NCBI GenBank assembly: GCA_038496445.1
Contig: JALMLS010000064.1
Span: forward strand, 186,001-250,000
Source: Trichosphaerium sp. ATCC 40318
Taxonomy: Eukaryota; Protista; Tubulinea
Reading direction: 5' to 3'
Length of the DNA: 64,000 nt
A program made the position numbers and the translations under genes. Within the stretch, counting starts at the first letter, position 1. Each line of letters opens with the position of its first letter. Shown piece after piece: positions 1 to 64,000 of this stretch. The notes beneath the pieces were generated by a model. The model saw only the letters and a list, made by a program, of their open reading frames with translations. It was not told where the DNA came from and did not search any database.

Positions 1-837
1 AAAGGGAAATTTTGGAAATGAAAGTTGACTTGATAGTTGGTTCGTCCGAAGAGTATTCGCAGTAACATGTCTACTGTGGTACGTACAACATTTCTCTCTT
101 TCTCTCCTTTTTAGCATGCTCAAGTTCAGCTCTTTCAGATAGATAATCACCAACACCCATTGATAGACCATCAGCAATGAGATTGGCAAACCTGTATTTA
201 AAAAACAAATTCGTTATGAAACGTCATTTTGAAAATTCTTTCAAAAAAAGCAAGCGGGCAAATACGAAAACCAAAGAAATATTGAGCAGTTCAGTCAAAG
301 CAATACAAAAACTGACAGTCGGTTGCTTCTTACCCGAAAATGAGTACAAGATTAATATTCAGTCCTGCTCCTGCTACACTTGCTACTACCTTTACGGGAG
401 AAGTCAGGGAATTGGTGGGGGAGAATGTTACAACAAACGTACTGCAAATGTTGTAATAATGCCGTCTAGTCCACCAAATACGATAGATTTGATATAGTCG
501 GCTATGGCACCACATACACCAGTTCTGCGCGCTCGTTTAAGCATGTATTTTGGTTTTTACGCGCGTACTGGTGTTTTTCGAATAGGAATGGTTTTGAGGA
601 ATCTTCTGAGTCTGCGTCTTCACCTGGGTCAGAATATGAGTCTGATGACTCTCCTCGTTCAATTTTTTCCATTTCCTCCTCGTCAGAACCTGAGGGGTCT
701 TTTACTGTCTTTACCTCCTCCTTTTTCTTGTGTTTTTTGCGTTTCTTTGGCTTCTCTTCAACAGTAATTTGTTCCTCATCAGAAGACTCCTCTTCTGGTT
801 CACGGATAGCGTCCTGTTCATCACTAGTGGTTGACAT
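1..837 (-). CDS. VIT1/CCC1-family vacuolar iron/manganese transporter with acidic N-terminal extension (3' end runs off window)
   Basis: Manual splicing gives ...IADYIKSIVFGGLDGIITTFA|VVASVAGAGLNINLVLIFG|FANLIADGLSMGVGDYLSERAELEHAKKERKRE, matching the family motifs GxxDGxxT and ANLxADxxSMGxGDYLS. ATG at 837. Confidence 0.9.
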
Positions 838-944
838 ATTGTCGTTTATTAGTTGCACCGAAATGTGAAACTCGCTTATTGGAGCAGGATGTTAAGGCAA
901 AGCGGACAAATACCACACTAATTTAGAAAATCGAACAACTTTGG

Positions 945-3012
945 TTATGAAGCTTTCTTTGTTGAGGACATTTTATGTACAATTACGACAGAGGCAATAA
1001 GTAATCCAACAACATCTTCATGTGCCATAACGCGGACGCCTTTTGTAGGTGTTAACAAAAAAATGAGAAGAAAATCAAAAAAAAATGTTGTCGCACTCAG
1101 TTCTTTTTCAGAATCACGTGTCATCGTGGCTATCACCCTCGGACCTCTATCTACACGTCTTGATAGATAAATCAGTTTAAAAAGCATTCAAGCAAGCAAA
1201 GGATTGGGCGTACCGGACAAATTGAAATCTTGGTTTGTGATGTTTTGTTGAGCCTATTACTTCTATTGAACTACCAGGGCACTCAATTACAAATGATTTT
1301 TCTGTATTCGTCTGTTTAAGTACGCCATATAAGCGTTTAATAGATCCGCTAACAGAAAAAACAGTTAAATATAAACACCAAGACAGGCACCAAAAAGCAA
1401 GTGAACATTGTTCACATATTTTTTCCACTTTCATCGTACCTCCTTAACATAATAGTGTGCTCATTGAACTAGTTATTATCGTCAATTTTACGCACTAATA
1501 TGTAGTTTTGGTGTCATACCTTAAATTTAACAGAGCCAATAACTGTGTTACCCTTTAGGACATCGAGTGCTTTGATTTGTTGTTTCGATATTTGGAACTT
1601 GAAAAGCTTGTTCTTTTGATTATCGGACACACTCGCGTTACCTTTTGTTGGTAAGTGGTAAACGTAAGCAGGTTATGGATGTACCTTTTGAAAGGCCTAC
1701 GCCAAAAGACATATCAGAAGAATAAACAATGCCACCCTGTTGTATCACGTGTTAATACAAAAGAAAAAAAGCAATACGTACGTTGTCCATTGATTTCCTT
1801 GACACTACCTCTTGTACAACAAGTTCGCCCTTTCTAATCACTCAGTAGATGTACAATAATAGGTATAACGTACACAGCGGATTTTTTTTGGTGAATAGAC
1901 TTTGGTGACGGGTGTCTACGCTTTGGAGACTGAGTCCTTCTTTTCGGCTCTTTTAAATTAGTTCGTTAATATTTCTTACAATTAATGTATGTACCTTCAA
2001 TGTCCTTTGTAAGCATGATCATAAGGTCAGCATCTTCTAGCTCGACAATGTCATTTAACCGCCTGTTATCCTTTACAATCTTTAAAAATTGAGAACCACT
2101 GAAACTCTTGAACTTTTTGACGTAATCTCCAAAACCGTGCTGCACAAGCCATAGTTGAACATCAATAGGAGTTGATTCATATGTCAAAGAGACACGATCT
2201 CTTTCTATGGAAACACGAATAGCTTTCAGCTCATCACGTGGCTACAACAAAAAATCAGTATGCTCAAGATAAAAGTGGGTCTTTTAAAACACTTACAGTA
2301 CCAGGACTGTTTTGTGGACTAAGCGTTGAAGTTTCCTTCTCCTTTGTCTTTTTTTTTTTCGCTTTTTTTTTCATTTCTTTTCTCTGTTTTTTTGGCTTTT
2401 CACGTCTTGCCTCTGGCTCGTTGACGGTTAAACCACTATAGATAAAATCTTCAGAAGACTCCTAATCAAGTTGTTATTGAAATTAAGAGTGATATCACTG
2501 CTGACAGATTGTTTTAGTGTACATTTTCATCATTTATAATATCTCTCAACGCAAGAAGTGTAGCAGCAAGCTTTAAAACACAATGTTAGAAAAAGTTGAA
2601 CATTATTGGCATCAATCCTCACCTTGCTCGAATTTTTACCCTTAAATAGCTTCTCTGGTACTGGGAGGTACTTGGTAGGCACACCAGCTTTACTACAAAA
2701 ATCGACGAACTGCGTAACGTTATCAATACTCTAAATCACGTGGTGTTAGCCTATTTTTAACAAAAAGTGGTTGTTCATGTTATCACGCACTCCGTTTTTT
2801 GTATACGACTCTATTGACTTTGGACGCACGGCATTTACTAATTCGCATAAAACTACACCTCCACGTAGTTCCTTGCTCAGTGTAGCATTGCCTGGAAACC
2901 GGAAAATATGTTCAGGAACGCACTTGGCTAACCATTGCCTTGCATTGGTAGCTTGTTGATGAGCTATTGCTTCACGCTCATTTAACGCTTCTGGCGTTTG
3001 CGGTTTGTCCAT
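945..3012 (-). CDS. Multi-exon protein: calponin-homology (CH) domain + Lys/Glu-rich linker + SAM domain + possible Tubby-C/scramblase-like C-terminus
   Basis: CH: ARQWL...LSKELRGGVVLCELVNAVRPKSI...NVTQFVDFCSKAGV. SAM: DVQLWLVQHGFGDYVKKFKSFSGSQFL. C-terminal beta-rich region ending VMAHEDVVGLLIASVVIVHKM. Joining all exons into one gene is inferred. Confidence 0.65.
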
Positions 3013-3173
3013 TTAACGCCAACGATGAAATGTAAAAAGTCCACAAACGAGACTTAAAACGCTTAACTAAAATCAATGAACGACCCGATGTTTACTGTAA
3101 CATTTAAGACTGAGGCGTGATAAAAAAACGTGAAAATCTCGTTTATTTCTGAGTTAGATTAAAGATAACTTCG

Positions 3174-3794
3174 TTAGGATTCTCAGTCTCTGAGAGCGTG
3201 GCGTAACGCGGTCCAGTGCATGTGTGAGGAGGTCCTTTATCTAGTTCCTTTAGGACCCCAAGTGCTGTGCTCGTGTATACTGCCGTAAGCCTTTGCGACG
3301 TTAGTTATAAGCTTTGGCAGACTGTGCAAAGAAAAATGTTTCAACGAGTAGCGTACATGTTTCTCAAGGTGTTCACATACGCTTGGTTTTGAGGTGTACG
3401 CATGTTTGGCGGGCTACTAGATCCAATGACGGGAGGTTTTGAAAATAAAGCCTGAGCTACGTTAAACATCTTGTGTATGAGGCACAGCGGTGATTCGTTG
3501 GGTAGGTGAGCGTGTATTTGATCAAAAACACCTGTTACCTTTTTTACAAAATTAATATTAGGCGTCCTAACGCTTTAAAACGCAACGTACGTATGTGTCA
3601 TTCTTCAAAATGAGGTTTTTCCAAATACTATTTAGATACGAGGCAAGTTGAGCAATACGTATGTTGTCTCGTGAGTGATCATCGTAGCGAATGTTAAGCT
3701 GGCGAAACAGCGCCATTTGGGTGCCACAAACTGCTTGGGCAACAAAGCTTGCTAGAACTTCTCGAGCCTTTTGTTTTGCTTCCTCTGATGCCAT
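3174..3794 (-). CDS. Hypothetical protein (spliced; 3' end uncertain)
   Basis: ATG-initiated exon MASEEAKQKAREVLASF... ends at a GTACGT donor, followed by further coding-like exon sequence. No recognisable domain. Confidence 0.45.
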
Positions 3795-4033
3795 GATGTG
3801 TATGCACGCGTAAAATATAGAACTGATGTTAAGCCAAAAGTGTGCGAGTTTCTGAGAATCGCGAATGTTATTCGAATAAGTCCAGTGTTTGCACTGTTTG
3901 ACACGTTAAAACAATAGCGGCTTTACAATTTAATTCTGTGGGGACAATATTAGATCAGTTTACGTATTGGTACGGTAGTTAGGTCGATTTTACATTTTAA
4001 TGAGTCTTTGAGAGGGTTAAAACAGATTTATTG

Positions 4034-5882
4034 TCACTCGCCAGTATAAGCATTGTGAAAGACTCTACTGGATGATTTTCTTTTCCTTTTATTTTCTGGT
4101 TGCTGTTCCCATTTCGCTTCTGCTTCTTTTTGTTTTCGTTCTATTTTGGCGCGATTTCTTTCTTCACGCATTTTTTGTGCTCTTTCTTCCTTTAGTTCTC
4201 TTTGTTTGGCTGCAACAATAACTTCGAGTACAGGTATGACTGAACTGATAGTATCATGCCACAAAGCGACTTCAGTGGGCGTCAAAGCCACCTTCTCGTC
4301 TGCTTTTTTAATATGAGGAATTGTCACTGAAGGTGAAGCTATCTTGATATTCGGTAATGTATACTTGAACAGATATTCGAAGCACTTGCGTGACTTTAGC
4401 TTTGTAGTACGCTATGATAACGTTAAAGAGTGAATGACTTCTACTAGCACATGGTACAGTACCTTTTTCATAATTTGCAAGTACAATAACAGATTATTAA
4501 CATTAGTCACGTGTCGTAGTAGAGGTATGAACAACCAGTCGCCTGGAACTATACGCCTCGCTCGAATCTCATCATAAAGTTGTCTCATGTGATTATGTGC
4601 ACCTGCTTTCCCGTATCCATTAAGTAAACTCCCAAACAGAGTATTATCAGGTATAACTTCATGTCTACGCAATGCTTCTCTAACATCATCGTAGCCTCTT
4701 ATGCATTCAACTCCAACTTGACCAATTAATTCAACCACTACGAAATAATGCCAACTCTTTAATGTGACGTTAAGCCTACCAGCACGAAGCAACACTGTGA
4801 ATGCGCCAGGCACGTCTAGAGTAAAGCGTTTAGGATTATGAATAAATAACTGACTGACCTTTATAGCGTTCACAGCACTGTAGCATTTCTGTAAACACAC
4901 GGAGTGTAGGTGTAATTTTTAAGCTTATGAAAGAGTCAAACGCACTCATCATTGCCTTACACGAGATCTTCCCAGCTAGCGCTACGTACGTAGCAAACAA
5001 GGCCTTTAATTTAGGATCATCTACGCTAATATCTTGCTTTCCAATACGTTGTACCAATACAGATTTTACTGATTTTGCCAGAGCAATTAGCTTGTATTTT
5101 TCGGCAAGAGTCATGAATGTAAACAAATGCTCTAGTGTAAGAGACTTTTGTGGTAGTTGAGAGAATAGATTAGCTACCTTTTGAGCGTCACGAGCATCAC
5201 TTAATGATGCGAGTATCATGTCTACACAGAAGGTAGGTATTTCTTTACCGCTTGAAGTCATTATGTTCAAAATTGTAAAGCCATCATCGAGGGATTTGTT
5301 TGTTTTGAAGGAATTGTGTAGCTTAATTGTATCAGTAGTACTATCATCGATGAGATTGAGAATCCTTTCAGAGGATCCCAGGGCTTTAGGATGATCTGAT
5401 AAAGCGTAGTAAGTGTAATCAGAAAAAGGGATTTGTAGTTCTTGTTTCTTTTCTTCAAAATAAGACAACACTGCTTCTATGTTTTCAGAGGATTTTATGA
5501 GCGTTTTTTGCATGGCTGCTATCTCTTGAGGCGTATAGGAGTCGTCTGTTTGAATTAGACGCTCGAATTCTTTAGTAGCGAATGTAAAATCATTTATCAG
5601 GTGCATGTGTTCTATGTACGCGTTGTATTGCTCATTGGTTGATGGTAGTGATTGTTTGGACGTATATTTTTGTAATGCCACTTTTGCTCCACTAGGCGTT
5701 AGTACACGCCACCATCGGTTGCCCGTACTCGTTTTTTGGTGTCTTTCTTGCGTAATTTGCTACTTTTTGTCTCACCGCCTTCCTTTTGGTTATTATCGAC
5801 TGAGAATAAACTAACGTACCACTGGGCGCCTATTAGCTGCCAGCCGTTGCAATAAGTGCAACCTGCTGCCTGTACTCAACAT
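4034..5882 (-). CDS. Pentatricopeptide-repeat (PPR)-like protein, probably mitochondrial
   Basis: Arg/Leu-rich presequence MLSTGSRLHLLQRLAANRRP; PPR-like motif VIPDNTLFGSLLNGYGKAGAHNHMRQLYDEIRARRIVP; ORFs 4836-5681 and 4412-4900 are joined by a 46-nt GT-AG intron. Confidence 0.75.
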
Positions 5883-6254
5883 GTAGAGTTCGTATTGTAA
5901 AAGACTGGTTACAACAAAGTCAATGGTGAGGTTATTGACTGACAGGCTGTAACTAAAACCAAAACAAACCAAAATGGTACCAATACGTACTGTACGTTGC
6001 ATTGAGACGTGAACCAAACGTCAACTGCCGCAGGACTTAACTCAAAGTGCCAAACTTTGCATTTTGCATTTGGCACTCTACAAAAGTACCGCTAGAGGCA
6101 AAAACAAGAGGGTTTTCGCGTACGTTAAGAAGATAACTGCTTTTTTAAAAAAGAAGTAGCGCTGAATCATAAAATACAGGCCGACGTTACAAGTTGCGTT
6201 TAATTTGCACATTCGTACAAACAGGTCACATTGAAAGCATGAGATACTAAAAAG

Positions 6255-9200
6255 ATGGGTAACTCGCTCAACAACAAAAAGTCGTTCGATCTATCCCCAA
6301 AAACACTTAAGAAAACGAATTTCGAGGTCAGTACGCAGGTTTTGGGTAGTTGGTTAATTGTAGCGCATAGGATAAAGTATGGCTCAGCTACACCAATCAC
6401 CACCTCTTCAACGACAATTTTATGCTCTCTACTGATAAATACTGGTTTATGCATACTGGTGCCGATGACTCTTTGGTAGAAGTGCGTAGAGGTGAATCAC
6501 AGACACTGTTGGCGCAGGTACGTGTTATTACGAGCGCTTTTTAACAATGAAAACAAAAATGCCAAAATTATTAGGATGTGTTAAAACGGGCAGAGCTGCT
6601 AGTTGGTATTGTACCTAACCAAGCGTCAAAACATACACCTGCAAGTCTATCAAAAGTACGACATTTATTACGCTTGCCAAAAAGAGGTTATTTACGCGGT
6701 TACAAGGTAGTATCATTGCTTATACATCGAATGATATCAAGGAGATGGCATGATTCTACATTACAAAGACGGTTACGCGTTCTAGAGGTAACTCACGCCA
6801 GCGAAATTGTTAACTTTGATTTCATTGAAAATATTAAAACCAGTACAATTCTTTTCATTAATTTGTTATTTAGCGGTTTCACCTTGCAATAAATAGAGAG
6901 CGCGCTAGGAGTAAACTATTAGCTTTAGAGCCTAGAAACGCTTTGGAAATTGATACCACAGTGACGAAAGAGTCTGGTATTCCAGCGGTAGTACGAATGT
7001 CGGTTATGTTATTCATAATGATGGTAAGCGCAAAATTTATTTTGTAACGTAGCAGACAGTTTTTACATATTCGGTTAGATAAAGCAGCAAACAAGTGCTA
7101 GTTCAGAAATGAAAGCAATGGCACTTACAACGTTGATGGGCGTATTAAAGCAATTGCCTATCCTTGCTTTGTCTTCAATTAATGAACCAGTGGAATGTGT
7201 TGACGTATGTCTTTGATTGCCTAGGATTTTGACATTTACAAATTGCTAGGCATTCAAAGAATGGCTCGTGTCAATGCTTTCTGAAGATGATGCCCCACAT
7301 GATATTAAACGAGCTTCTCTAGAGGCTTTGTTTGCTTTGGCGATTGTTAAAGGATCTCTATCAGATATTCTTAAAGCTATAGCAACAGTGCTATTCAGCA
7401 CAGAATGGGATGACTCATTTCTACTACTCGAACCATTTTTGGAAAAATTAAATGCCTGGAAAATTGACCTTCCGCTAAGTCCTGTCACCCACGATAATCT
7501 AGTATCTACTGCATCTATAAGTCCATCAGACATATACAACGAATCAGACGATGTAGAAAGATCCTTTCTGGAATCTTATCCTGAACATGCAAGCATAGCA
7601 TGTGATGGTAGTAATCTGTACATCCATGATTCTTCAGGTCTATTAAAGGTTTGTTGGTTTTGATGTAAATTTATACTAACTGTATTTTTTTTTTGAAAGG
7701 TGGGGATTGGCAAAGGAGATACTGTACAAGGCAAGGTTTACAAGAGGTTGGCAAATTGGTATCCAGATGACAATGGCTCCTTGATGTTCATTAATGGGAA
7801 GCTATATTACCGCGGTGGTGCTATATATCCAGCATCCTTTAGTGTGTTAAAGTCTACAGTCCTTGAGGTAAGGATCAACAGTAATGTGGCTTGTTAGTAT
7901 TGTAAGTTTACATGAAAATAATAGGAAGAAATGCGAGTCAGCGCTGAACAGGTACCAGTGCCAAAAGACGCTCTTGAGAGTTATGCATCGTCGGATGAAC
8001 CACCATGGGTGGCGCCTGCGTGTACAGATGGAAGATTTATCTATCTCATATGGTACGTAGTGAGAAACCGCCTGAGATTTGTTGACACTCGCCTGTAGTA
8101 GTAGATTGTCACCCATGCAAGCTCGATTCGGTAACTTTTATGTATATGTTCTCGATCCCCTTTGTACTACTACTCCATACAAAATGACCCTTAAACGTCA
8201 AGTGCGGTTGCATTACACTGAGCCAGGACAGCTTAATGTATCAGCAACTGCTGTACTGAATAAGGATTGTTTAACAAAGGGTATGATTAACTTGACTCGA
8301 TGACACTCATATTTGGATTAGGATCTTTCTATACCAATGGTCACTATCTAATGGTGATGGTTCCACCACCTTTTGCTTCTGGTATGTCACTTTGTAAGTA
8401 CAATAAGTTGTACTAATGATTTAAAAAGAATATGGATATCGCGTTGATACTTTTCTTTGTCGTGCCTTTAAATTGCGTGATGGAAGCTTTGCTGGCAATT
8501 TCTCATTTGACGTGGCACCAATAGGTATTCCTTAATACTTCTATACTGTACAAACATATGTACATAGGTCGTACTATGAGCTATGATTACACAAACAATG
8601 TCATTTGGAGTTATTCAGGCACAGAGATGGAAATTGGGCGTTATCACAATAAGGGCTCAGCACCAACACACAGATTCACTACTGCTCCAAAAAATGAGAT
8701 TATACAAGTTCACTCTCAAGGGATGAAGCCTAAAATTGTTGTGAAACTACTAGTGGAGACAATATCTAGTTTTTCGATGAGCACTATGCCTAATATGTCC
8801 CCTAGCGTATCAGGAAACTTGGAGGTATATATTCTTTTTACTAATTTCGCTTTGAGATACTAAACTGTCTTAGAACAAATCGTCACCATCATATGCCCGT
8901 GTACATGAGCCTTTTTGCCTCGAAATAACGCCTCAAACATTTCAATTATTGTATCAGATTATAGAACATTGCAGTCATAATATCAAAGATGATCACAGCA
9001 CGAATATCCTACTTCACGTCTTGCGTATACTCAAAGTCAATATTAGAGGGTTAGACTTTTTATTCTTGTGATTCTTATTTGACTTATTTATGTATCTTAG
9101 GCTTGTACAAAAGAGTGAAGAGTCAAGAACAGGACCAAGCGATGAGCTTCTTGATAAATTGAAGGGCTTACTGCTTCACTTTGTGAGTGCACTTGACACA

Positions 9201-12200
9201 AGCAATTCAACTCTTTTGGCAATTCAATCAGAAGCATGTGATGCGCTGATGATGGGAATAGATGCATTTTATCCGTCTCCTAGAGAGCAAGCTTGGTTTG
9301 TAATGAGGTATGCAGTTAGATCAAAAAGTATTTACAACTAATGATGTCTTTAGGCAGTTAGCTCATTCTCCTTCGCGAAATAGCCATGGATCTCATGTAT
9401 TACTGGATTCTTTGTTTGTTATGTTGGCATCGCACAAGAATCCATCGTATCTTGTACTACCACCATCAGCAAAAGAAACTGGGCCTGTTCGCGACTTGAC
9501 TTACAGTACTTTAATTCAAACAAATTATTAATGAACTCACGTGTTTGATAGGCGAGGACTACGATCCTTTACAGCTGTTTAAGAACTTTATTGGAAGCTT
9601 GTTAGAACACTACCAAACAGGCTACCTAAGCCCTTCTGGGTTTTCTCCTATCTTGTCTTTACTTCACAGCATTCAAAAAGATTTGTTCCTGCGTGCAGAA
9701 ACAGATAGCTCGTCCACTGCTATGCCTATTCAAGGGTTAGTAATTTATTCGAGCTTTATTATGCAACGTACAACAGGTTTATTTCAACGTACTATTGATC
9801 GTATTGGCTCAACAGATCAGATGATAATTAGACAGGTACACCTTTTTAAGAACACACTTTTTACTAACTGTTCTAAAAGGAATTGTTTAATATGCTGGAG
9901 ATTGTTCGCAGTTCTGTACTTGGGTCTCTACTGCCTGCGCTTATATACTCTCTGTTCTTGTTTTATGATAATGAATATGTAGCCAGACGCTTGATGCCTG
10001 ATCTTCTTGATTTGTGCAACGCCGTTGACAGGTTGGTGGCTCACTACTGTTTTCGTTTCTTACCTTTTTTTTACTTAGAATAAACACATACTTGCCTCCT
10101 TCTATGACGAAGCCGCTGCAATCTCTCAAACCTTTAAGTGACCTAACAGAAGGACCCGCACAGGTTTCGTGCTCAGAACACCCTTGTCAACCAGGAACCG
10201 ATACAAAACAAGTTGTCAAAGTTGAAGGTGCTTTGTTCCTTACTGTAATCTTCGATGAAAAGTACATACTTGTCATACATCTATTTTCTGACTTATTCTA
10301 CAGGTGTTGTACTAGTGATGCTGCCTATCTACAAGTATACCAAGATTTAGCGTGCAAGACACCAATAGGTGAAAAGTACTATGGCCCTCCAGAGAAATGG
10401 CCAAAAAGACGTATTCTAGTTCCGGGCGATTGCGTTGTTTTCCATTTTCACGTTATGCAATCAGGTAGAACAACATTCTTAGTAAAAATGTTTGTTAATT
10501 GTTTACTAGCTCCTGCACATGATTGGGGTTATAGATGTGTTGTTATGGGTAATATGCCCAGCAGCAAAAAGACGTCACTTCCTTGGACTCTTCATCTACA
10601 ACAACTCCTCAGTACCCTTTGTGGTAAACTGTGTGCTGCCCTAATACGTGGTCACATAAATCCTAGCCAAGATGAGCATGATAATTTCTTATTGTCATCA
10701 CCTTTATTGAGTGGTGGAGTTGATGAAGAGTATACTCAAGAAATACTGTCTATCAGCTCGGAGTACGAACGCGGATTTCCTAAGATGGAGCCTTTCCTAA
10801 GACCTGATCAACAACGACTTCGTCAGTTTTGCATGCAAGTGTTGACTGGAAAAGGAGATGGAATGCAGTTCTACGAGGAGATGAAAAACACTTTTAATAC
10901 AGTCCGTCTAAGAAACCCATCGGGTATTCAAGTTATGATTGAGGAGACTATACGTTCAGTATTTGCCGCCTTGTTGTGGCATACAGGACTAACTCCTGAC
11001 GCCTTAAGATGGACAACAGATATACTTGAAGTTGATAAATCTATTCTCCGTACAGCTGTGGTGGACGAGAAAGAGGAAAACGCCAATACTATGAAAGACG
11101 AAGAAAATAGCTCTGATTCTTCTATCGAAAAATCAGAAGAATCGGAAGATGAGTCCCTAAGGAGTTACGGAACAGAGTCTGCTATTGGTGAATCAATATC
11201 AGAGCCAAAATATATAGCAAATGAAGATGATATTACAGAAGAGCAATCGTCAGAGCAAGATATTGTACCTTCAGAAGAACTTAGGTCTATTTGCAAACTA
11301 TACAACAGGATACAGCTTCAAATTATCCAAAAACATCAAGAAATGGCGAACAATAGCGCCCTTGTTGAAGAGATTAGTAGAGCTTCTGGATTGTTGAACG
11401 TGGGTCACAGAGAAACGACTTACCTTGATATTAAAACAAGAGTTATACAAAAAGCTAGAATGTTGATGGCACTATTACCCTCTTGTGAAGAGCGTGATGA
11501 TCCTATACTCTTGATATTCCAACAAATTATCGATTTTGTATTATCTCCTATTGACCTTGAACATGTCAAAGAAGCCTTAAGGCGTAGACGATTACGTGCT
11601 TTCCACAGGAAGATTGGATTAAATAGTACGTGCTAACGATAATTTTGTATATTCTTACCTTTTGTAAGGTATAAGCAAATTGTTGTCTTGTGCTTCCTTT
11701 GCAAGTATTAAATACCAAGGTACTGTGAAATCGTTTATTACTATGCATGCTTATAGATGTAGGCCTTATATTAATTGGTGAGTCTCTTCGAAGTACTGGA
11801 AAATGGCCTTACCATTACTTGGATAATATCAAAGGTTGTAGCCCTTCTCTTCAGTATCAAGTGAGGTTAGCGTTCTACGAATTAGGCGAACAACTTGCTG
11901 CAATCTTACAGTCCCGTGAATATCATCCTTGCTTGCTATTACTGGCTCTTGATCCTTTGGGAATAAACTACAAACCATCAGACGAGCAGTTTTTGGATAA
12001 GATCAAGATCTTTGACTTGCTTCATAGGCTAATCCTTATGCCGTCCGAAATGCATCCCCGAGTTTCCATTTTAAAAGAAGATGTGACAAGCCTACACGAG
12101 GCTGCCAAGAAAATGTTTCAACTTATAGCTATTGTTGCGATTGGTGTCAACGCTGAGTCTCCTTCTAGGCTTCAACGTTCGTTTTTTAAGCTTATCTCAC

Positions 12201-15200
12201 TTCACTTGGTACGATTACTTCAGCAAAAAGGATAATTACTAACTAGTAGTGAACCTAGGCTTCTGTATGGAATTGTGACAAACAACCATATATGGGCGCA
12301 CAACAAGTTCTTCAATCAGAGTCTTTCGAATTTTTGTCTCTTGTATATAATCTAAGGTACCTCTTTTGAAGTGATGAAGGCACAAGGCTATTTCTTACAA
12401 GTATTAGTAAATACAACAGTGTTAAAGCGTGCCTTGCTGAGCCACATTCGCTGGCTACACTCATTAAAGTACTGAGTTGTGGTATACCCAAAGCTCAGCA
12501 TTTGGTTTTGCGTATAATGCGTAATGTCCTTCCTGCAATGAATAATCCAATGGTGCCATTGAAGCTTGCAGGATTGCATGATGAAACAACAACGGTAAGC
12601 GATATTATCCAAAAGCTTTGAGTATTGCTGACGTATATTTAAGATGTTGTACTGGCTATCTGAAGCGATCGGCACTATTTACAGCTGGGGTTGCTCTGAT
12701 GTTGAGCATCTAGCTCACAATAATAATATCATGTTACTCCTTACAGGCCTTGCATCTGCGCCACTGGTATGGTTGCTGTGAGTTATATGATACTAACTCT
12801 TGCCGTAGGCATGGGTTGAGACACGTATTAGACGCCCTCATGAGCTTCAAGACACCTCACATCCTTTTTATCCGTTTTATGATCCGACTGTCAAGATACC
12901 AACTGGTTGGCAAGCGCGATCTACTGATGTCCGCGTTTCCAACGAAGGGAGAACTCTACTAATACTACAATCCATGTACGTAATTTTTTTAGTTATTTTT
13001 CTTGCTAACACGTGAGTGCAGACGGAACCCAAGAAGGAAGTATATAATTAGGGGTAACGATGTTGTACCAGATTCTATACCATTCTTTTATTTTGAAGTT
13101 AAAATCGATGAGTTTAGCGCTGATAGGTTCGAAAAAACAACCAAAGGTTACAAAGTACTTAATGAACTTTTTTTAGGGAAATTAGAATCGGATTGTGCCC
13201 AACTGATGATAACTTTTATCGTGTTCATGGCAATGACTTTCCTGGTAGCACTCCAGGCAGTTATGGGTTGGGTCGCAGTGGCCGAAAGTATAAGCAGAGT
13301 CTACGAGATGGTGCTGCTTATGCCACTCCTTGGAACAAAGGCGATGTAATAGGTTGCTTTTGGGATAAGAGGAATGGTATTGTTTCCTTTACCCAATGCG
13401 GTCAGTACCTCGGCAAAGCGTTCAGAAATGTTTATGGTAGCTTCTACCCTATGATCGGCATAGCAGGCGCTGGTGTATCTGTAACAGTCAACTATGGTAC
13501 GCGAGAAAGATATTGGTGTTTGGGTTTGTGTTAAATGGTTTTCTTGCAGGACAAGTTCCGTTCAAGTGGAGTTTAGAGACTCCTATATTGAAGCTAAAGA
13601 AGGAAAAGAAGAAGGAAGAGTATGGATTAATGGGTTATAGAGCCTTTGGTCTAGCAGCAGAAATGGTGACATTGGTCCGCTCATTGCTTAGATCAGCGCA
13701 TTGGCAAGAAAAGATTGAACAAGTTGTGGTTTCTTGGATACAGACTTTTGTGCAAGCGTCCAATTCTAACAACAGACCAAATGGCTCTTTCTCTGGTGGA
13801 AGCGATAATATGCTTGGTAATGCTTTTACTGCTTTAGCCATTCTTGGTGGTGACACCGAAGAATACCGCCGAGGACAACGAGTGGAGATTCGTAAGCATT
13901 CAGCAACATATAAGGTATATTTTTATTTCTTTTGGTGTGAACCTGACGTGGTACAAAAAGGATACATTGTACAATACGAATTTGAGAGCGCTGTAGCTAC
14001 TGTCACAATTGACAACCACAAGCTGCCTTCTGTTCTCCCTATATCTTGGTAAGAAGTCTTTTCTTGTGGACATCCCATTTTCTTACAACGTTTAGTTTGA
14101 AGCCTATCCCAGAGATCACGGTGCCCCTCGGCACGTACCAGAGGCTAGGACCACAGTTGATACCATTGCTATTATCTATGATCAAGTTACCAAAGGTCAG
14201 CACGCTATATCGCTTTCAGTTAAAAGCTAGAGCTTTACGGGTGCTGACTTGTATGATGGACCAAAAAGATTGTGTTGCTCGGTTGATATGCAAAGAGCAT
14301 ATGAGTCTATTAATGACACAATCTCTTGCTTCCTTGTCAAGAGACCAAGAAGCTAATTTGGATCAACTTGAACGTATATCAATTCGATTACGCCAAGTGC
14401 TGTATGACCAGTGCTCACCAAAATTCCTTCGACAATTGGACGTCTATATTGGGTCCGATGATGACTTTGGTACTAGCTTTCTTTGTAGTAAATCCTAAAT
14501 GATTACTAACGGTTTTTTCCAAGACGCTGGCATGGTACGATCAGTACCAACCGACACGGAAGATGAAACAGATGACGATGCCGACTTCAGCGAACCTGAT
14601 ATTAAGGTAAGGTCGTCGCGTGAGATACTGCCTGAAGAAATTGCTCCTGTATCTCCTGGACGGGCTCAACGCATCAATGGTCTCGAAATGAAAGTAGGAA
14701 TGCATGTTTTAGTTATGGACAAAGAACCAAAATCTCCAGGTACCTTTCTAACGTCTAATGGACTGGTTGTTTTAACGTTATAAATTAGATTCAAACTGGG
14801 TTTCTAGCATGGATAAGACGATTGGTAGAATAGGCATCATCAGAGAATTAGATCTGCGTGTCAACAGTGTATTACTCAAGTTTTATGACAGAGATACACT
14901 TTCAAGTGAAGCATGGTGGTATACTCCTGGTACGGAATAAGGATTTTGTAGTTTGCTGCATTAACTAAATGGGTTTTTTTTAAGCTGTTCTTGTAAAGCC
15001 AGGATATGCCTTACCTGAGGTCTTTCATGTTCTTGGTACTCCTGAAGGATTAGTTACCTCAACAACAGTCACTCACGTGACTATGCGCAATGAAATTGAT
15101 AAGTCTATCATTTATGCACGCAAAGCAGTACTGAAGCTTATTTCAAATATACCTTCCAATTTACCGCCAACGAGAATATCTGTACAAAGCTTAGGTGGGT

Positions 15201-18200
15201 CTAAAAAACTGACTAACCTTCTCAAAATGGCGTATAATCTAGCTCCTGTAAGAGTCATGTAAGTGATATCGTCATAAGGTTACCTTCTGACCAGTTAAAA
15301 GGAATTTGGCACAGTGGACAACCAGAGAAGAAGTTAAGATACTCCAGGCCAGACTGGAAGCAACACTTCAACAAGGAACGATAGCAGAGTCTCAAAGACG
15401 AGAGAAATCGAAAGAGTATACAAAAGAAGGGTGGTTACAGAAGCAAGGGAAGCTGTTTAAGCAGTGGAAACAACATTGGTTCACAATCTCGGACGGTAAC
15501 AGTACGTCAATAGCTCTCACTGTTCCCACGTATGTAATTACTAACGCTTTGGAATAGTGCAATATTACAAGTCTAAGAACAACAGACAAAAAGCTGAAGG
15601 ATTCATTGCTTTAAGCAATGTTGTTCGTGTTGAGGAAATTGAACAAAAAGCCAAGAAAGGAGAAGAACGTAAAGAGTATATGTTTTCTCTAGCCACAAGT
15701 GATAGAACTATCCTTTTTCAGTGTGGTGTAGAAGCACAAAAGAATGATTGGCTTGCTGTCATACAACATCATGTTCTAAACAAGCCTTTTGCTAAGGTGT
15801 CCAAAAACTCTCTTGCAGCTCGATTAACAGAGAGTTGTATCACTAACCTGATGGAGACTGTGGATGATCAAATACCTTGTCAGACATATGAATATAGATA
15901 CCCTTACCGGGACACTGTTAAACAAAAGGTTAGGATAATGATAGAAAATGCTGATGGGTTACATGTTTTCTTTGATAAAAACTGTAATACAAGGCTTGGT
16001 AAAAACTTATTGAGGATTTATCGAGACGCTGCTTGTGAGAATCTTATTGCTTCTTTCAGTGGCAAAGGACATTTACAATTCACACCACTTATTATTCCTC
16101 ATGTTCATACTATCTGGGTGACCTTTATTCCTGGGCCTGATGACGGTGAAAGAGACAAAGAATGGGGCATTAGGTACAAGCTTCTAACAAATTCTTTTTT
16201 GTTTTTTATCAAGTTTATATTGAAACTGACCTTGATTGTTTAGGTTGTATGTCACACCTATCAGACAGCGTCACCCTGATGCTATGTTATTCAAGCAATT
16301 TAGTTTCGAGTTTGGTTATGCATTAGTAGACTTTTTACTGTCTATTTCTCCTCTTGATATTGCTCCTTTTTACTGCAAGAGACTTGTTGAGGCATTGTTC
16401 TCTCACTTTACAAAAGAGGATCGTGAGGAGCGTATCAAAACACAAGACAGGAGGATAAAGGCTTCAATTGCTTTATCTAGATTACTAAAGCGATGGCATT
16501 TGTTCCCACCTGATCAACGGCCTAATCTTGAGGAAATTGCTAATGTAGTAAAAGATGAAATGCTTTCGTATGTTGTTTCTTCTTCATAAGTTTTTTCCTA
16601 AACTTAAGACATTAATGTTATTTTAGGCTTCACAACTCTGAGAAGAAGGCAGGTGGATATTCACAACAGTGCCAACATGTTTTCGAGTTGATGATCCATA
16701 TGAGTCGCGTACTAACTGGCCGATACATATCCAATACGTCCGCTGTCAAATGTACGTTCATTTTGTTTTGTTTCTTTGTACGTGAGATTGGTGTTTTACT
16801 TTTTATCAGCTACGGACCAAAAGGCGACAACTCAAAAGAGTGACAAGAAAGGAAGAGAGCATAAAAAACGTGGTAGTAAAGGCGGTTTAGCGCCAGGAGA
16901 GCGACGTGATAGGAAGCGAGGAAGTATTGCTGGCCTTGCCTCCAATCTCGCTACCAATATTGCCACTAACCTCACCACTACTGATCGCAATAAAGAACAC
17001 AAGAAGAACTCCAGCCTTGATAGTGATGGCGTTCACTCTGAATCTGATTCTGCAGCAAAAAGCGATGAATCTGCAAAAACACCAAAGTCCAAGAAGCGTG
17101 TTGAGAACGCCAATGGTAAGAAAAAAGCAGAGGAGCAGCAGAAAAAGAAGCAGCTATCTGAAAAGAAGAGGAGAGACCGAAAGAGACGCAAAAAGAGAGT
17201 TAAAAAGCCTATGGATGACACGTGGTTCAAAGAGTCTTGGAATACCATACAGGCTATGGAGCGTTTGTCTTATGGTGAGGATTTCCCTTTGGATTACATT
17301 AAGAAGGCTATCATACATCACTCTGTGGAGCATCACGAAAGTCCTCATCCGTACGTTATGGTGTTCTTATTCAAATCATTCTTCTTTGAATCTTGTTTCT
17401 TTTTATGTTTTTCTTGTGATTTGTTGACATTAGCTTTTAGTTATCCTAGACCTGTCAAGGTATGCGCAAAAGTTCAGATTAAGAACGCTAGAAGCCTTGT
17501 TATTACATTTGATCAAAGGTGTAAGACAGAGCCGTCTGTGGATTACATGATGTTTTCAAAGAAGGGTGAAGGACAGCATGAGCTTGCATACTTCTCTGGT
17601 TCATTTCCAACGGAGGATTTCATTATTCAAGGCGATTACTTTTACTGGTCGTTCATTGCTGGTCCAACTGAAGGTCCTCAACATTGGGGATTCAGGTACG
17701 ATAGTATCAAGCTTTATTTATTGTATTAACACGCTACAGGTTCTCTGTGAAGCCTGTATGGGCAACCGATGAGCCGCAAATCTCAGCCAAAGAAGTGCTA
17801 GCACATATTGGCGTAGAGCACCAGAAGCTTGAATGGACCATATCTCATTATGTACAACTCGTACAGGTACACATAAAAGAGGATTTTTATCATGTTCTGT
17901 TGTGGCTAATAATTCGTTTTGCAGCTCATAAACGAGAGGTGTCAACAAACTGAAATGGCAAGCCATAAGATTGAGATTGTGAATGCATTACAATTAGACA
18001 CATCCAAGTATCCACCACTGTTACTAGGCACAACAAAACGCGCAGTTCAAGGACGTCATATTATATTGAAGTATTTCAACATGAAGCTGAGTGAGGGTAT
18101 GCAAAATCTTTTGTTCTTCTTGCTTGATTTGTAATTTATTCCATTGTAGTCTTGCCATTGATCGACATGTCTATCATGTGGAGTGATGGAAGCATAGCGC

Positions 18201-19754
18201 GTTTGGTCAGTATCCTTAGAGGACTTGTGTTCTATGATGTAAAGATCAACATTCTTGGACAAGCCTTGAAAGCAACTGAGAGCGGTCAAAGGCGACCAAT
18301 GCTCAACCTTGACAGACAAAAGAATCAAGGTAAAAAAATTCAACAACAAACGTTTTAACTTTTTGGCGGTCACTAAATTACTTTCCGATAGACCTACTGT
18401 TCTTACAAGCGTGGAAACACTTGCAATTCATCGATCAAGCGCGATTACGTCAAAAAGATCGTGCTTGGGAGGTTGTATTTAATAATGAAGATGCAAGTGA
18501 TGCTGGCGGTTTGTATCGAGATTCAATCACTTCTTTTTGTCAAGATATACACGATGTTGCATTGGGTCTTTTGATACCTTGTCCCAACGCTAAAGAGCAG
18601 CTAGGGTTCAATCAGGATAAATTTCTGCCGAATCCAGGTACGTTGCTTTGATATACACTATTTCTATGAGCTGACCATGTATCCTCAAGCCGCTGATGAT
18701 CCTGATGCCATATCTCAGTTTGAATTTATTGGAAAGCTCATTGGTATTGCCATACGCACAAAACAAACGCTTGACCTCGCCTTCCCATCACTCATCTGGA
18801 AGTTGTTAACTGATTCTAAACCTGATATGTACGGCTTTCTTATTTATTCTTCTCGAAGTTATTACTAACAGTTTTAACAGCACGGACCTCGAGGCGATTG
18901 ATAAGTGCTTGTTTAGATACATAGAGACTTACACGAATCCTGAGCTTCTTGGATTCTCCAGAGAGAACTTTGAAGAGTTTGTACCAACTATGTTCTCTGT
19001 TCAAAGAACAGGCATGGATGAATTTGTTGCACTTAAACCAAACGGTCTGAAAGAGCGTGTGACGTACGTACCAAAAGAAGAAAGGAAAAAAAGTAACCTC
19101 ACATCTTATTGTAGATGGGAGAACAGGCTCGAGTACCTTGCTTTGCTAGAAGAGTATCGACTACAAGAGTTCAATGTTCAAGTTCAAGCTTTGAAGCGTG
19201 GTATTGATGCTATCATACCTACAGAACTACTCGCATTGTTCACATGGAAGGCAAGCCAATAACACAACTTTACATCTTTTTTTCTAATTTTTTGATGTCA
19301 GGAACTCGAACTGCGTGTTTGCGGTCAACCAGTATTAGATCTTCAGTTGCTCAAGAAAAACACAGTTTACCTGTATGGTGTTGATAAAGCACCACATATT
19401 GCTTACTTCTGGGAAGTCCTGGAAGAGTTTACACCCGAACAACAAAGCATGTTCTTGAGGTTCGTCTGGGGACGTTCCAGGCTACCTACTGCTTTCGAAT
19501 TTGATACAAAGTTCCAATTATTACCTTGGACAGGTCCTCTAGAGAATACAAATGTACATAATAGCTCTGGTGGCCTTGATTACGATCAGTATTTGCCTCT
19601 TGCGAGAACTTGCTTTTTCAGCCTTTCTTTGCCTAATTACAGCAGCAAATTCATTCTTAGAGAAAAACTGCTCTATGCAATTACCACGTGCAAGGAGTTC
19701 AATGATGACGTCGAAGATTTTGTAGATAGCATGAGCATCAGCGGAGCAGGCTAA
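6255..19754 (+). CDS. Giant HECT E3 ubiquitin ligase (HECTD4/ZZEF1-like modules, SPRY, MIB/HERC2-like, PH, C-terminal HECT)
   Basis: HECT: DAGGLYRDS...FEFIGKLIGIAIR...FLRFVWGRSRLP...LPLARTCFFSLSLPNYSS (catalytic Cys). SPRY about 12930-13580 (FYFEVKI...GDVIGCFWD...FYPMIG). PH about 15420-15780 (KEGWLQKQGKLFKQWK...KNDWLAVI). Repeated (E/C)SxHPY..WG(Y/F)R beta-sandwich modules. Continuous run of short GT-AG introns. Begins MGNS. Confidence 0.9.
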
Positions 19755-19996
19755 AAAAAATTTCAAGCTTTAAAAACGGACGCAACAAACATAAAAAGCC
19801 TGTCTCCTTGAGCTCCTTATCCTGGATTTTTCCAAAAAAAGTGTATTATTGTATAAAATTATTGTAGAAGTATTACGTAAACATTTGCCTAATAAATAAA
19901 ATTAATGACAAAACAGCAAATAAAGTAGTTTGATGAGATGTAAGAAAAGTTAACAAACAGGATGGACTTTGTTGTAACATTTGATTTATTGTAAGA

Positions 19997-22114
19997 CTAT
20001 TGAGCACAAGGATACTCACAGAATCGCTGGTATGTCTTATACTCTCCGTCTTTAGGCGAAGTGATTATGCTGTAAACAGTTTGAAGATTCAAAGTAGGTT
20101 TCAGAGACAAAACAGCCTTTTTTTCGAAGAGAAGAAAAAGTTAGTAAAATCATGAGCAAAATACCAGCGACAAAAAAAAAACTACCTTGTAAAGGAAATC
20201 AAGTGTCATATCGTCACGACCCATAGCCTTCATATGGATCATACCTGGATCTCTTCTATCATCCCACCAAGGAGCAGGCTCCCAATTATCGTACTAGTAC
20301 AAACATAAGACAAAGAGTGTTTTACAGGCACGTGGAGGAATACATAAAAAAAAAGAGACGCTTACATTTGTTTGCAACAAAAACCAAGTTGTTGGAGCAT
20401 CAAGGCGCATAATATTGGTTGCATTCTTTCTATTACGTGATATAACAGCACCCTCACCTGCAGCAGTACCTGCTACAGTATAGTATACATTTGAGACGAT
20501 AGGGTCGTTAGATAAGCTCTTAACAGCTGAATCAAAGTCCGTTTCGTTGTTCATAACATCTCTGCTCAAGAAAGACACCAGCGATGCGTTTTTTGTCTAA
20601 GGCAGAGGTTAACAATGAACAACTGGATTGTGAAGAAAAACCCCAAAATCCACTTACCTGAAGAGCGAATAAAACATCACGGAACGCATCTGTGATGTTA
20701 TGGTTGAACCTGGTGTTAATAGTGATTGAAAATCCATTTGGCTTCATGCCTTAAAAATCAAGTCAAAAAAAAGGAATATGTTTGAACTCAAAAAGTAAGT
20801 GACACATACCGCTTAGGACTCCAGAATATCCTGCAAAGCTAGTAGTATAATAAACTACTTTACCACCACGTTGGAATTCTCCTTCATATGTCACAGAACG
20901 CCTAAACGAAAATACAAGTAAATAACAGCAAAGTACACCACATCACGATGACAGTTTATGACGTCGTACAATATTTCAGTGAAACTCATCCCAAGAGGGA
21001 AATCCATGTTTCTAGCATGTAGAATTTTTCCGTCACGTGTTTGACCAACAATCGAAGTACATGCAGCGCTTTGAAACAAGAAAATATAAGCCAACAAAAG
21101 CAATAATAAATAATAAAAAAATGTACCCAACTTCATATCCAACATTAATGATACTTAGAAGTCCATATGGGATATCTGCCACAGCTGCACATCCTTTAAT
21201 TTCTTGAGCGTACTCTGAAGGGAAATAGAGGTTATTAAGTCCCTAATTAATCAATTAAAAATCATGTCAACTGGTTATTCGCAAAAGCAAGTCCACGCCT
21301 CTCCAAGGTAATTTACAATTTTTGCAACTTCTTTTCCAAGAATGTTTTCAATAGAGTGTGCCAGGTATTGCATGTTTTCTTTTATGGTTGCATCCCCACA
21401 AACCTCTGCATCTAATCAAACAACCAATTATAAGTTTTTAATACTACACAAGAGGTATGCACGTACATCTCTTCTCAGGAGCGAGATCCAAATCAATGAC
21501 GAACATTGGTACATCCTCTATTGATCACGTGAATAAAACTTGACAAGATGTAGGCCTACCTGTTGTATTCTTTGGCTTTGGGAGCTCTCCAGCGCTACAA
21601 GCCTTCAATTCAATACAAACGCTGTACACTGAATGTTGACTTTCCAAGAGATCCAACTAACCAACTTTTTGTTATTTCTTTGCTGATTTTCGGGCTTTTT
21701 TTTTTTTTTGCGTACAACTGTTCCTAGTTCTCGAGCTAGGAGGTAACAGGAATAGTATTTAAGACCATGTAGAGTAGAACAAACGTCTTTTTCGAAAAGC
21801 TTCTTGAGTTCTGCAATTGTTCGGCCCTCTACGAGCAAAGCTTCCAGTTCGTTAACTGCCACACCGCATAGAGCGCCTGTTAAAAGGGTTAACGCTCATT
21901 AGACGTTTTTCTGAAACAAAAATTACGTACATTCTACTGATAAGCTGGGTTTGGGTTTGTTTGGTAGTTTAATTTGATCAGCCAAAGCTAAAAGGCTTCC
22001 AAATCTCTCTACGGCTATTTCTACCTCTTGTTCGCTATAACGGCTGCCAACACCTGGGAATTGAACGCAAAGCACCGAAACGGCGATAACCGCCAGAATA
22101 AGTACAACGCGCAT
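19997..22114 (-). CDS. Secreted/lysosomal acid ceramidase/NAAA-like Ntn hydrolase with N-terminal saposin-B domain
   Basis: Signal peptide MRVVLILAVIAVSVLC. Saposin 6-Cys pattern EC|ALC...VC...SC...VCIELKAC. Nucleophile motif ACTSIVGQTRDGKILHARNMDF. GEGAVISR and FLLQTN|YDNW motifs. Confidence 0.88.
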
Positions 22115-22338
22115 CGTGGGAACAAGTTGTTTGACTTTTCAGATTGTTGCTTAACCCAATCTTTCCAATTAGGCGTTATTTGGCTATAAATGGGTTAAAC
22201 CATTATTTCTACAGGTACATATACCCGTCCAAGGCTAGGGCAGCCGCCAATGTCCAGTCAAATTCGGTAATTACATTTTTTGAACCGGTTCAAAAAAGCA
22301 CGTGTGGATCTGGACTCTAGGGTTTTGAATATCGGAAC

Positions 22339-23528
22339 ATGGGTCACACAGATGGCGTTGAAGTGTTTGCTGATGTACTTGGATGGGGATACTTTGTTTG
22401 TTGGTCTATTACATTCTACCCACAAGCCTGGGTTCTCTATTCGCGAAAAAGGTACAAAGCAACGAAAAAAACAACTTGCCAAACAAAGAAAACATTTTGA
22501 CATTTCATTTTACCTTTTTTGATCGTTTGTTAGCGCCATAGGGTTTAGTTTTGATTTCCTTACGTTTAACCTACAAGGTAAGCCCTTAATTGTAGTGAAA
22601 AGCGCAATTTAAGCGGTTTTTAACAGCCACACCTCAGGTTATGCAGCGTATAGTGTGTTTAACCTTGTACTTTATTTATCTCCCGTTATTCAGCGTCAAT
22701 ATATGAAAGACCAACACTCAGATCATATACCAGTACAAGTACGTATTCGCACTTTAAATCACGTGATTTGTAAAAAAAAGAAAGGTGGGATACTAATCTG
22801 GGTTTGTTTTTCTTTTGCGAAAGATAAACGATATAGTTTTTGCTTTACAAGGCTTGGTTATGAATCTAGTCTATCTTGGATTTGTTATTGCATATGAGAA
22901 AGGTGATCAACGTGTATCAGAGTCTACGTGGTGGATATCGTTAGCAATGTGGTTCAGTGTGGTTGTCGTAAGTACGTCAAAAAAATTAAGTTGTTTTTTA
23001 ACAGGTAAAGTTGTTGTTTGTGCGGGATGGATTATTGATTGGGTATGGGCAGTGCAAGCACTGGGATATGTTAAGATGGTTGTCACATTTGTAAAGTATG
23101 CACCACAGGTAGTAATAGGAATATATCATATGTTGTTTTAGTAACAATTTTAAAGGCGTATTTGAACTACAAAAGAAAATCGACAACTGGATGGTCAATT
23201 CTTGCTATTCTTTTCGACTTTGGTGGTGGCACTCTATCTTTTCTACAAATGTTCACTTTGGCATTTCACAAGAGTACTATTGTTTTAGATACTGTTTTCT
23301 TACACTGAGTTTTTAGATGATTGGTCAGCATTCAAAGGAGGAAATATTGGCAAACTTGGATTGGCTTTGATTAGTATTTTTTTTGATATTATCTTCATGA
23401 TACAACACTACATTTTATACCGTAAACCAAAGCCTAAACCTGTACTATTTACTGTCACTGATGTCAGTAAAAATGTATCAACGAACGGCCTTCTGTCTAC
23501 TCAAAAAACAGAAGAAGGAAGGGTGTAA
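22339..23528 (+). CDS. CTNS: Cystinosin-like PQ-loop lysosomal transporter
   Basis: LGWGYFVCWSITFYPQAWVLYSRKS(A)IGFSFDF; second loop VKYAPQAYLNYKRKSTTGWSI; C-terminal KLGLALISIFFDIIFMIQHYILY. Confidence 0.9.
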
Positions 23529-23596
23529 TTTTAATGATATAAAAAATTAATTGCAAAATAAAGTCAACTTGGTTGAAGTAAACAATCTTGGGTTTA

Positions 23597-24876
23597 TTAA
23601 ATAGCCATGTCTATTTTACTTATGATATTGTCATTATGTGTAAAGTACAGTGCATTGTTATGATACTTCATACCATAAATATCCTCCAATTCGAGTTTTG
23701 ATGATATCTTTATTTCAAAAAGCTGTTCATTTTCGACAAATAAACGAAAGAGTTCACCTCTGCTTGTACCAAAAAATAAGCTTCCTACAACACAAAGTTA
23801 CCTTCACGTGCACTTTGAAAAAAAAGTAGAATATCACGTGATAATTCACGGTTTGTTAAGCACCTTGAACATAGCTTAAAAGGCTTATGTATGATAGTTT
23901 AAATTGATATTTATATACCTCTTTTGTTTTTGCTCTAACGATATAAACGTTGTCATTGTTTGATAAGTATATATTCCCATAACAATCAACTTCAATGCCA
24001 TAAGGATGTTCACATCCATCAATCTTTTCCTCACAGTCTTGTGGTGTATTTGTTTTTGAAAGACTGGGTATAGCATGTATTTCATTTGATGTATCAGTGC
24101 AATACAAGATATGACCTTCAGGAGAGATAGCAACACTTCTAGGCCAACCATTTATATCTTTTTGGAGCAACTTCAATTCTCCTGTTTTAATATCAATGTA
24201 TTTAATACTCTAATGTGTAATCAATAAGCACACCAACTCATCAAGAAATGGAGAATCAAAAGATTTACTGAAAAACAAAGAAAAAAAAAATCACGTGCAT
24301 TATTTGCTCCATCAGCTATGATGATGTTGCCGGTACTGTCAATAGCGACATCATGTGGATAATCTAAGTTCTTTTCTGATGTAAATTCGAATGTATTGAC
24401 AAGACCAGTGTTGATACATAACTTTCTTATTTGATGGTTTGAGTTGTCTGTGATGATTAACTGAAGGGAAAAAAAAAAAAAAGTCAGATGATAGATTTAT
24501 CATATCAAAACAGCCTTTTTGTGCTTTACATACATTGCCTTGATGATCAAAATCTAACCCACGGGCACTATTAAACCGAGCGACGTCAACAGTTCCTTTT
24601 TAGAATAAATTTGTTTAAAGGGCGTTTTTATGAGCTGTACCATCTTCCTTTCCGCTGTTTAAGTCACCTGCTACTCTTTTGATTGTATAAACTGTCGTTA
24701 AACTCTAAAATCCATTAAACGCCGCTATATTAATCCTTAAACGATACTTTGTATAGTCTAGTCGATTTAGCGACAGATTCAAATAAACTACTTGTCAGTA
24801 AAGCAGAAAACAGAGCTGAAGGTGTAGAAATATAGTTTAAGATTTCTAACACCAATTCCACAGGAAGGTAATCCAT
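23597..24876 (-). CDS. F-box + NHL-repeat beta-propeller protein
   Basis: N-terminus MDYLPVELVLEILNYI (F-box-like); NHL repeats ARFNSARGLDFDHQG, LDYPHDVAIDSTGNIIIADG, WPRSVAISPEGHILYCTD, HPYGIEVDCYGNIY. Confidence 0.75.
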
Positions 24877-25157
24877 TTGAGTGAACTGTGCTTGACTGAG
24901 CGCGAAAATACTTTGACGATTTTTTTTTACTGTACTGGTTCATGAAAACACCATCACGTGACTTCCAAAAAAAAAACCCATGTGTAGATATGGATCATGT
25001 GATTCTACATAAAACATATCTTTCTACAAGAGTATGAAGCGAAAAGCAAGTCGTAGTGTACAATAATGAATGCTGTTTGAAGCAGTTTATTTTATGTTTT
25101 AAAACACAACTTGCTCTCTTTTCTTTTCTTTTTTCTTCTCTTCACATCGAAGACATT

Positions 25158-28100
25158 TTACTTCTTTGGCTTGTATCGTAGCTTCAAACCAATGTAGGCT
25201 ACAATTCGGAAAAACACAGCAAACCCAAAGAGCACAATTATATTACCCCAAATGTTATCAATGGCTAGGTCTTCTCTGTCAAGAACACGTTGGCCATCGA
25301 TAGGTGGCTCGAATGTGTTAAGCACCAAAGTACCATTCACTGTGGTATTAGTAATAATGGCCGCAGGCTCAAATGGAGAGCTAAAACCGTCTATTTGGTT
25401 AAAGGTAGCACCACGAAATACAGTTACAAGTAAGCCCTAAACGCGAAATCAGAAAAGAACACAAAAATTCAGTTTCTTTTTTTTCCGTTATTCACGTACG
25501 TCATAGGCATATTTCAAATGAGATATGTACTGAGTCCATCTAATCCACGATGGCATGAGCTGCAAGTCAACATAGAATCCGCTTGTCAACATACTAGTCA
25601 AAAAAAGTAAGAAACTGTTCAGAGAAAATTGTCATCCAGAAAAAAAAAGATAGCCACTTACATTGACAACAATGCAACTGATCCGTATACCATAGCATCT
25701 TTGAATACTGGTATCCAGGAGCTAAACATTAATCCGAACCCAGATGAAGCAAAACTGCCAAAGAGAATAACAATAAGGTAGAGAAAGTAAGCTCCAGCAT
25801 CACGTCGAGCATCGGTTAACCTAACAAAAACCAAAATCAGTTTTAAGTTCTCAAGGAAGTCATTCCTTTAAAAATGAAAGCATACCAATAAATTATAGTA
25901 GTAAAGATAACGGGGAATATCATTTCGAAAGGTATATCTGCAAGAACCTTCGCCATGAAAAATGCTGAGAGCCTAAAACAAAAAAAGTCAATCAATGAGT
26001 TTTTTAATCAACGCAGCGCTACAAAGCATAGATAACTAGTTCTGTGGGATTTTTTTGTGTACCTGTATAATCCTTCATTTCTCTCCTTAATGAGTACAGC
26101 TCTTGTTTGACCAAATGTCAAAACTGCTTGAAGGAATGGAAAAAATCCACCGATAAAAATCAAACCAAAAAACATAGATCCAAGTACATCATTTATACGA
26201 TCTTCTTGTTTTGGAATCTGAAACCATAGTAATCCAGCAATAATAGATACCAAGAAAATCTATACAATCAATTAGTATTAGTGGGGTTAAGAGTTTTCTG
26301 TCCACATACTTGAATAAACATCAAAGGTTCAAGAGTTTGACCTTTCTTTTCGATAAACTCTCTTTTAAAAATAACTGAAAATTGATGCCACCATGATGTT
26401 GGATATTTCTTCCTATACGGTTTAAGTTAGTGAACCACCCTGTCGGATATTGATGAATAGAGCTTACTTTGTCAAATCGGTCTTTCGTTTGTTGTAATCC
26501 TTTAATTCTTTTTTGACTCTTTTTGCAATCTTTTTTTTATTTTTCTTTTCATACGCTCTGAAAAAATGTCATTAGAATAATTATACATGGTTTACTAGTA
26601 CGCACTGATAATCTTCTATAAGCATTGACTTGAGCTCTTGACTATCTTCTCCTTGCTGTTGTAGGATCATACCCACTATGGAGAAGTGTTAAAAAAACAT
26701 TTTCAATCGAGATATCATAGCAAAAAAAAAAGAGAGTGCAGCTACGTACTCATAAAATCAGCAGGATTGTAGTACTTATCACAAGGTAATCCCAAGTCAT
26801 TAAAATAATTTAGAGCGTTTGAAGCGGCTCCATGGTAAACCATGTGTCCGTCCATCATCAACTAAAGCACATTATAAGCAAACAAAATAATTTTTCAAAA
26901 CAAACTATCATTGACAAAAAAACGTTTTTTTGTTTGGTAACTCACCACTAATTTGTCAAAGTATTTGTACATCTGGCTTGACGGTTGATGAATTGTTGTA
27001 ACAACTGTCAAACCAGTTTCAGCTAGTCTCTTCAAAGTTTCAAGTAGCTTCTCAGCGGTACCCAAATCCAAACCAGACGTAGGTTCATCCAGAAGCAATA
27101 GGGATGGATTTGCAAGCAAAGCCAATGCTACATTGACACGCTTCTTTTCTCCACCAGAAACTCCTCTTTTTAAAACTCCTCCCAAAATAGTGTCCTACAT
27201 CGAATACGTAAGTCAAAAATTACGTTTCAAGCCATGACAGCAAATCCAGAAAAAAAAAAAAATCCCAAAATATCATGTGAACTTTTTTTGGATATTTTTG
27301 TAACATTATCCACATACCTTTGCTCTGTTTAAGTTGAGTAAGTCCAACAAATCGCGGACTTTATCTTGCTTATCAGCAAGTGTTGCTGAAGCTGGTAGGC
27401 GCAACTCAGCAGTGTACATGAGTGTTTGCCAGACTGTTAGGTTTGCAAGCATAATATCATCCTACAGAGGTGATTAGAAGACAAATCCAACAAAAGACGG
27501 GGTAATGTAGATTTTCCCAAATTATTTTCGGATAAATCACAAAATAGGTTAGTCCGAAGGTTGTCACGATTTTGTTGCAATAAAAAACAATAAAATGTAC
27601 TTAAACGTACTTGTAGAACATAAGAAGTGAGTCTCTTTGTCTTTGATGAAGGTTTAGCATCTTAATAGGCATGTTAGTTTCAAGACATCAAAAAAAAAAA
27701 ATGTGGTAAGTTACCAAACAAAAAAAACGTACTGTTGAGAAGGACTTGGCCTGTGACACCTGTAGCGATACGACCAGATACAATATTTAAAAGAGTTGTC
27801 TTACCACAACCTAAAAGTAAAGAACAGTGTCAACTTTGTTTAAAATAAGGACTGTACTATTACCTGTAGGACCCATAATCGCAACTAATTCTCCAGGTGC
27901 GAAAGTAGCGTTTATATCATGTAAAACATGACGTTTACCAACTTTAGCTCTCCTGCATGTTCTCTTTACCTTTGTTTTAACGTGGTAGTTTATATTATCA
28001 AGCGTACAATACACTAAAACAAATAAATAAGGCTAAGACCTTTTTTGCTTTTTTTCAAGAAAAACAAACACAACACAAGACAAATGTCTTGCATTTAGTA

Positions 28101-28818
28101 GTGAGCGCTTTGTAAATGAAAGCACGTAGATGGGAAATAAGACCTTACCAGGAAAATCTGGGGCACTGTGTTTTGCTATTGTTATATTTACGTCGCTGTT
28201 TAGATTCACATAGCTTCCGTCTGTAGTAAACTGGGAGTATTTAGAAGATAGCCCGCGCCCATTTTTTTTTGTTGAAACAACACCGTCATCTTCGCTATCA
28301 TCGTAATTGGTTGTCTTTTTAACACCTGCATAAGCAGTTACCTGACCTTTGCCTATTTGAGATGTTTTAGGGCAACAACTCGAAATACAGAAAATAAGGG
28401 TCGATTAGAACTGTGGTTATGTACCATCTGTGAGTTGCATCAAATTATAGCTGACGTAAGATTGTTTCCCGAGTTTAATTTTTACATGTGATCTAAAGGC
28501 TGTTACGGTACGTTGTGGCGTGTTTTACGTGCTCTTGGGTATCATAAATAGCTTTTCTAACTCTCTTCTTTAAAGTTGACCGGAACTTAGATTCAGTTGC
28601 TGTTTTGCATTCATCTATGACTACTTAGCGCTACTATAGTAAAAAAGTGGTAGTAGAACGCCATTGGAATTGTACAACGTGCCTGAAAAAGAAATAGCAA
28701 TTTCTCCATCACTCTCGTTGCTTGGGTACGCTATGAAGTCTGGTAGTGAAAAATTCTCCGATTTGTCTAAGCGCTCGCGGTTTAGAGACGAAGTCTCAGT
28801 AGACGCGGAGGAGCTCAT
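25158..28818 (-). CDS. ABCG (White-family) half transporter; 5' exons uncertain
   Basis: Walker A GPTG|CGKTT, signature VSGGEKKR, Walker [19 protein letters not shown] and NPADF motifs, followed by an ABC2 membrane domain. Confidence 0.9.
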
Positions 28819-29854
28819 GCCTATTCCCTTACTGCAACTTGCAAAAAGTTTCGACTAAATGTAGTTAAGCCTTGTTTTGTCGTACGCTGACGTTATGTCA
28901 ATTATCGCACATACACAGCTAGAAAAGACTTGTATTGTTACTAAGAAACGAATTCGTAACTATTTTCAGTATTTACAATAAGAAAGCGGGGGAACTACAC
29001 CTGTGTATTTACCCTTTTATCGTACTGGCTTGCTAAAAACAGTGTGTTGATTTACCAATAGCGTAGGCGGATAATATTGTACTATTCCTCCGCCGAATGT
29101 TGTCATTTGAAGACTAGTTACGAGGTTTCTTTGTTTACGCACCCATTATCGCCCGTACTCGCCTACAATATACGTTTGGGAACCAATAACGTTAATTTTG
29201 TCTCACGTTTAGTCATTTATCTCAGAATGATCATAGGCTTGTAACAGTGAGCTAAATGGTGTTAAACAGCGAGCACCGTAGCACCTACCAAAGAGTAACT
29301 GCTCAGAAAAAAAAAAATGATGAGTGTCGAATTGGGAATGCAATCCATTCGTGGCCACCCAATCTTGGCGGCCGGATGAATAAGGGAGAATATATTTCGT
29401 CTAAATATCCCAAGTGACTACACCCCGTGGCTCATCGGTTGTAATAAAAAGACAAAGTCTTAAAAATAGGTGAGAGTACATAGCAAAAAAATTGCGGTTG
29501 CAAAAACATGTCAGTTTTCTGTTTTTATGAAAAAAGCTGGATACCTTCAATGTTAGTGTCTCTAAACTGTGCTCCTAGCATGTAGATCAAGCACAACGCT
29601 TTTTCACGAGCTGCAATTTTTTCAAGGAATGACAAAGCTTCGTAAAAGGCAAAAGCTGAAGATGTTACATGATCGTAGGAGTCGCGAGTTTGGTAGTCCA
29701 CGTGGTTTGTTTATTTAAAACTTTTGACGGAGGCCTTGTTTTGCCACTGTAGTGTATGTTTACGTGGTAATTTTGCAGTGCTTATGATCATTACAATAAG
29801 AAGTTGGTACTCTTGTTGAGGAGTAAAGACCAAGTTATTTTGTTCAGTTTTTTT

Positions 29855-30923
29855 TTATAGTACACGACAACATCGCTTATTTCCTTCTGTAACCAAGTCA
29901 ACTACATTTTCGTCTTGTCTTTGTTTGATTGCATCCTTTAAAATCTCTCTTACTAAAAAATCAAATGCCTCTTCAATGTTGAAGTCAGATAACGCTGACG
30001 TTTCAAACCAAGCACTTATTCTATTTTCTTTGCAGTATTCGCCTATTTTAGCGTGGTCTATACCGCCATATCCATTACGAACCAAGTCTACCTATGGATG
30101 AAATAATGAGTAACAGCTAGATGGAAAGGTCTATGATTGATTGTTGTGGATGGGTATCAGTTAGACGAACCTTATTTGCAATAAGAATTTTAGGTATCTT
30201 TTCCGATGAGTTCTTTCTTCTCACTTTTTTGTTTATCTCCTCGTTCCATTCTGGTATAGCGTCGAAAGTATTACCACGAGACATATCAAAAACCAGCAAA
30301 GCGCCAGCAGCTTCCTAAATATCACCAAAGATGTCAGTCATCAACATAAAACAACAAAAAAAATACAAACCTTGTAGTAAATATGTGTCATTGATCTGAA
30401 TCTATCTTGACCAGCCTTTTTCGTCACAATCAGAGTTGATCGGTCTACTAAAAATGGAAAAATACACGTACAACATCCCATAGTTGGAGTTTTACTAGCG
30501 TTTCATCAACAGTCAGGTCTTTAACAGCCATATCAACGCCAATCTTCATATTTTTTTTTTAACGTTAAACCAAAAAAAACAAACAAAACGAAATCACGTG
30601 ATTGGTCACGTGTTCGTACCGTATGTTTATAATCTGTTGTGTGATGTTAGTTTTTAAAAATGAAGAAAAAGCAGTGGAATCTTATAGAATTTGTACTACA
30701 CACCTGTTTTGAACTCATTGAGAGCGAATCGTCTCACTATAGATGTTTTTCCAGTCGCTAAACAATTATTTTTTGATTTCTTTGTTTATAGCCTAAATAC
30801 ATACCTGGCGCGCCTACAATTACTATTTTGAACGTGAACGACGGTTCCTTGAGTTTAGAATGGTTAAAACAATAGTGGTAGTACACGCACTTGTGCTGTG
30901 TTGCTAGGTGGTGCTGCAGCCAT
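29855..30923 (-). CDS. Rab GTPase, Rab32/38/29-like
   Basis: GAP|ATGKTS, TIGVD, WDV|AGQDRF (Ala in G3 typical of Rab32/38), YYK|EAAGA, ANK, WFETSA, C-terminal CCRVL prenylation motif. Confidence 0.85.
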
Positions 30924-31199
30924 GTCAACTGTCTGTCTGTCAATTGTCGGGTAGGCTGTAACAGCAGTACACGCAGTTTTAAGTTGTTGCGTTAAGCTGA
31001 CTTTGCTGTTGAAAAAGTCACGTGCGCACAAGGGTGAACACATGATAGCGATTTGAAACAAAGTATTGGGTAAGATAAGGCGATAGTTTGAACCAAGGAA
31101 ATAGACTAGTGTCATCCCGCTTTACGACTGTCAAAATTTTTTTGTCTTTTTTGAGTATTCACTATGACTTTATTTACATTAAAATTGTTGTTGGGTTTA

Positions 31200-34028
31200 T
31201 TACTTTGGTAGAACGAATGTATGCAAATCGTCATAAAAAGCATTTGGTGTGTAAGGTATACCAGCACCACAAGTCAATAGAACTTGTCTTCTACCGACTT
31301 TGCACATGCCATGAAAGTATCTTGGTCCAGGTGGAGTACCAGCTCCTTTAATTCTGTGAATCTTCCTTGTTGCTACAAAAAAAAGTTAAGAAATACTTCG
31401 TAGGGAGGGTGAGTCGTACCAAGGTCGAATATGAATACTTCGTTACAAATGATACCGCCCAATGTACCACCGACTGTGAATATCCTTGGGTGATCGTCAA
31501 ACTCAGCAACACCTGCGGTATGCCAAGCTAGACCAGTGTAATAATTTGGTAGTTCGAAATCGAGTTTTTCCCATGTTAGACTGCCAAGGTCAAGACAGTA
31601 TACGTCATTACAATACGTTTCAACGAATCCTACTGATGAGTATCCGCCAATAAAATAAACTTTGTTTCCAATAACAGTAGCTGTAGCGCCATCTCTAGGC
31701 GTTGGCTTCTGGCCATGTGTTTGAATTTTTTTCCAAACGGAAGTGTCTAAAAAAGACAAGTGTTAAAAGAGATCACGTGTATTTGGTTTGTTGGAATTTT
31801 TTTCGTACGTGTATCCAAACAATGTAAGTCATCAAAGAAAGCCTCTGGGACTATAGTAGATCCACCAAATATGAACAAGTATCGGTTATCCGAAACAAAA
31901 CTTGACTGGAATGATCTTGGTTGTGGTATATCTCCAGTACATGCAACCTTTTGCCATGTTGTCGTACTCATAGTTAACGCATATACATCATTAAAATACT
32001 TTTCGTTATCAGCTAATCCAGGCTTAAAGCACTGAGATCCTCCAAAGATAAACAGTCGATCTCCTATTTTTGAACATCAGAAAAAAACAACCCTTCAATC
32101 CAAAAAAGAGAGTTGTACCTAGTACTGCTGCAGCGTGACCAGATCTAGGAGTCGGTGTATGTTTTTGTGTAGGTATATCAGTCCATGTCATACTACCAAG
32201 ATCCAATACTTTCATATCATTATAGTAAATCTTATCGTTGCTTGTTGTCTCATAGAATCCACCAAATACGCCGACTTTTCCGTTACAGTATGTCATTGTA
32301 CATGCTGATCGTACTGATGGTCCTTTGCCCTCTGTAGCGATTGGTCCTGGCCAAGCAATAGCAAGGCGAGAAGAGTGCTAAATAACATACTATTAGATAT
32401 TGAAGAAAAAGACTAAAGGAAACGCACAAGTGGTTCTGGCTCTGCTGACGTCATTTGTTTTCTTTGTTTTGTTTTTGGGAGTTTGTCTCCAGTGAGTAGC
32501 TCACCCATATCCCATTTTCCAATTTGAGGGTTCCAAAATAAAGGGTACGCTACAACGTAGTTGTGGATTTGTGGGAGATTCAAAGTTACAGGCAATTCAT
32601 TGTAGTGTCCAATGAAAAATACTTGCAACACAATTTGATTTGTAATCTCGCTTTGTGGTACATCAAGTACAAAATCTTCTTTGTCTTGAGTGAGTATAAC
32701 ACGTTCTTTATTTTGATAGACGCGTGCTACTCCTTCCATGAACGTAGCAGGTATATTATCGACATCTATACCTTTAATAGACATGTCAGTACGCAAAAGT
32801 TTAAAGACTAGTTTTCTCTCTCACCTGTTATCGTAATCTTTGCAGATTTATCTTGTTGTATTGCACACGTGACACGTATTAATCTTTGTAGTATGAATGG
32901 AGGAATACCAAGTTGTAATTCATTCATAACAAGTTCCATAAAGTGATCACTCTTTGCAAAAACACGAACAGTTGCTAGCTTGTCATACTGAGTTTTTTGA
33001 AGGTTACAAATAATGAGATGTCCTTTTTTCTTCTTTGCAACTAGAACTTTGTTTTAGGCTTTATGTTCTTTTGAACTTTCTTGTGAACGCACCATTCCTT
33101 GGCATGTGACATGCAGGCGTAACTGTAAGTGAAGATCCCATTGCAAGCATAACATCACATTTCTTTGTGTTGCTCCAAGCCAAATCTAAAACATCTTCTG
33201 GCAAATTTTCACCGAAATTAACAATAGAATCTTCAAGTGGTCCGTAACACCTTCAAAAAAACATGTGATTAGATTGATGCTTCTGATATACAAAGTGAGT
33301 TTTTAAAAGGCTTACCCAGGTACACTACAGTATCTACCAGTCTTATGTTCCTTTGATGATATAGCATAAGTAGCAGAGGCATCAAAATCTCGAAGATATT
33401 CTTGGCCACATTTATTACATTTTTCCAAGTTGTGGTTACCATGCAGCTCGGATATCTGAATGTTTTAGGATTTCTCGTGAAAAAAAATGTCAACCTGTTA
33501 CGTACGTTTTGGGGTAGTATACCGCTCTTCCTGTGGAATCCATCGCTATTTTGGCTGATGACGTATTTCAGCACTCCTTTGTTTTGAAGCTCTACTAGTG
33601 CCATGTGGCCTTTTGTTGGCATTGCTAGGTATTGGTTATGATGGTTACACCGATTTAATGCAAATGTACCTTTGCGTTTTACTGTAGTTGGTGCTGTACG
33701 TTTTTGACCGGTAGCAGCAAGCGTCCAAACGCCTTCCGGCCCTCTAAAGTCGGGTATGCCTTAAAAACCGTTAAAAACTAGACAAAAAAGCTCCTGGGAC
33801 TGTGTTTATGGCGTACCTGCAGATGTACTTATACCTGCACCAGTAAATGCGCAAAAGTGCTTTGATTTACGAATCAATGCCGCGACTTGCTTTACCTACG
33901 CGGAGTGAGTCGGATATTGACAATATATTTTATTTCTCTTGTTTTAGATTTCTTACTTTTACTCTCAATGTTTCTTCATCTTCTTCATATTCAGTAACCA
34001 TCTTAGGGTCATGGTGGGCTGTTGACAT
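31200..34028 (-). CDS. Class IV (SIRT6/7-like) sirtuin fused to a C-terminal Kelch-repeat propeller
   Basis: FTGAGISTSA|GIPDFRGPEGVW, SQNSDGFHRKSG, ELHGN, DSIVNFGE, MGSSLTVTPA, ICNLQKT. In-frame GT-AG intron joins ...EPEPL|HSSRLA...PSVRSACTMTYCNGKVGVFGG, followed by about six Kelch repeats to a single stop. Confidence 0.85.
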
Positions 34029-34558
34029 GGTTGTTGTTGAATTAAATTAATACTACAGCAAGTTAAGTTCACTTTTCTTTTGAGAATTCAGTTCATTTAA
34101 TGGAATACTTACAGTCGATGAACGTGGATTATGTAAAGGCCTTTACCCGCTTAGGGGTACTGTTGCCGCTGATAAGCAATTCTTTGTATAGTGAGCTACG
34201 TTTTTGCCCATGGCAATATCACGTGAATTTGCAATAACAACGAAACTGCGTCAATGTTTTTCGCAGCTTTCTTGTTCTCAGACAAAAGACATCAGAGAAT
34301 GACGAGTGTTCTGTACTGTACTATATTAGAGAACATAACAAAGGTAGTATTACTTGAGAGTTAACAACCGTTTAGCCATGAACAAGGAGATTGCAAACGT
34401 TTTTTGAAATTATCTGAATTGGAAAATGAAAAGCACCAATAATGGTAACTCTTCCGACATCGGCGAATGTACTGATGGACAACGTATGCCATTGTACTTA
34501 CAGCTCCTCGGAGGACCCAAAAGACGGCGTGCAAAGTGAAACAAATCTGGACTTTTTG

Positions 34559-35053
34559 TTATAAGAAGCGCGCCTTTATGTAGCTATCACCTGATAGTGG
34601 TTCGCGTTTTATGCACTCTACAAGCTTTTTGTCGTAGTTTAAGTAATACAATATTTCAGTTGAACTATACCAGCCTAAAACAACGTTAAACGATATGAAT
34701 ACGCGAGAATAGATACCCTTATCCATGTCATAGGCATAATTGCAAGTAAAACCTAAAACACCATTATCACCAGAGTATTTGTAGTCTACTTGTTCACCAG
34801 AGAGCCCTTTTACTACTTTTAGAAGTTCTTTAGCGTTGCTCACTTCTGTTAAGAACTTTGATGCTTTTAATGGCTTGGTACTGTAGTACCCTTTTAAGGT
34901 ATCATCAGAAGAGCCTTCACTATTATACGTATAGTCCTTAAAGTGCATAGTACCACCTTGAACATTCTTGGTTTGAAATGGTTCGTCTTTACCATACACA
35001 AATTCGCCAGTAAAGCGCTTTTCGATTATCTGTTTTACTGTTGCAGCTGCCAT
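34559..35053 (-). CDS. Intronless 164-aa hypothetical protein
   Basis: Uninterrupted ATG-to-stop ORF of globular composition in an intron-rich context; no recognised domain. Confidence 0.6.
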   Translation of the reverse strand: MAAATVKQIIEKRFTGEFVYGKDEPFQTKNVQGGTMHFKDYTYNSEGSSDDTLKGYYSTKPLKASKFLTEVSNAKELLKVVKGLSGEQVDYKYSGDNGVLGFTCNYAYDMDKGIYSRVFISFNVVLGWYSSTEILYYLNYDKKLVECIKREPLSGDSYIKARFL

Positions 35054-35360
35054 TAATAGTTTATCAGGTTTTAATGAACAAATGTATTAACAGCTCTTAA
35101 GTAAGCGGTGTAATTCGTTCACTTAACGATTTCCCTGGTACGTTGTACCTTCGGCAAATATCGCGGAAAAATGTACGGAATAGTACTAGCCTTGCTGAGA
35201 ATATACTTGTAGGCGCGACTTGCATATCATTGGGTGTTCTCCATCGGTACATGTCTCACTTTAAGTTCAGGATCTGATTGTAATTCATGGCTTTTTCTAT
35301 TTGCTGAAACTATACTTGTGGGATTGGCTTCCTGTCATTACTTTTTATTGTTTGTATTGT

Positions 35361-35545
35361 CTCACTTCATCTTCTTTCTTATGAACGTTAATCCATTTAG
35401 TCTATTTGTGCAATTCAACAGCTATTGCTAATCTATGATGTAGGCTGTTGCTACACTACTTTTTGGTGTTATTATACCCAACTCATCTTCTTTCTTCTGA
35501 ACGTTACGTTATTCCATTTAGCCGTTTTGTATTCGATTCAAATGC
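35361..35545. repeat. Imperfect direct duplication (about 60 bp, about 120 bp apart)
   Basis: tcatcttctttcttatgaacgttaatccatttag near 35367 versus tcatcttctttcttctgaacgttacgttattccatttag near 35483. Confidence 0.7.
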
Positions 35546-35918
35546 GATTGTTACTCTCTATGTTCTTTACAAGAGCATTTCGTCTTTTTGTTGTTTCTAA
35601 TAGCTTGTGTCTATTATTATATGTGCTATAGTTTTGGTATAGTTTGTAAGATGGCCGGTACTAGTTGGTTATTACGGAAACTACACTGGATAGATGTAAC
35701 GCTAGTTTACATTATGTATAACAGTACTGCTTACAGCAACTTTTAAGCAAATAAACATATCATTTAAAAGCTGAACTAAAGTTCTCTAACATCGACCACG
35801 TGACACTTGTCAAAGTGTCAGTTACCTCCAAGTCTCGTGCTGTAGTTTCCAAATCGACAGTATGATAAAACGTAGGTATCTCGGCGAAATGTAGTGAGTT
35901 TTCTGCCCAACAAACTGA

Positions 35919-41529
<5,611 letters not shown>

Positions 41530-41776
41530 AAACAACAAAACATAAAAATGTAGTTTAGGGTTCCAAATTCCTACTTTTTTGCAAATTGACTTGGTACTCC
41601 TTGAGTGAGCACGTTTTCTCATGTTGAAATATGTAAATGAAGAATACTATGTTAATTATTCTTACTTGAATCTTTTTCGTCTCAAAGTACTTCGTTGACA
41701 GGCATTCCAAGACTCATACTTAAGTCATCGTATCCAAGTTGATATTGAAAACAAATTAGTTACAAATCAGTTACAA

Positions 41777-43321
41777 ATGAAGCTAGGCGGCACTTACAAA
41801 GGTAAAATAGAGTTGACAGTCGGTTGCGATCAAAAAGGAGAATACACTTTAATATTGCAGCCAAAAGGTACGTTAACTGCTGTGAAAGTGTTAAACCGTA
41901 TTAAAAATGCTGGTAGATGAACTGTCGTATATTATTAAAGGTAAACACACCGCTTTTGGAGAGACCTGCGCAATTTCGGGATATTGTAGTGCAGATGGGT
42001 TGATAAACTACTCCGATGGCGAAACAACATTCTTTGGAAAAATAAACAGCAAAGGTTATAAACGTCGCTTCAATTTAAACTAACCTCAGGTTGATAGGTG
42101 AGATAAGTGGGAAATGCCACAATGAAGGAAAGAAAGGTTCAGGAACATACAAACTAAAAATAGAACAAACAAAAGTATGTGCAAAATATTTGTAATCTCG
42201 ACCTTCTCTTCTCAAATTCTAACGCTGTCAACAGACTATAAATATAAAATGGAGGTTCTTCATGGATGATGAAACAACGTGTGATAATTCTTTAGTTCCA
42301 AGTTCAACCAAGGTTAGTACAACTAAGCTGTGAGTAACCTTAAACAAAGATTAATTTTTTATTAATAGATGTCTGTTTTGCATGAAATCGCTGGTAAGGT
42401 GTTAGGAGTTCCAGGATCACATGTTACATTATCTGTACGTATACAACGAAAACTTAAGCACTAACACAGCGTGTAGGGGGACAATAAAGTGCTGTACAGA
42501 GGAAAGACTATTGCAGAATGTATTGAAGAGGGTAAACTGTTTTTAAACACACATACGTATGCAACTTTTTTTGTTTGTTGTGTTATCTTCTAACTCCTAG
42601 TTCAGAAAAGAATATGATGTATACGTGAGAAATGATGGAAAGTTTGATATCGAAAACCATCTTGTCAGTATAATCAAGGCTGATGATGCTAAGGAGCTAA
42701 TGAGATTCACGAAAGAGGTAGCAATAGTTTTTTTTTTTTTCTCTGTTTCTTACCATGTGCAGCATAATGTTGATTTGGAAACAAAAATATCTAGCTCAGG
42801 GTCTGGAGGTCTTCGTGGTGGAGATGGAAGCTTTGGAAATGTTGTGAAGGGAACAATGTTGATGGTTAGCCTTGAACGACATTTCACTTTTTTTTTTTTG
42901 GTTGTTTCTTTGGTTGTTGCCTTACTAAGTCCTTCTTCGCAGGTTGCTACAATAAACCAGAAAAAAGAATGTTTCAAGTGGCTCCTAGACCAAGGAGCCG
43001 ACGTGAATACATCCTGTGATGTAGCTTATGGACCAGGATGTGTCAAGGTTTTTGGAAAGAATGCAACGCCAATCGCAGTCCGTGGCATTGCAAAGTATCA
43101 CATGCAAAAATGTGTGGGTTCCAAAGTTAAAATAGATATGAAAGATGAATTTGCAGAAGCACTTATAGCAAAGGGAGCAGATACGTAAGTATTTCTTGTC
43201 AACAATCACATGCACAGGGACTTTTTCTGACTTTTTTCTGATTTGTTTTAGTACTGTAATAGTAGACGTATTATCAAAGAAGGCAGTCTACGACCCTGTT
43301 CAAGGCATTATATTCAAGTAA
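41777..43321 (+). CDS. Multi-exon protein with C-terminal ankyrin-like repeat(s)
   Basis: TMLM|VATINQKKECFKWLLDQGADVN and FAEALIAKGADT; chain of short exons flanked by GT-AG introns (some internal junctions ambiguous). Confidence 0.6.
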
Positions 43322-43447
43322 ATCATTTAAAGACACTTGTATTTGGTACTAAAATAAAAGACTAACTAGTAATATCGTTATCTGTTGCCTAGTTCGGACA
43401 ATACTCAGCTTGAAAAAAAAGTTGTTAGCTTTTGTTGTTTTATTTCT

Positions 43448-45689
43448 TCAACAACTTTGTATTGATTCACATGATCGGCGCATGATTTGAGGATCAACTG
43501 TGCATCTATCAGAACCGCTTCCACCATCTACAGTAATAACGTTGGAATTCCTAGACTGCCGAACAGTTAAACAATCATCCCCAGCACCACCCAAAACAGC
43601 TGTGCTAGAAGTTGCAACAAAATCTATAACCTCTAACAAATCTCTTCCAGCTCCTCCATGGACTTGTTGGATCTCAGAATTCAATATACTAACGCAGTCA
43701 TTACCGCCATCACCTTATTTTCGTTTAGGTGAAACTATTCAATCATGCTGTACCTGCCACTGCTCCAAGTTTTGCGTTCTCTGCAAATATAATATCATTT
43801 CCGTTTGATCCAGAAACAACTGAATCTGGTGTCGAATCTGGGGTACCTATCACTTGAATACAATCATCACCAGCACCACCTATTATATTAGATACTTTTA
43901 CACTACTGAGGACAGCCTTATCATTTCCTGAACCAAGATTGATGGTGTTTTGGAACACAGCATTTGTTGCTCGAATGCAGTCATTTCCAGTACCTTGTTT
44001 TGAAACAATTACTAAAAAGTAAAACTTCACATACGATACCTGTGAGCACATTGCCTGCGATTGAAGCACCCCCCATCACAACTAAGCAATCAAAGCCTTC
44101 CAATAGTGATATACCACTCCTTACAGTAGCACCTGCTCCAACAAGAACACAATCATCTCCGTTTGATCCAATAATTGAGTCTACAGACTCTCCAGGTTGT
44201 ATCTTGATACAGTTTGTACCTAGCAATACGTTACTATAATACTTACAAGGACCTTTGTATTGCGTACATTCATCAAAGTTACAGCGATCACAAGCACAAC
44301 CTCTTGAACAAGGACCCAAGAAAATAGTCGAACAAATACTGTTATCAAAATTTGTTGGGTTTGATGTTGGTGCGATAGTTGCTGGCTGCATTGTTGGCTG
44401 TATTGTAGGTGCATCTGTAGCATCCATCGAAACATTAAAAGTTGTAGGTTCAGCAATACCACAAAGGCTTATTGTATTAAGACTTTTACTAGTTAGTTAC
44501 AAAATCTTCGAAATGAAACTTACATTGAGGTACTACTTTCAGAAGAAAAATGTGTTCTATCTCCTACCGTTATAGATGCTTGTAATTCCGATGTACCAGT
44601 TCCTTCGCGATATTAGATATAATCACGTGAACTATTTCACTAACCTGTTACTTCCATAGAGAACGAACATGTAACAGTACCACCCACAGCTATCATTCCA
44701 CTAGCAGAGAATCCTGTACCATCAACAGACTCTCCAAAAGCCTTATTGCAGATTACTTTAATTGAATACTACTTCTATAACTACGTACAAAGTCACAAGC
44801 AGGATTTCTTAGTGTAACAAAAGAAGGTGTTCGGAACTCAACAATAACATTTGGAGAATCGAATACACCAATATTGGTGCAAACTATTTCTACTTGTACA
44901 TCACTCCCTACAAACTCTTTTTTCAATTTTTGTTAACAATGTAAATTGTGTTACCAACTAGAGGCGGCCCTGTTATGTCATGACGGCATACAATAGAGTT
45001 CGAACAACAAGCATGACTTAAGCTAAATACATCAATGACATCCGTAGTTGTGTTAATAATGAACTGAATAGTTGACAATGCATCGTGATCAAAAGTAGAA
45101 TCGAAAGCCAAGCAAACATCTCGTCCTGATACAGGATCAAGTTCTGGAACTCTGAATTTTTCCGTAGTGTATTCTCCATCCATTGAATCAGTAACTCTTA
45201 CTTCAAAGTCAAGATCCGTTGACGATGAATCGAAGTGTGCAAGCCAACAATCTATTCATTGAAAGATTAAAATGTTTTATCGGAACTCACAAGTATAATT
45301 CTTACCGCAATTTGATGTACGGCTATTTGTTTGTACATTGATAGGAGCAATGTAAAATAAAAACAAGTCACAAGTAACATTACTCAGTACAGATGATCCC
45401 TTAGTACCTATAAACATCTCTGAAGGCCCTCCTGACGCGCAGCGCATGTCTTGCCCATCGCCTTCAGCTGTAATCCTTCTTAAGACTCCTGTAAGCGTGT
45501 TACGGCGTCAAAGAGACAAATTATGCACGTACCAGGGTATGGGAAATCAATGTTTGGGTTGGCAGATGGTGTGGTCGTATCACCTGCGAGATCGCTGTTA
45601 AAACTATCCAGAAGTAAACCACTTTGTGCTGATACTGTAGTCATAAGAATCATAAGAGTAAGTAAAAGATGCATGAGGTGTCGTGGCAT
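43448..45689 (-). CDS. Secreted protein with C-terminal RTX/hemolysin-type Ca-binding GGxGxD repeats
   Basis: Signal peptide MPRHLMHLLLTLMILMTTVSA; Pro/Thr linker; repeats GSNGDDCV, GNDCI, LGSGNDKA, GGAGDDCI, GSNGNDII, GGAGRDLL, GGAGDDCL, GGSGSDRC. Confidence 0.75.
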
Positions 45690-45995
45690 GTTTACAAAAT
45701 TTTATTTCAAGAAAAAAACCTAAAAAGAAAAACACGTGACTAACTTGGATGCTTACTTATCGATGAGTGTGAATTGAGAACAACAAAGCGGCTGCCAATG
45801 GCGCATATGAGAACAACAAGGGTAACGTGATCTTGCGCAAGCGATGTGGTAAAAACCTCTGGCAACAACAAACCTGAAGAAAAACGCTGGAAAATGCAAA
45901 CCTTCAAGTCTCCCAAAGTCTTGGTTTGACAGTCTTGTACTTTTACATTCTCGCTCAAATACCAGTGTACATGGTGTAGAATAAGTCGTCATCAC

Positions 45996-48274
45996 ATGTT
46001 GCACCTGTACGGACGAGGTAGGCGCGTGTTGCCTAGTTTTAGTTATTCATACCGCTCCTATTGCGTACGAAGGTTACTTACGCGTAAAAACTGACTTGAA
46101 TTAGCAAAAGGTGAACCCACAAAAGCTGGGTAAAATAGGTGTGAAAAAAAGGCCTCAACAAACCAGAAGGGGACCTGCTAGACAAAAATTAGAAGTTATT
46201 GGACCATTGTCAAATCTACGCGTATTAGACCTCACTAGAGTGCTCGCAGGCGCGTACACTATTTTTTTCTTGCGTTTGCGATGCATTTACGCAAACAAGC
46301 GTTGAAATGAAACATTTTTTGTACATTTTTACAAAATACCTTTGTAGCCTCTAAAACACACTCTGAAGGATGTATAAAGTATACTGACGCGATTAATAGG
46401 ACCATGGTCAACACAAAACATGGCTGACCTTGGCGCTGAAATTATCAAGATAGAAAAGCCTCAAAAGGGTGATGATACGCGAGAATGGGGTCCTCCTTTT
46501 ATTAATGTACGTTTTTAATGGGTTAATAATCTGTTTGGTTAATATCATTTTATAGTACAAAGACGGAAAGATAATGGACTCTGCTTATCACTTATCTGCA
46601 AATAGAGGCAAATTTTCGGCTGCTATTGATTTTAAATCTAAAGAAGGCCAACAATTAATTGAAGTAAGTCGACTAAAGTTATTCTAGAAACTGCAATGTG
46701 TCAAAAAATTAATTTGTCATTTTTCGTTTTGAAAAAAAATAAGAAAAAATCAGTGTGGTATTGACAGGTCCTATGTTATAGAAATTGGCTAGTCAATCCG
46801 ATATTGTAATAGAAAACTTTAAAGTTGGTACTTTAGCAAAGTATAATCTAGACTACAAGTCCTTGCAGAAAGCAAACAAGAGTGCGTTTAAAAAAAATTT
46901 ACAAAAAAAGTTGATTATTAATTTGTTACATTCTAGAACTTATTTATTGCTCAATCTCCTCTTATGGCCAGTCTGGTCCTAAAAAAGATTTACCTGGTTA
47001 TGATTTTTTAATCCAAGGAGAGACTGGACTAATGTCAATCACTGGAGAGGAAGGTGGAACTCCGCAAAAAACAGGTATACAATCGTAATATTCTTTTTTT
47101 TTTGGAACCACTTTTCGTTTTCTTATGATTGTTGCAGGCGTTGCTATCATTGATATGATGACTGGAATGTATGCTACTATTGCTATTTTGGCAGCAGTAA
47201 ATAAAAGAAACATTTCTGGAAAGGTAAGCATGAGATGTTTGATACAGAACCCATGTTAATCAAATTTCAGGGAGAATATATTGATATTTCTTTGCATGAC
47301 GTTGGTATCGCTACCACAGGGTATCGTGGCGTAAATTACTTGGCATCAGGTCAAGTACCTAAACGGTTTGGTAATGCACATCCATCTATTGGTACGTTAA
47401 CAACAACCTGAGATTTTATGTCTAACTTCTATTCTTTTAACAGTTCCTTACCAATCCTTCCATGCGTCAAATGGTGAATTCATTGTGGCTTGTGGTAATG
47501 ATAAACAGTTTGGCGATTTATGTAAGGTAAGCTTACACACATGGCAACGACTTTTCAATGAACAGCTCTCTTTACACGTGATACAAACAAGTTAACAATC
47601 AAATTCTTTTTTCTGAAAGTCAACGACCTTTTACTGCTTGGCGTCGTCTTATTTTTTCTTCTAGGTACTTGGTAGAGAGGAACTTATTGATGATGTACGA
47701 TACAAGAGAAACGTTGATAGAGTTATGAATAGGGTAGCACTAGAGCAAATTTTAAAAGCAATTTTTGTTACAAAAACAAAAGAGGAATGGCTTCGGATAC
47801 TAAATGAAGCTTCTGTTACTTGTGGACCTATTAATACAATAAAACAAGCTCTGGAAAGCGAACAAACAGAATCAAGAGAAATGGTCGAACATCATTACGA
47901 AGTCGGTAAGAGAGAACCAGAAACTTTATTCCCATCGAAAAAAAAAACTTCATTTTATTCTTGTACACTCTACTTGCTTACACAATTCTTTTTAAAGGCC
48001 TGGATGATCCTGTGAAGCTCATTGCAAACCCTATAAAGTTCCCAAATACAAAATACAGAAAATCTCTAATAAGGTCACCTCCAAAACATGGTGAACATAC
48101 TCTCCATATTTTATCAATTTTGGGACGAGAATCTCAAAAAGATTTGCGTCGATTGCATGAAATTGGTGTTATAAAACAAAAGAACTTGAGGAAAAAAAAC
48201 CTGGTCAGGATCCTACAAAATCAGACGAAACAGTTGATGATGATGATGAAGAAAATGATAATAAGACCACTTAA
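45996..48274 (+). CDS. CoA-transferase family III (CaiB/BaiF, SUGCT-like), probably mitochondrial; C-terminal frame ambiguous
   Basis: [16 protein letters not shown]|[69 protein letters not shown]|[12 protein letters not shown]. Confidence 0.92.
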
Positions 48275-48830
48275 AGAAATCAACCGCACGTGCTGTGCTC
48301 AAAAGGACACTAAAAAAATACTTGTACAAAAAAATCTTCTTTTTTTTCATTTGTCACGTGATGCTTGTAAATAAAAAATAATGGCTTGACCTTTTCTTGT
48401 GATTTCAACACTACATTATATCTTGGTCGTTATGCGAGCCTACCTTAAAAACCTGACTCTTACATAGTCGTAGTTTGCCCTACTGAGTGTCAGCCTCAAT
48501 CCCATCTGTAAACTGTTTACTTGCAATGGCTGCCAAGTGGTTTGTTGCACCGGTGTCTGTGTCTATTGTAATCAAGGATTGTGTGGTAAGACATTCGGTT
48601 AACCCAGTTCAATATACTCTGTGCTTCTACCGGAAGTGACCAAGAAACAGGCCATCGAAATGTACAATTTATTGCAAACTCAAGTGTAATTATTGTAATC
48701 GTAAGACTGGTAAATGCCTACCAATGCTGACGCACAACCAATAAAAAGGCCACAAATGAATATAAAGCGACTTAAACAGTTGTTAAGGCTTGTGATTAAA
48801 AACCGAACAGAAAAGTCGTTGTAACAACAG

Positions 48831-49546
48831 ATGAAGTTTTTTTTGTGCCTCGCTCTATTCCTCGCTACTGTTATTAGCGTAGACCCTCTCAAATGGGAAA
48901 TATGCGATACAGGCGCTACCTTTCAAGCCAACCAAGTAACGATGACACCATGTACGTTTATCTCTTCTCCTACCGTCATTATTACTAAAACTATCGCTTT
49001 CTAGATCCAGCCGTAGCAGGAAAGCCTGTAACAGTCCATACAGATGGCTATGAAACAAAAGCCAACACTGCCGGTACGTTTTTTAGTAATCACGTGACCT
49101 CCTAGAAAAAATAAAAACTGACTCTCGTTTAGGAGATTGGTCTACTACTGTGTACCTTGATGGTCTTCCTGTAACCAGCTACAAAGGTACCTCGCGTTCA
49201 AACAACTGTCGAAAAATTTTTTCAGCCGAAAGAAGGCGGTAAAAAGTTAAACAAAAAGCAAGCGAAACTTCTCGCTTATTTCTTTTTTTCTTTAGGTTCC
49301 ATCTGTAATCCTCCTATCATTCCAAACTGTGCTTGTCCATGTGCCCCTGGAAACCATACCACCGAGCTCACACTTAATGTGCCTTCATTCGCCATCACCG
49401 TACGCCACAAGCCACTAGACGGTTTTTTTAGTGACAAGGGTTTTGATTAGGACTCTGGATATTCTGGTAAATTCACAGCATACGACGAAAACAAAGCATT
49501 GATTCTTTGTATCAAATACACCTTCTCCATTGTAAACAACGGGTAA
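48831..49546 (+). CDS. ML-domain (NPC2/MD-2-like) secreted lipid-binding protein
   Basis: Signal peptide MKFFLCLALFLATVIS; WEICD, PAVAGKPVTV, GSIC...CPCAPG, LNVPSFA, ALILCIKYTF; about 150 aa. Confidence 0.8.
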
Positions 49547-49828
49547 ATGGGTCTAATAAAATACTTTGTTACCAAAATAGAGTCACCTTTCTTGATAAAA
49601 AAATCAATCAAAAAAAAAAACAACAATAGCTCTGATTGAACTTGAATGTGCCTCATCGTTTGAGTTCTCTTCCAGTTACATTCAGATAGCCCACCCCCTT
49701 ACTTGATAGATTACTCAACATTCTCGACTTGAGAACCTGAACGAAGACGATTTCAATCAAAGCAATACTAAAATTGACTATTTGATTGAAACAGTGAACG
49801 AAAAAAAAAACCAAAAACTCAATTTACA

Positions 49829-51292
49829 ATGATGTCAGCAACACGTCGTCGCAGTGTACGCAAAAGCATGAAACATAAGTTGCTTACATCAACTCCTTAT
49901 AGCGTAGCATTAATGCATGGTCACACGCAGATGTTCTGGACTGGTTAGTAGATAAATGCAGGCTTACTGAAGACGAAGCGTATATCTTCTCAGTCGAAGA
50001 TATTGATGGTGTTACGCTCCAGGATCTATCTAATGAGGACCTTAGAACTCTTGGTTTGTCTATTGGCAAAAGAAAGAGAGTGTTCAGAGAGTTATCAAAA
50101 CTTCTATCAGTATGTATTTTTGGGAAATCAATCATTTATCGAAAAAACGAGAAAATCAATCATCTTTGTTGTTGCAAACGTTCTTTGTTCTAAATCTATT
50201 TTAGACTCCACCTCCAGCTCAAACCGAACGGTATATGAATCATGCACCATTTTATGAACCAGAATCAGAGGTAAGTGTATCTTAAGAGTAGAAAAACCAG
50301 AAGTTCGTTCTTGTTAACAGGTTTGATTTAGGAGGCAAAAAGAAAGATTCAAAGATACAGGAGGAACCAGCAATTAAATAAGATGAAAAAGAGGATACCC
50401 CAAGGTTGTATGTGTGGCGTTCAGAATTACAGATTTCAAGCAGTTTGTGTTCTACTAGCTGTTCTTGTAATGGCAGCTGCAACAACTGTGACAGCGACAA
50501 GAAATTACCACAGAACCACTCAAGACGCACTACGTAACATGAATAGACCTAAAATAAGGGAAATGTTAGATAGAGTATTGCCTCGTTTAATTACTGATGA
50601 TAAAAAGAGTACAGAGATAGCAGAAGCATTGACAGGTACCCAAACATCCAACAACTTTTTTTTTTCTTTGTGATTTTAAAGATAGGTGTTTTTATTGATT
50701 TGAAACTTTCAGGCCCTTTGGAGAAACAACGTGTTCTATTATTTACTTCAAGTAATCCAAATGGAAGTAAAAGAACACGTGAAATATCAGAAACAATCGC
50801 AAAGGTCCTAGGATCGGTACAAACACATATTTTTTTGCTTCTGTAGAAAACAAAACTAAGTCTATTTTTAGCAACATATTCACGTCAGTAACAACGATGA
50901 ACTTGAGTTTGTAAGTGGTTTAATATTGTATTTTTATATTCTAACACTCTATAGATTTCTGCACATCATACTTTTGCACCTGTCATTTTTATAAACGCTG
51001 ATAACGAGGTGCCTTTTTGGTTACTTGAATGGGTAAGAACTTTTTTTTCAATTTTCACAAGTAAGTTTCATTGTAGATCGATGACTCAATGATGCGTTTA
51101 CAGTATCCGGTATTCGTAATACATAGTCGCACTAATAACGGCATTTCTGATGACCACGATATGGAGAAGTTCCTGAAAAGTGAGTGGACTCACAGACTGA
51201 CACAAGTACGTAAAACCATTTCAACAATCCTTTTTTTTTAACTTTTTTAAAAGCGTATTGGTGCTGCCGCTTCTTTGGACTTTTCGACTTAA
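49829..51292 (+). CDS. SAM-domain single-pass membrane protein
   Basis: WSHADVLDWL...EDIDGVTLQDLSNEDLRTLGLSIGKRKRVFREL (SAM); TM FQAVCVLLAVLVMAAATTV; alpha/beta C-terminal domain. Confidence 0.75.
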
Positions 51293-51876
51293 CATCAGTA
51301 TGAAATACGTACTATCACTTGTAGTAAATCAAATAAACCACTATTTTATCTCATTCGCGCGCCCTGAGCATGTTAAGCGTTAAGTGTTTGTAAAGCTTGA
51401 CAACATTTACCCTACCTGCCAGATTCTAAGTGTAAGGTTCAACACTACTCCAAAATAGTGTGTATATACATCTCGCAGCGTGATAGTTCATGTGAGTGTT
51501 TTACTGCACTCGTTTACTATATTCCTAGTTTTTTCTGATGTTTACGTATTAAAATTCGTCAGTTTTCTGTCAAATATCAAAAAATAGAAATAAACAAATG
51601 TATTGCTGTCAAATGGTCTAATACATGTGTGTATAGCTAAGCAAAAAGAATGCAAACCACAATTTTATTTATCAACAAAACGTGACGAACAAAACAAAAA
51701 AAAACTGTTCAATTTCATGAGGAAGTGGTATTATCACCTTGCAAAATAAAAAATACCTTGTTTGTGTATTCGTTATGCCCTATATTTGAAATGACAAAAA
51801 AGCGGTATAATGCAATCAGTGTAATGCTCATTTAAACCTCAATCTTTGGTGCTCAAATGTCGGAATTGTGTGACAA

Positions 51877-53555
51877 TGACTACTTCAAACTCCAAAATCT
51901 ATCGACCGGGCGTTATACAACACCTTCGTAGCGAGCAGTCCGAACTCGCCAATCAACAACTCAAGAAGAAAGAAACAAAAACAACTATAAGTAGTAGTTT
52001 CAACATTCTGGCGAGTTCGAAAGTCCACTACGACTCAATCACCTTTTTGCCATAATTTGGAACTGTGAATGACTTTTTATCTCTGATTTCTACGATATAA
52101 TGAAGTACAAAGATGGTCGCCCAAGACCAATATCCAGACACCCTTAAAGTATCGTGTAACTTGTTCCTAAAACAGTCTTTGTTACAATAGATTTTTTCTT
52201 ATTTCCTTCTTGGTATCAAAATTCTGCTATAACGGCATGTGTCAATTGCTTATTACTTCGTAATAGTTACTAACTGCTTACTTGTATCAATTGATGCTCT
52301 AAAGATATTCGGTAAACCATCAAGACAAAGAGTTTTGGAGAATTCTGATAAAAGTTGTTTTAAGCGTCATTTTGCTAAGGCAATCAATATGCTGCAAGGT
52401 GTACAACTCACAAATGACGAAATTGTAAACCGCACGTTGAAATTGTAAGTTCCTACTATTGTACAAGCGTTTTTACATTAAATTGAGTATCAATGAAGCG
52501 TTGGAGCCCTATGTGGTGTACCATTTACAGAAGAACTACGGCGTACGTTATAATACGTATACACGCACTAAAACTGCGAAAGGACGAGTGGGAAAACTAT
52601 GCAGAGGTTAAACGCCTTAGAGAGCATCAACGTAATGCAACAGTGCGCGGAGACTCTAAATCAAAGGGATATCAGGTAGAAAAACGTAATCTGTCATTTT
52701 ATACTCAAGAATAGTAGTGGGATACAGCTAGTTTATGTACTACTATAATTTCCCAGCAAACAGTGCGTATACCAACAAACCTCATCCATTTTTATCTACA
52801 AATCAATACAATACAGTCTAACGCCCTCTAGCTATTCCAACAAGACGCAAAATTTAACAGACAGGACTGGGGATGCCTTTTTGAGCTACGTCGCATGAGA
52901 AACGACTGGGCGCATCAGAGACAATTCACAGATGACGTACGCGCGCTATAGACTAATATAGTAACAGAAACGACTAAAACCTAAAATACAGGACGTCTAC
53001 CGATTATTGGACAATGCTTCTCGTCTACTTAACGCTATGCAATCAAGTGATCGATATACTATAATCTCAAAGACAAAAAGACAGTTTTTACTGCGTAAGA
53101 TGGTAAACAAGTTCGCTCCTCTTTTTTTTTTCTTTCTTTCTTTTTCATGAAAATCAATCAAACAGCTTTTCTTGACTTACAAAAAAAAACACAGGCTCCT
53201 AATATGCAAGCGGAAGAAGCCAAGAGTTTGCAAGTGCCTTGCTTGCTTGATCAAAACAATGATACGATTAAACAGATGCTTGGTCCTGCTGTTGTACAAG
53301 TAGATACTAATAGCCATGCGGTGAAGTACAATGGACAACATATCAATCAAGTGCAACATACACAACAGGGAATTCAACAAACACACGTGAGTTTTTGGAT
53401 TTTTTTTGGATTTGTATCCATTGATAAAAGTTACTTAAACGCAGTTGTAGCTTTATCAACATCATCATCAGGGTATTTCAGTTCAACCAACAGATTCTCA
53501 CTTTGGATGGCGCAGTACACAACAATCTAATCATCATGATCAGATGGAATTCTAA
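51877..53555 (+). CDS. Swt1-like HEPN domain protein (5' exons uncertain)
   Basis: EALEPYVVYHLQKNYG|DEW...WDTASL...LFELRRMRNDWAHQRQFTDD|DVYRLLDNASRLLNAM; intact R-x4-H motif at 52898-52915; Gln/His-rich tail. Confidence 0.72.
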
Positions 53556-53843
53556 CTTGTTGTAATACAACAAAGGAAGAAAAAAAGTGTTTTATTTTTT
53601 CAACAATAAATTGTATCATAGTAGTATTTATTGTTAAGCGCCCTTCAGGTTAGTCACACTAAACTTTGTTGGTCTGAGTTTAAACATTGTAATGGTATCA
53701 CACAGGGTATGCCTGAATGGTTGTTTTGGAGGCGTTTTTATTATTATTAGTATTGATTAGTTTACAAGTGTTATTTTTTTTTTGTTGTTTCTTCTTCTTT
53801 GAAGCTGTTGCATCATTTACAAAGGGATTGTTTTTTTGTTATT

Positions 53844-56800
53844 TTACATGTTTCTTATCTTTTTCGCTAAGTACTTAGCTTCCTCTTCTGTAATATTGAC
53901 AACAAACTTTATGACATCAGTAGAATCACAATACCTACATCCATCACACCAAGGAGATGTTATAGCTGTTGATACACTACACTCATGACATTGTAGTTCG
54001 CCATTGAATGTAACATTCGTAAGTGATCTAGAGTGCGTCTTACAACCAGGGAATTCGACAATATTGCATCTAAGGCCAAGACGTTAACACAAACTCTTTA
54101 AAAAAAAATGGCATGTTTTTATGAGAAAATAATTTAAAATTCTGTCAACGCTCTTAAAGATATTGTGTATCATTCAAGTCAAACATTGCGTTGCTGTTCG
54201 CCCAGAATAATAAAATTTTGGGCGATATTTTGATCACGTGGTTACCTCGAATGATACACAATATAAAGAAGGAGATAATAAAAAAAAGTTTCTGAAGAAT
54301 TACCAATAAAAAAAATATGTGACTTACGTATTGCAAAATATAACACCGGTCTGAATTCCAGTCTTTGTTGTCCTGGTCTTCGTCATTTTTCTTAAATACT
54401 TTGCTTCGCTATAGTCTACACGTAAGAGTCCCACAAAAATATTCGATGAGTCACATTCTGCACATTTAGACTCTTCAGTGCCAGGGCCTTGTGGTAAAGA
54501 ATGTTAGCGTGGATTAGTATTTAAACAATAGCTTACCGGCACAAGTATCGCAGTGTGGACATTCCAGATGTGAAGGCGAATAAGCAAAATAACATGAAGA
54601 GCATAGATCAAAGCAGCATTTACCACACTGAAACCACTTATCCTCTAAAAAAGCAACAAAGTTAGACCGGTTTGAGTACCACTGTGTCATTTTCCAAAAA
54701 AAAGAAAATTAAAAGAAAACAAAATGTCAAAGACTACACAAAAAAACACGTGTTCAGCATTAATTTGTTGTATCTTGTTCAAAAAATATATATAATTGGT
54801 GAAACAAGTGCACGTACCATTGCAAGCCTTGATTTGAGTACAATGCCGTTTATCTTTGTCGTTACAAATGAAGCCCCCTTGGTACCCGACCGCGGCTACC
54901 ATTGCTTGTTCTCGGCCCACAACTGTAAGACAGTGTTCGTGTGCATCGCTATGTATGTGTGTCAAGAATCCATGATCATTGCAACCAGCAAACTCCATAG
55001 AACCTAAAGCAAAGGTAAGAGAAAAACAAACAAAAAAAAAAGTAAATGAAGATCGCTCGAACTTTGCCAAGAAAGATGAACGTACAGCAGTCTCGACATA
55101 TTATTACACTGACAATATATCCTTCAGCATTAACATCTCCATGCTTCACACGAAGTTTTGTATGGATATCACGTAGGGTAGGTCTAATATTTACGTTCTT
55201 GTCTATGTGTACTGGTGCTGAATTTATTGTTTGTCCTTCTTCCTTTTTCTTTTGAGGTCGAGGTATAGTAGCTGATTTGGACAAAGCAGCAGTGTACTCT
55301 GTCGCCGCAGATTTCTTATTTGTATTACTTGCCCTATTGTCTAGTATATCAGTTTGTTTAGGCACAACGGGCGCAGGTGCAGGTGCAGGTGCGGGTGCGG
55401 GTGCGGGTGCAGGTGCAGGCGCTAGATTATTTCGAGGAGCAGATGATCTTCTAACAACTGCAGCAGATTTTGATAAAGGCTTGCTCTGTGGTACTTGTGC
55501 TTGAGTTTTAGGAGCCATAGTTGACCGTGAAAGATTGTTTGTAGTATGTTGATACCCTTGTGATCCCCTTTGAGAACGTAGACCTGGTACAGGAGCGGAA
55601 TTGTAAACTCTCGGAGAGTGCGTGACTCGAGGAGCTCGCTGTGGCGCTGAGTTAAATGTACGCTGTGTTCTTGAGTATCGCTGTTGTGTTTGAGGTACTT
55701 TAAGCTGTGGATCGCTATTGAATCGGTTTGAATGCTGTACTTGAGGAGGAGGTTTCGTCATTGTTGGCTTTGAATTTCGGCGACCTTGAGGAGGAATATT
55801 GTAAAGAGAATTGCTCAACTCAAGAAGAGAAATCCTTTGCTGTGACCCATATGGCTGTACCATTGGCAACCCATAACCTCCTTCATTAGAAGGCGCTGAG
55901 TTGATGTAATCTTCTATATTGGAAGAGCCCGCTGAGCTGAAAAGATCAATATGCTCAGAGCCATATATAGACTAGAGATGATCGGGAGTTAGATTTTCAC
56001 GTGAAAAAAATAAAAAAGTTGATAGACGTACATCTTGCGCAACCGGTATATTATAATCGCTCAAACTTAATGCTTGGTCTGAGTTCACGCTTGATTCAGA
56101 CTGCGTTGATGCGTAGTAATTGTATTTATTTGATCCAGGTAACCCAGTATTATCAACTTGTTGGTACTGATCCGTTTTTAAACCAGTAGTATCTTGAGCA
56201 CAAAAAAAGTTTAGTTTTCCACAAAAAAAACAGTGTTTCTTTGAAGATGAATAACGTACTCATTATATCACTTAGTGTATCACAAATAGAAGAAAATGTT
56301 GGTCTGGTAGGAATATCCTGATGCCAGCATTTTTGTATGAGGTTATGCCACACTATAAAAGAGTAAGGGCTTACTTCTCAAGGGGAAAAAAAAAAGTGTT
56401 ACCAGGATCAATACTGTCTGGTATATGTAAACGTTGTCCTTGAATGACCTTTATACCCCACGCCATGATAGTTGATCCTTCAGGTACTGGCGGAACCCTG
56501 TAGTAAAAATCAGTATTGAGGGCACAACGATAAAGACTAGTATCCATTCAACATACTTGCAAAGCGTTTCCCATCTAACAGCAATATGTAAGTATAAGCC
56601 AAAAAAACTTACAAAAAAGTGAAGCGTACAATAATACACCGTAAGAAAATACATCAGAGCCTGCTGAATAGCTTCCACCACCATCAATGATTTCTGGTGC
56701 CATCCAAGGAAGTGCACCATGAGTACCACTGGCGGTGTACAATGACTGTTTTCGCTTTTCTTGATCTACAAGACAAAAACAATTAATTTCAAAAAAAAAG

Positions 56801-58989
56801 TCAAGGTATGGCATAGGATGCGACCAGCGCATGCAAAAATGTGATTGCAAGGATACTTGCGTACCTAATATCTTACTAAGACCAAAATCAGATATTTTAG
56901 CACGTCCATGAACATCAATCTGAGGCGTTAGGTAAGCAAAAAATCGAACTCTTTTTGATTGTTGATAAAAAGATCCAAAATCAATAAAGGCTACATGTCT
57001 CGTACCAACACATTCCCACTATTCAAATCTCTATTGATACCATTAGATTACATATAGTTATTAGAAAATATTACAATACCTGTGAAGGACAGGAACACTA
57101 TGAAGATAAGCCATACCGCTGGCCAAATCAAAAGCTAATTGAAATTGACCTGCTTGAGATAACGTTGCTGTTCTTATAAACTTTGTTAAAGACCCACCGG
57201 GCATATACTAAAGACAAAGAGAGTTAAACTAACACATAATCTATATAACACTATTACTTACTTCTAAGACAAAATATTTATGTGTTTCATCAACACAAGC
57301 ACCCAAAAATTGGACAACTCTAGGATGCCTCAACTTAACAAGAACAGCCAGTTCATCTGCAAAAAGTTCTTCTTGGTTCTTTGTACGAAAATGTTCTTGA
57401 TAAATAACCTTAACAACAACCTTTGTACCATGCCATTTAGCCAACCTAACTTCTCCAAAATAACCCTGAAAAAAAAAAATTAATTCTAACAAAAAAAGCA
57501 CGTGCAAACAACGTACTTTGCCAAGAACTTGTTTTGTCAATGAAATATCGGCAAGAGGAATATTCCACAGTGTAAGATTCCTCTGTATTCTATTAAAATG
57601 AGGAGATCCTTGAGCTGGAGCTGGTGCTGGTTTAGGAGGTGCTGCTTTTGGCGATGGTGCTGGTGCTGGTTTGAGAGGCTGTGTACGTTGTGTATGGGTA
57701 TTTGTAGTTGGTTTTTGCTTTCCCTGTGGGATTGGTTTATAACTAACTTGTAAAGTAGTCTTAGGTCGATATATATATCGTACTTGCAATGGGTTCGTAT
57801 ATGCTGGTTGTCTTTGTACATGATGCTGTGGATGCAATGCTCTTGGAGAGTTATACATTTGGTGCGTTGGTGCCTGAGCGTGATGGGATTGTGGTGGATG
57901 CTGACGGGCTTGTACTGGTGATTGATGTTGGTGAGGTTGGTGTGGCGGTTGGCGTTGATGGGGTTGTGGTGGTGGCTGGTATTGGTAAGATTGTGTTGGC
58001 GGGTGACGTTCATAAGAAGGTATTGGCGGGTGGTGGGATTGTGGTGGATGTCGATGTGTTTGTACTGGTGATTGATGTTGGTGAGCTTGTAGTGGCGGTT
58101 GGTGTTGGTGGGATTGTGGTGGATGTCGATGTGCTTGTACTGGTGATGGATGCTGGTGAGGTTGGTGAGTTTGTTGAGGCGACCGCACTCGTTGTAATGA
58201 TTCATGAAAATGCTGTATAGGTGGGTGCCGTTGATGTACGTGAATTGGAGAAGGTGTTGGTTCAATTGGCGGACGTGATGCTACAGATTGCATTTGGTGG
58301 TCGGGGTGATCAGAATACCCATCTGAGTTATGACCAATGGCGTCATCGTATTGACTGTAATGATTATTATGCTGTGGTGGAGGGCGGGCCATACTAGGCC
58401 TCATATTAGGAGACACCCCTCCTGGGGCCACGTGGTGCGCCACTTGAGGCGAATTCATATGAGGAGATGAGGAATTAACGACACTTCTGTCAATTGTTAA
58501 AAATAATTTTAAAGCCTTTCCTTTCTCTTCTACGGCTATATTTAAATCTATACAAGCGTCAGGTGATATATATTGTATAGTATACGCGATTAAAAATGGA
58601 AAGGATGTGTTTCATTGAGTTTAGAGGTTAATGATGATATTTTCAACGAACTGTGGAACTGTGTTTTTGGTTGAAAGCGTAAGTCATTTTATATCGATGC
58701 TAGTGATAGTATAGTGCTCAAGGAACCATTTTGAGAAAATAGTAAAACGTTCAAATTACCTTCTGTACTTTCAACGTCCACTTGGTCTCCATCTTCATCC
58801 TCATAGCGTATAGATGTTATTGCCATCGTTTTGAACCTTGACGTAATTATTATTGAGAATTTGAAGCCCTTTCGGGCCATTAGCAGCTACTAACCTCTTT
58901 TGAAGGGTTTCCAGGAGAGTATCATAGTCTGAATTTGCTGGCAAACGTATTGCGAGTGTGGTATTACCTTCGTAGCATTTAACTATCAT
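53844..58989 (-). CDS. PB1-domain Raf-like (TKL) protein kinase with His/Pro/Gln-rich linker, (PA)n tract and C-terminal Cys-rich zinc-finger region
   Basis: PB1: MIVKCYEG...IRYEDEDGDQV. Kinase: LGK|GYFGEVRLAKWHGTKVVVK, LRHPRVVQFLGAC, RDLNSGNVL, ISDFGLS, GALPWMAPE, DVFSYGV, CWHQDIPTRPTF. Downstream exons join in frame to ZZ/DC1-like WFQCGKCCFDLCSSCY. Confidence 0.85.
55371..55422 (-). repeat. Hexanucleotide coding repeat, (Ala-Pro)n
   Basis: gcaggt/gcgggt units encoding APAPAPAPAPAPAPAPA. Confidence 0.9.
57880..58180 (-). repeat. Degenerate ~75-bp coding repeats (HQHQSPVQxHRHPPQSH)
   Basis: gtggtggatgtcgatgtg..tgtactggtga recurs near 58041 and 58116, with a variant near 57891. Confidence 0.8.
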
Positions 58990-59331
58990 TGATGAGCATG
59001 GTGATGATTGGCACGTTTAAACGGACGCTTTATTGATGGTTGGCGCTGAACTACGCTCATTTTGATTAACGCGTTATGTTCAGCCTATTGCGAATCCACA
59101 ATGGTAGTTTGGCGCGTGTAGTGACAAACAACCCTAGTTGATGTAATCAAAGCCAAATGTTACACTGTCTTTGATTACCGCTCTATTGTGGAATTGGTGG
59201 CTTTTGTTGACTTTTTTTGGGCTGTACAAAAACCCAATTAACGCACTTGCCAAAGACACATGGCGACTGATTAACGGTTTATTGTTGTTTTATATACGTA
59301 CTTCTCGATAACAACTGGTTTATTAGCCTTT

Positions 59332-59619
59332 TTAGCACATGTCCATTGTTCGCCATCCTTGCTTTGATAGATCGTTCAATAGCTCTGAGTATATAGCATC
59401 GTAGTTTTTAAATGCGAATTTAGGACCCTCTGAAAACTCGACTGTAGGCGGATCTTCCAGCGCTTCACGCGTACCAACCGTATACTCATCGCCCCAGTCC
59501 TTGTTGCATGCTTTTAAGTCTATTTTGTGTTTTTTGCCTTTTGAGTCACTGTACTCAACGAATTCTTTTGTGACACTCACAATTCGTGCTTCTCCCTCCC
59601 CAATAGTTATTGTTTGCAT
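59332..59619 (-). CDS. Intronless 95-aa hypothetical protein
   Basis: Clean ATG-to-stop ORF, head-to-head (122 bp) with the COG0523 gene. Confidence 0.55.
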   Translation of the reverse strand: MQTITIGEGEARIVSVTKEFVEYSDSKGKKHKIDLKACNKDWGDEYTVGTREALEDPPTVEFSEGPKFAFKNYDAIYSELLNDLSKQGWRTMDMC

Positions 59620-59741
59620 GGTTAGCCTAATTCAACTGTTAAAAGCTGTAAACGACTCGTTTATGCAGAACTTGGTTGACTTTTTCGAACGAAAAATAAA
59701 ATTTGTAAAATCCTTTAACAGCGACTACAATAAACGCTCAT

Positions 59742-62700
59742 ATGGCCACTGAAATGAAGAAATTACCTGTTACTGTTTTATCTGGGTTTTTAGGCTCGGG
59801 AAAGGTTAGTAACAAATAAAATTACAAAATCATGTCAAATACAAGTGTTTTGTGTGCTATGGGCCTAAGATCGTAAAATCATAGATTACCAACTCTATTT
59901 CTCTCTTTTTCTCCGTTTTCATTCTTCTCATGCCTTTAGACTACGCTCTTACAACATGTCCTACGTAACAGAGAGGGTTTGAAGGTAAGTAATAACAAAA
60001 CCACGCTTGTAACTCATTTAAAAAGGTCGCTGTTATTGTAAATGATATGGGAGAGCGTAAGTAAAGCGGAGAAAACGTTCTGTACTTTGACACTTTTTGT
60101 AGTAAACATTGACGCTCAACTCGTTGGTGATGGCGCTTCACTCTCTCAGGTACGATCCAACGTAACGACAACGCTTAAAAAGGCTACCAGCGTTCAAATT
60201 TATCAATTTTCAAAAAAACTTGCTAAACTCAAGAAACAGGTTGAAGAAAAGCTTGTTGCTATGCAGAATGGTTGTATTTGTTGTACTCTTCGTGAAGATT
60301 TGCTTGAAGAAATCTCCAAATTAGCTCGCATGGGGAAATTCGACTATCTCCTTATTGAGTCTACAGGTGCGTTTACACGAAGGGTTGTAACTCAGTCGAT
60401 CATCAAGTTTGGAGTTTTATTTCTGCTTACAAATATTTTGTAAAAAAGTTTTTCTTTTTTCTTGTTTTTTCGACAAAAAACTCTGCCTTGCGCTGTTGTG
60501 TTATTATGGTTGTATTAACGCTTACGAATTAGGTATATCGGAGCCTTTGCCAGTAGCTGAGACTTTCACATTCGAGTCACCTTCTGATGATGGAACTGGT
60601 ATGATCACCAATTCATCACTAAGCGATATTGCAGAATTGGACACTATGGTACTGCTTTGGATTATGTGACCCTTCTTTCGGTTTTTCCCTTTTGTGTTAT
60701 TATTCCTTACTCTCCTCTTAGGTATCTGTTATCGATGCTTCTCGCTTCACAGAGTATTTGGATAGTATCGAAGACTTGAAAGCAAAGTTCGGTGAATGTA
60801 TGATTTCAAACAATTTTTTTCTCATTTTTGTTTCCTTCAAACGTGTCTTCTCATAGTACTCTCTTAGCGGCTGGTCCTGATGATGAGCGTACAGTAGCAC
60901 AATTGCTTATTGACCAAGTAGAATTCGCAAATGTTCTTCTCATTAACAAGGTAAGAAGCAGCTATCAGTCGGTTTGATTTGTTTCTGTCATATCACTTTC
61001 TTAATACTTACTCTTTAAAGACCGATCTTGTTACAAAAGAAGAGCTCAACAAAGTCATGGGATTGTGCAAGAAGCTTAACCCTGTAGCAAAGATTATTTT
61101 AACAAAATACTCTAAAGTACCTTTGAACAACATCATCAACACAAGTGCGTGATATATTTTTTTTTTCCATTTTTTTTTGTTCCAAACAGTTATTTTTATC
61201 AAGTTGTTCTATCACGTTACTTTCTAACCCTTTCTTCTCTTTAGAGGCTTTCAACTTCGAAGAAGCATCACAACATGCTGGATGGCTACAAGAGCTTCGT
61301 GGAGCACATGTACCTGAGACAGAGGTATTAAAAGGATTTGAAACAAAAAACTTTGATGCTAATTTACCTTTTTGTAGGAATACGGTATTTCTTCTTTCAT
61401 TTACAGAAGTTCCAAGCCTTTCCATCCAACTAGATTCTCCGTAAGTAACCCCCTTCCATCGTAAGATATTCTATGATCTCATTTGTACAAAAATAGGATC
61501 TGTTAGATGCCGGTATACCAAACGTTGTTAGATCCAAAGGTAGGATAGACCCACTCACTGTTTATCATTTTTTTGACTTTTTTTTAAAGGTTCCATTTGG
61601 CTAGCCCCAGAAATGACATTCCGCATTCAATTGAGCGGTGCAGGCAGTACGTTTAGCATTTTATAATTTTCCAGGCTCGTCAAGCCATCCTAAGTCAGAA
61701 GTGCTCCAAAAATTAACACTTTTTTTTCAAAAGAAAACTACGGTCTTGTAAATGCTGGTATGTGGTGGGATGCTATACCAATCGATGAAGTACCTGAAGA
61801 TTATGCTGAAGAGATTAAAAAACGTCTCGCTAGCTGTGATGAATACGGAGACAGACAAATTGAGGTACCTACCACAATCAAAATTGTTCATTTTCTTTTC
61901 CAAGTTTGTATTTTAATTTCTTGAATAGCTCGTTGTTATCGGCGCTCAAATGGATGAAGCTGTTGTTCGTAAGACGCTAGATGCTTGTCTACTCACAGAC
62001 GAAGAGATGAAGGCAGGTCCTGAGGCTTGGATGACATACCCTAACCCATTGGAAACTGCGTACACTGTAAGCCAAAAATCATTCTTTTTCTCTGAAGAAA
62101 GATTTCGAACTAACTTTGTTATAGTCTGGTACTCTTACTCCAGAAGACAAAGCATTGTACATGAATGCACAAATAAGCGTGTGGTATAAACAATTCGCAC
62201 AATTTACTTTTGATACAATCTCTTTGGAGTGTCCAAATGATTTCATCAATTGGTTACAAGAAGGTGCATTTTAAACGAATATCATTTTTTTTCGGATTTC
62301 TTACTTTGTTTTGATTTAGATCACCTTGAAGAAGACCAAATGGATACAGACGAAAAAGAGGTCCCTGAATTCCCTGATTTCGCTAAAGAAGTAGCAAAAC
62401 AAATAGCTGAATTTGGTGGTAAAGTAGTGCCAAAATTGAACTGGAGCGCACCTTCTGTAAGTTTTTTTTTCGAAAATAACCAAGAAAAATAACCAACTAC
62501 GAAACCATGAATCCCTTACATATTAACTTATCATTTCAAGGATTCCACAAAGCCTTTAGTATGCACAACACCTGCTGAGGTTTTCGGCTTATTAAAATCA
62601 TCAGAGCGTTCTGTACAAGACATAGAATGGTACACTCTTTTTTTTATTATTATTTTATGAAAGTAAACTTTTCTTTTTTTGATTTTATTTTTAACCATTT

Positions 62701-63475
62701 GTATAGGTTGCTCGCTCTTCACCAAGAAATTCACGAGAACACACCGGTACGTTTATAATTTATACATGCTTGAATATTTTGTGAGGCGTCAGTTCTCGAA
62801 CTCGCTTTTTTTTCTGTTTCGCTTTGGTCAGGCACTTTGTTAACTCTTTTTCTTTAGGATAACGGTGAATGTGATATACCTTCAGTTGTATTAAATTTGC
62901 GTAAATTTACACCAATCGATAACAACTTTGAGTTCAGATGCTTCGTAACCAATAACAAAATATCAGGTTAGTTTTTTATGACTTTCTATTTTCCTCTTTT
63001 TTTCTTTTTTTTCTGTTGTTTTTGGCAGTTCTTCTGGAATGATTTAATTGATTATTATTTTAGCTCTATGCCAGAGAACCTTGGTTATGGATAAACGTAT
63101 TGTTGACAACAAAAAGACAATCCATGCTGCAATATTCACGTTTTTTAACGACAAAATCATGGGCTCGAAAGTGCCTTACCCTGACTCTCATTGTATCCTC
63201 TGAACATTTTTTGAATTCATTTTTTTAAGTTGATTACATTGACCTCCTTGACTATGATTACAGTCATCCTAGACGTATACGTATGTCCAAAAGAATACAA
63301 GGTTACCATGGTTGATATTGGCGCATTCCATGATGCTGCTGAGGCTTTGTTATTCGATTGGGACCAACTAAATGTCTTGACACCTGAGACACCTGTTGAG
63401 TTCAGGATTATTGAATCTGAGGAGATGCTAAAAGAAATAAAACAACAACAAGAAGAAGAACACGATGATCATTGA
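59742..63475 (+). CDS. COG0523 (CobW/ZNG1-like) Zn-chaperone GTPase fused to CDC123-like ATP-grasp domain
   Basis: LPVTVLSGFLGSGK|TT, VIVNDMGE, NGCICCTLREDL, LIESTG|ISEP, INK|TD, RSKG, GDRQIE|LVVIG. Intron 62067-62124 joins ...PLETAYT|SGTLTPEDKALYMNAQISVWYKQF... to PKLNWSAP, LLKSS, FEFRCFV, LCQR, FILDVY, LLFDW. Confidence 0.8.
63193..63263 (+). other. Putative U12-type (minor spliceosome) GT-AG intron
   Basis: Donor GTATCCTCT; branch TCCTTGAC at 63245-63252, 11 nt before the end of the intron; splicing restores PDSH-F-ILDVYV. Confidence 0.7.
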
Positions 63476-63820
63476 GTAAGCTCAGGCTCAAAAAAAGAAT
63501 AGAAGAGAAGAGAAGAAGAAAGAAAAAGAGCAAAAAAAAAGTACTCAAAAAAACGATTTAAAGAAAAGTAAAAAAAAAAGTTTTTGAACGTTTTTTTCAG
63601 TTTCCAGACTACAAAATCAAAAAAAAACACAAATCATGTACAACTGATATGCCCTTTTAGAAAAAAATAGCACTATTTTTTTTCCACCGCGCATTCACAT
63701 CACATGATTTGGCTTTCTTTTTGAAAATTTTTTTCATCGAAATTTCCTTTTTTTTTCTTGAAATAAGTCAGAAAAAATTCATTATTAATCAGGTTGGTGT
63801 GGCCATCCTTCCTGTAAGAA

Positions 63821-63952
63821 TCACTGTGGTGAACGGGAGAAAAGCTCGGGGCATTTGACTGTGACCCAAAAAAGGCGGGCGAGGCTGTAAGACATATGCG
63901 TTTCAACATCTTTGTTATCCAATTGTTTCACAACAATGGATACTGTCGAACC
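63821..63952 (-). CDS. Possible terminal exon of a gene entering from the right edge
   Basis: Candidate acceptor followed by STVSIVVKQLDNKDVETHMSYSLARLFWVTVKCPELFSRSPQ* and A-rich downstream sequence; no domain recognised. Confidence 0.3.
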   Translation of the reverse strand, partial: GSTVSIVVKQLDNKDVETHMSYSLARLFWVTVKCPELFSRSPQ

Positions 63953-64000
63953 TCTTTTGTTATCAAACAAACAACATCAGGGAATTCTTCAAAAAAATCA

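Follow-up and report, generated by a model that had tools for sequence, protein, structure and literature searches.

One in-frame, spliced gene of Trichosphaerium sp. ATCC 40318 encodes a COG0523 GTPase and, directly behind it, a CDC123-like protein. The gene lies on the forward strand of contig JALMLS010000064.1, within a 64-kb stretch of DNA (the window hereafter) to which our analysis was confined. Its product is very probably made as a single fused protein with a predicted mass of 79 kDa. The combination of a ZigA-type GTPase and a modified CDC123 in one gene was found in none of the papers searched.

Results

The gene model was built by hand and checked by script, and many of its joints were confirmed by RNA contigs. 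It comprises 22 exons with 2,079 nt of coding sequence and encodes 692 amino acids with no internal stop:

59742..63475, + strand: coding region of the fusion gene, ATG to TGA
59742-59804, 59940-59984, 60026-60056, 60103-60149, 60240-60366, 60533-60648, 60722-60797, 60868-60950, + strand: exons 1-8
61021-61144, 61245-61324, 61378-61440, 61497-61539, 61590-61646, 61734-61864, 61929-62066, + strand: exons 9-15
62067..62124, + strand: intron 15 (junction), 58 nt, phase 0, GTAAGC...CTAAC...TATAG
62125-62263, 62320-62456, 62541-62629, 62707-62746, 62858-62966, 63064-63192, 63264-63475, + strand: exons 16-22
63476..63540, + strand: 3' UTR to the poly(A) site, with a loose end of 12 A behind 63540 in X4 and contig ends at 63530-63542

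Translation starts at the ATG at 59742, four codons downstream of an in-frame stop, and ends with the TGA at 63473–63475. These are exactly the coordinates given by an earlier, sequence-only reading of this DNA, which had also named the C-terminal EEEHDDH that closes the assembled 692-residue model. All 21 introns (41–166 nt) follow the GT..AG rule. Profile and homology matches were obtained exon by exon, while the spliced protein was handled in scripts only; the Pfam matches of single exons are colinear along the gene, in the order cobW, CobW_C and D123. Codon usage is similar in the two halves and GC3 nearly equal (0.36 and 0.35). Since the N terminus lacks a targeting extension, the fusion protein is predicted to be cytosolic.

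The two halves meet at intron 15, which is positioned between residue 408, where the CobW_C homology ends, and residue 409. The sequence-only reading had described a canonical 58-nt phase-0 intron here, with neither a stop nor a gap between CobW_C and CDC123, and had suggested looking for RNA across 62066–62125. Sequence and RNA bear this out: the GTPase part has no stop codon of its own, and the spliced joint 62066 to 62125 was found in RNA contigs of runs X1, X4 and X5 from three studies, in which the shorter side spans 56, 137 and 137 letters, respectively. These contigs match the window to at least 99% on either side of the junction, with splicing precisely at GT..AG. A single contig of 747 nt (X4, record 8) is spliced through exons 14, 15, 16 and 17 (61734–62456), and at least 14 of the 21 introns are visible as joints in RNA contigs. 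A fused mRNA therefore exists. Together with the gene model, the joints show that the fusion does not stem from misassembly or from an open frame that arose by chance. The RNA contigs differ from the window by nine single bases at eight sites (five in the ZigA half, three in the D123 half). All of these differences are synonymous in both halves, which indicates that the frame is under purifying selection. A pseudogene was also considered, and is ruled out by the RNA contigs and the all-synonymous differences. The tryptic peptide predicted across the junction is AGPEAWMTYPNPLETAYTSGTLTPEDK.

By its sequence, the N-terminal half (residues 1–408) is a complete and intact COG0523 GTPase of the bacterial ZigA type:

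59742..62066, + strand: ZigA-type COG0523 GTPase (cobW and CobW_C), exons 1-15, from NCBIfam NF038288, tblastn and column conservation
59784..59942, + strand: P-loop GFLGSGKT, residues 15-22, interrupted by intron 1; column conserved in 76 bacterial ZigA proteins
60270..60284, + strand: GCICC, residues 73-77, the CxCC metal-binding motif of COG0523

Switch II (ExxG; LLIESTG, residues 99–105) and the NKxD guanine-specificity motif (INKTD, residues 194–198) are likewise present. Exons cover positions 1–13, 52–92 and 130–152 of the Pfam cobW profile, and positions 1–17 (exon 11) and 74–94 (exon 15) of the 94 in CobW_C. The sequence-only reading had assigned this half to the ZNG1 type, but ZigA (NF038288) was the top NCBIfam family for all exons tested; the matches are colinear and span profile positions 58–389 of 390, with exon 15 covering positions 349–389. 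Six single exons scored 15–72 bits each against it, and exon 5 reached 3.4e-20 (4.6e-12 with Pfam cobW). Identity to bacterial ZigA is 47–58% over about 400 residues in tblastn and 44–56% against 76 bacterial proteins, close to what these share among themselves (median 57%). Of the 109 columns with at least 95% conservation, 101 are kept.

ZigA, a zinc-metallochaperone GTPase of the Zur regulon in bacteria, has the same length as the fusion half and is colinear with it end to end, the C termini of the bacterial proteins mapping to residues 407–420. Besides the motifs above, the segment ETEEYGISSF...RPFHP is kept. In contrast to the bacterial proteins, which stand alone, the Trichosphaerium half belongs to a eukaryotic gene: 14 introns lie within it, its codon usage is host-like, and it reads on into a CDC123 domain. 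Its status as a ZigA equivalog is doubtful, since a bacterial relative of 48% identity reaches 489 bits against the NCBIfam equivalog cut-off of 600 bits. In a tree whose comparators were all bacterial ZigA proteins it sits on a long branch amid the bacterial sequences, where its grouping with L049 carries a long-branch flag.

The C-terminal half (residues 409–692) carries the CDC123 fold in modified form:

62125..63475, + strand: CDC123 (D123) ATP-grasp fold without the C-terminal tail, exons 16-22, from Pfam D123, PDB and tblastn
62161..62163, + strand: Met421, in-frame ATG, the sole candidate start for a stand-alone CDC123
62433..62456, + strand: KLNWSAPS, Lys493 kept, Ser500 in place of Lys/Arg
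63311..63328, + strand: VDIGAF, Asp640 kept, Gly642-Ala643 in place of Asn-Pro (DIN motif)

Exons 17, 18, 20 and 22 match Pfam D123 (PF07065) at positions 59–99, 109–133, 151–178 and 221–289 of 300, and the PDB matches of this half were human CDC123 (8phd, 1.5e-7) and S. pombe CDC123 (4zgn). Exon 17 reached 34 bits over 39 residues with human CDC123. With tblastn, 28 CDC123 loci, metagenomic and fungal-like, were found at 27–37% identity with E-values down to 4e-33. The spliced protein scored 299 bits against a local profile that is partly circular, as it combines fungal CDC123 with the window's own exons. In alignment A1, the part of exon 16 upstream of Met421 (TLTPEDKALY) can still be aligned to the conserved stretch at the N terminus of fungal CDC123. 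The ZigA half adjoins the first conserved CDC123 element and the linker is almost nil.

From classical CDC123, an ATP-grasp protein of the R2K.1 group, the fusion keeps PKLNWSAP with Lys493 (human K104, strand 2), EFRCFV and (F/L)DVY. The ExR residues of the first kinase-like strand (E568-F-R570), D626 (strand 4, human D233) and Asp640 of the DIN motif (human D246) are kept as well. It differs in having a GTPase at its N-terminal side and in three changes. First, Ser500 occupies the position of human R111, the second Lys/Arg of the R2K signature (PMC4431377), which is Lys in 120 of 120 fungal comparators; an RNA contig shows no difference there. Second, Gly642 stands at the position of human N248 and is followed by Ala643, while N and P are found in all 121 comparators (S. 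pombe CDC123 reads IDINPF); RNA contigs of runs X4, X5 and X2 are unchanged at this site. Third, the C-terminal tail with its (H/R)(K/R)LPKD motif (SAHKLPKDVVD-like) is absent: the protein ends about 15 residues past the EFRII strand, whereas fungal CDC123 and the fragment P0001 (below) extend further in the alignment. The sequence-only reading had called the CDC123 domain complete, which does not hold for function, given Ser500, Gly642 and the missing tail.

The human R111 contacts ATP (PMC12860950), and DIN has been named the ATP-binding sequence of CDC123 (PMC10898606). That two residues of the ATP site are gone suggests a weakened ATP-grasp cycle in this copy. Moreover, a DIN-motif mutation in yeast and D251N in Arabidopsis weaken the binding of eIF2-gamma (PMC10898606). 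With Ser500 and Gly642 at otherwise invariant sites, the fused CDC123 may thus be a poor binder of eIF2.

The sequence-only reading did not know the fusion from elsewhere, and in keeping with this our literature search found no paper joining Cdc123 with CobW or COG0523. None of the 28 metagenomic, fungal-like CDC123 loci had a COG0523 gene beside CDC123. The searches for such a fusion in other organisms had limited power. Exon 22 (69 aa), run exhaustively against representatives, returned one match, P0001, a 183-aa CDC123 fragment on a context-free 760-nt contig; a profile of P0001 and exons 21–22 (A5) gave two matches. A word search with the A1 profile (fungal CDC123 plus window exons) listed ascomycete CDC123 only, all with Pfam D123 alone. 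In atlas look-ups, exon 22 led to D123-only clusters, exon 15 to CobW_C-only clusters and exon 17 to nothing usable, and in two scans of viral contigs nothing matched. A contrived query with an unrelated serine-rich protein of 853 aa as first row (filter 469–1493 aa) retrieved only relatives of that row and is uninformative on the fusion. In local simulations, mixed ZigA/CDC123 profiles ranked diverged relatives below stand-alone bacterial and fungal proteins. The MAFFT alignment A2 misplaced several short exons, and those rows were removed after testing.

Discussion

ZNG1/CBWD, which activates METAP1, belongs to the same superfamily as the fusion (cobW and CobW_C, CxCC). Both are placed in the cytosol, and both can be pictured as a GTPase tied to a single zinc client. 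The fusion appears to differ in being of the ZigA sequence type, an assignment made from NCBIfam matches and identity to bacterial proteins, in which nothing pointed to ZNG1/CBWD. ZNG1 binds the zinc finger of METAP1 through an N-terminal extension. In the fusion, only eight residues precede the P-loop strand, so that there is no room for a ZNG1-like client-binding extension; the choice of client would instead come from the C-terminal fused domain. COG0523 zinc metallochaperones have few known clients: to our knowledge, only METAP1 is established for eukaryotic ZNG1, and for bacterial ZigA the matter is not settled.

The fused sequence points to eIF2 as a possible client. CDC123 binds domain III of eIF2-gamma and promotes eIF2 assembly (PMC8844851), and a zinc-binding domain is present in aIF2-beta (PMC6412873). 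In the mechanism that we tentatively propose, and regard as possible rather than probable, the CDC123-derived module would mainly give eIF2 a place to dock or assemble and would tether the zinc GTPase there. The tethered GTPase would reach nascent eIF2, and GTP-dependent insertion of zinc into the zinc-binding domain of eIF2-beta would be coupled to assembly of the heterotrimer. eIF2-gamma has a zinc knuckle, which may be a second target. Such coupling would matter most under zinc scarcity. The ATP-grasp cycle of the fused CDC123 would be weakened, and the nucleotide switch would have moved into the GTPase. That eIF2 biogenesis in general needs assisted metalation, with a COG0523 GTPase and CDC123 acting on the eIF2-beta and eIF2-gamma zinc sites also as separate proteins in other eukaryotes, seems improbable to us.

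Alternatively, the D123 part may be a degenerate paralogue that serves a client other than eIF2; ZigA would deliver zinc to that client or be regulated by D123, while a canonical CDC123 encoded elsewhere would act on eIF2. The sequence-only reading had offered a divergent CDC123 paralogue beside a link between zinc delivery and eIF2 assembly, and of these two options Ser500, Gly642 and the loss of the tail favour the paralogue: two never-varying ATP-site positions are replaced. Unrelated amoeboid eukaryotes also possess fast-evolving, multi-copy relatives of CDC123 for which other targets have been proposed (Burroughs et al., PMC4431377). However, the D123 half is closer to classical CDC123 than expected of a fast-evolving copy, with its 27–37% identity to fungal sequences and the 34-bit match of exon 17 to the human protein, and we consider a degenerate paralogue rather unlikely, though likelier than any of the explanations below.

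The GTPase might also act as a sensor of zinc rather than as its donor. The metal and GTP state of ZigA would then switch CDC123 between holding and releasing eIF2-gamma, and both eIF2 assembly and global translation initiation would follow the zinc supply. Levels of eIF2 and the stress response depend on the activity of CDC123 (PMC12860950), and a weakened ATP site would leave room for another switch. A further point comes from Mrf (NF047431), a COG0523 GTPase on the translation apparatus, whose family ranks second among the NCBIfam matches of exons 5 and 15 and of the bacterial relatives. Mycobacterial Mrf recruits a ribosome hibernation factor when zinc is low. With its second rank for exon 15, Mrf also speaks for the eIF2-directed mechanism proposed above, as a COG0523 relative that works on the translation machinery under zinc shortage. 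Mrf is unfused to its partner, however, and works on ribosomes, not on an initiation factor; the fusion matches it much more weakly than ZigA, which also scores far above MRF for L089 (650 versus 213 bits). As pure analogy, a sensor role appears unlikely.

A different objection concerns the product itself. The gene might yield two main products, with ZigA translated from mRNAs that keep intron 15 or terminate early, CDC123 made from the ATG at 62161 through an internal promoter, and the fused mRNA as minor read-through. That ATG lies in frame 12 codons into exon 16, and RNA contigs are blind to transcript starts, ends and levels, with rare variants dropped. Against this, no stop codon closes the ZigA frame, and retention of intron 15, followed in silico, carries it to a stop at 62187–62189, inside exon 16, with 41 unrelated residues added. 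Furthermore, assembly of three independent runs yielded the spliced form, and the exon 16 residues upstream of Met421 can be aligned to the N-terminal part of fungal CDC123. Two separate products are thus very unlikely. An assembly misjoin or annotation artefact, for which we found no supporting point, can be dismissed, as misassembly is ruled out by the spliced RNA contigs from three studies that match both junction sides, and codon usage and intron style are common to both halves.

The gene is an expressed and selected natural fusion, and it leads to the testable hypothesis that eIF2 is metalated during its assembly, or that zinc status gates this assembly. In addition, a bacterial-type zinc-homeostasis gene has here turned into a fully intron-bearing eukaryotic gene and has been joined to a eukaryote-specific translation factor. 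If a general need of eIF2 biogenesis for assisted metalation, improbable as it seems to us, were true, zinc metallochaperones would gain a second client, one central to translation initiation, and the zinc supply would be linked to the integrated stress response.

One reading frame joins a GTPase to CDC123

Starting from the ATG at 59742, we built a gene model of 22 exons that ends at the TGA 63473-63475 and comprises 2079 coding bases, 692 residues and no internal stops. The window (38% G+C) is eukaryotic DNA rich in short introns, and all 21 introns of the model are of the GT..AG type and 41-166 nt long. An in-frame stop four codons upstream of the ATG excludes a hidden N-terminal extension. 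The sequence-only reading had proposed that a COG0523 GTPase frame without a stop of its own continues through an intron into CDC123. The reading frame does pass into the CDC123 exons, and the intron was recovered exactly as claimed, in position, length, phase and sequence signals:

62067-62124, + strand: junction intron (intron 15), 58 nt, GTAAGC...CTAAC...TATAG, phase 0, separating residues 408 and 409

If intron 15 is retained, the GTPase frame gains 41 unrelated residues and stops at 62187-62189, inside a CDC123 coding exon.

The fusion is transcribed and under selection

Logan contigs from four RNA sequencing runs (X1, X2, X4 and X5) were mapped onto window positions 59300-64000. Contigs over the fusion gene derive from RNA, since they are spliced; they are uninformative on transcript starts or levels. 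Across 62066-62125, where an RNA check had been suggested, the spliced joint was found in X1, X4 and X5 contigs from three studies (shorter side 56, 137 and 137 letters). A 747-nt contig (X4, record 8) joins exons 14, 15, 16 and 17 in spliced form, and a 799-nt contig (X5, record 12) is spliced from the GTPase part over the junction into exon 16. Among the joints listed, at least 14 of the 21 introns were confirmed, and a loose end of poly(A) follows ~63540.

Two stretches, the T-rich intron 20 and the 3' UTR rich in A and G (62911-63067 and 63382-63538), showed very high contig depth (450-1490), and a few non-GT..AG joints connected T-rich introns (60471->61157, 60470->62999 and 61174->62997). 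Both appear to reflect cross-matching of low-complexity sequence at the 90% threshold and to have no biological meaning. An intronless 95-aa ORF (59332-59619, - strand) without a significant Pfam match (DUF4177, E 0.027) is arranged head-to-head with the fusion gene, start codons 122 nt apart; its region, 59300-59645, is covered by X5 and X2 contigs. Downstream of the poly(A) site, X4 and X5 contigs cover 63774-63983; therefore another transcribed gene starts before the window end at 64000.

Relative to the assembly, the strains that gave the RNA contigs carry differences at eight coding positions, five of them in the GTPase half and the other three in the D123 half:

60269, 60763, 61783, 61804, 62018, 62181, 62899, 63424: variant coding sites, all synonymous

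Two alternative alleles occur at 62018, A in X4 contigs and G in those of X1 and X5; all nine alleles are third-position changes. Since roughly a quarter of random changes are synonymous, nine out of nine is very unlikely under neutrality, and it follows that purifying selection acts on both halves in the fused frame. The two halves resemble each other in GC3 (0.36 in the GTPase half, 0.35 in the D123 half) and in codon usage (cosine 0.89). Judging by the 22-exon frame, the RNA contigs over the junction and the synonymous variants, the in-frame COG0523-CDC123 fusion is real, expressed and selected.

The GTPase half is of the ZigA type

Exons of the GTPase half (residues 1-408) are colinear on Pfam cobW and CobW_C. 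For every exon tested, the top NCBIfam family was NF038288, 'zinc metallochaperone GTPase ZigA', matched in order over profile positions 58-389 of 390. A fragment of exon 5, scanned against bacterial genomes, yielded 80 loci, to which the spliced half showed 47-58% identity over ~400 residues in tblastn. In a joint alignment its identity to bacterial ZigA was 44-56% (median 51%, versus 57% among the bacterial proteins themselves), and it kept 101 of the 109 columns conserved at >=95%, the eight departures being mostly conservative. Bacterial ZigA C-termini map to residues 407-420, the junction of the fusion protein. These motifs are present:

P-loop: GFLGSGKT
CxCC: GCICC
Switch II: LLIESTG
NKxD: INKTD

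By its sequence, the GTPase half is a complete ZigA-type COG0523 protein and apparently active. Its earlier assignment to the ZNG1 type was not borne out. ZNG1 carries an N-terminal client-binding extension, for which the GTPase half has no room. No ZNG1/CBWD-type marks were seen in it, and ZigA is its best family.

In a quick tree with bacterial comparators, the GTPase half has a long branch and is placed among the bacterial proteins. A ZigA-like gene (1797-2927 of L049, a MAG locus labelled Candidatus Peribacteria) pairs with it at support 96. Both are long-branched and the composition of L049 is unusual; this pairing may be spurious, or the contig itself may not come from a bacterium. Contamination as source of the GTPase half is ruled out by 14 internal introns and host-like codon usage.

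The CDC123 fold has an altered ATP site

Within the D123 half (residues 409-692), exons 17, 18, 20 and 22 span Pfam D123 positions 59-289 of 300. The match of exon 17 to human CDC123 (8phd) scores 34 bits, and that of exon 22 to S. pombe Cdc123 is weak. The first residues of exon 16 align with the conserved segment at the N terminus of fungal CDC123 (TLTPEDKALYMNAQISVWY versus LPFPPITKSHILNCSFHSWY); this leaves hardly any linker and places Met421 within the domain. A metagenome scan gave 28 intronless, fungal-like CDC123 loci, to which the spliced half is 27-37% identical (E down to 4e-33). They are ascomycete-like by best database relatives, and a single tblastn segment covers the matched part of each gene. 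No COG0523 gene was detected near CDC123 in the 28 fetched loci (1.5-20 kb each).

Catalytic positions, as defined by Burroughs et al. (PMC4431377), were checked against 120 fungal CDC123 proteins and a 183-aa CDC123 fragment (P0001); these comparators are nearly all ascomycetes, other lineages entering as human and S. pombe residues from papers and PDB alignments. Lys493 (human K104), Glu568-x-Arg570, Asp626 (D233) and Asp640 (D246) are kept. Ser500 replaces a Lys found in 120 of 120 fungal proteins (nearly all ascomycete), at the position where human R111 contacts ATP (PMC12860950). Gly642-Ala643 stands against Asn-Pro in 121 of 121 comparators (nearly all ascomycete), a position belonging to the ATP-binding sequence 'DIN'; DIN mutation in yeast and D251N in Arabidopsis weakened eIF2-gamma binding and eIF2 assembly (PMC10898606). 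RNA contigs cover the deviant Ser500 and Gly642 codons without difference. The D123 half stops ~15 residues past the EFRII strand and, unlike fungal CDC123, has no tail bearing a SAHKLPKDVVD-like motif, which P0001 has in part. The supposedly complete CDC123 domain is thus upheld as a fold, but two ATP-site residues are changed and the tail is absent. One gene and one mRNA encode a ZigA GTPase that is intact and a CDC123 fold whose ATP site is altered, and selection acts on both.

A possible link between zinc delivery and eIF2 assembly

In archaea, and also in eukaryotes, the gamma subunit of e/aIF2 contains a zinc knuckle. The beta subunit has a zinc-binding domain (PMC6412873), and classical CDC123 promotes the assembly of eIF2, whose gamma subunit it binds at domain III (PMC8844851). 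As the simplest mechanism, to which we give somewhat less than an even chance, we infer that the CDC123-derived module would dock the zinc GTPase on nascent eIF2, coupling zinc insertion to eIF2 assembly. It is less probable that the D123 half is a degenerate paralogue with another client, as multi-copy CDC123 relatives in amoeboid protists would suggest (Burroughs et al., PMC4431377). By analogy to mycobacterial Mrf, the second-best NCBIfam family, the fusion might act as a zinc-sensing brake on eIF2 assembly, which we consider unlikely. An additional internal start upstream of the ATG at 62161 may exist; two separate proteins as the main products of the locus are quite improbable, and an artefact is scarcely conceivable.

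Among the papers searched, we found none that relevantly combines Cdc123 with CobW or COG0523; ZNG1 and eIF2 occurred together in two, a general review and a gene list. Searches of other organisms with short exon queries did not turn up the fusion. The ZigA-CDC123 fusion is a new domain architecture from two known families, with evidence from a single organism. Although this and the altered ATP site temper its weight, the fusion suggests a precise connection of zinc metallochaperones to eIF2 biogenesis that lends itself to testing.
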